Source: Octopus vulgaris
Lineage: Eukaryota
Reading direction: 5' to 3'
DNA length: 64,000 nt
Assembly (NCBI GenBank): GCA_951406725.2
Contig: OX597821.1
Span: forward strand, 21,390,001 to 21,454,000
Shown here: positions 1 through 64,000 of the stretch, one piece after another
Layout: each line of letters opens with the position of its first letter
How positions within the stretch are numbered: the first letter of the stretch is position 1
Program-made: the position numbers and the translations under genes
Notes under the pieces: model-generated
Databases searched by the model: none
The model's input: only the letters and a program-made list of their open reading frames with translations
Told to the model about the DNA's origin: nothing

Positions 1-1230
1 TCAACTGTATTTTCATACTTTTGTTTTACTTTTTAGAATTTTATTTTACGAATTGCATGGTTTAAATATTATAGATTACTAGCCTACAAAAAGAAATTCT
101 TTGCAAATTGAATTGATTCAACACACACCTCTATCCCCGCGTGGATTAGTTCTAGCATTAAACTCTAAATCTTAAATTCTACCTTAAATTTCTAAACCCC
201 AAATGTTGCCGTTATGTATTTTTACAGAATAGTAATTCCAGATATTTAAAACATACAAAATCAAGAGAATCTTTTACAATAAGGATGTCCATTTTATGGT
301 TCATGAAAAACCATGAATTTCAAAACGAGTAATCCTTTGACCTATATCAAATGCTCACATTAGAATGAGAAGTATAACGAATTATCATTAATAGATTGGG
401 TTTGAGTACATAAACAACAAATTAAACATTCATTTTTTTAGAAATGCCCCAGAGAGAATTTTCCTTTTTTCAAATTATAGGAAGGAAATGATCAACCCAC
501 GAGAGGCGAAGGTGTAAAGCATTATAAATCTGAAACAAAAACCAGAAATAATCAAGCCCACTACTAAATACAACGGCCCCATAATGAGTGTCTAAAGAAG
601 TAAAACTGCGAAAACGCTTATCTCCCGGTGTCTTTATTCCAAACAGATGGTGTCATTATGTTTTTTGTGGGATATTTTGTAGAATTAATAAATTTCAATT
701 CAAGAAAATAATTCTTCAAATGCTTGTATCAAATATTCTTTACAAATACATGTGTATGTGTGTGTGTGCGGGCGCGCGTATGTGTACGCGTATGTTTGAT
801 CGTTGTGTGTGTGTGCATGTGTGTATCTGTGCGTGTATTTTATGTGTGCGAGCGCATGTGTGCATGCGTGCAAAGCCTATTGTAGTACAAATACGATTAA
901 TATGGTTTGTTATTACGATTAACAAACTGCTTCAACCTTACGGCAAAAGCTTGAGAATTTGAGAGGAAATGAAAGAATATATTAAGTTCTCAGATATTGA
1001 TATGACGCTGAACGACTTTCTTTTTTTTTTTTTCATGTAGCAAGTGTAAACAACATAAATTTTACATATATATATATATACACACGCACTCGCACACACG
1101 TAGCCACGTAACCGGATATATATGTGTATAGAAATGTGCGTATATCTATATAGATATATATGACTACATAATCACATATATCTTATATATGAACGTGAGA
1201 ATTAATATATAAAAATCTATACAGCAACTA

Positions 1231-1284
1231 CAGTAGTAGTAGTAGTAGTAGTTGTTGTTGTTGTTGTTGTTGTTGTAGTAGTAA

Positions 1285-1344
<60 letters not shown>

Positions 1345-1379
1345 CAGCAGCAGCAGCAGTAGTAGCACTAGCACTAGCA

Positions 1380-1467
<88 letters not shown>
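1231..1467. repeat. Compound trinucleotide microsatellite (TAG)n/(GTT)n/(CAG)n
   Basis: Direct reading of tandem triplets. Confidence 0.95.
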
Positions 1468-1820
1468 GGGAAGAATCTAGAGATTATTTTGAACAGCATG
1501 AAAATTAGAGACAAAAACGACCAACGCCAGCGACACCAGCACAGACGGCATGAAGAGGAAAAAAACAAATTGTAGAAGAAAAATTACCCGCAGTTTCCAG
1601 GAAAACGATGTCAGAAGGTCATCGATCATTCAGTCACGTGATGCACAAAACAAAAGATGTAACAACATCAACAAGAACGAGAATTCTAACAACAAAATTA
1701 AATAACAAAATAACTTCAATGCTTAAGTTATTTCAAAAAATATCTTCAGTTTAAGGTCGTACCTAGCATGGGATATGTATTAAAAGCAACATGCACTCAT
1801 ACACTCACACACACATACAA

Positions 1821-1857
<37 letters not shown>

Positions 1858-1914
1858 TATGTGTGTGTGTGAGTGAGTGAGTGTGCGTGTGTTTGTGTCT
1901 AGTTTCTATATATA

Positions 1915-2670
1915 CAGGGTGCGATGAATAAACTGTTGTCTAAATTACGCAAAAACAAAAATAACACTGATGTCTAATATTTACCCATATTACATTAAAA
2001 TATCTTGAAATACTAAAGAGTAAATTTAGTCAATAAAATTGCCATTGGCATAAACCGCGGCTTCCAGAAGACTTCGTAATCTCCTGCAACATCATCTGGA
2101 TGGTCTCCTTTTGAATACTGTGAATACTGACATAATCCTTACCTTCAGTTTATCTTTGGAGTAACAACACTCAACTGTCCCTCACATATAATAATCAAGT
2201 GGTTTACAGTCAAGGGAGTTAGGTGGCCAGATGTTAGGTGTGATGTGGTCACAGAAATTGCCTGACAACCATGACTGGGTTCTCCTGCTTGTGTCGCACA
2301 GTGCAGAGTCCTGTTGCCAGATATAGTGTCTTCCAGCAGCCACCCTCTTGATCCAGAGCAGTACTACTTCCTCCAGGCATTGGTTGTAGGCCTCTGTGTT
2401 GAGGACGAGGCCGTGTGGGAAGATGAATGGAGGCATAACTTTGCCATCACTAGTAATCACTCCAAACATCATGATGCTGACAGGATGTTTGATTTTTATC
2501 ACTCTCCGTACATATTTTTGGAAATACAGTAAGCCATCGGTTGTTCTGTGTTCACCATCTGTTCATATTGGAGCTTCTCGCGCGAATGCCAAGCAGTACA
2601 GCATGTCGTTTCCGAATTTCTGGCAGATTGAATTGCGTCATGGTGTTGTTTTTCTCAAAGACGGTGCCTG
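1915..2670 (-). mobile_element. Degenerate Tc1/mariner-superfamily transposon, DD37D (maT/Bmmar1-like) transposase relic
   Basis: ORF 2182..2502(-) has KHPVSIMMFGVITSDG...WQQDSA...WPPNSLDCKPLDY, with 37 residues between the second and third catalytic D. TA+CAGGGTG terminus at about 1913-1921. The other TIR was not found. Confidence 0.85.
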
Positions 2671-2862
2671 ATATTACTGTAATGTGTAATCAATAAAATC
2701 GCTCTCACATTTTATTTGTATCGAACAGTTTTTGTTGAAGTGCTGCATTAGGCGGACATTAACACACACACGACGGTTTTGTTCGACAAACACAAACGCA
2801 AAGACACACACACATACATACATACATACATACATACATACATACATACATACATACATACA

Positions 2863-2893
<31 letters not shown>

Positions 2894-3567
2894 GCATATA
2901 CACATGTACACACATACATACACACACATATGTACGAATACGATCTGCACAAATCATTTGATCATAGTGATCCAACGTAGGTGCTACACAGTAGGTCACC
3001 ACCTCCATCAAAATCCCTGCAATCTGAACAGGAGTATGGTGTGTCACAGGTCAGGTGTCAAAGTGATCACAGAGGAACGTGGGATTAAGTGGTTTTCCTC
3101 AAAACTGCAGCGCACCATCCGGTGTAAGGATCGAAACTACAACGACCTGGTCGGCCGGAAGCTCTAGAAGAAGCTACTTGCTGTACGTGCAACACAGTAC
3201 GACTGAAAATTGAACCTTGTGGTTGGGAAGCAAACCTCTTGTTACACAACTGCAGCTGCGCCCACAAATAAATAAATAAATAAATATGTGTTGTTCTTTG
3301 TTCGTTCACGTGGCATGCCTAGCTCACAAGGGGCCGGTTTCCCAACTGGACGGGACGCCGATCCGTCGCAGTAAATATATAGGTGTGTGTGTGTTCGTGC
3401 GCGCGCATGTCTGCTTTTGAGCACGTTTGTATGTATGTATGTATGTATGTATGTATGTATGTATGTATGTATGTATAAATGTATGTGTATATATATTTAT
3501 ATATATATGTTAGTAGCCCGCGCTACTAACACCAAGATTCCGAGTTGCATTCCAGGCAGTGACCTGA

Positions 3568-3605
3568 ATAATAATAACAATAATAATAATAATAATAATA
3601 ATAAT

Positions 3606-3700
<95 letters not shown>

Positions 3701-3708
3701 TAATAATA

Positions 3709-3740
<32 letters not shown>

Positions 3741-3741
3741 G

Positions 3742-3775
<34 letters not shown>

Positions 3776-3783
3776 TGATAATA

Positions 3784-3864
<81 letters not shown>

Positions 3865-3887
3865 GTAATAATAATAATAATAATGAT
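3568..3887. repeat. (AAT)n microsatellite
   Basis: Direct reading. It explains the poly-N and poly-I ORFs. Confidence 0.97.
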
Positions 3888-3970
3888 GAAGCCTGGAGGA
3901 TATATCAGACGAATTGTTGTGTTAACAACAAACAAGATGAGGACAAATATCCGTGAAATGTAAATAATGT
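3884..3970 (+). mobile_element. Probable Penelope-like terminal fragment with a decayed hammerhead motif
   Basis: TGATGAAG-cctg...cagac-GAATTGTT resembles CTGATGA-helix II-GAAAC-GTT and begins directly at the AAT tract. Confidence 0.4.
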
Positions 3971-3999
3971 AAATTAATAACAACATGTATATAATTAAA

Positions 4000-4366
4000 T
4001 TAAGGGAGCAAGGGCGAAACCGACCTGTCTTCAGTATGTTTGAAGTGCCGATACCTTCAAAAAACTAACAAAACCGCCAGATTAACATACATATGTCTGA
4101 AAACGGGCTAGTGAAAGAATATTAAAAGGACTTCACGTTAACACAATACATTATATTGTGTTGACGAAGGAAGAATGCTTATTTTTTTGCTTTGAGATAG
4201 AAATTGGAACCAAATCACAGTTAACGTGAGATCCTTCTAATATTCTTTCAGTAGCCTGCTTTCAGCCATATGTATATGTATCTGAAGTTTCTGTTATTTT
4301 TGTTTTTTAAGGTATCGGCACTTCAAGCATGCTCGAGATCGGCCATTTTCGCCATTGCTCCCTTAA
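4000..4366. mobile_element. Foldback/MITE-like element with about 143-bp imperfect inverted arms, bounded by TTAA
   Basis: Arm 4000-4142 is the reverse complement of 4220-4366 (e.g. ttgaagtgccgatacctt / aaggtatcggcacttcaa). Ends read TTAA-GGGAGC...GCTCCC-TTAA. Confidence 0.8.
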
Positions 4367-4715
4367 CATAATAATATACATATGTACATTATTATTAATT
4401 TAATGTATAAATTGCCTATAAATTGTTATAGCATGCTAATTACCTGATAAAAATCATTAACGTAATTTTTGTCCTTATATTATATTATGGATTAACGAAT
4501 AATATATACATATATATATATCCACATACCTATCCACACTTACACACACATCCCCCCCTCTATCATTCTATTGTCTTTGACAATACTACCCTTCTGTCTT
4601 TGAAAACATCTTTCTTCACCCTTTTCCTTCCGGTCTTTCAAAATGTGACCTCGTGTTTAACGTTGGCGATTTTTTTTCCTCTGTCTTCCCTTCTCTGGAT
4701 CTTTCCTTCTCCTAT

Positions 4716-4750
4716 GTTTCCGACGAAGAGCTCCGCTCGAAACGTTAAAC
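4716..4750 (+). ncRNA. Minimal type I hammerhead ribozyme motif (U4C variant) in a Penelope-like terminal repeat (about 4520-4850)
   Basis: GTTT-CCGACGA-A-GAG(ctccg)CTC-GAA-ACGT-T-AAAC: helix I GTTT/AAAC, helix II GAG/CTC, palindromic ACGT helix III. Confidence 0.65.
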
Positions 4751-4849
4751 CCTCCTTCTTTCCTTCTTTCCTGAGCGTTTAATAATACTATATTTGTTCA
4801 ACGTCCTCGCGTTGTTGTATTTTTTTGTGCTTTCTTGTTTGGATTAACT

Positions 4850-5123
<274 letters not shown>

Positions 5124-5134
5124 TGTATATATAC

Positions 5135-5165
<31 letters not shown>

Positions 5166-5316
5166 TGTATGTATGTATGTATGTATGTATTTGGGATAAG
5201 TTATCCTGGCGGATAGCGCATTGTTGGTATAGATGCTGGCTATCCACAACGGTCCATTAAATAGTACTCAAGCTTTCAAGAGATACTGGCATAGATAAAT
5301 ATCGGTCGATGGATAA

Positions 5317-5390
5317 TTCCTTGATAAAATTGCAACGACTAAAATGCATAATTGCATACCAAGCAATGTGCAGTAGAAACATATGTCGGT
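5317..5390 (+). ncRNA. Decayed hammerhead ribozyme motif
   Basis: cc-TTGATAA-aattgca...tgcagta-GAAA-CATATG-TC-gg. The 3' half is canonical, and the 5' box has two transitions from CTGATGA. Confidence 0.5.
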
Positions 5391-5406
5391 CAAAAATACA
5401 TATAAG

Positions 5407-5816
5407 CTCTTTTACTCTTTTACTCTTTTACTAGTTTCAGTCATTTGACTGTGGCCATGCTGGAGCACCGCCTTTAGTCGAGCAAATCGACCCCGGGACT
5501 TATTCTTTGTAAGCCCAGTACTTATTCTATCCGTCTCTTTTGCCGAACCGCTAAGTAACGGGGACGTAAACACACCAGCATCGGTTGTCAAGCAATGCTA
5601 GGGGGACAAACACAAATACACAAACATACATACCCACATATATACATATATACGACAGGCTTCTTTCAGTTTCCGTCTACCAAATCCACTCATAAGGCAT
5701 TGGTCGGCCCGGGGCTATAGCAGAAGACACTTGCCCAAGATGCCACGCAGTGGGACTGAACCGGGAACCATGTCGTTGGTTAGCAAGCTACTTACCACAC
5801 AGCCACTCCTGCGCCT
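5407..5816 (-). mobile_element. Full-length tRNA-derived SINE, family A (octopus OK/OR-type)
   Basis: Head with A box (tggctgtgtggtaag) and B box (ggttcagtccc), internal TA/TG tract and (gtaaaaga)n tail. Near-identical to 18340, 39043 and 48527. Confidence 0.92.
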
Positions 5817-6316
5817 GAAAACATTCTAAGCTGTAGAAAACATTTTAATAAAATAATTTTGTATGTGAATATATCTCCACTCTCCTTTCCGTTATCAATG
5901 TTGTGCGTGTGTGTGTTGGTGCGTGTAAATATTTTCAGAATTTGTGTTAAAACGTAGACTTCTGAAATATTTACCTTGGGAGGAACTCTCACATGGACTT
6001 GTAGTACATAAGAGTACTTGTAATTATATCGTTGACGAGGCGAGAATTGTCTGTTGTGGCCAGATCACGTGTTTCGCCCTTCGTATTTGTGTGTGTGTGC
6101 GTGTGTTTTGTGTATGTTAGTGGAAAATTATATGTGCTCCTATTTGCGATCACCAGTCGTAGTGGCATAGGTGTGGTAGGTATGATCGTTCTGTACACAC
6201 AAACACACACAAAGGCACACACATATATACCTATGGCTAGCTCAATAGGTAGACGCTATCTCACTAGGTAGACAAACAGAAATACAGAGACAGATGACAG
6301 AGAGACAGATTGATAA

Positions 6317-6346
6317 ACAGATAGATAGACAGATAGATAGATAGAC

Positions 6347-6430
<84 letters not shown>
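6317..6430. repeat. (GATA)n microsatellite
   Basis: Direct reading. Confidence 0.97.
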
Positions 6431-6836
6431 TCCTAAGTATCTGTGTGTGTGTGTGTTTGTGTGAGGAAATATATATATCTATACGTTATATATGTATATA
6501 TGCATACAACCAAACACAGCATATCCATTTATATAAATTGACATATATGTATGTAATATATATATATACATACATATATACACATGCAATTGCTTGTATG
6601 TAGAAATGTAAATATATGCACAGTACAGAGACCGAGAGAGAGGAAGAGAAAGAGAAAGAGAGGAAACATGTACATAGACATAAATATAACGAAAATTAGC
6701 TCTAATAGAATAAAAGTAGAAAACTTAGAAGAGAAAAAAAACACAAAATTTGCAAAACCTAAAACATCAGGTAAATGTAATTAATAAGTAAACCAACATG
6801 TAAATAAATAAATAAATAAATAAATAAAAAAAGAAA

Positions 6837-6902
<66 letters not shown>

Positions 6903-7333
6903 GAGAAAGAAAGTGAAACAAAAACGTAGAACTGAAAGTCGAGAGCAAAAGTAGTTTGAAGTTCTTTAAATAGCTCAATATAAAAGGTGAAGAAAAAATA
7001 ACTCGAAACGCTAATGCCATCTCATGGCTCCTTCACAAAGTTTATGTTGTTTGTCTGGCGAAATGTATGTTTATCTGCGTGTGAAAGTAGGTGTGGCAAA
7101 GTGAGTGTGTTTGTGTTTGTGTGTGCTTATGTGTTTTGTTTTGGCGCGTGCGAAAGAGAAAGAGTGCTTGTGTGTGTGCGAGTACGATCGCTTACACAAA
7201 CATATACATGTGTACATACACACACACACACACACACGCACACATATATATATATATATCTTTATTCATATATATATATATATCTTTATTCATACATATA
7301 TATATTTATATATATATATATGAATATGTATTT

Positions 7334-7366
<33 letters not shown>

Positions 7367-7387
7367 TATATACATATATATATATAA

Positions 7388-7525
<138 letters not shown>

Positions 7526-8211
7526 ACCATTACAGTATGATTCAAATTCGTTGGTACTCCGAGAGTTTGAAACGTGTTGCTAATCTTCAGCCGTTCGAAA
7601 TTCAAAACGGATGAACTTTAGCATCACGCGGGAAACTGTCGGAGTAACAACGAATTTATCCATACACATGTAACTCCCGATAAATGTGATGCTCTTCTTC
7701 GTATGTTCAATCGCACGTGAATATGTATATATACATACACACTATATATATCTCTGTCTCTCTTTCTCTCTCTCTCCTGCAACCTGCTGCTTCTTAACCA
7801 TTCTGTTGGCGATCGTATCTCGACCAACATGTGTCCCCTCTACCGAAAAGGTAATTATTTCTACGCCAGCTGCTATGTTGTTGTTGTTTTTGTCTCATTT
7901 GGTCTAAAGTCGTAAGACAACCACCGTTATATTTTGTTTATCCATTACTGTTTTCAATTTCGTTTTCGTCTCTTGTATTTACATCCGTCTCTTGCGTTTA
8001 CATTGTTGTCTTCTACCAATAAATCTAATGCTTACAGCTTAGTTTTTTCCTTGGGGCTGGCCGAGTTGGAGCAAATATCAGAATTGAACAGCCGAAATTT
8101 GCTATGATGATTCGGTGTCTGACTGAAGATTGAAGGCTTCGAATGATTTGTCTGTGTTCCGTGTTCGTCCCTTCCTGTATTTCACGTTCTTTATATATAA
8201 AAACATTTATT

Positions 8212-8274
<63 letters not shown>

Positions 8275-8301
8275 ATATAGGTAGATAGCTAGCTAGCTAG
8301 C

Positions 8302-8371
<70 letters not shown>

Positions 8372-8497
8372 TATGTACATATCTATGTGTGTGTTTTTAT
8401 TAATGTTTCTTCTTCACACACCGAGGTTTGACAACCAGTGTTTTAGCCATCTCTGCTTCACAACCTGCTACTGTTATATGTGTATGATCTAACACAG

Positions 8498-8880
8498 TGG
8501 AGGCACAATGGCCCAGTGGTTAGGGCAGCGGACTCGCGGTCGTAGGATCGCGGTTTCGATTCCCAGACCGGGCGTTGTGAGTGTTTATTGAACGGAAACA
8601 CCTAAAGCTCCACGAGGCTCCGGCAGGGGATGGTGGTGATCCCTGCTGTACTCTTTCACCACAACTTTCTCTCACTCTTACTTCCTGTTTCTGTTGTACC
8701 TGTATTTCAAAGGGCCGGCCTTGTCACTCTCTGTGTCACGCTGAATATCCCCGAGAACTCCGTTAAGGGTACACGTGTCTGTGGAGTGCTCAGTCACTTA
8801 CACGTTAATTTCACGAGCAGACTGTTCCGTTGATCGGATCAACCGGAACCCTCGTCGTCGTAACCGGCGGAGTGCTTCCA
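8498..8880 (+). mobile_element. Full-length tRNA(Arg)-like SINE, family B
   Basis: Head ggcccagtggttagggcagcggacTCGcggtc...ggtttcgattccc. Matches 25551(+) and 20490(-). Confidence 0.9.
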
Positions 8881-8982
8881 ATCTAACACATTACCTTCAT
8901 AAGAAATATTATCTCCGGCCGAATCCCGCAATTAATTTCGCTTTTCATGATGCATTTACATTATGTATGATACACAGATGGC

Positions 8983-9069
<87 letters not shown>

Positions 9070-9195
9070 CATTATTATTATTATTATATGTTTGACTTCT
9101 GCTTTACATTTGTACAAGTTGGCTGCAAGTCTCACCCATCATTATTATTATTATTTTTATTATTATCATTATTATCCTTATTATTATTATTATTT
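8983..9195. repeat. (ATT)n tract, equal to the (TAA)n tail/target of the adjacent minus-strand LINE
   Basis: Direct reading. Abuts the LINE 3' end. Confidence 0.9.
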
Positions 9196-9199
9196 TTTT

Positions 9200-11612
9200 T
9201 TTTATCACAGATTTTGTTGGAACTCCCGTTGTCTTGTATGAGTAGTGGGTTTGCTACGTGCAGCCTACAGTACCATGCTATCCATTCTTAAAGTTATCTA
9301 GTACTTAGTAGGTTAATCAGGCCAAGCCAAGGAAGCAAAACTTTTGTAACATTTCCACTGAGTGCCCTCTTCCCCTAATGACCCAACAATAATTGGCACT
9401 ATTTTCACCTCCATTTTCCATAGCCGGGCTATTTTGTACTTGAGAGTGTTGTATTTATCTATTTTTTGCCTTCCTACTTGACTATTCGTTGGTCAAAGAG
9501 GCATGCAACATCAACTACATAGCATATGTGGTGCATCTTCTCGAGCACTGCCAGGTCTGGTCTGTTATGCTCTAGCATCTGTTTGGATCGGGAAATACCA
9601 GAGGATTTTGCTATTCTCCGACTGCGCCACTCTCTGCGATTTATGCTCATACCACATCTTACCTCTCTCTAGCCCCTCTTTTCTCACAGCTTCCAAATTA
9701 GCACTTTCGCTACCTGGTCGTATCTCCACAATTTGTAGCGTTTTGAGGTAAGTCTAGGGCATTCATCCGTGTTATGGTTAAAGGTTTCATCCGCTCTATT
9801 GAAGATGAGGCACAGCGGAGACACTTGCTCAGTCTTCAGGTGGGCCCTCCAGTCCGTGGCCAAAGCTTGGTCTTGCACTGCCAATATATCGCACTAGGAC
9901 TCTATTTCTATTTTAGTGTTACGTTCTTCAGCTTTTCCCACCTATTTTTCCACAACTTCTTTTGTGGCTACATGGAACTTATTGTTTAGTTTCTTCTTGC
10001 GTAATTCTTTTTCCTGTTTTTTTTTTACTTCCTCAGTTGTTTTCCCCTTTTCTCTGCGTTCAGCATTCCATCGTTCCTTATTTTGCGCTAGGTATCTCAT
10101 CAAGCTCTCCAGTTCGATACGTACACAGTCTTCCACACTCATCAGTCCTCTTCGTCCATTTGTTCTCTTCATGTATAGACGATCAGTGTCTGCCCATGGA
10201 TGATGGGCTCCATGCATCTTTAGGAACTTTCTTGACTTCTTGTCCTTTTGCTCTTCCTATGTCGACTTTAGGATCCCAGCGCCGTACCGAACTACTGCGA
10301 CTGCGCGAGAGTTTATTGTTGAATTTATATTTCTGGCATTCAACTTTGAAGACAATATTTCACTCACTCGCCGCAGGTACTCCCTTTTGGTCTTTTTTTC
10401 ATGTCATTGTATTTAATTCCATCAGCTTCAAGTATTCCCATGTATTTATAGCTGGTTTGTAATGAATTGCCGTCATCATTTCACCATTTGGCAAATATAT
10501 GCATTCTGTCCTGACATGCTTTCCTCGTCTCATCACCATCGTAACCCATTTTGAGAGTCCAACCTCCATTTAAATATTGAAGAAATTCCACACAAGCTGA
10601 ACTAGGCTATCCAGTTTTGCCGCGATTTTAGCGAATAACGTCTAGTCGTCCATGAATAGCAAGTGGTTCAGTTTTCCATTATCTCTTCCCAGATCACACC
10701 CCAACATTGTTTTTTCTAGTATTTCACTCAAGGGGATCATTCCCAAGCCGAATATCAATGGGGATACACAGTCCCCGGGAAGATTCCTCTTTTGATTTTC
10801 ACCTCTCCTAAAACTTGAATCCCTGATGTCAATCCCATTCTACAACATTTCATACTGTTCCATATAAGACTTCTCATGTTTTCTGCTACTCCATACATTT
10901 CCATTGTTCTTATTATCCAGGAATTTGGTATCATATCATATGTTTTACTATAGTCAATCCATGCCATGCTCAGGTTTGTGTGTCTTCTCTTGCAGTTCCT
11001 GATAATTAGATTATCAATCAAGAGCTGATCCTTCGTTCTCCGGCTCCTCTTTCGGCACCTTTCAGTTCAATAGTTAGTAGCCCACATTTTCTTTAATACC
11101 TGTAGAGTTCACCGGTCAAAACCTGGTATTAGTTTCCACATTAGCGAAAGGTACGTTATTGGTCGAAAATTGAAGGTAGCATTTCCGTTTTCAGACACAT
11201 AACAATGCCTTTCCATTTGTCATCCACCTGGATGCTGTACCTTCCTGCAAGCACTCAGCTAACTGTTACGCTGACCTTTCATGGAGCTCTCTCAGCTTCT
11301 TTATCCAGTAACCTTGGACTCCATCCGGTCCTGGTCTCTTCCAATTTGGTAATTAACTGTTCTGTTATCATTTCTGTACTTATTTTTATTAGCATTTTGT
11401 ATTCCTAAGCTTATCTTGGATTCCATGCAACCACTCCGCTTCATCATAATGCTCTACAGGTTGGTCCCAGATCACTCTCCAGAATGGTCTGCTTACCTTT
11501 GCATCTGGTTTCATTGTCACATATAACTGCCCATCTATTTCCTGAAACAATTTTTTTTCTCTGATTTGATTCAAACAATCTGTTTTGCCTGAATTGTTTT
11601 GTTCTATTGTCA
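9200..11612 (-). mobile_element. 5'-truncated, decayed R4/Dong-clade non-LTR retrotransposon (RT, zinc knuckle, restriction-like endonuclease)
   Basis: Fragments [30 protein letters not shown] (about 10645-10668), HPWADTDRLYMKRTNGRRGL, AVQDQAL...C...ETFNH...C, RPDL and DVAC. Many stops and frameshifts. Ends in (TAA)n. Confidence 0.9.
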
Positions 11613-12846
11613 TGGCGAATGAGGAAATTTCAAGCTATGTCATTAAAGCCAGTAGTACGATATATAATGAAATGTGAAGAGAAAATTCCAAAATTGTTTT
11701 ATACTGTCATAAAATATATAGTAAACTGGTATGTTTCGACTTTTGGAAGTTTACTCATGTCTCCATTCTAGGAGCTACAAATGGTTTATAGCACGCCGTT
11801 AGATAAAAGTCATCGCTCCCAAGATAGATAATATGTCAACCGAATTTGCGCGGCATTTTGAAGGTGTTTATTTCGTTTCCAGTCCTATATCATGTACCCT
11901 ATCGAAATATCCACAAGGCAATCAATGTATTCTCAATGAATGTATTCTATTGAGTATCCACCAACTTACGGAAGCTTGTGTATGTATGTGAGAGAGAGAG
12001 AGAGAGAAAAAAAGAAAGAAAGGGAAATAGAGAGAGAAAAAACATAGGGTGGGAGAAAGAAAGAGTGCGTGTGTTTGTGTGACACAGTGTGATGACGTGT
12101 GTCTTTCAGCGTGAATGAGTGTACTACATATAGTTTTTATAGTTTTAATCAAGATTTAAGGCAGAGTCCATGTTACCGCCACATGGCCTCCAACACAAAA
12201 ATGAAGTAAGATGCAAGAAGCTATTCTCAAAACAGAATCATAACCTGAATGCTTGCAACAGAGAGAATTCTGTTAGGAGTATCCAAAGTGCCATATTGTT
12301 GTCAAAGAGAATGAAACCTGGCGTCTACAACTCATGCAGCCAATGACTGCATTTGAAACCAAAACAAAACGAATGACACAAGATACCCGGTCTGACATTC
12401 ATACAGTTAGTTCTTAATCCATTTTCTAAAAAAATCCGAAAGGTTTTAAAGCAACGTAAGCCACAAGATTTGAAAACAGATCGTACAGAGCTCGAACAAA
12501 ACCGCGAGGCATTCTGTGCAACTCTTCCAATTCGTTGCTTGTATGGCTGCATTTATACGCGTATGTAGCCATATCATCTTATGAATGAGTGTGAGTGTAT
12601 ATACATACATACATACATACATACATACATACATACATACATACATACATACATACATACATACATACACACATATACATACATACATACACATACATAC
12701 ATACACACACACATACATACATACATACATACATACATACATACATACATGCATGTATACATACGTACATACATACATATATACATATATACTTTCCTAA
12801 CAGTAAGGTCTGATAGACGCATAATGTAATTGCATGACTTAGATGC

Positions 12847-12961
12847 AAGTCTGAGGAAGTGCTTTTCCAATGCCTAAAACCTAAATTATTACGTTTTTTC
12901 TCAGAAAGTTTTGCCTAAATTGGCGTTGCAAATGGAGATGATACGGAAACATGTGTAACTT
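12847..12961 (+). ncRNA. Type I hammerhead ribozyme motif, intact core, long helix II
   Basis: AAGT-CTGAGGA-[88 nt with gtg/tac, ttcca/tggag and aatgcc/ggcgtt pairings]-GAAA-CATGTG-TA-ACTT. Predicted cleavage after A12957. The first helix II pair is an A-G mismatch. Confidence 0.65.
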
Positions 12962-13043
12962 ATAATTTAAGATGTTTAAATAATTTTCTTTATCTTCTTT
13001 TCATTGGATTATATATTTATAAGTAAACAATATACATGCACTC

Positions 13044-13084
<41 letters not shown>

Positions 13085-13658
13085 TGTATGTGTATGTATG
13101 TATATATATATATATATATATATTCACAAATGTATACATACGAGTATGTGTGTACATATATGTGTGTGTATACACACAAATATTTGCGCACTTAAGAAGT
13201 TTAAGAGGAATAACTACGATTACTTAAATTCACCTTCTCTTTCTCTCTCTCTCTCTCTGTCTCTCTGTCTCCCTTTCTCTTTTTTCCAAAACTTGAATGT
13301 CCGGTATCTATTGAAATTCTAATACGTTAGGCCTATTATCTTTCATTACAGATATGCTGTTGCACATCATATCAAATACATACGACATGATTCGTCGCTT
13401 TAGAAACATGCACTTATCGCATGCGAAACCCCGGCATTGATTGCACACATCGTCACAAGCGACATCTGGAGGTCCTTAAATATAATGCATTGCTTTCTTT
13501 ATCTTTTGTCTTCGTCTATCTCGACATATAATTTTACGATTAGGTATGGTTTATCAATCCATGCCACACAAAGAAACATCCCTCCACGTGTACGTACAAG
13601 GATAGACTCACAAACACACGCGCACTGGCATACTTAAAAATATACTTATACACATGCA

Positions 13659-13730
<72 letters not shown>

Positions 13731-14459
13731 TATATATATATATATGTATATGAACACAGATGTACACAAGCAAACATACATATATATATATACACACTAG
13801 ATTCACTTCAGTACCGCTGTAAACCTATTTTCTATAGAATGCTACTGCTAGCGCTGATCATCTCATAATCTACAACATATCTATAAATCTACCGTTGGGA
13901 GATCAATTTAATCGTATTTGTTGCCAAGGTTACCTATTGACGTAAAGAGCCTACTTGAAACAAACATATAATTCTCGTGGGTTCCAATGAATATCTGATA
14001 TTGCATTATATCGGAGAGCTGACTCTCAATAAATGCAAACATTTCTAGAATCTAGCCGGCTTTACACACACACACGTGTGTGTGTCTGTTTGTGCGCGTA
14101 GTTATGGATGTACATATCTATCTATGCCACTCCCCTTCTATCTCTACACACAATCTATCTATCTATATGTTTATTTATGTATCTATCCATATATCTATGC
14201 ATCTACCAATATACACTCGCGCGCACACACGCACGCGTACACGCACACGCAAACAGACACACAGACACACACACACACACATACACACATCAGGGTCTTT
14301 AACGGTTGTCTGTTGGATTCAGTCGAAGCAATGTCGGATATCATAAGACTTGAGCAAAATTTTTTGAAAAATCAAGGAAAACACTTGCCCGTAGCGCCGC
14401 ATGAAACTTCATATGAGTGGCACTAAATATGTCTATACAAGAGAAACACTGCATTAATA

Positions 14460-14622
14460 TTCTTTTCTACTCTAGACACGAGTCCCGAAATTGTGGGGGA
14501 AGCGGACAGTCGATTAGGAAATGCAAAAATCTACCTCAGCGGAATTTGAACTCAGAACGTAAAGACAGATGAAATACCACTAAGCATGCTAAGCGTGCTA
14601 ACCTTTCTGTATGAACTCACCG
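14460..14622 (-). mobile_element. SINE family C fragment
   Basis: Reverse complement of ggcagaaacgttagcacg...gttctgagttcaaattccg. Confidence 0.75.
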
Positions 14623-14729
14623 CATCTATAGCAAAATAAGTCGCGATCATTTTTGCATCCCCTCGTAGAAGCCATGTCATTTGATATCTGTCTCTATGAT
14701 TAAAAAGGAACATGAGTTGGTTGAGCATT

Positions 14730-15463
14730 TACATTACACTTTGCGTGTACACATTTTTAGATAATTGGATCTTTCCTAATGTCCCACGGAAAGACTCGCG
14801 AAATTGTCAATAACAAAAGACAGGAAGAGTCGTTATACTGATTCTCCTTCGTATCTTCGTAATCTCGCGTGGAGGGCAGATATTATGGTGAAACCATTTT
14901 CATGATGTTCACCATGTACAATGGAATAGGTGCACTGAGTTGGGATATTTTTAGTTGAAGTTTTTTTTCCAACTGTAAAAACAAAAGCTCTTAATGTGCT
15001 TGGTTTCCTTCCGTATTGAAGGGTAAAAGTGATGGGATAAATTTGTGAAGACTTTAGAGTTTCATTTATTGATGTCACATTAATTATGAGGTTTACTAAA
15101 GTGTATTACCAATAAAGTTTATAAGTTAATTTGAATTTTGGCAATAAATTGGAAAAATTCGGTACTGCTATTTTAAAAGTTTTTATTCAAAAACAGTTTT
15201 TGTGTGATATAGTTTATTTCAGGTGGTTAACATAAAATGCTCTGCCTACATGAAAATTTATGTTTCTACTACATTTTTAAACTAAATTTTGTGATCAGCC
15301 AAGACCGTAAATTGATCTTTCTTCCAAAAATGAGCAATTTCAGTAGAGCAAAAACGGTAGGTAACCATGAAAAATTAATGTCATTTTCTGAATCAGCACC
15401 ATCAAATTAGCTAAAAAAAATCGTGTTTTGTTTCTTGGCACCAAAAATCGTGTTGACCAGTGT
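14730..15463. mobile_element. Decayed CAC-terminated DNA transposon end (Chapaev/Transib-like)
   Basis: Terminus ...ggcaccaaaaatcgtgttgaccaGTG, subterminal tgaatcagcaccatcaaatta and a faint FHHNI...RRYEG peptide on the minus strand. Confidence 0.4.
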
Positions 15464-15479
15464 AATTGGCCTTGAAACG

Positions 15480-16232
15480 TACCTTAACACATCAATGTGC
15501 TCTTAAAACTGCACTGAAGCATGACTATTCTAAACGAGCTTCATTTATGAAGATTAGTCAGAAATTTTAAAAGTCTCTAGACCTACAAGTTAACAATGAG
15601 AATAACAAAAGACACCCAAATACTGACAGACCTACCATTGCTTCTCCTGATTTAGAAATTAACAATCAGAAAGACCAAAGAAATCTAAATAGTGACAAAC
15701 CTATCACTGATGCAAAAAACATCAGGAAAAAGCAAAGAAGGCTTTTATGAATATCGAAGACAACTGTAGAGGTAAACTCCTGCATGGAAAATACTCTAAC
15801 GGCTTGTTAGATATTGATCAAACTAACATAATGGCTAAAAGGGACAGGTCTGAAAGGGACAACAGAAGGTTCGTTATTGCTGCGCAAGATCAGGGATTAT
15901 CTACCAGAAACTACCGTGGAGGCATCATTAATGATAGATCTGACCCTCGTGCAGTATTTGTGAAAAATTCAGAGACAACTGACTGTGTTGATAAGGAAGG
16001 GAGCGGAGAAGTATGTTAAGCAGCTCCCTGTTAACTCCAATTTCCGTGAGCTACAAACGGTAACCTTGATGGGTACAGCCCATATACTACGGAAAGCACT
16101 CTTCATCTAAAATAGAATAAATGTGGTTATAATTTTAGCATGCATAGCAAAACAAAAGTGTCCTTGCTACTCTTGGCCTCCGGAGGATGCCAAGCGTACT
16201 AAGGCAACTGAAATAGAGTTATAATGAAAGGA
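15480..16232 (+). mobile_element. R4/Dong-type LINE 3' fragment
   Basis: IAAQDQGLSTRNY and LQTVTLMGTAHILRKAL motifs, followed by (TAA)n at 16233-16280. Confidence 0.75.
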
Positions 16233-16280
<48 letters not shown>

Positions 16281-16302
<22 letters not shown>

Positions 16303-17105
16303 GTAAAAAGCAGCAAAAAGACACATTCTATTGTCAAGGAAGCTAGCAAATTCGCAAGGGAACTCAGTATTAACCGTGAATTAGATGAAGAACCTGAAAC
16401 CACTACTACAAAAGAAGCAAAACAGAACAGAAGGACTACAAAAAAGAACGGAGCGGTGGAGCCAGAAGCCTCTACATAGACAGTATATACTTCAAAGCCG
16501 AAATGCTGAATACACCAAGCAACAACCCATCGGTGGCTGAGAAGCTCAGGACTGAAAGCAGAGACTAAAAGGTTTCATATTAGCGACACAAGATAAAAGC
16601 TTGCTTACCAACAAACACCAGGCTACCGTTGAAAACGGTTCTGACTATAAATGCAGATTCTCCGATATATTTCATAAAATAATAGACCATCACATCTCGG
16701 GATGTTTTATGCTCACACCAAATGAATGCAGAAATAACCACGATAGTGTGGGACAGTATTTACATTGGAAAATAAGTAATCACAACAAAATCAGCACTCC
16801 TAGTTACCGGTATGAACATTATCCTGAGCCAGTCGTTGAAGGTAAAAATGTCACTATCACCTGGGATTTTTCAATCAACCCCAACAGAACGAACTTGGCT
16901 AACCGACCAGACATAGTCATTAAAAACAAGGAAGAAAATACTTGTAGGCAAATAGATGTAATTGTTCCCAGTAACAAAAATATGTGTAAAGAAATTTGAC
17001 AAATTAAGTAAATATAAGACTCTGGAATATAAGTAAATATAAGACTTGAAATGCATAAGGTGTAGCATAGGAAGGCGAGAATTGGTTCTGTTATTGTGGA
17101 TGCCC
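16281..17105 (+). mobile_element. R4/Dong-type LINE fragment (zinc knuckle and RLE endonuclease)
   Basis: ORF 16601..16999: CRF...IDHHISGC...HDSVGQYLHW...ITWDFSI...NRPDIVI...IDVIVP. Confidence 0.85.
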
Positions 17106-17117
17106 GAGGTATGAGAG

Positions 17118-17421
17118 TGGAGGCACATGGCCTAGTAGTTAGAGCAGTGGACACGCATTCGAGAGATCTCGGATTCGAATCTCAGACCGAGCGATGTGCG
17201 TGTTTATGAGTGAAAAACCTAAGCTTCACGTTCTCTGCCAAAGTTAATGCCGAACTATTGCTGACTCTTTCGCCACCAGCTTCTCTCACTCTTTCCTCCT
17301 GCATCTTGAAGCTCACCTGCGACGGACCGGCGTCCCGTCCACGTGGGGAACCTATACGCCAAGGAAACCGGGAAACCGGCCCTATGAACCAGGCGTGGCT
17401 CGAGAAGTAACAAACAACAAC
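17118..17421 (+). mobile_element. SINE with family B head and alternative tail
   Basis: tRNA-like head. Collinear with 60226-60518. Confidence 0.85.
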
Positions 17422-17665
17422 TAGGTATGATAAGAAAAAAGATTGTGCCCACAAGTAGTGCGCACATCCAACCCTATCAATTTAAATGTCTGTGTTTTAT
17501 TACACGAAGATATTTCACTACAGCTCCTGTCACCACCATCCCGCTTTCAGTCATAATGTATCATCTCTTATACTTCACTCGCCCTAGGACGTTGGTCTTA
17601 AGTGATTGTGACAAACATGCAGATTAAGAATAAATACATAAATAATAATAATAAATAATAATAAT

Positions 17666-18211
17666 AAATGCCCTGATGCAGTACCAGGCAGTGGCTCTCA
17701 TGGCATCTGATCTTAACTGATTGGAAGTGTTATCATGTACATTGTTTTTGTCTTGGTATAAAAGATGGGCTACAGCAAATATTCTGCTCAATACCACAGA
17801 TTTGCTTGTCAGTTGTTTGACCTTAACCCTTAGTGGCTGACGATATGTGCATCTCTGATCACGAGCAGAAGTAGTGGGGGAGCATCATAGCCATGTGCTG
17901 AGAGGGATTCTTTGGGGTCTGAATAATTCACCTCTGGAAACATGGGTGGTTCTTTCAACATCCTTAAACAACCCTTATTCAGGGACCTTTTGAGCGGGAT
18001 GGGCTACTCAACCTGAAGAAATTTCTAACAGGGCCCCACCTGCAAGGTCATGTGCTGTTTATCTTGATATGAGATCACCATGTCGCGCACATATGGTTGT
18101 GATGCATGTGCCTGGTGTACCCTTATCAGACAGGTAGTCATGATGGGTATACTGGGTTTCGTATATTTGTACCCCAGTGTCACTTTGATGGCATGCACTG
18201 CTCTCTCACTC
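17666..18211 (+). mobile_element. About 545-bp non-coding interspersed element embedded in (TAA)n
   Basis: Complex sequence sharply bounded by TAA repeats on both sides, with no credible ORF and no tRNA head. Class unresolved. Confidence 0.55.
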
Positions 18212-18300
<89 letters not shown>

Positions 18301-18339
18301 TGTATCCCAGTAGTTATACTTGCATATGGAACTATCCAT

Positions 18340-18760
18340 AGGCGCAGGAGTGGCTGTGTGGTAAGTAGCTTGCTAACCAACCACATGGTTCCGGGTTCAG
18401 TCCCACTGCGTGGCATCCTCGGCAAGTGTCTTCTATAGCCTCGGGCCGACCAAAGCCTTGTGAGTGGATTTGGTAGACGGAAACTGAAAGAAGCCCGTCG
18501 TATATATGTATATATATATGTATGTGTGCATGTATGTTTGTGTGTGTGTGCTTGTTCCCCTAGCATTGCTTGACAACCGATGCTGGTGTGTTTATGTCCC
18601 CGTCACTTAGCGGTTCGGCAAAATGAGACCAATAGAATAAGTACTGGGCTTACAAAGAATAAGTTCCGGGGTCGAGTTGCTCGATTAAAGGTGGTGCTCC
18701 AGCATGGCCGCAGTCAAATGACTGAAACAAGTAAAAGAGTAAAAGAGAGTAAAGAGAGAG
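18340..18760 (+). mobile_element. Full-length SINE family A inserted into an R4/Dong LINE 3' end
   Basis: Matches the other family A copies. LINE peptide PVVILAYG lies before it and LVQLQKIVL after it. tatcc flanks both sides. Confidence 0.92.
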
Positions 18761-19000
18761 TATCCCTAAATATCTGAACAGATGCATACAGGAAATGACA
18801 TAAAAGCCAGTTTAGTACAGCTGCAGAAAATAGTGTTGTCATTAGGGACAGCTAGGATATTTATGAGGGTACTTGGGATCTAAGGTTTCTTGCTGTAACC
18901 CACCCAATAAAACGGTTCTTGGCATCTAAGGCTTCTTGTTGTAACCCGATGTTAGGATTCTTTTCTTTTCAACAGTCTAACCTGTTGAGTGCATATGAAA
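18761..19000 (+). mobile_element. R4/Dong LINE C-terminus and 3' UTR with (TAA)n tail
   Basis: LVQLQKIVL..LGTARIFMRVL, a duplicated 24-bp 3' UTR motif and a TAA tail. Confidence 0.7.
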
Positions 19001-19015
19001 ATAATAATACCCATA

Positions 19016-19046
<31 letters not shown>

Positions 19047-19246
19047 ATCCTGGTCTTGTTAAAATTTGAATATTGTAAAAATAAACAGAGTCTTATATTA
19101 GTTATTACTGATTACCTCGTCGAAGAGTGATTCTTCGACGAAAGAACTAGTAAATACTAATTTCCTTTACGAAGGATTTTCATTACTTCTTCGACAATGG
19201 AAAGGGTAACTACATATATCCTTTATTGAAGTAACTCTTCAATTAG

Positions 19247-19340
19247 TTTTCTCTGAGGATGGAATGTTTGTCTTTTATAAGAAAATGTTTGCTCAATGTT
19301 GCATGCATGTACAGCAATTCTAGAAACAGCTGTAAGAGAG
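19247..19340 (+). ncRNA. Type I hammerhead ribozyme motif, intact core, long helix II
   Basis: TTTTCT-CTGAGGA-TGGAAT...ATTCTA-GAAA-CAGCTG-TA-AGAGAG. Palindromic helix III ACAGCTGT. Predicted cleavage after A19334. Confidence 0.75.
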
Positions 19341-19994
19341 TTTATACACAGATTTTAAATCTATTTTCTCTAACACTTCTGCAATTATGTTTGAATTATA
19401 AATTACATGTCTCAATGTGATACCACATGCTTTGCATATTCATTTTGTGTTCTTAAATATGTGTGTGTGCGCACGTGCGTGTCTACGCATGTCTGTATAT
19501 ATATATACATATGTATGTATATATATATGTATATACATATGTATGTATGTGTGTGTGTATGTATGTAAGCAAATATGTATGTATGTATGAATATATATAT
19601 GTATGTATATCGGTGTTCATGATCATAAATGCGTGTGTTTAGCCGAAGTAATTTATTCACTAGTTTTCTTAAACGTCAAACAATAGTATCTCCGTATCTC
19701 TGTACAAACATGTTTCTTACACTAATACAATTTCTGTTCATATTTGCTTTCGTCTGTATATATATTGATAATTTTAATCGGTCAGCCGAAGCTTGTTCCG
19801 TTTCGGCTGACCAAATCCAAGCTATTTATATACTACCTCCGGTAATGAGTACTTTTTCTTCCGTTCGTTAGGAATAACATATTTTTCGTGTGTGTATACA
19901 TATGTGGGTGCTTGCATGTGTGTATGTTTGCGTGCATATTTCTGATTGTATACAAACAAATGTACGATTGGTTTTGTATATAGTCGCATATATA

Positions 19995-20093
<99 letters not shown>

Positions 20094-20102
20094 GCATGTA
20101 TG

Positions 20103-20482
20103 TATACTCTTTTTACTCTTTTACTTGTTTCAGTCATTTGACTGCGGCCATGCTGGAGCACCGCCTTTAATCGAGCAACTCGACCCCGGGAATTATTCTT
20201 TTGTAAGCCCAGTACTTATTCTATCGGTCTCTTTTGCCGAACCGCTACGTAACGGGGACATAAACACACCAGCATCGGTTGTCAAGCAATGCTAGGGGAC
20301 AAACACAGACACACAAACACACACACGCATATATATACATACATACGACGGCCTTCTTTCAGTTTCCGTCTACCAAATCCACTCACAAGGCTTTGGTCGG
20401 TCCGAGCCTATAGTAGAAGACACTTGAACCCGGAACCATGTGGTTGGTAAGCAAGCTACTTACCACACAGCCACTCCTGCGC
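20103..20482 (-). mobile_element. SINE family A with a short internal deletion
   Basis: Reverse complement of family A. Lacks about 27 nt after the B box. Confidence 0.9.
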
Positions 20483-20489
20483 GTATGTT

Positions 20490-20858
20490 TATATCGTCTT
20501 AGTGGCACTCTGTCGGTCACGACGATGAGGGTTCCAGTTGACCGATCAATGGAACAGTCTGCTCCTGAAACTAATGTGGACGTGGTTGAGCACTCCACAG
20601 ACACGTGTACTCTTAATGTAGTTCTCGGGGAGATTCAGCATGACACAAAGTGTAAGAAAGCTGGCCCTTTGAAATACATGTACAACAGAAACACGAAGAA
20701 AGTGTGAGAGAATGTTGTGGTGAAAGACTACAGGAGGGTTCACCATCACCCCCTGCCGGAGCCTCATGGAGCAGTAGGTGTTTTCGCTATGGGAATCGAA
20801 ACCACGATCCCACGACTGCAAGTTCTCTGCCCTAATCACTGGGTGATTGCGGCGCGCA
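20490..20858 (-). mobile_element. SINE family B
   Basis: Reverse complement of 8498-8880. Confidence 0.85.
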
Positions 20859-20878
20859 CATTCAAATATATACGCATG

Positions 20879-20942
<64 letters not shown>

Positions 20943-20961
20943 TACACATATATATCTATTT

Positions 20962-21009
<48 letters not shown>

Positions 21010-21192
21010 AATGGATGAATGAATTATCCTTTGTTTACCGTTAACACGGAAAATTCAATAAACAGTTACCAGGGTAGCAAAATTCACGCAAGTAACACAG
21101 AGGAAGCGACCTCTTCAAAGGTAGAAACTCCGGGTTAATGTGCAGTAATTTGTGTATTATAAGTAAATAAATGGAGTAACTCCATTTATTTA

Positions 21193-21198
<6 letters not shown>
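21010..21198 (-). mobile_element. Terminal fragment of the hammerhead-bearing family also at 35605 and 47724, ending in a perfect palindrome
   Basis: Minus strand ccggagtttctacctt...ggtaactgtttatt...tttccgtgtta aligns to 35788-35885 and 47881-47985. Flanked by (TA)n on both sides. Confidence 0.7.
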
Positions 21199-21274
<76 letters not shown>

Positions 21275-21494
21275 TGTATGTATATGCATGTGTATACTTG
21301 GAAATGAATACGTGGCGTTCAATGAAATAATAATATAAATAATATATATATATTTGCATATATATATATACATACATATATATAAATATATATGTTTCTT
21401 AAATGGCTTACAAACAACTTCCACGCTGCAATTGTTTTCGTTCCAGCACACAATCTCAGATCAAGTCACTTGCTATGCAGGTAAATCTCCGTAA

Positions 21495-21527
<33 letters not shown>

Positions 21528-22374
21528 CATGCATATATGGGTACAGGACATCGCCAACAGTAAACAACATGAAATATGAGACCAAATGCGTTCAATACGC
21601 AAACAGCGAGAAAAACAAATGTAAAACAGGACAAGTAACACAAAGAACGATCCTTCATTAGTTGTCGGTTATCTATCTGCTCCTTATTTCTAGCACTGTA
21701 CGGCAATATGCGTCTTCGAAGTTAGTAGCTCCCATAAATACCAAAATAAAATTTTGGTTTTACGGAGAGTAAAATTTGGGAACAAAACCGAGACAGTGTA
21801 GGCATACAAGTAAGCCAAACGAAAACAAACCAGAACGAGGATAAAATAGTGAACGCTGGAGAAATATTTTCTTTGAAAAGAGAAAAGATAGAAGAGAGAG
21901 ATAGTAGACGTCCTTTCCTGAGGACAGTCCTGAAGGAAAAGAAAGATGATCACGCGAGGAAAAGAAAAATGGACGATGGTCACATATGAGCAACAAGACA
22001 CAAAAGGGAAAGAGGGGAGTGAGCGACAGATAGAAAATGGTAAACGGAAGAAAAAAAGGAATTAGTGAAAAGGATGGGGGAGAGTACAGTATACAGTAGA
22101 CTCGCATCAAAAAGATTAAGATAAACTTAAATGGAAATGGATGCGTGGCGTTCAATCAAATAATAATATAAATTTATCTTAACACTTACAACAGCGAAGG
22201 CTCATTGCGTCATTTTCTCTAAACTAGAATGTGTAATTTTTACGTTCATATTTGGATTTTTTGTGTTTTAATTTTTCTCTGCTTTTTTACGCATTCTCAA
22301 ATTTAATAAGCATATAGCGGTCGGTAAAACCGAATCAGAAAATCTCTAGTAAGCCTTTTTTTTATTTATTTATA

Positions 22375-22414
22375 TACTCGAAGAGACCAAGAACTGGTCG
22401 ATACATGTGTCGTA
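22375..22414 (+). ncRNA. Decayed compact hammerhead motif
   Basis: TAC-TCGAAGA-GACCA(agaac)TGGTC-GATA-CATGTG-TC-GTA. All three helices pair, and the core has three substitutions. Confidence 0.55.
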
Positions 22415-22918
22415 CCTCATAAAATATTTTACTCATTCCATCTATATCATTAATACTGTTACCCCATCTGCCACTACGTCTCATGTTCTGACATCAGTAT
22501 GACGCTTTGCTGTGACTACAGTTTGGAGCAGTAATTCAGACAACTGAGAATTAAAGTTCCCCCTTAAGAACAGCATGGCGACCATTTTCGGCTTTTAAAT
22601 TATCTGAGGATCTGTCCAGCTACTCGCGTTGAAAGTTTTAACATCTTGGTAATTTGCGTCTGGAATGTTGCAGAATTACTCATGTAGATTCTCTCGGCAC
22701 GCACCAACTATGATTCTCGGATTTCACTAACACCTGATCCTCTGTATTCCGACTGTAGGTCGGTTGGGGCGTGCTCTAAACCCCTCAGGAGAGAAATGCC
22801 TGTTATTTTTTTTCATTTACATACTGTATTTAGGTCTTTTCGCAGTTTGGTTGTGCTATCAGGGCCCTGGGTGGTTTTGTTTGAATATTGTGTGTGTTTA
22901 TGCTTCAATAGTTGATAT

Positions 22919-23538
22919 GCAGGAGTGGCTGTGTGGTAAGTAGCTTGATAACCAGCCACATGGTTCCGGGTTCAGTCCCACTGCGTGGCATTTTGGGCAA
23001 GTGTCTTCTGCTATAGCCCCGGGCCGACCAATGCCTTGTGAGTGGATTTGGTAGACGGAAACTGAAAGAAGCCTGTCGTACATATGGCGAGCTGGCAGAA
23101 ACGTTAGCACGCCGGGCGAAATGCGTAGCCGTATTTCGTCTGTCGTTACGTTGTGAGTTCAAATTCCACCGCGGTCGACTTTGCCTTTCATCCTTTCGGG
23201 GTCGATAAATAAAGTACCAGCTACGCACTGGGGTCGATATAATCGATTTAATCCCTTTGTCTGGTCTGTCCTTGTTTGTCCTCTCTGTGTTTAGCCCCTT
23301 GTGGGCAATAAAGAAATATATATGTATATATGTGTATGTGTGTGTGTTTGTGTGTGTGTGTTTGTCCCCCTAGCATTGCTTGACAACCGATGCTGGTGTG
23401 TTTACGTCTCCGTCACTTAGCGGTTCGGCAAAAGATACCGATAGAATAAGTACTGGGCTTACAAAGAATAAGTCCCGGGGTCGATTTGCTCGACTAAAAG
23501 CGACTGAAACAAGTAAAAGAGTAAAGAGAGTAAAGAGA
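22919..23538 (+). mobile_element. SINE family A interrupted by a family C SINE
   Basis: Family A head runs 22919-23080 and the body resumes at about 23317. Confidence 0.9.
23086..23316 (+). mobile_element. Full-length SINE family C, nested in the TA tract of family A
   Basis: ggcgagctggcagaaacgttagcacg... Matches 63516(+) and 42295(-). Confidence 0.9.
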
Positions 23539-24039
23539 ATGCATTTGCATATTCTGTATTTTTGTGTATGTATATGTGTTTAAGAGCGCTTTTACGTACG
23601 TGAAGGCTATCTGATGTATGTTTGTGTTCTGGGAGTGTAAATGCTTCCACCTTGATGAAGGTGTCAGGTGAAGTAGGGTAGACAAATGAGGCAGGTGTCG
23701 GGAAATGTGGGTGCGTTACTATATACATGCAACTGTAGATGTGGGGGAAGTAAGTGGAAGTATGGATGCTGATGTGTATGTGAGTGTGTGGTGTGAGAAG
23801 GAATGTGTGCATCTACTGTAGGGGTATAACGGTGTGTATGGTGTAGGTAATGAATTTAACGATGTTGAGGTGTGGGGTAGAGGAGGAGAAGCAGTGGAAT
23901 GTAGGAGGTGTGTGGCAGAGAGGGAGAGTCAGTAGAATGTGGGAGGTGTAGGTAGAGGAGGAGGGGCAGTGGAAAGTGGGAGATGTGTGGTGTGTGTAAG
24001 TGTATTTGGAGGTGCGTCTAGATGAAGAGAGGCGAAGAA

Positions 24040-25172
24040 TTGAGACCATGTGGAATGGAAGAATGTTTAGAGTAAACCAGTCCTATTCTCGATGGATGGG
24101 GGAGTCCGGTTGGCCTCTGTGCAAGGTCATCAGACAAATGGTGCTGAGAATGCCTAGTCGAGCAGAGGTTGTGCGAGACCGGGTGTCATTTCCGAGTCTG
24201 ATGTTCCGGAGATTTTCGGCAGACCAGTCAGCCAAAGCCGGTTTCCCCAATGTACAGAGAGTGATGGAGAGAGGAGAGCAGGTAATTGAATAAATTGCTG
24301 GAGGTACAGATGTGGCAGGAGCGCTTTTGGAGAGATGCCAGCGAGGATGGTGGTGTTGGTAGATGCGGAGATGCAGACGAGAGTAAGGTAATGAACAAGT
24401 TTGGGCGCCAAAAGTGGGGCAGAAGCTACGGAGAAGAATTTACGTAGTTTACGGGCGTGTTTCAACGATGACAGGGAAAGGTTGCGGATGACGTACGAGG
24501 GAGAGGGATCAGATTGGTGCTAACTGAAATCACATAGAATAGTGACTTAGTAAGGCAGAGTTGAGACTTAGTAAGGCAGAGTTGAGAGACTTAGTAAGGC
24601 AGATTTGAGAGGATGGAAGGTAGGTAAGGGTGGGGCGAGAGCAGCGTCAGGGTTTGGATGCAGGGTCAACAGATCTGACAGGGTTGTTTAGATAACAGTA
24701 AGGACTATGCCTGTTGAGTGAATTAGTGAACCATAACTTTGAGATTATGTCTCGAAGTCATGGTCATCACTGCAGAGCCGATGGGGATGGAAGAACTGAG
24801 AGTAAGGGATGGACAGTTTGGTTTGCGTAGAGTGGGAAGAGAAGAAGTTGAAATACGAGTGTAAGGCTATGGGCTTACAGGGAATAAAGGTGGTAAGCAA
24901 GGAGCGGAGGATGGTAACAGAAATGTCGAGTAAGTTGACGAAGATGTTGGAGACAGAGCATAAGAATTCGAGCGCGGGATGGAAGGACTAGATGAAAAAG
25001 TGGAAAGAGTCGAGATGTTTGCTGGAGAGTTAGATCACGCCGATACACTCATAAATGTAACGACCGTACAGCTCGGAAGCCGGACAGGTGTACTGAGAGA
25101 ATATTTTGCCCTCAACATGGCCGACAAAAAGTTTCGCATAGTTGGGGTACATTCTTGTTCCAATGTCCGCTA
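24040..25172 (-). mobile_element. Decayed Penelope-like element (RT C-terminal half and thumb, GIY-YIG endonuclease)
   Basis: Manual minus-strand translation: GTRMYPNYAKLFVG...YGRYIYE...SFHPALEF...LLDISV...KPIALHSYFNFFSSH...KLSIPYSQF...LCSDDHDF (25165-24745), then SNL...LYIGETG (about 24238-24300). Stops and frameshifts present. Confidence 0.85.
24545..24610. repeat. Three tandem 21-23 bp copies (gacttagtaaggcagagttga)
   Basis: Direct reading, inside the Penelope-like relic. Confidence 0.9.
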
Positions 25173-25550
25173 GAGACATGATTGTAAAACTCTTACGCGA
25201 ACGAAAAGTAAATTAAGGAGACCACTAGTTCAGCCATTATGCAAAAAAATAGTTATATTTGTCAAAGGCATAGTTTATTAATGAAATATACAGTATTGGA
25301 GAGCTATTAATAATGATCAGACGTTAGATAACTCAGCGCTTATCGAATATATCAGCACTTAAGTGATGGTAGGTGTGGGAAAAATATCCATGTCTGGTAT
25401 CCCCGAACATCACGTGAATGAAATAACCAGATATGTATCTAATATCCCGTGGGAAAGGAATTCGTAATATCGGCTGTAATATATTTATTTCCTATATACT
25501 TTGATTTTCATATACATACATACAAATATTTATCATATATATATATATCA

Positions 25551-25926
25551 TGGAGGCGCAATGACCAAGTGGTTAAGGTAGCGGAGTCGCGGTCGTAGAA
25601 AAGCGGTTTCGATTCCCAGACCGGACGTTGTGGGTGTTTATTAAGCAAAAAACACCTGACTCCACGAGGCTTCAGCAGGGGGTGGTGGCGAGCCTTACTG
25701 GGCTTTTTCACCACAACTTTCTCTTCCTCTTTCTTTCTGTATCTGTTTTTCTGAGGGCCAGCCTTGTCACACTCTGTGTCACGCTGAATCTTCCCGAGAA
25801 CTACGTTTTGGGCACACGTGTCTGTGGAGTGCTCAGCCACTGGCACGTTAATTTCATGAGTAGGTTGTTCCGTCGAAATGATCAACTTGAACCCTCACCG
25901 TCGTAATCGACGGAGTGCCACAAGGA
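25551..25926 (+). mobile_element. SINE family B
   Basis: Collinear with 8498-8880. Confidence 0.88.
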
Positions 25927-26283
25927 AAGATATATATATATATATATATGTGTTAGAACTTATTCAAACACATAGTTATAAACAAACTAAATTCATTGTT
26001 ACGAGCATACTTGCCATAGACATCCTATCGCATATGCGTACTTACATGCATACCAAACATGTATACATACATACAAATATACATACATACATATATATAA
26101 ATCTACCGCGTTGATATCTTAATTTCAAGACAACAATCCCAGTATGGGCATGGAAACCGGATCTTTCTACATCATTGAATATTTCGAAAAATAAAAGCAA
26201 CAGACTATATTTACATACATATGCACTTATATTATATATGCATACATGCGTATGATTGTGGTTGGGTGTGCATGATTATATGC

Positions 26284-26364
<81 letters not shown>

Positions 26365-26827
26365 TACATATGAACTTGTGTATATATTTATATGTGTGTG
26401 AGTGTATAACGGTGATGTTTTCTTTGAAGTATCAAAGCAATGAAGACGCCCAGAAGCCGAGGACAGCAATGGCAGTCATCACATAACCTCGATTTAAAAT
26501 CTTTCTTCCGCCATCTTCGCCTCATTTCTGTTACGTTTCATCCCACATCTTTTCGATTTCCACCTCCGCTGAACATTCCCCCTCCCATTGCTACCATGCC
26601 AGATTTTCGCCAACTTGTCTCTAACTTTTCCTCGTCTTTGTTCTTCAAAGAAGAAACTAACCCGCAACTCGACTTGTTCTTTAATAGACCTTCTCTTTCA
26701 ACGTTTCTCGTTTTAAACATTGTAATCTTCTCACCCCTACATCCTTCTCTTCTGTCCACCATACCAACGCACTACTGCCTTGCACATATGTATTTGATAT
26801 ATATACACACACGCACACACACACCCA

Positions 26828-26875
<48 letters not shown>

Positions 26876-26887
26876 ATTCAAATATAT

Positions 26888-26918
<31 letters not shown>

Positions 26919-27034
26919 CATATATGTATCATATACATATTTATGTGTATTTGTATGTACATATGCATAAGTATACACACACATACACACATATATATAT
27001 ATATATATACATATGCATATATATATTTATGCGT

Positions 27035-27083
<49 letters not shown>

Positions 27084-27163
27084 TATATATACACATATAT
27101 TTATATATATAAATATATATATATCTACATATATAAATGTGTATATATATGTATGTCTTTATG

Positions 27164-27224
<61 letters not shown>

Positions 27225-27751
27225 CATGCATGTGTGCACGCAGGCATATTTACGTTTGCATGGGGTGGTATGTAAGCTTGTGAGTGTAGACAGTGGCAAT
27301 GAATTTCTACAATATTTTCTCATTGATTCATCTACGAATATGTAAGCAAATATGTGTATATGTGTGCAAGTTCGTGACTGTGTATATGTTCTAAGACTAT
27401 ATGTCGTAAGTCTATATGAACATACATATATGTATTTATGTATGTACATAATTTGGTAGGTGTGCAAATACCTATGTTTCATATATTACATACAGAAGTA
27501 GCCATAAATGTTCATATGCAAATTTATGCAGCAGCGTATGTATATGTACATATTTATGTATTATATGAATGTATGTGTTATTGTGTTATATAGGTGCAGT
27601 GCACTGGTATAAATTACATTCTTCTTATTTCTATGTATATATATTCATTTATGCGTATATAACCGTTCATTGTCCGCTTTTTCCGAACTATACACAAAAT
27701 GTTGAGAGAGGAAGGGATAAGCGAGTCGGTGGAGATACATGCATCGATATC

Positions 27752-28015
<264 letters not shown>

Positions 28016-28181
28016 TAACTGGGTTGATTGACCGATTGATTGATAGATACCGAGGGAAATGAAGGGAGGAAAGGTATATGGAGATAAACACAGAATGAGA
28101 TATGGATATTGATATATGAGAAATTTTATAACTTATTATTTTACGTCCAGCATTATAAACACCAATAACGCAGTCAATTTG

Positions 28182-28252
<71 letters not shown>

Positions 28253-28659
28253 TATGTATGTGTGTGTGTGCGCGCGCGTGTATATATACTTTTCGAGTAA
28301 GAATATATGTATGGGTGTCTATATATTGCATGTTTTAGTATTTCTTTTATTATTGTTGTTTAAACTGTATATATATTCATATATTCATAAAACCCAACTA
28401 AATATATCCATATCGCAGATGTTTATTATAGGTAGATACTGTTATTTTGCTCACCCCTCCCAAACTATTGAAGCATATAGAATAGTGTGTGTCTTTGAAT
28501 ATCGAACACAAGGTTTGGGTGTTTGCAATGATGCCAAAATATTCGATCATATCTACGTATCGATCTATCTACCTATCTGCGACCCTTCATGTACAAGTAT
28601 CCATATACAAGTATGTATATGTCTATATATATCTGTATAGTTATATATGCATATATATG

Positions 28660-28718
<59 letters not shown>

Positions 28719-29473
28719 GTGTGTGTGTACGTGGTATATGTCCGTGTGTATAGAAACTGCGCGCGCTTACACCAAAGTGATACGTACTTCAAAGTAAAAT
28801 ATTCTCATACAGTACAAATGCACCCTCTCTCAGATTTCTGTTGGCGCCATAAATTCCTTTTAATAGAAGAGAACTAACAACATATTAATAGAATTTATTG
28901 TTGCCCCTACTTATTCTTCTGTGTTCCTTCTGTGTTTATGTATAACTGATATTTATAGTTGAATAAATGACAGAATTTGCTAGCCTTTTTGAAACTATAT
29001 CGAAGTATATTGAAATTAAGATATTCAAAGGTAATGTAAGAATGCATATTCAGTTATCCCTATATGCCACAATTAATGGCAGTTTTTTTATGATTTCATC
29101 TTAAGACGCAGCTCTTATGGTGTTTCTTACAAGTAAAAGTACGGATCAAATAATGCCAGATTTTAATTGGCACCCATCGGCTCACCAGAACTACCTACAT
29201 GCCAATACATTACTGGAAGGATAAGGAATAACTTAACTCAATATCGTTCTACAGCCACGCATGATAATACCAGCGTATGTTTTGTAGTAGTAAATATTAT
29301 CGCCTGTAATATCTGAAATGAATGTTGTTAATAAATAACTACGTGAGTGTAAAAAGGATTTCTGTAGAGATTTGGTCAGTATTTTATGATTGTTTATGCA
29401 ATTATCATAACGGCAAATCTATATAAGTATTGAAGTGTAAGAAGGAATTTATTGCTACGTATGTATGCGCAGG

Positions 29474-30063
29474 CGCAGGCACACACGCTGTCATGATTGT
29501 GGGGTTAAGAATCTTGCTTTGCATCCATACGTTTTCGGGTTCAGTCCCACCGTAGTGCACTTTCAACATATGTTTTCTATAGCCCCCAAGCCGACCAATG
29601 TCTGGGGAATGGATTTGGTAAACGGAAGGCGTGGAAAACCGTCATGTACATGTATGCAAGTGTGTATGCACATATGCATGTATTTATGCAAGTATATTTA
29701 TACGTACGAATATGTGTGTGTACGTATGTATATATGTATATACATACATGTATGTATGTATGTATGTGTATATACATACATGTATGTATGTATGTATGTA
29801 TGTATGTATGAATGTATGTATGTATGTATGTATGTATGTGTGTGTATGTTTGTGTCCTTGTTTGTCCCACCACTTCCATCATTGCTTGACAACCGATGTT
29901 GGTGCGTTTGCGTCCCTGTAATTTAGCTGTTCAGCAGAAGATACTGATAGAATAAGCACTAGACTTACAGGGAAGATTTTCAGGAGTCAATTTCTTTGAC
30001 TAAAGGGTGGTGTTCCAGCATGGCCACCGTGAAATGACTGAAACAAGTAAACGAATAAAAGAA
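29474..30063 (+). mobile_element. Older, diverged SINE family A with an expanded internal microsatellite
   Basis: Head, gggttcagtccc B box, ttgcttgacaaccgatg and actgaaacaagtaa tail are recognisable. Confidence 0.8.
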
Positions 30064-30212
30064 TAGCAGAAAAACGTTCGGTACCACTAAAGGTTCTTTG
30101 AATATGTGCGATGTATTTTAAGGTTAAAAATTAATTCTGTTAACGTTTGTTTTGTTTTCATTTTGCTTTTGAGATAGCTTTCAGTACATGAAAAGATATT
30201 ACCATGAAGACA

Positions 30213-30420
30213 ACGAGCTGGCAGAATGGTAAGCACGCCGGGCGAAATGACTAGCGGCATTTCGTCCGCCTTTACATTTCGAGTTCAAGTTCCATTGGGG
30301 TCGACTTTGCCTTTCATCCTTACGAGATTGATGAAAAAAAGTATCAGTTGAACACTGGGAACGATTTAATCGACTTCCTCTCTCCCCCAAAACTTGCTCG
30401 TCTTGTGCCAAAAGTTGAAA
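30213..30420 (+). mobile_element. SINE family C (diverged)
   Basis: cgagctggcagaa...gcacgccgggcgaaatg...gtcgactttgcctttcatcc. Confidence 0.8.
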
Positions 30421-30751
30421 CCAAGATTTGAAGGTGTCTTGTACAACCTTTTATCATTGCAAACATCAATATCTGTTCTATGTTGTATGGATTTTAATTT
30501 CAATTCATCTTTCTTTAACACTGGTATTTGTGTGTTTGATTGAATTAGGGGCTTATAAGTCCAATGTAAATAACTTCTTAATAACAAACAGTATTTTCTT
30601 CTGAGTTTTATAACTCATTGAGAAAAAGTATTTGGTATTCATGGTTTCAATAGATATAGGGTGATAACAAAGTAGCAAATAAAGTAATCAATCAAGCAAA
30701 CTAACCGGACAAAATAGTGGCACCTAATTTAGATGGTACTCGATATGTCTA

Positions 30752-31018
30752 GTGGAGGCGCGTGGCTTAGTGGTTAGGGTGTCAGCATCATGATCGTAAG
30801 ATTGTGGTTTCGATTCCTGAACCGGGCGACGCGTCGTGTTCTTGACCAAAACACTTCATTTTACGTTGCGCAAGTCCACTCAGCTGGCAAAAATGAGTAA
30901 CACTGCGATGGACTGACGTCCCGTCCAGCTCGGAAACACATACGCCATTGAAACTGGGAAACCGGGCCCATGAGTCTGGCTTGGCTTTAAAAGGGCGCAT
31001 TTATTTATTTATTTATTT
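30752..31018 (+). mobile_element. SINE family B' (tRNA head plus CORE-like central domain)
   Basis: tRNA head, then gtgttcttgaccaaaacacttcattt... and an (ATTT)n tail. Confidence 0.85.
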
Positions 31019-31533
31019 CGATATGTCTAACTGGGATGTGGAGGAAATGGTGTTAGTAATGACGGTGTTGTAGTAAGCAATAATCTGTTTCACCATTCAT
31101 TAAATATTCTGTCAGAGGATTTCAGTGCATATGTATCGCACCCAGACTCTTACCTTTTAGGGTTCTGTAACAATTGTGCTACAGTTGGTGCGACTTCAAC
31201 AACGATAAATCGAGATGAAAGACCCTCCAACAGTGACCGCTCGTTTATATGATGGTGATATATAATTTCAGAGAATTTCACCAAGATCTCTTATAGGCCC
31301 ATGCATGGCTGTGTGGTAAACGTTTTGCTCTCCAGTTATGTGGTTTCGTGTCCTCTCCCGCAGCGTAGCATCTTCGGCAAGATTATTTTGATATAGACTC
31401 CATCCGTCCAAAGCTTTATGAGCGAAATTATTGAAAGAAGGGAATTGAGAGAAGCCTGTAAGGCAAAGCAGCTAAAATATTATGCAGCTATTTTGTTCCC
31501 TATTCTTCTGCATATACATAAATACAAGTGTAA

Positions 31534-31586
<53 letters not shown>

Positions 31587-32089
31587 TATATAAATGTGTA
31601 GGGGTAATATACTATAACCATACATATGAATACACACTCTCACACATAGATACACACAAACGCACACATAGACACACACACACACAAACACACACAGACA
31701 CATGTATATTCATATGTAAAGTGAAGTAAAACCTTCGTTTTAACAGGCTATATCAATGCTCTTTGTCATTACCCAATGTCGGCAATGATAGCGCAGATCA
31801 AGTATCAGGGCTGAGGTATCACTGAAACCTTGATACCTCTTGTCTTTTGCAGACATCATGTACTCTGATGCATTCTCCAAATTATTCATTTGAACAAAGT
31901 GTTTAATGTTTTGAAGGAGAATCTATAACTTTGGCTATTAACTCACGTTACAATTCAGAATCCCATTTGCATTACTCTAAATAGGATTCACGGAATGATA
32001 CACGTTATCACTGTAACAACATTGTGTTGTTAACTGATGAATGCCTCAATAAGCTTTATTTCTGAGTTCCGTTTCTACTATGTGCATAA

Positions 32090-32233
32090 TATAAGGTTGA
32101 CCCAAAAGTTCGTAGAAAGTCTTGGAAAATAATGATCTTTATTTCGAGGAATAATTTTTGTTGTTTTTGTTAGTACTTGGTGAGTAAAAATTCAATTTTC
32201 GCAAGTGTTTACGAACTTTTGGGACAACGTAAT
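32090..32233. mobile_element. Mariner-type MITE (about 140 bp)
   Basis: TIRs ggttgacccaaaagttcgta / tacgaacttttgggacaac with TA flanks. The TIR resembles that of the 36638 element. Confidence 0.75.
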
Positions 32234-32822
32234 AATAATTTATACATGAAATAAATAAAAACTAACACCTTGTATATATAAAAAAATAGGAAGATATAGA
32301 AACCATTTAACTATGTAGGCGCCTGAAATATAAAGGTTTCTTGTAAAACTTTCTGCATTGTTTGGAACTTTCTACATGTTGCCTTTCTCTTTTCTTCTGA
32401 CTTTAGAACTTAAACGCTCAAGCGAACTTAAACTCAAGCGAACTTATACGCTCTTAATACTCTTTCTTATTCGATGTAGAATCTTTTGCTCGTAGGCCTC
32501 TAAATATCATGATCGCTACCTCTTACGAATTTAGCCCTTACGTAGATTCTAGGCTTGGTGCCTTACACTTCTTTTGTAATCGGACTAAAAGCATGCAACT
32601 CGAAGAGTTTTACACGAACGAATCGTCCCCAGAACCTATTTTGCTTGGAGTCTGGTTACTTATTTAATTGATTTTCTTTGCTGAACCGATTCGCTGCTTT
32701 TACAGGGACGAAGAAAAGTTAACTCCAGCTGGTGGTCAAGCAGTGTGTGTATGTATATATGTGTGCATGTATGTATGTATGTATGTATGTATGTATGTAT
32801 GTATGTATGTATGTATGTATGC

Positions 32823-32863
<41 letters not shown>

Positions 32864-35115
32864 TGTAGGTGTGCATGTGTATGAATATATCATAAATATA
32901 CATATATATATGTATTTGCACACGTACACAATCATACATACACATACATACAATCACTTAGGCGCGCGCGCGCAACACACACAGACATATATACTGGATG
33001 GAAATGAGAGACAGAGATAGGCAGACAGAGGAAGAATGACAGTAAGGCAAAGAAACAGACAAAATGTCAGAGAGCAATGGCGAGAGAGAGAAAGAGAAAG
33101 ATTGAGACAGAGACAGGGAGAGAGAGAGAGATAGCAATTCATTGTAAAGCATAAGGCAAGATAGTACCGCCGTTTGATATTAAAGACTAACAACTTGTCT
33201 GTTAATAGATTCTATACAATAAACGGCTATTATTTCGATTGTGAGTTAGATAAATCGAATATTGAATGTCGGAAAGAAGCCCCTTGGTTGCATGAATGCA
33301 ACGGAAATAAGCGAAACTCAATCGAACAGTGCCTCATTGTTGGGGATTCGTCAATTGAAAGTTCTCAGTTCGTTTGTTTCTGGTCTGATGTTTATCATAG
33401 TGTTTTTTTTATGGGCTTTTTTCTGGCATTCGCTTTCTTTCATTCTTTTTTATTTAGTCATCTATTTATTTATTTATTCGTCTTCGTTTTCGTCTGTTTT
33501 ATACTGCTATTTCGTAGAGTATGTAATTTGTGATACGGTGAGAGGGAAAGCACAGCATATACATATATACACACACTCACACACTCACACATACAACACA
33601 CACACACACATATATATGTATATATATATATATATATAAGTATGTATATATGTATTATATATGTATACACACACATATGTGTGTGTATATGTATATATTT
33701 ATGTATATATATATATGTATGTATATATATATATTTATATATATATGTATATATATGTGTGTATATATATGTATGTTCATATATATGTATATATATATAT
33801 ATATGTCTGTATGTATATATATATATATATATATACATATATAGACGTGAAAGCTTTTGTAACCTATTTTCTTCGCTTCGTGTGAATGTCTCTCAGTATA
33901 TCTTTCTGGGTTTTGTATATGGGTGTGTGAGTGTGTGTGTAACTTCGCGTAGCTCCTTACTGCGTGTGTTCATATATGTATGCATCCATGCAATGCATGT
34001 ATATGTGTGTGCACTGTCGTCCTATTACTGCATGTTCCACTTATTCAAAATTCATTCCTTTGCTCTATTTGCTGCTAGTTTTTTAAGCCTTTTTTTAAGA
34101 ATCATTTTCCTTTTTTCCATAATTCTATATTCTTTTTTTTATAAGATGATTCATAAAGTTTCATATACATTATTCTGTTTTATATGTTTTCTTTCACATG
34201 TTGTGGTTGCCATACACATTCATGAACTCAGGCATATAAACACACTCACAGTCAAGCAAGTACATATGCGCACATAAATACACATTGACGTCCATATACA
34301 CTCATACATAAACACACACACAAACACACACACCACCTAAGACATATAGACATGTATGTATATATGTATATATTTGAGTTTGTGTTTTGTGCGTATATAC
34401 TTGTGTGTGCTTGTGTGGTGTGCTTCTATGTTGTGTGTTTGTGTGTCTGTGCATGTAAGTAGAGTTCAGCTTGTCTTACAAATACTTTTAACATTTCTTT
34501 AAAGATTTTTCATATTTTCAACCCTTCGTATCAAACTGAAAATCGACGTTTCCAAGTCCCTTAGTTCATTAATGTTACAAAACTCAATTGTTGTTCTCAT
34601 ATTCAAATAACAGTAAAAATATAGTGCTGTCTATGCGCTTCGCAGTAGGTCGCAAACGATCATGAGAATATTCCTATATCTGATAAAATCATCATCGCCT
34701 ATAGTGCTATTATTAAAACATCTACATTTATTCTTTCATTTCTCTGGATATACATAAATATAAATATATATTAATATAATGTGTGTGTGTATATATATAT
34801 ACACACATTTTGTTTGCGCAGTCAGCTAATATTTTTCTATGTAATTTTATTTTATGTGCCATTTATATTGAATTGTATTGTTTAACTCGTGTAAATACAT
34901 GGAAAAGTTACACGTACAAGTGAACGAAAGAGAAAGAGAGACGGAGGGAGAGAGAGAGAGAGAGAGACATCTGTATACATATATATGATGCAACACATTC
35001 AGTCGTGTTCGCTACATATTTTATTTTGAAATTTAGGTTTCCAACGGGGAATGTACTTAGGTGTCTGGTGTCTGATTATATATACACACAGTTATATTCA
35101 CCTTCGTATGTATCT

Positions 35116-35205
<90 letters not shown>

Positions 35206-35263
35206 AGATATGTATATATGTGTGTATGTAATTTTCTACAAGATATATACATATATATACGTG

Positions 35264-35296
<33 letters not shown>

Positions 35297-35325
35297 GTGT
35301 GTGTGTGTCTCTGTAGATAGATAGG

Positions 35326-35400
<75 letters not shown>

Positions 35401-35419
35401 ATAAATAAATAAATAAGTA

Positions 35420-35905
35420 AATGCAGTTAAATGCCCGTGTTATCCAAATCCTTATACTTTCAACGTATGTTTCGAAGAAAACATTCCAGGAGAAATAAAA
35501 GCATGTAAAACAATGCAATCTTCTCATCAGGGAAAAAAAGAGAAGCAAAATTCATCAGTAAGATATTTTGACCGAATGTTATTACTGCAGTAATCCTGCT
35601 CTGTTAAAATGTCTTACTGCTGCGTTGTTTTACATCATTTTATTCCGACTGGAATAATACCAATGTTTTCTTCGAAACATATGTCGGAAGTATAAAGATT
35701 TGAATAAGACCTGCGTTTAACTCAATCTATTTATCTATCTGTCTGTCTATCTATCTATCATGTCATACAAAAACATGTCACCAAGACCTGGAATTTCTAC
35801 CTTATATAAGTAGGCTGTTGCACCCTTGTTACTTACGTGAGTCTTTGATATCTTGATAACTGTTTATTTTTTCCGTGTTATTTGTAAACATTGATAAAAT
35901 ACACG
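35420..35905. mobile_element. Inverted pair of Penelope-like terminal repeats carrying a hammerhead
   Basis: 35420-35572 is the reverse complement of 35605-35730. The + arm continues into the family 3' end shared with 47724-48005. Confidence 0.75.
35458..35534 (-). ncRNA. Type I hammerhead ribozyme motif, intact core
   Basis: Minus strand TTCC-CTGATGA-GAAGA...TCTTC-GAAA-CATACG-TT-GAAA. The sister arm supplies the consensus GAAA-CATATG-TC-GGAA. Confidence 0.7.
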
Positions 35906-36637
35906 TACATTTATATATATACGTGTGTTTCTTTGTGTGTCTCTGATACTCTCTTCACTATAGCTTAACCTATATCGGTGTGTTTATCCTATATCGGTGT
36001 GTTTAACCTATATTGGTGTGTTTATGTCCCCGTAACCAAAAATTCTGGGGGCGATTTCTTCGACTAAAGGCGGTGCTCCAGCATGGCAGCATTCAAATTA
36101 CTGAAACAAGTAAAAGAGTATAATAGTTTTATATGTATATATATGTATGGTTATGCATACATACATATACATACATACAGGAATCAGACGATGATTCATT
36201 CTGGCGCTACACACAGTTTCGTCCGTGCACTAAATGTTAGATCGATGAAACATTACTTATTTATCTCCTTTTTTTATTTACCTATTTGAATAATTGAATA
36301 AGGCCTTGTTCTCAATCCTACAGCGAGGCTGATTTACACTGGTAGAGCAGGGCACGTTTCCGAAAAATGTTAAGACTTGATATATTGTTATTGCTGACCG
36401 AGCTGCTATTGTGCAAGGGAAATCACCTGCATGAAACATTTGATCGAAAAGGTGAGACAGTTCCTACGCGATGGGGATGTAATAATTATCGCTTATATTT
36501 GAATCAGTATTTATATTATAGGGTGTATAACATATGTCCTAAAATGTTACTTCTCATGACGACAACTATAATATAATATATCGTATCACTAGTTTTATCA
36601 CCGTCTGTTTTATTAGATGGTACTTTTCAACTAAGTT

Positions 36638-37211
36638 TTGGGTTATCCGGAAAGTTGGTGCCGATTTATAGTAGCTTACATTTCGACTTATTTTAGAACA
36701 TGTTTGAGTCCATAAAATAGGATTCGACTACACCTCCATTTAGAGCACAGTTTAAGCTATCTTTTCGTGTTAGAAGGTTTATGTTCCTATAACCTTTGTT
36801 AATTCTGTAACCCTATAAGATGGAAGATAAGAAAGTTCATTTTCGGCACTTGATGCTTTTCTTTTTCCGTAAAGGGAAATGTGACTCCCAATCAACCAAA
36901 GAAGTATGTGCAGTTTAAGGTGATGTTTCTTTATCAGAAAGAAATGTACGGAAATGGTTCGCAAGGTTCCGAGCTGGAGATTGTAGCCTTATTGATAAAG
37001 AACGATCAAGCAGCCCATCCTCTACAGATGATGACCAAATCAAGTCATTAATTGAGAATAACCCCCATTGTACAACTCGAGAATTGGTAGAAAGCCTCAG
37101 CCTATAAGAATCCGTCGTTCATGAGCACCTGGTATAGCTTGGGTAATGGCAAATATTTATTGACCTTTTTCTTTCCTTTAAAAATCGGCACGAACTTTCC
37201 GGACAACCCAA
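36638..37211 (+). mobile_element. Internally deleted mariner element with both TIRs
   Basis: TIRs ttgggttatccggaaagttggtgccgattt / aaatcggcacgaactttccggacaacccaa+TA. HTH relic WFARFRAGDCSLIDKERS...IENNPHCTTRELVESL. Confidence 0.88.
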
Positions 37212-37568
37212 TATTAGTCTGTAGTTTCAGGTCTACTTAATGTATGATGCGGCATTTTCAATGATGTTAAATTGCACAGGTACACATTTTCTCGCGGTTT
37301 CAAAGTTTCAAGATGAATTTAGAGAAGGCTTTGTTCTTCTCCCAAGTGATGACACGAATGAGTTTCTATGGCGGTAATGATTACTTTTGAAAATGTTTGT
37401 TGTGTGGCGATTATTGATTTTCTGTAAATTATTACTTTAGGAACGCACCATCCTTTGAATGTGTAGGTAGGATGGTTCTGTGGTTACCAATTAATTACTG
37501 AGATACAGACGCTCTAATTCTGCATTTTGCTATACTTAGATACACACAAGTACATACATATTTGTACT

Positions 37569-37606
<38 letters not shown>

Positions 37607-37633
37607 TATGTATGTTTGTATGTGTCTATTTAA

Positions 37634-37699
<66 letters not shown>

Positions 37700-37723
37700 G
37701 TATATGTATATGTATATATGTAT

Positions 37724-37792
<69 letters not shown>

Positions 37793-38016
37793 GTCTATTC
37801 ATGCATGCTTACATTCAGGTATGAATACTATTTTATGGAAGGTCGGAGATAGAAAGTGAAACAATTGTTTTGGGAGATAATTTTTCGGCATTCGGTTTTG
37901 GCCAACGAACATTCTCTTTGACAAATGTTCACCCATATTACATCTCACCGACGTTCTAGCATTTGTCATCGATTATTTAGCTATATATCTCTATACATGT
38001 ATTTCTCTCCCCCCTC

Positions 38017-38097
<81 letters not shown>

Positions 38098-39042
38098 TTC
38101 TCTCTTACTCTCTTTCCCTCCCTACATATGTTTGGGTGTGCGTTTGTATGTGTGTGTATGTGTGTATGTGCATGCCAGTTTATGTGTGTGTGTCTGTGTA
38201 TGAGTGAGTATGTGCGCGTGTGTGTGTGTTGGTTGGTTCGTTCGTTCGTTCGTTCGCTTTTTCGTTCAGTGGACTACGTTTACGTAACCAAGCAGTTCAG
38301 CAAATGATAGCAGCATCAAAACTACCAGATTTCTTTTAATTACGTACTGGGGTCAATAATATCTACTAAACCCTTCAATTTTCTACCTGAACATGGCTGC
38401 TAGTAACTGAGGAAAGTAAGTTAAAGAGAAAGAAATAAGGCGAAGAATCATTGGTGAAAGATTATTATCAAAAGCTCTGCCACATCTAATCGTAAAAGAC
38501 GTAATACTACTATTTGAAACAGAAAGAAAAATAATACAGTGCTAGGCACTAGCTTCTTTGGATGTGTGAAATATTCCCCCAGCATGATGTCCAGAGTATA
38601 AATAGAAAACTTATATGAAAATTAAGGCTTCATTAGACAGGTTCCACGTTTAAATATACACCAAAAGTTATTGGTTATGTTAGAAATTCTCGAAGCAGAA
38701 GAGTTTTCAGTCAAAATCGTGTCCGTTATACATATAATGTGTAAACGGTAAAAATATCCAACGCATTTTTCCAGATGAACGTGAAACTTTTCCTCGTTAT
38801 TATTAACGGATATTACTCAATGGACGTTGCTTCTTTGTTAAAATCTCTCATTCTCTCTATTTTCCTCTTTCTCTCGCTCCCTCTGTCTCTCCCTCCCTCT
38901 CTCTCTCTCTCCCTTCCTTTTTCTTGCACCGTCGCTTACCAAATACACCCACACATACAGACAGACAGACATGCACACATGCATACACCAGATTCGTCGT
39001 TATGTGAAAATGTTCAAACACTTAAAAGAAATTGGTTAGATA

Positions 39043-39436
39043 AGGCGCAGGAGTGGCTGTGTGGTAAGTAGCTTGTTTACCAGCCCACATGGTTCCGGGT
39101 TCAGTCCCACTGCGTGGCATCTTGGGCAAGTGTCTTCTGCTATAGCTCCGGGCCGACCAATGCCTTGTGAGTGGATTTGGTAGACGGGAACTGAAAGAAG
39201 CCTGTCGTATATATGTATATATGTGTGTGTGTGTCTGTGTTTGTCCCCCTAGCATTGCTTGACAACAGATGCTGGTGTGTTTACGTCTCCATCACTTAGC
39301 GGTTCGGCAAAAGGGACCGATAGAATAAGTACTGGGCTTACAAAGAATAAGTCTCGGGGTCGATTTGCTCGACTAAAGGCGGTGCTCCAGCATGGTCGCA
39401 GTCAAATGACTGAAACAAGTAAAAGAGTAAAAGAGT
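39043..39436 (+). mobile_element. Full-length SINE family A
   Basis: Near-identical to 18340-18760. Confidence 0.92.
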
Positions 39437-39485
39437 ATTCGTATTACTGTGGGCCAATCACCATTCCTTATGCATACCCACATTT

Positions 39486-39535
<50 letters not shown>

Positions 39536-39889
39536 GCAAACCGTTAAACATAGGTATAGACAGACAAAATAAAAAAAAAACAAGACATCCCTTCACCCAA
39601 ATCGCAATCAGTTGCAGTCATGTGTTTGCTGACGTCAGCACTATGCTTACCGATTGAGATTTTTATTGGCATCACATAGATGCAGGAGAACGGGGATGGT
39701 TTAGTTTCTTAGAGATGTCCCAAGACTAATTCTCAATCATTTATGTAATTGTGTTATTAGAAGCATTTCTATAAAGCGTATAAATAAATACTCGATCTAC
39801 AAAGGGTTACTGCAGCGCGTGCATAATGTGTGTGTATATATATACATAAAAAGAGGTATATATATATATATATGGATAGACAGATAGAT

Positions 39890-39929
<40 letters not shown>

Positions 39930-40339
39930 GGATGCATCCAGAGCTATATATATATATAGTAAGATAGAATTATACATTCATGTATACAATTATATACATA
40001 TCTGTACTTGTACATGGGCATGCGCACAGACTCATGTATACATATTACATAAATAGATTTTTCTTCCCTTCCAATATCTTTCATTAATGATACTTGTTTT
40101 CCTTTTGATTTCTCAATTACTTGGCGATTCCGTTTATAGTCTTCGTACAGAATTCTATGACAATTCCTTTCATAACAAGCACCATGCTTCATCTCCTCCT
40201 CCACCACCACCACCACAGACTAACAACGCCGCCATACCATAATTCTCCATGCAACAATATTCCTCACCAACTCACTTCATCTGCCATACGTTTTATTTAG
40301 CAGCCACCATTTCCGTTGCAATATGTATCTCTCACCAAT

Positions 40340-40342
<3 letters not shown>

Positions 40343-40415
<73 letters not shown>

Positions 40416-40451
40416 TTATCTCTCTCTCTCTTTCTCTCGCTCCCTCTCTCC

Positions 40452-40514
<63 letters not shown>

Positions 40515-40564
40515 CACCTACATATATATACACACACATACATAGGCATTCATGGATACATACA

Positions 40565-40598
<34 letters not shown>

Positions 40599-40676
40599 CA
40601 TACATACATACATGCATGCATACATACATTCATACATACATGCATACATACATACATACATACATACGTACATACA

Positions 40677-40710
<34 letters not shown>

Positions 40711-40946
40711 CATACATACATACATGCATGCATACATACATTCATACATACATACATGCATACATACATACATACATACATACGTACATACATACATACA
40801 TACATGCATACATACATACATACATACGTACATACATACATACATACATACATACATACATGCATACATACATACATATATACATACATACGTACATATA
40901 TACATACATACATACATACATACATACATACATACATACACATACA

Positions 40947-40982
<36 letters not shown>

Positions 40983-40995
40983 TACATATATATGT
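40343..40995. repeat. Compound (CT)n-(CTAT)n-(CATA)n microsatellite
   Basis: Direct reading. Source of the longest spurious ORFs. Confidence 0.96.
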
Positions 40996-41539
40996 TTATG
41001 TATCCGTTTTGTTCTTCGCATTGTAATTTTTGTTTTGTATTATGTTTTGCGTCCTTTTACTTTTTCGTTTATTATTGAAATTTATATTCACTGATACGCG
41101 TGCATATGGACGCATATGCACACCTCATCATCATCATCATCATCATCATCATCCCATATGTAGCTTTTTGCTTCTCCTTCGCACACCTCAATCTTTACCA
41201 CCACCACCATCGGCTCTACCATCATCTTTCATTAAACTGTGTTGATTCCACAACTCATAAGTATGTATACATATATATATATAAACATATATGTGTGTGT
41301 GTGTGTGTATGTGTGTATGTGTGTGTGTGTGTGTGTGTGTGTATTCACTCCACTTTCTATTTCATTCATAATTTCTGTCTGCATATGTCTTTCTCTCTCA
41401 CTCACTCCTTCCCCTTTTCTTTCACCCACTCTGCTCTCTCCTCTCTCTCCCTTCTCTCCTCTCTCTTCCTCTTGTCTCATATATTTTGAAGTTTCAGCCG
41501 CCATTTTACTACCGCTCACTTTCCTCATCCGATCACAAA

Positions 41540-42294
41540 CACTCGACTTTGCTACCGCCATCAACAACACCCCCACCGGTACCTATTCCACCGCCGCCGC
41601 CGCCTCCACCACCATCACCACAACAACAACATCGTCCTAAATCATTGCCATCATTACGACCACCAGCACCAACATCAACAGTATTATCATCAACAACCAC
41701 ATCACCATAACAACCACTACTGCCTCTGCTACCAGCGCCACTGCCGTCTCTCACACGACTATCCCTATGTGTCACAACATCCATCACTACATCTACACCT
41801 ACAATTTGGCACCAGTAACACTAGCACCGCAGCCATCACTAAAACGACCACCACACGTACTACTACTTCCACCAGTACCAAAAACACCACATCTATCAAC
41901 ACCGCAACCACAACGATCCTCCCAACTGTCGCCAACACTACCACCACTAACGTCAAATAAGATACCATCTCCACTACAATAATCACAACTACTACACAAC
42001 CACAAATACTTTCACGACCAGCAACAACTAATACATCCACTGCTACCATAAAGTCAACAATCAGGTACCATAGCAACCACAACCACCGCAAGAACTCCTA
42101 ATACTGCCAGAAGCACGAATACTAAAGTAACCATCATCATGACCACAACTACCACCTTAACCACAAATACAACAAGCGCCACAACTAGCATAGTACAACT
42201 AACTCTGTCGCCCACCGATATATCACCACCATCCTCATCACCACCAACAACCGTCTTTGCCACCAGCAACACTACCGACACAATACCTATTTCT
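41540..42294. repeat. Degenerate (ACC/ACT/ACA)n low-complexity tract
   Basis: C/A-rich triplet periodicity with stops and frame shifts. Confidence 0.8.
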
Positions 42295-42509
42295 TTACTA
42301 CCCACACGGGGCTAAACACAGAGAGGACAAACAAGGACAAACAAACGGATTAAGTCGATTATATCGACCCCAGTGCGTAACTGGTACTTAATTTATCGAC
42401 CCCGAAATGATGAAAGGTAAAGTCGACCTCGGCGGAATTTGAACTCAGAGCGTAACAACAGACGAAATACAGCTACGCATTTCGCCCGGCGTGCTAACGT
42501 TTCTGCCAG
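42295..42509 (-). mobile_element. SINE family C
   Basis: Reverse complement of 23086-23316. Confidence 0.9.
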
Positions 42510-42510
42510 A

Positions 42511-43215
42511 TGCGCGTGACGTAATTGGTAAGAGTGTTAGACTCATGATTGCAAGACTGTGGTTTCGCTTCCTGGACCGGGTGACGTGTTGTGTTCTTGA
42601 GCAAATCACTTCATTTCCCCTTGCTCCAGTCCACTCAGCTTACAAAAATTAGTAATCCTGCGACGAACCGGGAAACTGACCCTTATGAGTCTAAGACTCG
42701 GGAAGGAACTTTAGTGCAGGCACATGGCTCAGTGGTTAGGGTGTTGCACTCGTGACCGTAAGATTGGGGTTATGATTCCTGGAGCTGGCGAGGCGTTGTG
42801 TTCTTGAGCAAAACACTTAATTTCATATGGCTTCAGTTCACTCAGCTAGCAAAAATGAGTAACTCTGCGATGACCGGCGTCCCGTCCAGGTGTGGAATAG
42901 GCATACGCCATTGAAACCGGGAAACCGACCCTTTTGAGTCGGAATGGTTCGAGAAGTTAACTTTACCTTTTGTGGAGGCGCATAGCTTTGTGGTTAGGAA
43001 GCTGGACTGATAATCGTAAGGTTGTGGTTACGATTCCTGGACCGGGCGACATGTTGTTTTCTTGAGCAAAACACTTCGTTTCATGTCGCTCCATTTCGCT
43101 CAGCCGTCAAAATTGAGTAATTTTGTGACGGACCGGTGTCCTGTCCAGAGAAAAACACATGCATCACGGAAACTGAGAAATTGGCTTTATGGGTCTGGGT
43201 TATTCTGAAAGGTTC
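42511..43215 (+). mobile_element. Three head-to-tail diverged family B' SINEs (about 42511-42712, 42715-42970, 42972-43215)
   Basis: Each repeats the tRNA head, cttgagcaaaacactt, cactcagc and gaaaccgggaaa. Confidence 0.85.
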
Positions 43216-43286
43216 TTTGTCCTGTTATCAGAAATAAATGTAGTCCAGGAATAACAACGCTATATCTTACAGATGACAGTATTGTC

Positions 43287-43376
43287 ATGACTGATGAGCA
43301 CTATTGATCATAAATATCCTCAAAAATAGTTACCCAGGGCTAAACTCCACCAATAAGTGGAAACATCGACAGTCAT
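43287..43376 (+). ncRNA. Decayed hammerhead-like motif
   Basis: CTGATGA-g-CACTATTG...CAATAaGTG-GAAA-catcgac-agtcat. Both core boxes and helix II are present, but U16.1 is lost and the helix I register overlaps the core. Confidence 0.45.
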
Positions 43377-43435
43377 TTATCGCACCTCTAAAACACGGCC
43401 ATTGCGGTCGTTTATTATATACAAACCATTAGGAC

Positions 43436-43998
43436 AGCGAGCTGGCAGAATCTTTCGCGCGCAAGGGAAAATGTTTAGCGGCATATCGTCTGTCTTCACA
43501 TTCTGTGTTTAAATTCCTCAGCGATCGACTTTATCTTTCATCCTTTCGGGGTCAAATAGTTACCAGCTGAGCACTGGTAATGTAATCGACTAGCCCTCTC
43601 CCCTAAAATTTCAGCTTTTGTGCCTATTGTAGAAAGGACGCAGGTGTGGCTGTGTGATAAGAAACTTGCTTCCCAACCACATGGTTCCGGGTTCAGTCCC
43701 ATGGAGTGGAACCTTGGACAAGTGTCTTCTGCTATAGCCTCAGGCCAACCAAAAGTCTTCTGAGTGGATTTGGTAGACAGAAACTGAAAGAAGCCTGTCC
43801 CCAATCTCCGTTTGACAACCGGTATTGGTGTGTTTACGTCCCCGTAACTAACGGTTCGGCAAAACAGACCAATACAATATGTACTAGGCTAAAAAAAAAC
43901 AAAGTTCTGTTGTGTAGGGGGGATTCGTTCGACTAAATCCCTTCATGGTGGTGCTCCAGCATAGCCGTAGTCAAAATGACTAAAACCAGTAAAAGAAT
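43436..43998 (+). mobile_element. Family C SINE (43436-43635) directly followed by family A SINE (43636-43998)
   Basis: Sequence similarity to the other copies. Confidence 0.85.
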
Positions 43999-44029
43999 TC
44001 CATTATTTATTTAGCATGACCAGACATAG

Positions 44030-44930
44030 TTGCCACTACTACAACTTCTACCACTGCAATCTCCAACACAAGCATTACTACTACAATCACTAGCACAAAC
44101 TCTAGCACCGTATCCAGTTCTACTACCACTACCACCAAGACCTGCACCTCATAGCACCACAATACCATTGTAAAAAAAACACTACCACCTCCAAACACCA
44201 CCACCACTACAATCTAGTAACACAACGATCACCAACACCACAACGACTACTAACGTCTACTAACGTCTACATCACTTCACGTCACCATATTACCACTTAT
44301 GACCAACACCACCGTCACCTTCAAACGCCACCACCGTTACCTCCATCACCATCCTCATCACAAGCACTGTTATCACCGCTACTACCTCCACAACCACCAC
44401 CACTACCACGGCATACTAAGAGAATAGCATCAGTACTACCATCACCACAGCCACAATCTCTGACGCCACCATTACCACCATCGACTATGTCAACACCACC
44501 GAAACACCACTACACACCACGTTACTATTATTAATAACACAACCACGACTAAGAACATCATCTCCACCGCGACCACCACGACTACCATCGCCACCACCAT
44601 CACACACACTAGTATGAAAACTACCATCACCCTCATTACCATCACTATCCTCACAACTATCATCACCACCACTACCACCACCACCACCACAATCCCCGAT
44701 ATCAGCATTTCCACTGCCACCAATAAAAACACCAGCACGACCACCACTACTATCACCACCATTAACAACAACTGCAAATAAACAACACCGCCGTCAACAT
44801 CATTCGCCACCGCCATCACTACCACCCGCCAACACCATCGCCAGCACCAGCACAACTCTACCATAACAGCTACCATTAGCAACAGCAACAACAACAACGA
44901 CATCACCACAACCGTTACCGCCACCACCAG
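44030..44930. repeat. Degenerate (ACC)n low-complexity tract
   Basis: Same composition as 41540-42294. Confidence 0.8.
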
Positions 44931-45580
44931 ACAGAAATTACCATCTCTAAATGAAACGAAAAACTGAACAATTCAGTATTGCTACGTTTTTCATCTTCAA
45001 TGCTATATTCTATTCTTTAATAACCTAGTTAATTTGTGAAGATTATGCTTTTCATTTCTGTTTTTTTCCTTCACTACTTTCATGCTTTCATTTTCCCCCT
45101 TACTCGCCCACACCGTACCGCATACCGCATACCGTACCCCGCCATGCTCCTCCACATCACATCCTACCACAATATATAACTGTACAGACTAATGTTACAT
45201 ATCACCGTGCCATACCGTTTCACTCTACATACAGCACAACACAACGTTGTATGCCGCTACATAATACACAGTTTACAACTCCTTCGGCGTGTCCTCCATT
45301 AAGTTCAACAATCAAGTGAACAATATGTGCGTGCGTGGGTATGTCTGTGTGCGCGCGCGTATGTGTATATGAATAGGTTTGAGTGTACATATAGGCATAG
45401 ATTCTTACTACAACACACACACATATACGTATATATACATATATATATATATATGTATATGTATGTGTGTATGATATGCATCTATGTATTTGCACGCACA
45501 TACATATGTGCACATACCTATATACACGCATTTGTATATACTTGCACTTGCATAAATCCCATTTATAAACGTGTGCGCGC

Positions 45581-45650
<70 letters not shown>

Positions 45651-45653
<3 letters not shown>

Positions 45654-46076
45654 GAAGGGTGAAATTAATTAATTTGGAATAATTATCAATTACACCAAGT
45701 AGTCTTCGGCATGTAAAAGCCGAGTTGATACTGAGTTGAGTTGATGCCTTCTAGTATCTCAAAATTCAATATATAATCATTTATGATTATAGTATTCTAC
45801 GCTGAAGAGAAAAGAAGTTTTCGGTAAGATAGAATTATTTAACATTTAATTCTTATGCTTTCCTAAAGACTTGATTTCGAAACGTACGTCCGTAGATAAC
45901 TTAAAATTGTATGATAGATTGCCGTTAATTCATCCTCTCTTACCTGTTTGTGTCTGCCTTCCAATTGCTGTTTTTACTGAGATCTCCCTTTTAGTAGAAG
46001 AAATAGCTATAACTCTTTGACTGCTATTTCTAAATTCGGTATGTGGTAAGGCAACTAGTTGCTAAACCCTTTATTG

Positions 46077-46078
<2 letters not shown>
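45651..46078 (+). mobile_element. About 430-bp non-coding hammerhead-carrying unit inserted in (TA)n
   Basis: Bounded by pure (TA)n at 45584-45650 and 46079-46142. Its 3' terminus gtggtaaggcaactagttgctaaaccctt recurs at 61287-61320. Confidence 0.75.
45796..45896 (+). ncRNA. Type I hammerhead ribozyme, canonical core, about 70-nt helix II domain
   Basis: TCTACG-CTGAAGA-GAAA...TTTC-GAAA-CGTACG-TC-CGTAGA: 6-bp helix I, G10.1-C11.1 pair, palindromic helix III ACGTACGT and GUC triplet. Predicted cleavage after C45890. Confidence 0.85.
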
Positions 46079-46147
<69 letters not shown>

Positions 46148-46496
46148 GATGAATGAATGTGTTCTGATATATATACATACGTAACCTAAAATTTATGACT
46201 TATAATGACATGTATACAATTGTTTTTATTATCTGTTCTATTTACGCATATTTGACCACCGTTGCAATTGCAGACGAACGAGTAATGGAGCCTACTACAT
46301 GTTCTAGTGAGATGCTAGATATGGCAGACTCGATATCCTGAAATCACCAGTTCCTATATAGAAATGATACAGTATTTCATTGTGTTCCCCACACTCGTAA
46401 ACGAATGTATAAGTTTTTTATAGCGGTGTCGTATGAAATTCTCACCCATAATTATAACCCTAGTATCGATCTATTGCATTGCAATCTATTTTAGAT

Positions 46497-46553
46497 TTAG
46501 GGTTAGAGTTAGGGTGAGTTAGGGTTAGTTAGGGTTAGGGTTAGGGTTAGGGG
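46497..46553 (+). repeat. Short interstitial (TTAGGG)n array
   Basis: About 9 exact or variant TTAGGG units inside non-simple sequence (about 46420-46730). Confidence 0.85.
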
Positions 46554-46797
46554 AAGGGTATCTTTTTACTTCACAAATGCAAATAAACCCAATCTGTTTC
46601 TTAAAGGAGGGACATATCCATTATGTACAGAATGTTATTTACCTAAATGGACGCCAGTGATTGGTTAAAATTGCCGAAATGCAAGAAATTTTAGACGAAA
46701 TATGTTACAAACTGCCGTTCAAAAGGAAAAGAACCCCTCTATTTACATAATGTCGCGCTCTTTTTCATTCTTTTGTCGTCTTACTATTTCTATCAAT

Positions 46798-46832
<35 letters not shown>

Positions 46833-47170
46833 CAATCAGTGTGTGTGTATATATATATATATATACACACACTCTCAGAAATGAATAGCTAGAGATAAAG
46901 TATCAAAGAGTGTAAAGTACGAGTACTCAGTTATAATCCAGGTTACGGCGTAACCAGATTGAGTTATAAGTAGCACTAGGATTCCTTCAATGTAATTCTT
47001 CCGATGGGTAAAAGCTGAGTTTGCTGTGTTGGATTATAAATATTTTACCCACTGTGTATCCAGCACAATCACATTGAATACGGGAATTAGTAAATCTGTA
47101 ATTATTTACGTCTTATTTTAATTGATTGTAAAATCACATGATATGTATACGTATGTATTTAAGTATGTCA

Positions 47171-47543
47171 TTATTACCTCCGCCTTCGCTAAGGCGGAGG
47201 TATTGTTTTTAGTGGTGTTTGTTTGTTTGTTTGACCGTGGACCAGATATCTCAAGAACCGCTGAATGGATTTGAATGAAACTTTCATTGATGTTTTGCAT
47301 CATGACTGGCACGAACTGACAAGATTTTGGCATCGATGTGGTACCGGACAAGGATTCTGGATACTTTTTCCTGTTTATTTACTTAATTTTCGGGAGCGGT
47401 CGGGTTCATTTTTAGTATTGTCGTTTGTGAAAGCAGTTGAGTTAATTTCAGATATTCTCATTTTATAAATAATATCTAGCTAATCTTTGAGAAGACGTTG
47501 GTGTTGCCTTAGCGGAAGTTTGCGCTCTCTGAGTGCTCTTGTT
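47171..47543 (+). mobile_element. Helentron-associated non-autonomous element (HINE/DINE-1-like)
   Basis: 5' TT plus hairpin tacctccgcctt-cgct-aaggcggaggta, (GTTT)n, 3' sub-terminal repeat agcggaagt and terminal stem-loop gcgctc-tct-gagtgc. Confidence 0.8.
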
Positions 47544-47723
47544 CAGTTTATTCCAAGATTTCTTTCCAGTAGAGACAGTACCCGTTTTAACCTAAATTCA
47601 AGGCTACTTCATCGTAATTTCAACATCAACAACAAGGTATCTTTTAAAGTATGTATGTATGTATGTATGTATGTATGTATGTATGTATGTATGTATGTAT
47701 GTATGTATGTATGTATGTATGTA

Positions 47724-48005
47724 TGAAGAGAAGATTACATTGTTTTACACAATTTTATTCCTTTGGAATAATACCAGTGATATCTTCGAAATAAGTGCCG
47801 GAAGTAAAATAATTTGAATAACACCTGCGTTTAACTCCATTTATTTATTTATATATGTTAAACAAAATATTTCACGTAGACCCGAAGTTTCTACCTTTAA
47901 AAACAAGGAGTTACGACCTTTTTACTTGTGTTTTTTTCTTTTTACTACTCTAGTAACTATTTATATATTTTTCCGTGTTAATTGTTATCAAGGGAAAAAT
48001 ACACA
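47724..48005 (+). mobile_element. Third copy of the 35605 family, with decayed hammerhead at 47724-47803
   Basis: TGAAGA-GAAGAT...ATCTTC-GAAA-taagtg-cc-GGAAG. Sits between (GTAT)n and (TA)n. Confidence 0.7.
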
Positions 48006-48007
48006 CA

Positions 48008-48118
<111 letters not shown>

Positions 48119-48142
48119 ATACATATATATGTATATATGTAT

Positions 48143-48182
<40 letters not shown>

Positions 48183-48234
48183 GTATATATATATACATGT
48201 GTGTCTGTGTACATGTATGTATGTATACATATAT

Positions 48235-48380
48235 ACGACCGTCTTCTTTCAGTTTCCATTCGCGAACTCCACACACATGGCTTTGGCCGGATCGAGGCTT
48301 TAGCTGAAGACACTTGCTGAAGATGCTACGTGGCGAAACTGAACCCAAAACTTCTTCACCACACACTAACTCACAGCCTA
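48235..48380 (-). mobile_element. Diverged SINE family A 5' half
   Basis: Similarity to 48790-48952. Confidence 0.75.
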
Positions 48381-48526
48381 TAATATAAATATATACATAT
48401 ATACAAACATACATTTATACTTAGATGCATACGTATATGTATGTATGCATATGTACATACATATATGTATATATATACATATATCCATACATATATGAAT
48501 GCATGCATGTATGTTCTATATCTCTT

Positions 48527-48732
48527 TCTCTTTTACTCTCTTTTACTTGTTTCAGTAATTTGACTGCGGCCATGCTGGAGCACCGCCTTTAGTCGGGACT
48601 TATTCTTTGTAAGCCTAGTACTTATTCTATCGGTCACTTTTGCCGAACCGCTAAGTGACGGGGACGTAAACACACCAGCATCGGTTGTCAAGCAATGCTA
48701 GGGGGACAAACACAGACACACAAACACACACA

Positions 48733-48786
<54 letters not shown>

Positions 48787-48952
48787 TACGACACGCTTCT
48801 TTCAGTTTCCGTCTACCAAATCCACTCACAGGGCATTGGTCGGCCCGGGGCTATAGCAGAAGACACTTGCCAAAGATGCCACGCAGTGGGACTGAACCCG
48901 GAACCATGTGGTTGGTTAGCAAGCTACTTACCACACAGCCACTCCTGCGCCT
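48527..48952 (-). mobile_element. Full-length SINE family A
   Basis: Near-identical to 5407-5816. Confidence 0.92.
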
Positions 48953-49432
48953 ATATAACCATTCCAAAATAAATCTTATTTCCCATTGTGCAGGCATATG
49001 TTGCTTGAGTTTTTTCGGCAGGTAATTACATACTAGTAAGTTATGTAAGCATTGACAATTTTTTATGAGTATACAGAAGGGTTGATTCTTAAATATATCT
49101 AAATTATGCGGATAGATATAAGGGATCATCCTGTCTTTTCTGCTATTTGCCAATTTTATTCAGCTAGATCAGAAAGCCATATGATATGTTGCACGTAGTT
49201 GTAAATAGCCATTTTAAGAAAGGCATTGAATATATAGGGACGAGATTGTACAAAAAAAAAAAAGCTGTGCGATCACATTTATATATACAACCACCCCACG
49301 CATAAAGAAAGGAATATTCTGACTTATTTCAGAGAGAGAAGGGTCTGGAAAGTGGTCTGTTAGCTTACATTATTAAGTTATACAAGCATCATATAAACAT
49401 ATACGCGCGCGTGTACGTTTGGTTTGTAAGAG

Positions 49433-49487
<55 letters not shown>

Positions 49488-49579
49488 AAATGTCTGTATG
49501 ATTAAGTGTGCTTTTGTGAGGTTTATACATATAGATATGTAAATTTATACATGCATACATATATATGTATACTCACAGA

Positions 49580-49617
<38 letters not shown>

Positions 49618-50093
49618 GTTATTTTCCGACCCAGTGCAGTGATTTCCTCATTTCTTACATATCTACTCAACATTTTCCAGAAATCAATATACGTACATAG
49701 ACTACGTTATACGTCATAGCTCTTCCGATCTCAGTAGAGGAAGACACACATTTAGGAAGAGAAAGTGAGATGGAGAGGGAAAGAGGGCGTTAAAGATGGA
49801 GGAGGATTTATGGAGCGAAAGGAGAGATGGTGGAAGCAAAGGAGAAAAACTACATCTGATGCATTTGCTGGGGTTGCATTTGCTTCTGTTGTTTATATCG
49901 TTGCTCTTGTTGTTCTTGCTGTTGTTCTTTGCTAGTGGTGCTTGTGGTGGTGCCGGTGCTGGTGCTAGTGGTGGTGTATTCGTTGCTGTTGTGGGGTATT
50001 ACGTTATTTCATACGAGATATGTTGTGTATACTAGAAACATACACATACACATGCATATATACATGTTTGTATATGCATACACACGAATACAC

Positions 50094-50144
<51 letters not shown>

Positions 50145-50206
50145 GATAAATAGGTATATGTATTTATATAATATATATATATTCACAGGGACAGAGACAG
50201 AGATCG

Positions 50207-50237
<31 letters not shown>

Positions 50238-50286
50238 ATGTGTGTGTGTGAGAGAGATCTTGTAAGGTCAAAGATTTCATCAGAGA

Positions 50287-50360
50287 CTGATGAGACCTGT
50301 TACTGGTACCTTGTAAACCAGTACTTCTACGGTCGAGTAGTTGGCGGCTGAACAGTCTCC
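50287..50360 (+). ncRNA. Decayed hammerhead-like motif
   Basis: CTGATGA-GACC-tgt-TACTGGT...ACCAGTA...GGTC-GAgt. The GAAA box is mutated. Confidence 0.45.
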
Positions 50361-50499
50361 CCGACTTCAGTAGCTGATCTTACAAGTAGTGTATCTGGAC
50401 ACCCAGCAGGACTAAAACAGAAGACCTGCTGCCAGGCGGATGATCTCGCAGTAAGACAACGGTATCATTGCCAAGAAACGGTATGACTTAGGATAAAGT

Positions 50500-51265
50500 A
50501 ATGCTTTAGCTTCATCTGATGGAAGAAATCGCGCTTTATGTGATAAGAGAACTCGTGCCCTTATTCTTCACTAAAGCTTGCATTTCCTCTTGGTTGATGG
50601 AGCGTCGCGAGCGCAAAATGTGGTCTACGGATTGGAACCAGTAATAATCCGGGGGAAATATTTCCCGCTGCGTAAGCAGCGTTTAAGCAAGCACCAGTTT
50701 CCGGAACATGGGCGTTTTGAACACAAGGTGATGCTCTGAGCCTGTTAGAATTACGATGGGATAATTCACTACGCCTTCATTTCTGACGGTCGAACCATCG
50801 ATGTTAACCTGTATTCCAAAAAGCTGGAGCGGATATATGACAAAATAACCGGTATTTGTTAACAGAAATCGAGCTCTTCTGTAGCAGGACAACGCAAGGA
50901 CAGAAGGCTCTTGAACGCCCTCCCCCACTTCGCCGAAGAAACACCGGAAACTTCAGTAAAACGAAATTATGTCACGCCTTGCATGTAGTCCGGATTTCGC
51001 TCCATCGCATCATAATTTGTTCTGATCCATGGTTCACTTCCTGTACTCGATATACTTCATCAAACAAGAAGAGGAGGAAGCTTCAGTGAAGGAGTTATTC
51101 GCCTCGTAGAACAAGATCTTGTATCAGCGTGAGATCCAAGAACAGGTAGAAAGTTGCTTCAGGCGGTAAAACAGGATGGACTCTGCTTTGATTTCTAGGT
51201 TGTTCTGTTGTAAATAAAGCAAATAAGTTACTAAAATATTGCAAAATTTTAACTCAACAGAATGT
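50500..51265 (+). mobile_element. Decayed mariner (DD34D-type) transposase catalytic domain
   Basis: Peptide relics KVML...NYDGIIHY, NRNRALL*QDNAR and SPDFAPSHHNLF. Many stops. Confidence 0.8.
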
Positions 51266-51559
51266 ATGATTATTATACTCACACACATTCACCTGTGTTT
51301 TAGGTGCAAGCTGGGTGATTACCACATGGTTCTGAGTTCGACATCTCTTACCAGTAACTGCAGTAACTTTTCTCTTGTATAACTTAGGCGTCTTAACTCG
51401 CTAGTATTTATCGCAACATATATGTATGTGCGCGCACGCGTAGTGTGTGTATGCGTGTGTATGTTTATGTGTATATACATATATATATATATATATTTTA
51501 TGTATGCATATATGTATACACACTTATGTATGTTTGTGTGTGTCTGTATATATATATAT

Positions 51560-51640
<81 letters not shown>

Positions 51641-51801
51641 CAGATATGTGCGTGTGTGTATACATATATATTATAAAGGCCTAGTTAACTTGATCTTGAG
51701 ATAAAGTTGGTCTCAAATTCGGTAAATGTTCCTTGTTATTCTAGAACTGTTTTTTTTTAATGACATTATTGCCACAAACACGCGTACATGTGTGAGTGTG
51801 T

Positions 51802-51854
51802 CTGAATTATGGCTCTGAGCGCAATATTTTCCTTCAACCGAAACAGCTGTAAAG
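51802..51854 (+). ncRNA. Decayed hammerhead-like motif
   Basis: CTGAatta-tGG...CC-GAAA-CAGCTG-TA-aag. The 3' half equals that of the 19247 motif. Confidence 0.4.
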
Positions 51855-52579
51855 CAATGGAAGCCATTATGGAACTCGCGTTCTTTTGTTATTCATTAGA
51901 TCATATTACGCTCTGTAGTAACTTGGCACTTCACTGTAAAGCATCAAGATATTGATTTCTAACAGTTTCTCGGTATCCCTATGCCTAAGTGAAATCGTGA
52001 TATACATATGTGTGTGTCTGTGTATGTGTGTGTATGTGTCTGTATAATTTTAGCTATAAGTTATTTAAGCACTAAGAGTGCTTAACGACGCAACATGTAG
52101 TGGAAACTATAAATTTGTGTCTATGTCAATTACACAAACATAATGAATGGAACTTAAATATATCACATAAATAAAGTATAACATTAATGTATATATGACT
52201 CTCTTTGTACGTGTATTTATATTTCTGAGTATAATTATATATATATGTGTGTGTTAGGGTGAGTCTTGTGTTTTCTGTTTTTGTATGTATGAAATAAATG
52301 CCACCTTACATTATTTTATTCAGCAAGTGAAGTAGAAAAATGTATGAATGATTACATTAAAAGACATTTGAAACCTCGTCAGAATTGAATTAACTTTATA
52401 TAGCGAAACTCGCAGTAGATAATGTTTTATATGACTGCACGTGGGATTCTGGGTTAAAATCCTACTTAAATGGAAAAGGTAACCTTCAACTTTCTTCTGC
52501 CCAAGTGTAATTTCGACCCGATATTCTGCACGTTATTTATAGATTTATCTGCATCCCCCTTAAAATTTGTATTACTGTT

Positions 52580-53067
<488 letters not shown>

Positions 53068-53669
53068 ATGAATGTTTATACGTATGTGGAAGTTCATCTT
53101 TGAATTCTGCATCCAACCTCTTTTGTTTTTTGCTGCAAGATATTCTCTTAATCCATATTAATATTACATCAGGTCTTATATATAAAAATACTAGTGTATC
53201 TCCCACTCCACCATGTCAATATGAATGGAGAAAAAATTCACAAATTCATGACGAAAAGGACTGCTAAAAAAAATGAAATTTTTTACCTTACCAACCATTC
53301 AATTTGTTAAATCTGTTCCGCTAAGGTCTGTGGTCTAAAGAAAACATTCCACGCCTTAACTGTGAGCTGGGGTCCACTTGTTACTGACCCGCAGTTTTTG
53401 TTGGGAATCACAAACAATTACTTCTGAAATTTTGGTTACAGTTTATCCTGTTACATATTTTATCAATATAAAGTGAGCAACAGCAAGAAATCAGTTGTGC
53501 TGTAACTCATCTTTTGAGATTCTAACCAGCCATCGCCCGGAATAAGCCACTTTCCACTTCACTACTGTAGTTCCACTCAGTCGCAGGAGATCTTAGTCTT
53601 TTAGGATGTATGGCGACCTAACTTTGGCTGCTACGATGAAAATAACTCCTCGTCAAAAGGCTGTAAGCA

Positions 53670-53870
53670 GATTAGCGTTGAGAAGGGCATCCAGCCATAG
53701 AAACCATTCCAATGCGGACATTGCAATGGAATGAAGTCTTCAGACCAGTGAATACCAAACCGTTCAGGCAATGTCAGCATGGAACATGGACGTGTAATAG
53801 CGATGATAATCAAAATAGATGGTGGTGGTGGTGGTGGCGACGACGTCGACGATGATGATGATGATGATGT
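53670..53870 (+). mobile_element. Retroposon 3' end with (GAT)n tail
   Basis: aagggcatccagccatagaaacc...cagcatggaacatggacgt followed by GGT/GAT repeats, typical of RTE-associated tails. Confidence 0.55.
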
Positions 53871-54093
53871 TGGTATGTTAGTTACATGTCTGGGAGTGCA
53901 TGAGTATGTAGAAAGAGAAGTTGTTTGTTGTTTCATGTTGAGGTCTGTATAAAAAGAAGAACTATTTAAGGCCTCCCATCGTTGTCCATATCTGATTTTT
54001 ACTTTACTGGCTGTCAGCGACACATGTTCCTAAATAACCGGTGTTTCTCTCTTTCTCTTTCGTTCTCCCCCTCTCTCACTCTTTTTCTTTATA

Positions 54094-54127
<34 letters not shown>

Positions 54128-54344
54128 CATACATGCATACGTATGTGTATACATATGTATATATATATATATATTTATATAAATAAGGATAACATCGTTA
54201 TTTAAAATACCGATCATATCAAGTGGGTGAGCCATAATGATGGGACACATATGCAATAAAAATATTTGGTACTCTACGTCATTTTTCTACTTCAAGATAC
54301 TACAATTTATAATGTGCCCATCTTTATGGCGCGCCCTATACAAG

Positions 54345-54501
54345 GGGCAGGCTTAGGTACGTGGTAAGAAGCCTGCTTACTAACAACGTGGTTACGGGTA
54401 TAGTCCAAGGAGGCACTTAGGGCAAGAGTCTTCTACTCTAAACCCTCACCGACCAAAGTTTTGTCAGTAGATTTGGTAGACGGAACCTGAAAGAAACCCA
54501 T

Positions 54502-54543
<42 letters not shown>

Positions 54544-54772
54544 TATGTGTAAGTATGCATGCATGTGTATATATATATATATATAAGTATGTATATATGC
54601 ATGTGTGTATTTGTGTGTATGTGTGTGTTAGTCTTTGTGCCTCTGTTTGTTCCCCACCACTGCTTGACAACTTGTTTATGTCCCCGTAACATACCGGTTC
54701 GGCAAAAGTGACCGATATAATAAGCAGCACGCTTTAAAACAGAAGTACTGGCGTTGACTCATTCGACTAAAG
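54345..54772 (+). mobile_element. Diverged SINE family A
   Basis: gtggtaagaagcctgct...gatttggtagacggaa...ttgacaac...cggttcggcaaaa. Confidence 0.8.
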
Positions 54773-55078
54773 GTTCTGCCAATGTGGATAAGAAGACCAC
54801 AGATATATTCTTCGGTTCCCTTTTTTTAATTTGTGCACCCTATGTCTACTCAGATACGGCTTACTAGCATTATGGCCTCCGGGAAAAATCAAGACTCTGG
54901 ACCCCATAATGCATATTATTGACAATGAGCCAGGACACACATAGACGAGAACTGGGCCCCAAGAGACGTAAGGACCCTGGACAAATGCCTACTATTTATT
55001 TACAAAGACTATTACAAACAACGCAGCATTCTTCTCTTTGAATTTCTCATAAACATGTTCAATATATATCTATATCTA

Positions 55079-55149
<71 letters not shown>

Positions 55150-56133
55150 GTTTATATTTTACTTATTGCGTTTGTCTGTCTTTACATATTGTGTCTATTC
55201 ATAGAGTTATTTTCTACATAACATTGTGATTATGCAATTATAGACTAAACACTGAGATTGTTCATCCATGCAACATCTAGAAACTATATATTCGCAGATA
55301 GCATCTACACCCGGTATCAATTATCCAGTCAATATTTAATATAATGTATGTAGATATTGACTGTGTCTATATATTGCAGTCAATAACTATATATTCTTAT
55401 AGCTGAGCGTGTGAGAATTTAACGCACTGTTTTTATCATTGAAATTAACATATTTTCCCTTGTTTCTATCGCTCACAACACATACCGTATCTATTTCGTT
55501 GGCTATCATTTACATAGAAAGATGCATGCCGACACAAAGACAGGCCTATACACATGTTTGTACGTAAGTATGGCTTTATGCGTAGTAAGTGTAAATGATG
55601 ATTTGCGATATATATCCGTGTATACCTGAATGTATGCACGTATATGTGTGTATGTGTGGGATTTGTAGGGGGTGTATTCAGATTTATTATCATTCTTATT
55701 TTAGTGTCCTTTGTCTGAAATCTTTTGTCACACGTCCTGTTACTTCTTCTCCGATTTTCTGTCCCACGTGTCTCTTTCTGTCCTCTTTATTCCATACATA
55801 TGTGTGTGCGCGTGTGTGCACGCGCATGCGCGCTATTTTAATAGGTTTCTTTTCATTGTCAATTCCGTCAACCAGAATATCAAAAAGGATCATAAGGATC
55901 CCAGCTCATAAAGCCATTTCCCGGATTCTTTGAGGTAGATATTCCTTTCTCCGCCCGACAGATGCTGCTGTGTTGCAAAATTACTCACTTTTGCCTACTG
56001 AGTGGACTGGAACAATATGAAATGAAGGTATTGCTCAAGAGCAAGATGTATTGCCCAGTGCATGAATTGGAGCCAAAATCTAACGATCGTGTATGAGGGC
56101 ACATTTAAAACTAAAATACACTATATATATCTA

Positions 56134-56176
<43 letters not shown>

Positions 56177-56229
56177 CAGTGCTCCAACATGACCGCGGTC
56201 AAACGACTGAAGTAAGTAAAATAGTAAAA

Positions 56230-56286
<57 letters not shown>

Positions 56287-56574
56287 CATGTGTGTGTGTG
56301 TGTGTGTATGTACTATGTATGTACGTATGTACGTATGTATGTACGTATGTATGTACGTATGTATGTATGTTTGTATGTATGTACGTACGTACGTATATAT
56401 GTATGTATGTACGGATGTATGTATGTACGTACGTATGTATGTACGTACGTATGTATGTATGTACGTACGGATGTATGTATGTATGTACGGATGTATGTAT
56501 GTATGTACGTACGTATGTATGTATGTATATATGTATGTACGGATGTATGTATGTATGTATGTATGTATGTATAA

Positions 56575-56910
56575 ATGGAACCTCTTCATTCATGAATGAC
56601 CATGGGATTGTACCTCGAGGGTTCCCCTCCAAGACACAAGTCCGGGCAAGGTTGTTTTATGGAAGACCAGCAGTCGCCCACGCATAACAGCCCCCCTCCC
56701 TCCATGTCACCGGTGTTATTCAAGGGAAAGGCAAATACCTTTAGAGCTTGGTGCCCTTGTGACATCGCAACTCCTTTCTACAGCGGAGTAAACTGGAGTA
56801 ACGTCAGAAAACAGTATCTTGCTTAAGAACAAATCCTACATACTGCTCCAGGAATCGAACACATCGCCTCATGATGGTGAGCCTAATGCTTTAAACACTG
56901 AGCCATGCGC
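56575..56910 (-). mobile_element. SINE with B'-like head and a distinct tail
   Basis: Minus strand gcgcatggctcagtgttta...gttcgattcctgg...ctccagtttactc, then a unique GC-richer body. Confidence 0.65.
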
Positions 56911-57214
56911 ACAAATTGGCCAATTAACATAGTCATTAGGACAACGTTAGAAATACCTCCAAAATTTATTCAGCTCCTTTAGCTCTGAGTTCAAATCACA
57001 CAGTCCCCCAGTTTGTTGGGTGACTTAATCTGTCACCCTATATAACGTCAAAATGTGTTTCTTAGTTGCCTTGATGGGAGACCTTTTCATTCTAACATGT
57101 TTTTTAGGTCCAGGTTCTTGTTTGACGATAGCTACCTTTGTTACTCCCACATTCCTGAGAAACTCTCAGTCTGGTCAAAGGCTCAACAAACATGCCGTTG
57201 GTAAACGATTATAA

Positions 57215-57353
57215 CCTCTCTCTATCTCTCTCTATCTATCTCTATCTCTCTCTATCTCTCTCTCTATCTCAGTCTCTCTCTCTCTCTATCTATCTATCTA
57301 CCTACCTACCTACCTACCTATATATCTATCTATCTATCTATTTATCTACCTAC

Positions 57354-57393
<40 letters not shown>

Positions 57394-57397
57394 TTAT

Positions 57398-57444
<47 letters not shown>

Positions 57445-57461
57445 CCTACCTACCTACCTAC

Positions 57462-57519
<58 letters not shown>

Positions 57520-57550
57520 GTATGTCTGTCTGTCTGTGTTTCTCTCTCTC
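57215..57550. repeat. (CT)n/(CTAT)n/(CTAC)n microsatellite
   Basis: Direct reading. Confidence 0.95.
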
Positions 57551-58322
57551 TATTCTAACAACGGCCGGAGTATGACTCTTAAAACTGATATGCGCAGCTC
57601 CTGATATAATATTTCAGGGGTTTTTTTTTACCCCTAAAACACTATTATGTGGCAGGAATTAATTAATTAATTAATTAACCACAACCAGTGGACCTCTATA
57701 GCAATATCTATACTAATTTATAAATATAACTTTAAAAATATACAATGGCTCTTGTGCATGAATACAATCATACGTAGCTCCTATGAAACAACTTAGCCTT
57801 TCTTGGTCTGTACATTTAACCTTAACAATCAACGTCTATCGATCAAGCCAATATACCTAAATTATATCGATCTATAGAATCAATATAGGTGCACTGTATC
57901 GATCTAGTTAGTCCACACCACCACACAACATCTACTTTCAAAATTAATATATACTTACTGTGTCTATATATGCTGTCTCTGTCTATAAGCCGTGAGTATG
58001 CATTTTGTTATCATCAACAAAACTGTGAATATATATTCAATGAACATCTCTGCGAAGTGTTTATCTATTTAGCCATCATATACACACAGTGTCTATATAT
58101 TCAATCATCTATATACTGCCTATAAAATCCCTCAACATTCATACTGTCAATAATTTGAGAACATATTTTCTATAAATATACACAATTATTCCATCAAGAT
58201 CTACAAAATATATTTATATATTCAGTCAACATTTCTCATTGTGTTTATCTTGCCAGCTTATATGAGAAGCTTCTGTCTATCGTTTGAATGTATTATGCAT
58301 AAGGATTTGGATTTAACGCTTT

Positions 58323-58416
58323 TTCTCACTGCTATTTGCTTTTTTTTTTTATCTTTACAGGTAAGTGAGGCTTTTTAAATAATACGTATTTCCGAATAAG
58401 TTTCAGATAGGTGAGT
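58323..58416 (+). promoter_or_regulatory. Candidate recursive splice site (ratchet point) with a 50-nt cryptic exon
   Basis: Branch-like ttCTCAC, long T tract, TTTACAG|GTAAGT at 58360/58361 and a second donor AG|GTGAGT at 58410/58411. Confidence 0.65.
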
Positions 58417-58448
58417 GACCTGTTTATTTTTGCATGCATATTGAGTAA

Positions 58449-58532
<84 letters not shown>

Positions 58533-59019
58533 AATATATATATGTATATATATATATATAGTTACGTTACGATGTAACACTTTATATATGGTAAAAAATT
58601 ATGTATAAATGTGTGTACGTGAATTATGAATATATCATGAGTTATGAATATATGCGTGTGGGTGATTGAAAGTGTATTTCTAGAAATAGCAAACAAAGAA
58701 GCTCTAGAATGATGGGAATAAGTAAAGTGAGGGTGGGAGTATAATACTTTGCCGTCGAGTTGGTTTTAGAAATGTAGCATAGGAGAGGATGGATAATAGA
58801 TGGAGAGAGGGAAAGTGAGTAACAGTGTATGTATGTAGAACAATATAACATCAAAACACGAAGAGCGAAGTTGGAGTGAGAGAGAGAGAGAAGTGCTTCT
58901 GATAGAAGGAAGCAGAAAAGTAAAGGTGATGAAATGAAAAGAGTCAAGAGATATAAATTATGGTATAGAAAATAATCCCTTTTACTGAATTGTGAACAAA
59001 ATTGCGTAATGTATTTAAC

Positions 59020-59515
59020 TGTTGCTGAGTTCGAACTCAGGTGAGATTAAATCGACCTTTCATTGTTATGAGTTCGATAAGTGCCAATAAACTGTAGGTT
59101 CGAGAGATTAGGGCGGAGGTTTAGGGCATTAAGAGAGTCGGAGGAATTTCTCTTGTGACATTCAGTTACAACTTGTTACGTTTACATTTCAAATCGTGCC
59201 AAGGTCACATTCACCTTTCCTTCCTCGTCGTTCAATAGAATAATGTACCAGTCAATTACCGGGGGTTTTGGTACGACTACTCCCTCTTTCTTAAATTGCT
59301 GGTATTGTTCCAAAATAAAAGAAGTCGGTGAACCGGCAGAAACGTTAGGACGTTGACATTTTGTGGTATGCAGAACGTTCTTGGTTCAAATTCCATCAAG
59401 GGCGACATTGCCTTTCATCCTACCTTGGCCGATAAAATAAGTACAAGTTAAGCACTGAGTAGCCATTTCCCGCTCCCGTGAAAATTTCTGGCTCTTGACC
59501 CAAAATTGGAAAAGA
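59020..59515 (+). mobile_element. Three tandem decayed family C SINE fragments
   Basis: Repeated ttcaaat/ttcgaac...aggtc...cctttcat motifs. Confidence 0.6.
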
Positions 59516-60225
59516 ATTGATATAAAGTTGAGGTGGCCAGTTTGCAGAATCGAAGCAATCATTTGGATCCCACACCACGCAGAAACTTTTCATGCTTTGT
59601 TCCTATAGCAGAAAGCATTAATTTTGAGTCATATCATTTACCATTATAACTTCGTACATCACTTCTAGTTTAGTATTTTATAATGTTACCATGATTGGAA
59701 ACTGATTGTACGAAAAACTATCGGTACATGATGCAAACAAGATTTTCCCCTCTCCGAGGTACATACCCTCGGAGTAGAAGGCAAATGACAATGCCATGCG
59801 ACAAGAATTTTATGTCAGGTTTTGCACTAAGAACACAGAGAGTCAGAATAGATTCTGACGGACATATTCCCCAAAGCTCTATAAAATATTGCTTATCAGT
59901 TGATCTGAACTGGTATTTGATTTATCAGTACCAAAAAGACGATGACAGACAAATGTTAAAAGCCGCCGGATTTCACCGCAAGCCGGATAGAGTTGGATAA
60001 AGCAACACTGTGAGACATTCTGTCCCGCATATTATTCCACTCTACCAAATTAGCCTCTTTGTTAACATCATTAGAGCATCGGACAAAATTCCTTCCGGTT
60101 CTTGTTCAAATTGTGTTTTCAAATTGAAATGTGGTTCTAATTAAATGTGGCTTTAACTAAAAAAGAAAAACGTACTCGTCGTGTAGTAGGGGCGATTTAC
60201 TAGACAATAGTCCTAGATAAGATGT

Positions 60226-60518
60226 GAAGGCACATGGCCTAGTGGTTAGAGCAGTGGACTCGCGGTCGAAGGATCGCGGTTCGAATCTCAGACCGGGCGA
60301 TATATGTGTAAATGAGCGAAACACCTAAGCTCCACACGGCTCCGGCAGAAGGTAATGGCGAACTTCTGCTGACTCTTTCGCCACAACTTTCTCTCATTCT
60401 TTCCTCCTGCATCTTGCAGCTCACCTGCGACGGACCAACGTTCCGTCCAGGTGGGGAACTTATACGTCAAGGAAACCGGGAAACCAGCCCTTGTGAGCCA
60501 GGCGTGGCTCGAGAAAGA
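60226..60518 (+). mobile_element. SINE with family B head and alternative tail
   Basis: Collinear with 17118-17421. Confidence 0.88.
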
Positions 60519-60931
60519 ACTAGATATGTGTGATCATGGGTGTATATTAGAATATCACTATCTATGAAGAATTTTATTCTTAGAATGACACACAAGATGC
60601 TGTACGGTAGTTAGCAATGTACTTATTCAATACATCCTTCAGTCGAAAGTTGTTTTGTCGAGATGTAACCGGGTATCGATGGTCTGTCTCGTATTTTTGG
60701 GGGAAAATTGTTCCGGTGCCAATTAAATGTTGTAGGGTCTTTTTGATAAAATATATTGTAATTTAATATAATAAACTAAAATAGTACAATCATATGTTAT
60801 ATATATATAGGAATTTCTATACATTATTCTTTTATCTACATTTAAAAGCAATATCTCACGACTATTTAGCTATTATGGTATAATTAACATGCGGTTTCGC
60901 ATAATAGCATTTACCCAAGCAACGCCGGGTA

Positions 60932-60991
<60 letters not shown>

Positions 60992-61000
60992 CATAAATAC

Positions 61001-61033
<33 letters not shown>

Positions 61034-61165
61034 TGTATGTATGCATGTATGTATGTATGTATGCATGTATGTGTGTATGTATATGTATACATACACATAT
61101 ATATATATATATGTATGTGTGTGTATGTATATGTATTTATGTATGTATGTATGCATGTATGTATG

Positions 61166-61210
<45 letters not shown>

Positions 61211-61221
61211 GTATATATATG

Positions 61222-61290
<69 letters not shown>

Positions 61291-61341
61291 TGAGGCAAAT
61301 CGTTGCTAAACCCTTAATTACTTAGTATGTATATATATATG

Positions 61342-61407
<66 letters not shown>

Positions 61408-61823
61408 GGTTTGCCTTTTTCTAACATGATTTTGCGAGGGTTGTTGGCATTCAGACATAGAGTATGTAAAACTATAAATATAGTGAATAATGATTTTAAC
61501 ATATTGGAACAAGGCCACGAATTTGTACCAAGAGAGTGTGTGAACGAGAAAGAAAATGTGATGGAAAAATAGAGAAAGCGGGAGCCAGAAATAGAGAGAT
61601 AGGGAAAGCAGATAAAGACAGTGTTGAAATGAGAAGAAATTGATTCGACCCAGTACACAGCTGGTATTTGTATTATAGTCATGGTGATGATGAAAGGTAA
61701 AGTTATAGCTATGAAAGAGAGAATCGTATGTATGTGGTTTCAAAACTCTCTCATTTCTTTCTCTATCTCACCTTTTCCGCTAACACATCTCTCTCACTAT
61801 ATCGCTCCTAATTATTCTCTATC

Positions 61824-62411
61824 TTGATTTATATTTTACTTTCATTATATTATTTAATGGATGTTGTTTATGTTGATATTGTTATTGTTATTGTTGTTAT
61901 TTTTTCTCTTAATGTTTTATTTTTATCGAGTTATATGTAAATAGGAATAGAATTTAACCTTCAATTCTACAGTCTCTGATATCCCCACAGTCCACTTTTA
62001 TGATATGTTTTAAACATTGGAGGTTTAATGTCATAAAAAGAGGGGAGAATAGAGAATGAATGATGAGTGAATGAAAGATGGTGAAATGACAAAAACATAG
62101 AGAATAATTATGAGCGATATAGTGAGAGAGATGTGTTAGCGGAGCGATGTGAGATCGAGAAAGAAATGAGAGAGTTTTGAAACCACAGCAACAATGAATT
62201 ACCAGCGAGAAGAACAAAATGGTGGGTATCAGTAAAAAACAAAAGTAGACCAAAAAAACAGACAACTATATAAACTGTACTCGTCATCGTTCACTTGGTT
62301 CTATTGATTTATATTTTACTTTCATTATATTATTTAATGGATGTTGTTTATGTTGATATTGTTATTGTTATTGTCGTTATTTTTGCTCTTAATGTTTTAT
62401 TTTTATCGAGT
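61824..62411. repeat. About 108-bp near-identical direct repeats (61824-61931 and 62304-62411) around a purine-rich spacer
   Basis: ttgatttatattttactttcattat...ttttatcgagt occurs twice with about 2 differences. Confidence 0.9.
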
Positions 62412-62631
62412 CATAACAAAGAATTTCCGAAATATCGCTACTAGGACATTATGTATGATTGTACTTGTAAATGTAAACTTATACTCAAACATAGAATCAC
62501 ACATAGAAATGCACTTGCGCATATATATATACACATATATACATACATATATATATGCATGTATGTATGTGTATATATAAATATATATATATGCATATAT
62601 ATATATGTGTATATACATATGCATATATGTA

Positions 62632-62676
<45 letters not shown>

Positions 62677-63515
62677 TTATATACATGCTTGTATGCATAT
62701 AAATCAACACATGTATACGTACATACTTTTAAACGTATGTATGTGTTAGAACTAATGTACCACCTTGCTTAACACCACAATCTGCTTCTCAGGTACCCTC
62801 AGTAAAGTACTCTATATTTCAAATATTCGTAACCCACTTACTTCCGAGACTACGTTCCTCTTGCGAAAGCTGACTTACGGGCATTTTTCGAAATCCTTCG
62901 AAGACATCCAGGAATATACGGAAACTATTTTATTCTCAACCTTTACGAACGACTCACGAATGGAGTTAATAAAATATAGCCGCACATTTATAACATATAA
63001 AGAAATAGGCAGACATCTGAATATAACCAGTGAAATATTGTGTCAGTAACGTAGCTTTCTTGGATTGTCACGTGATGTGACAAATGACGGAATGGAATAT
63101 ATTATGTAAATAAGCCATGGATCTGCCATTGCTGAAATAATACCTCATAGACTTTACAGAAAAGACTTACATAAATTCAAAGACTTACATACAGAAAACA
63201 AATCTTTAAAATCTGCCATCGAATTTTTGATCACTATAGTAACAAAGTCGATATTTTGGAAATAGCCAGAACTAGTAATTGTTTTTATGAAGGCATCATG
63301 GGTAATTAATATCTCGCTTTCGTACACATTTACGTTTTGGGCTTACGATTGTTAGGTCAGGTGTTCGATTCTAGGATTGGGCGGAACATTTTATACCCGA
63401 TCAATTTGCTACATAACACACTGTTAGAATCTACTTGGCTGAGAATGGATAAATGATTACCAGTCATATCAGCGTGAAAATTAACATATGTGACGAACTG
63501 GTATCCCATTCATAG

Positions 63516-63735
63516 GGCGGCGAGCTGGCAGAAACGTTAGCACGCCGGGCGAAATGCTTAGCAGTATTTTGTCTGCCGCTACGTTCTGAGTTCAAATTTT
63601 GCCGAGGTCATCCTTTCTGGGTCGATTAAATAAGTACCAGTTACGCACTGGGGTCAATAAAATCGACTTAATCCGTGTATCTGTCCTTGTTTGTCCTCCC
63701 TGTATTTAGCCCCCTGTGGGTAGTAAAGAAATAGG
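63516..63735 (+). mobile_element. SINE family C
   Basis: Matches 23086-23316 with a short deletion. gtatcccattcat flanks both sides as a probable TSD. Confidence 0.9.
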
Positions 63736-64000
63736 TATCCCATTCATGAGTGATTCTTGTACTCTAAGTCACTTAAATGACAAAGAACCAGCAACAGGTT
63801 CCAGCCCAAGGAGCCTTTAGATACGAGACACAAATGTAATTTTGATATATATGCATCTATGCACATCTGATTGAATATACAGACTCTCAAACACACATAT
63901 CCCGCTTTATACGTGTGTACTCTTTATTCTTCTACTTGTTTCGGTCAGTTGACTGTAGCCAAGCTGGAGTACTGCCTTGAATGGCTTTAGTCGAACAAAT

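Follow-up and report, generated by a model that had tools for sequence, protein, structure and literature searches.

The window, a stretch of 64,000 nucleotides of the Octopus vulgaris genome (contig OX597821.1, positions 21,390,001 to 21,454,000), carries an insertion with a hammerhead motif in a (TA)n microsatellite. The first-pass annotation had described this insertion as a 430-bp unit, the best-preserved of its kind, inside pure (TA)n. The microsatellite was borne out on both flanks, but the 430 bp are not a unit: they comprise 353 bp of a 593-bp tandem monomer together with 73 bp from the unit that follows, in inverted orientation. Using as reference a natural monomer (locus L003, 1266-1858), we found forward positions 236-588 and inverted positions 96-24, both 100% identical to the monomer and separated by a 4-nt join. 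Hence, the element is a truncated two-armed insertion with a single ribozyme, rather than a best-preserved unit. The 3' end of its inverted arm, at monomer position 96 (site B, see below), adjoins the left (TA)n. The features are the following:

45584-45651, no strand: left (TA)n, insertion target
45649-45721, minus strand: inverted arm, monomer 24-96, part of the ~100-nt tail, 73/73 identical to the L003 monomer
45722-45725, no strand: inversion junction, 4 nt
45726-46078, plus strand: direct arm, monomer 236-588, 5'-truncated, with a site-A end, 353/353 identical to L003
45796-45896, plus strand: type I hammerhead, predicted cleavage after C45890
45796-45801/45891-45896, plus strand: helix I, 6 bp, TCTACG/CGTAGA
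45802-45808, plus strand: core CTGAAGA (CUGAAGA)
45809-45878, plus strand: long helix II, 70 nt, closed by G10.1-C11.1
45879-45882, plus strand: core GAAA
45882-45889, plus strand: palindromic helix III, ACGTACGT
45888-45890, plus strand: cleavage-site triplet GTC
46000-46030, plus strand: hairpin of the 3'-end domain
46035-46043, plus strand: 5' strand of a conserved stem, predicted partner in the tail (monomer ~31-39) in tandem or circular RNA
46051-46070, plus strand: small hairpin plus ACCCU, shortly 5' of site A
46078-46143, no strand: right (TA)n, insertion target
61283-61328, plus strand: isolated 3' terminus (site A) from a sister subfamily, within microsatellite

This anatomy changes how several smaller structures described at first pass are read. 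The hairpin tcggc/gccga (45706-45723) straddles the inversion junction and its last 2 nt are junction bases. The hairpin gaaatagc/gctatttc (46000-46030) was confirmed, and relatives show almost no variation in its 3' strand. The palindrome gcaactagttgc is perfect as a variant in the youngest subfamily, but 22 of 32 copies differ at monomer position 565 and 21 of 32 at 567; these copies keep a GCAA/TTGC stem in its place. Finally, the lone family terminus reported at 61287-61320 in microsatellite is indeed a 3' terminus (site A), but that of a sister subfamily and with a slightly larger extent (61283-61328). The window also contains a short interstitial TTAGGG-like array (46491-46552), some 400 bp to the right of the element.

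The hammerhead motif and its relatives

The motif has the nucleotides of a type I core, i.e., C3 U4 G5 A6 N7 G8 A9, G12 A13 A14, the pair A15.1-U16.1, and H17. The earlier claim that every catalytic nucleotide is present thus stands, with CTGAAGA, GAAA, and GTC at the expected positions, and the 6-bp helix I and the G-C base of helix II (G10.1-C11.1) were recovered as described. It had also been anticipated that standard descriptors could miss the long helix II. This helix spans 70 nt, and an Rfam search of the element returned no hammerhead, neither at the gathering threshold nor at E up to 10. A strict hammerhead descriptor matched two places in the window and gave no match in 200 of 200 local shuffles. 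The ribozyme region is no more stable than shuffles (z -1.0). Helix I is interrupted by an internal loop after 6 bp and helix II after 4 bp, and these loops are candidates for a loop 1-loop 2 contact.

Helix III, ACGTACGT, had not been noted earlier as a palindrome. The probability of its first pair in a single copy is 0.04, hence it hardly forms in one copy. Two copies cofold as a double hammerhead at -55.2 kcal/mol. Two separate monomers reach -42.8 kcal/mol, so the double form is favoured by about 12 kcal/mol. In the available text of PMC4209133, a palindromic helix III completed in the dimer is the usual design of metazoan type I hammerheads. From these folds, self-cleavage is predicted to require a pair of hammerheads, and the window copy, which has one ribozyme, would not cleave alone and is likely an ordinary dead-end insertion. 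In frogs, 8 of the 9 retrozyme dimers tested did not cleave in vitro, according to the part of the preprint available (bioRxiv 10.64898/2026.07.22.740005).

To assess selection on the ribozyme, we aligned 12 distinct subfamily motifs that carry the shared end motif downstream. Among the aligned cells 92% pair, compared with 27-42% in slid controls, and 24 cells changed on both sides, a count that relatedness among the subfamilies inflates; none of 500 shuffles was as high. Helices I and II lie outside the search pattern, and both sides change in 3 of 6 pairs of helix I and in 2 of 4 pairs at the base of helix II. The pair G10.1-C11.1 occurs in 9 of the 12 subfamilies as aligned, and the palindrome of helix III is retained through double change in 4 of the 12. 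Support for the distal part of helix II is poor, with 79% of cells pairing and none changed on both sides. The invariance of the core among these relatives is circular, since they were picked by the core. When 22 loci were chosen by the end motif instead, eight had a proper core upstream and L139 was a ninth, the remaining ones being truncated, inverted, or unresolved. Two of the eight carry a U3-G8 mismatch. In a subfamily fetched by DNA similarity, U3-A8 replaces C3-G8 in 19 of 22 motifs. A core-versus-flank test within the family was dropped, the copies being too alike. Judged from the aligned motifs, the ribozyme helices are kept by compensatory changes, and the subfamily fetched by DNA similarity has such a change at C3-G8. 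We thus consider the hammerhead to be real on the basis of its complete core, its covarying helices I-III, and the predicted dimer fold.

The wider superfamily is large, with 5429 matches to the end motif in the genome (control 0). A pattern for hammerheads with a long helix II gave 1705 matches (control 7), a count that takes in unrelated families. A second and older hammerhead family is present in the window (19245-19352, plus strand; CTGAGGA...GAAA CAGCTG TA), with 46 genomic matches at ~70-80% identity and the core kept in most loci examined. Other non-coding hammerhead repeats with a long helix II and a palindromic helix III were found at L054 (~600-1000) and L059 (1-600), and these also occur as inverted pairs in (TA)n.

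A tandem family and the ends of its insertions

The genome search suggested at first pass for copy number and boundaries was done in the species' own genome (2.8 Gb, 227 contigs; 40 of 1981 candidates scored). With regard to expression, four sequence runs, all of them contigs, span all 30 bins and reveal no ends. The 430-bp query had at least 178 matches, most of which cover positions 76-428 only, with positions 1-71 on the opposite strand. The spacing of the matches shows a period of 593 bp, and natural loci carry head-to-tail arrays of up to 7 full units with nothing between them and one type I hammerhead per tandem unit. The tandem unit is thus 593 bp long. Exact-pattern searches yielded 491 matches to a 36-mer near the 3' end and 245 to the ribozyme core (controls 0). 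The monomer has a GC content of 0.34, and the longest stop-free stretch in a natural tandem is 56 aa. Copies 100% identical to the window copy exist at other loci, and there is no ORF above 56 codons, in agreement with the earlier view of a recent, non-autonomous element. Units within an array differ at 2.8 of 581 sites, versus 15.2 between loci; such low divergence within arrays fits a circular and a tandem precursor alike. The family is a young non-coding non-LTR retrozyme lying in (TA)n. We found no paper on it in the searched literature, outside of which lie most subscription papers, and it may already be catalogued in Repbase or Dfam.

We then surveyed the ends of insertions in two sets. 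The unbiased set takes a single locus per site from the 59 sites to which the first 100 of the 491 36-mer matches belong, and the second comprises 27 further loci; matches shorter than 36 nt or below 86% identity were dropped. Ends at monomer position 570 or beyond were classed as site A and those at 70-115 as site B. Site A is mostly at 586-593, up to 5 nt beyond (~586-598), and site B falls in the following unit, at position 96, 104, or 111. The ~100 nt from A to B are called the tail. TA-rich DNA adjoins 105 of 132 3' ends (73/92 and 32/40). One-armed insertions (n=30) have the A end in 23 cases and the B end in 7. Two-armed insertions pair A with B in 30 of 31 cases in the unbiased set, the exception being A+A, and in 13 of 13 in the second set, which includes the window copy. 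Hence, A+B is found in 43 of 44 two-armed insertions when both sets are taken together. Two 3' ends bounding a tail, an inverted 5'-truncated arm, and a microsatellite target make up a PLE-type signature.

Across 11,678 overlapping sites, the two arms of the same insertion diverge by 1.0%, versus ~4.2% between loci, and the arms stop within 12 nt of each other in 8 of 43 pairs. Such arms would be expected if both primings used a single RNA or a single source, and later conversion could also homogenise them. Fold-back as the sole origin of inverted arms was rejected because in 12 of the 43 insertions, window copy included, the B arm does not extend beyond the tail and has no part in common with the A arm. 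As 47 of the 86 arms run through the predicted cleavage site, the template was mostly uncut or re-ligated. We observed a weak excess of 5' ends near the cleavage site (6 versus 2.6 expected, p ~0.05, in a region chosen after looking), and the second set has no 5' end in this region.

Both ends are associated with similar predicted structures. The tail carries a second hairpin with ACCCU, preceding site B, as the one in the 3'-end domain precedes site A. When 16 tandem junctions were folded as single sequences, site A lay within a long stem, and a hairpin and ACCCU stood before each site. The conserved stem predicted between 46035-46043 and the tail has 9 pairs with one-sided changes only, and the alignment fold of the 3' domain keeps 14 pairs, also with one-sided changes only and no two-sided covariation. 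Since the changes are one-sided, the 3' domain is conserved, not proven by covariation. These folds suggest a structured 3' domain with a stem around site A and a hairpin-ACCCU at both sites.

Autonomous families and the proposed mechanism

With 150 of 6136 candidates scored in a search for GIY-YIG proteins, the genome is known to hold at least three autonomous families with intact ORFs matching RT and GIY-YIG: F1 (781 aa, L081), F2 (775 aa, L238/L266), and F3 (L327/L341). They are young and have pLTRs, hammerhead-like motifs, and (TA)n flanks. From their C-terminal endonuclease and cysteine linker, and without a tree, we read F1 and F2 as Neptune type. All 76 scored copies of F2 are 100% identical in protein (at least 76 copies). 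The two ends of F2 are 30 nt apart, and A+B was found in 8 of 8 two-armed insertions among 20 loci, as well as in L231 and the L240/L241 pair, i.e., in 10 of 10. The ends of F1 are 40 nt apart, with A+B in L086 and L088. F3 has a single 3' end, and we saw no tail.

In F1, at L081 (431-5666), an upstream ORF overlaps the 781-aa RT-endonuclease ORF in another frame, the pLTR has a U3-A8 hammerhead, and the tail is 40 nt long. F2 (L238, L266) has a hammerhead-like motif with U4C and an internal (TA)7 directly after site B. The window itself contains a decayed PLE-type RT fragment (24769-25194, minus strand), ~74% identical to young F3.

The monomer has no RT and GIY-YIG ORF and no DNA similarity to F1, F2, or F3, including their pLTR or 3' end. 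Since these families share no DNA sequence with it, we found no parent pLTR among them. Various retrozyme and PLE families accumulate in the same TA tracts (L009, L058, L099, L347). Apparent links between PLEs and the monomer at L058, L077, L099, L347, and L348 were rejected, since the elements had inserted separately into one TA tract or into tracts close to each other. At L329 (2392-2393), a 5'-truncated F3 directly adjoins a sister retrozyme at its B end, with no TA in between. This could be a template switch, or a nested or later F3 insertion with a small deletion; it is one case and was not counted as support.

We hold the following reading with high confidence. The element is an insertion with two arms and a truncated 5' end, and it derives from a young non-LTR retrozyme, i.e., a non-coding tandem repeat of 593 bp that carries a type I hammerhead. 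It was likely put into (TA)n in trans by the RT and GIY-YIG endonuclease of an autonomous PLE. Tandem copies would be transcribed, and pairs of hammerheads would dimerise via the palindrome ACGUACGU and release monomers, which may be circularised. The PLE protein would bind the structured 3' domain and nick both strands of the (TA)n tract. One cDNA would be primed at A and the other at B, each on a match of 1-3 nt of TA/AT, and the two cDNAs would be joined tail to tail. In the window copy, synthesis of the B-primed cDNA would have ended at 73 nt and that of the A-primed cDNA at 353 nt.

Work on related systems, as given in the available parts of the sources, accords with such steps. The protein of a lizard PLE makes nicks in both strands of an AT-rich target, reverse transcription starts in vitro at two internal sites bounding the tail, the protein is a predicted dimer, and ribozyme cleavage is not needed (PMC11167929). 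PLE insertions have inverted truncated arms, a 30-40-bp tail that is often one-ended, and a bias for (TA)n (PMC8557442). Retrozymes yield linear and circular RNAs, with PLEs as proposed movers (PMC7229834; bioRxiv 10.64898/2026.07.22.740005). For animals this movement is a proposal in which PLEs are the named candidate (PMC7229834), and for frogs the evidence offered is co-occurrence with PLEs and relatedness of pLTRs (bioRxiv 10.64898/2026.07.22.740005).

The copies might instead be 3' remnants (pLTR and tail) of an unseen autonomous PLE, in which case there would be no self-standing non-coding family. Their ends, inversions, and target are as in PLEs, and only 150 of the 6136 GIY-YIG candidates were scored. 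This account is nevertheless unlikely given the head-to-tail arrays, with up to 7 full units per locus and no sequence between units, and given that no PLE ORF is contiguous with the monomer or a relative at the examined loci, bar the one junction at L329. We give even less credit to a satellite, or a repeat made by rolling circle at the DNA level, with the hammerhead as an inactive relic: the arrays are tandem, but they are short and dispersed, their 3' ends are fixed while their 5' ends vary, and inversions occur; the compensatory changes in three helices and at C3-G8 argue against a relic.

It is just as improbable that the copies stem from a retrozyme or SINE-like RNA moved by the reverse transcriptase of a LINE and not of a PLE. 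L1 twin priming likewise makes inversions, LINE-like RT ORFs lie near some loci, and we found no sequence link to a PLE. Yet a two-armed copy is bounded on either side by a 3' end of the element, and these ends lie at two internal sites, as in F1 and F2; the copies have no poly(A) or simple-repeat tail of their own.

Mobilisation of the retrozyme by PLE machinery thus remains our preferred reading. A broader model is put forward tentatively, as a possibility of somewhat less than even probability. PLE integration may be a coupled two-site reaction, with one protein dimer and two hairpin-ACCCU docking sites on the same RNA. The dimer would prime the two nicked strands from the two docking sites and therefore leave exactly one tail per two-armed insertion. 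The retrozyme superfamily, with thousands of copies and many subfamilies but no sequence-related parent left, would parasitise this reaction through a structured 3' domain of ~200 nt and the 100-nt tail. If this is true, the retrozyme offers a natural substrate of small size with which PLE priming can be dissected.

In this young retrozyme, the ends of insertions carry a PLE-specific two-site signature, which provides genomic evidence for PLE machinery moving retrozymes and for the coupled use of its two priming sites. The end pairing in 43 of 44 insertions, repeated in two autonomous families of this genome, yields a sharp prediction about how PLEs carry out the second-strand step of integration. 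With intact and near-identical F2 proteins (76 copies) and a substrate of 593 nt, this prediction could be put to the test in the in vitro system already published.

Comparison with known systems

We compared the family with known systems as described in the available parts of the cited sources. Like non-LTR retrozymes (PMC7229834; bioRxiv 10.64898/2026.07.22.740005), it consists of non-coding tandem repeats of low GC (34%) with one type I hammerhead per unit, occurs as dimers to multimers and as dispersed partial copies, and co-occurs with PLEs. Its 593-bp unit is larger than the typical 150-450 bp, although the families in the preprint range from 51 to 972 bp, which includes 593. The 70-nt helix II and the lack of a pLTR parent among our findings set it apart from the retrozymes described there, as do the two priming sites, the inverted arms, and the (TA)n target, which are not described in those parts.

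The family also resembles EN+ Neptune-type PLEs and the non-autonomous MRC1 (PMC8557442, PMC4209133) by its 5' truncation, partial tandems, inverted 5'-truncated arm, one-ended tail, microsatellite target, and hammerhead with a palindromic helix III near the 3' end. It differs from them (PMC8557442) in having no ORF and a tail of ~100 nt, versus the 30-40 reported and seen in F1/F2. The text available for PMC8557442 gives the one-ended tail qualitatively, and we did not find the A+B end pairing stated quantitatively in the searched literature. With Poseidon PAc of Anolis (PMC11167929), it shares two internal RT start sites bounding the tail, an AT-rich target, and insertion without the need for ribozyme cleavage. 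In that system the target strands show no difference in start site in vitro, whereas here the ends of a two-armed insertion lie at different sites in 43 of 44 cases. As in the double hammerhead of newt satellite 2 (PMC4209133, PMC7229834), an unstable palindromic helix III is predicted to be rescued in tandem dimers, but the family forms short dispersed arrays with retrotransposition ends in place of large satellite blocks.

Going by its sequence, the family has the features of a non-LTR retrozyme, appears to work like a PLE-mobilised element, and does not seem to be a derivative of F1, F2, or F3. It is hence of a kind already known, to which it adds a 100-nt tail, a ribozyme with a long helix II that Rfam misses, and a near-absolute pairing of A and B ends.
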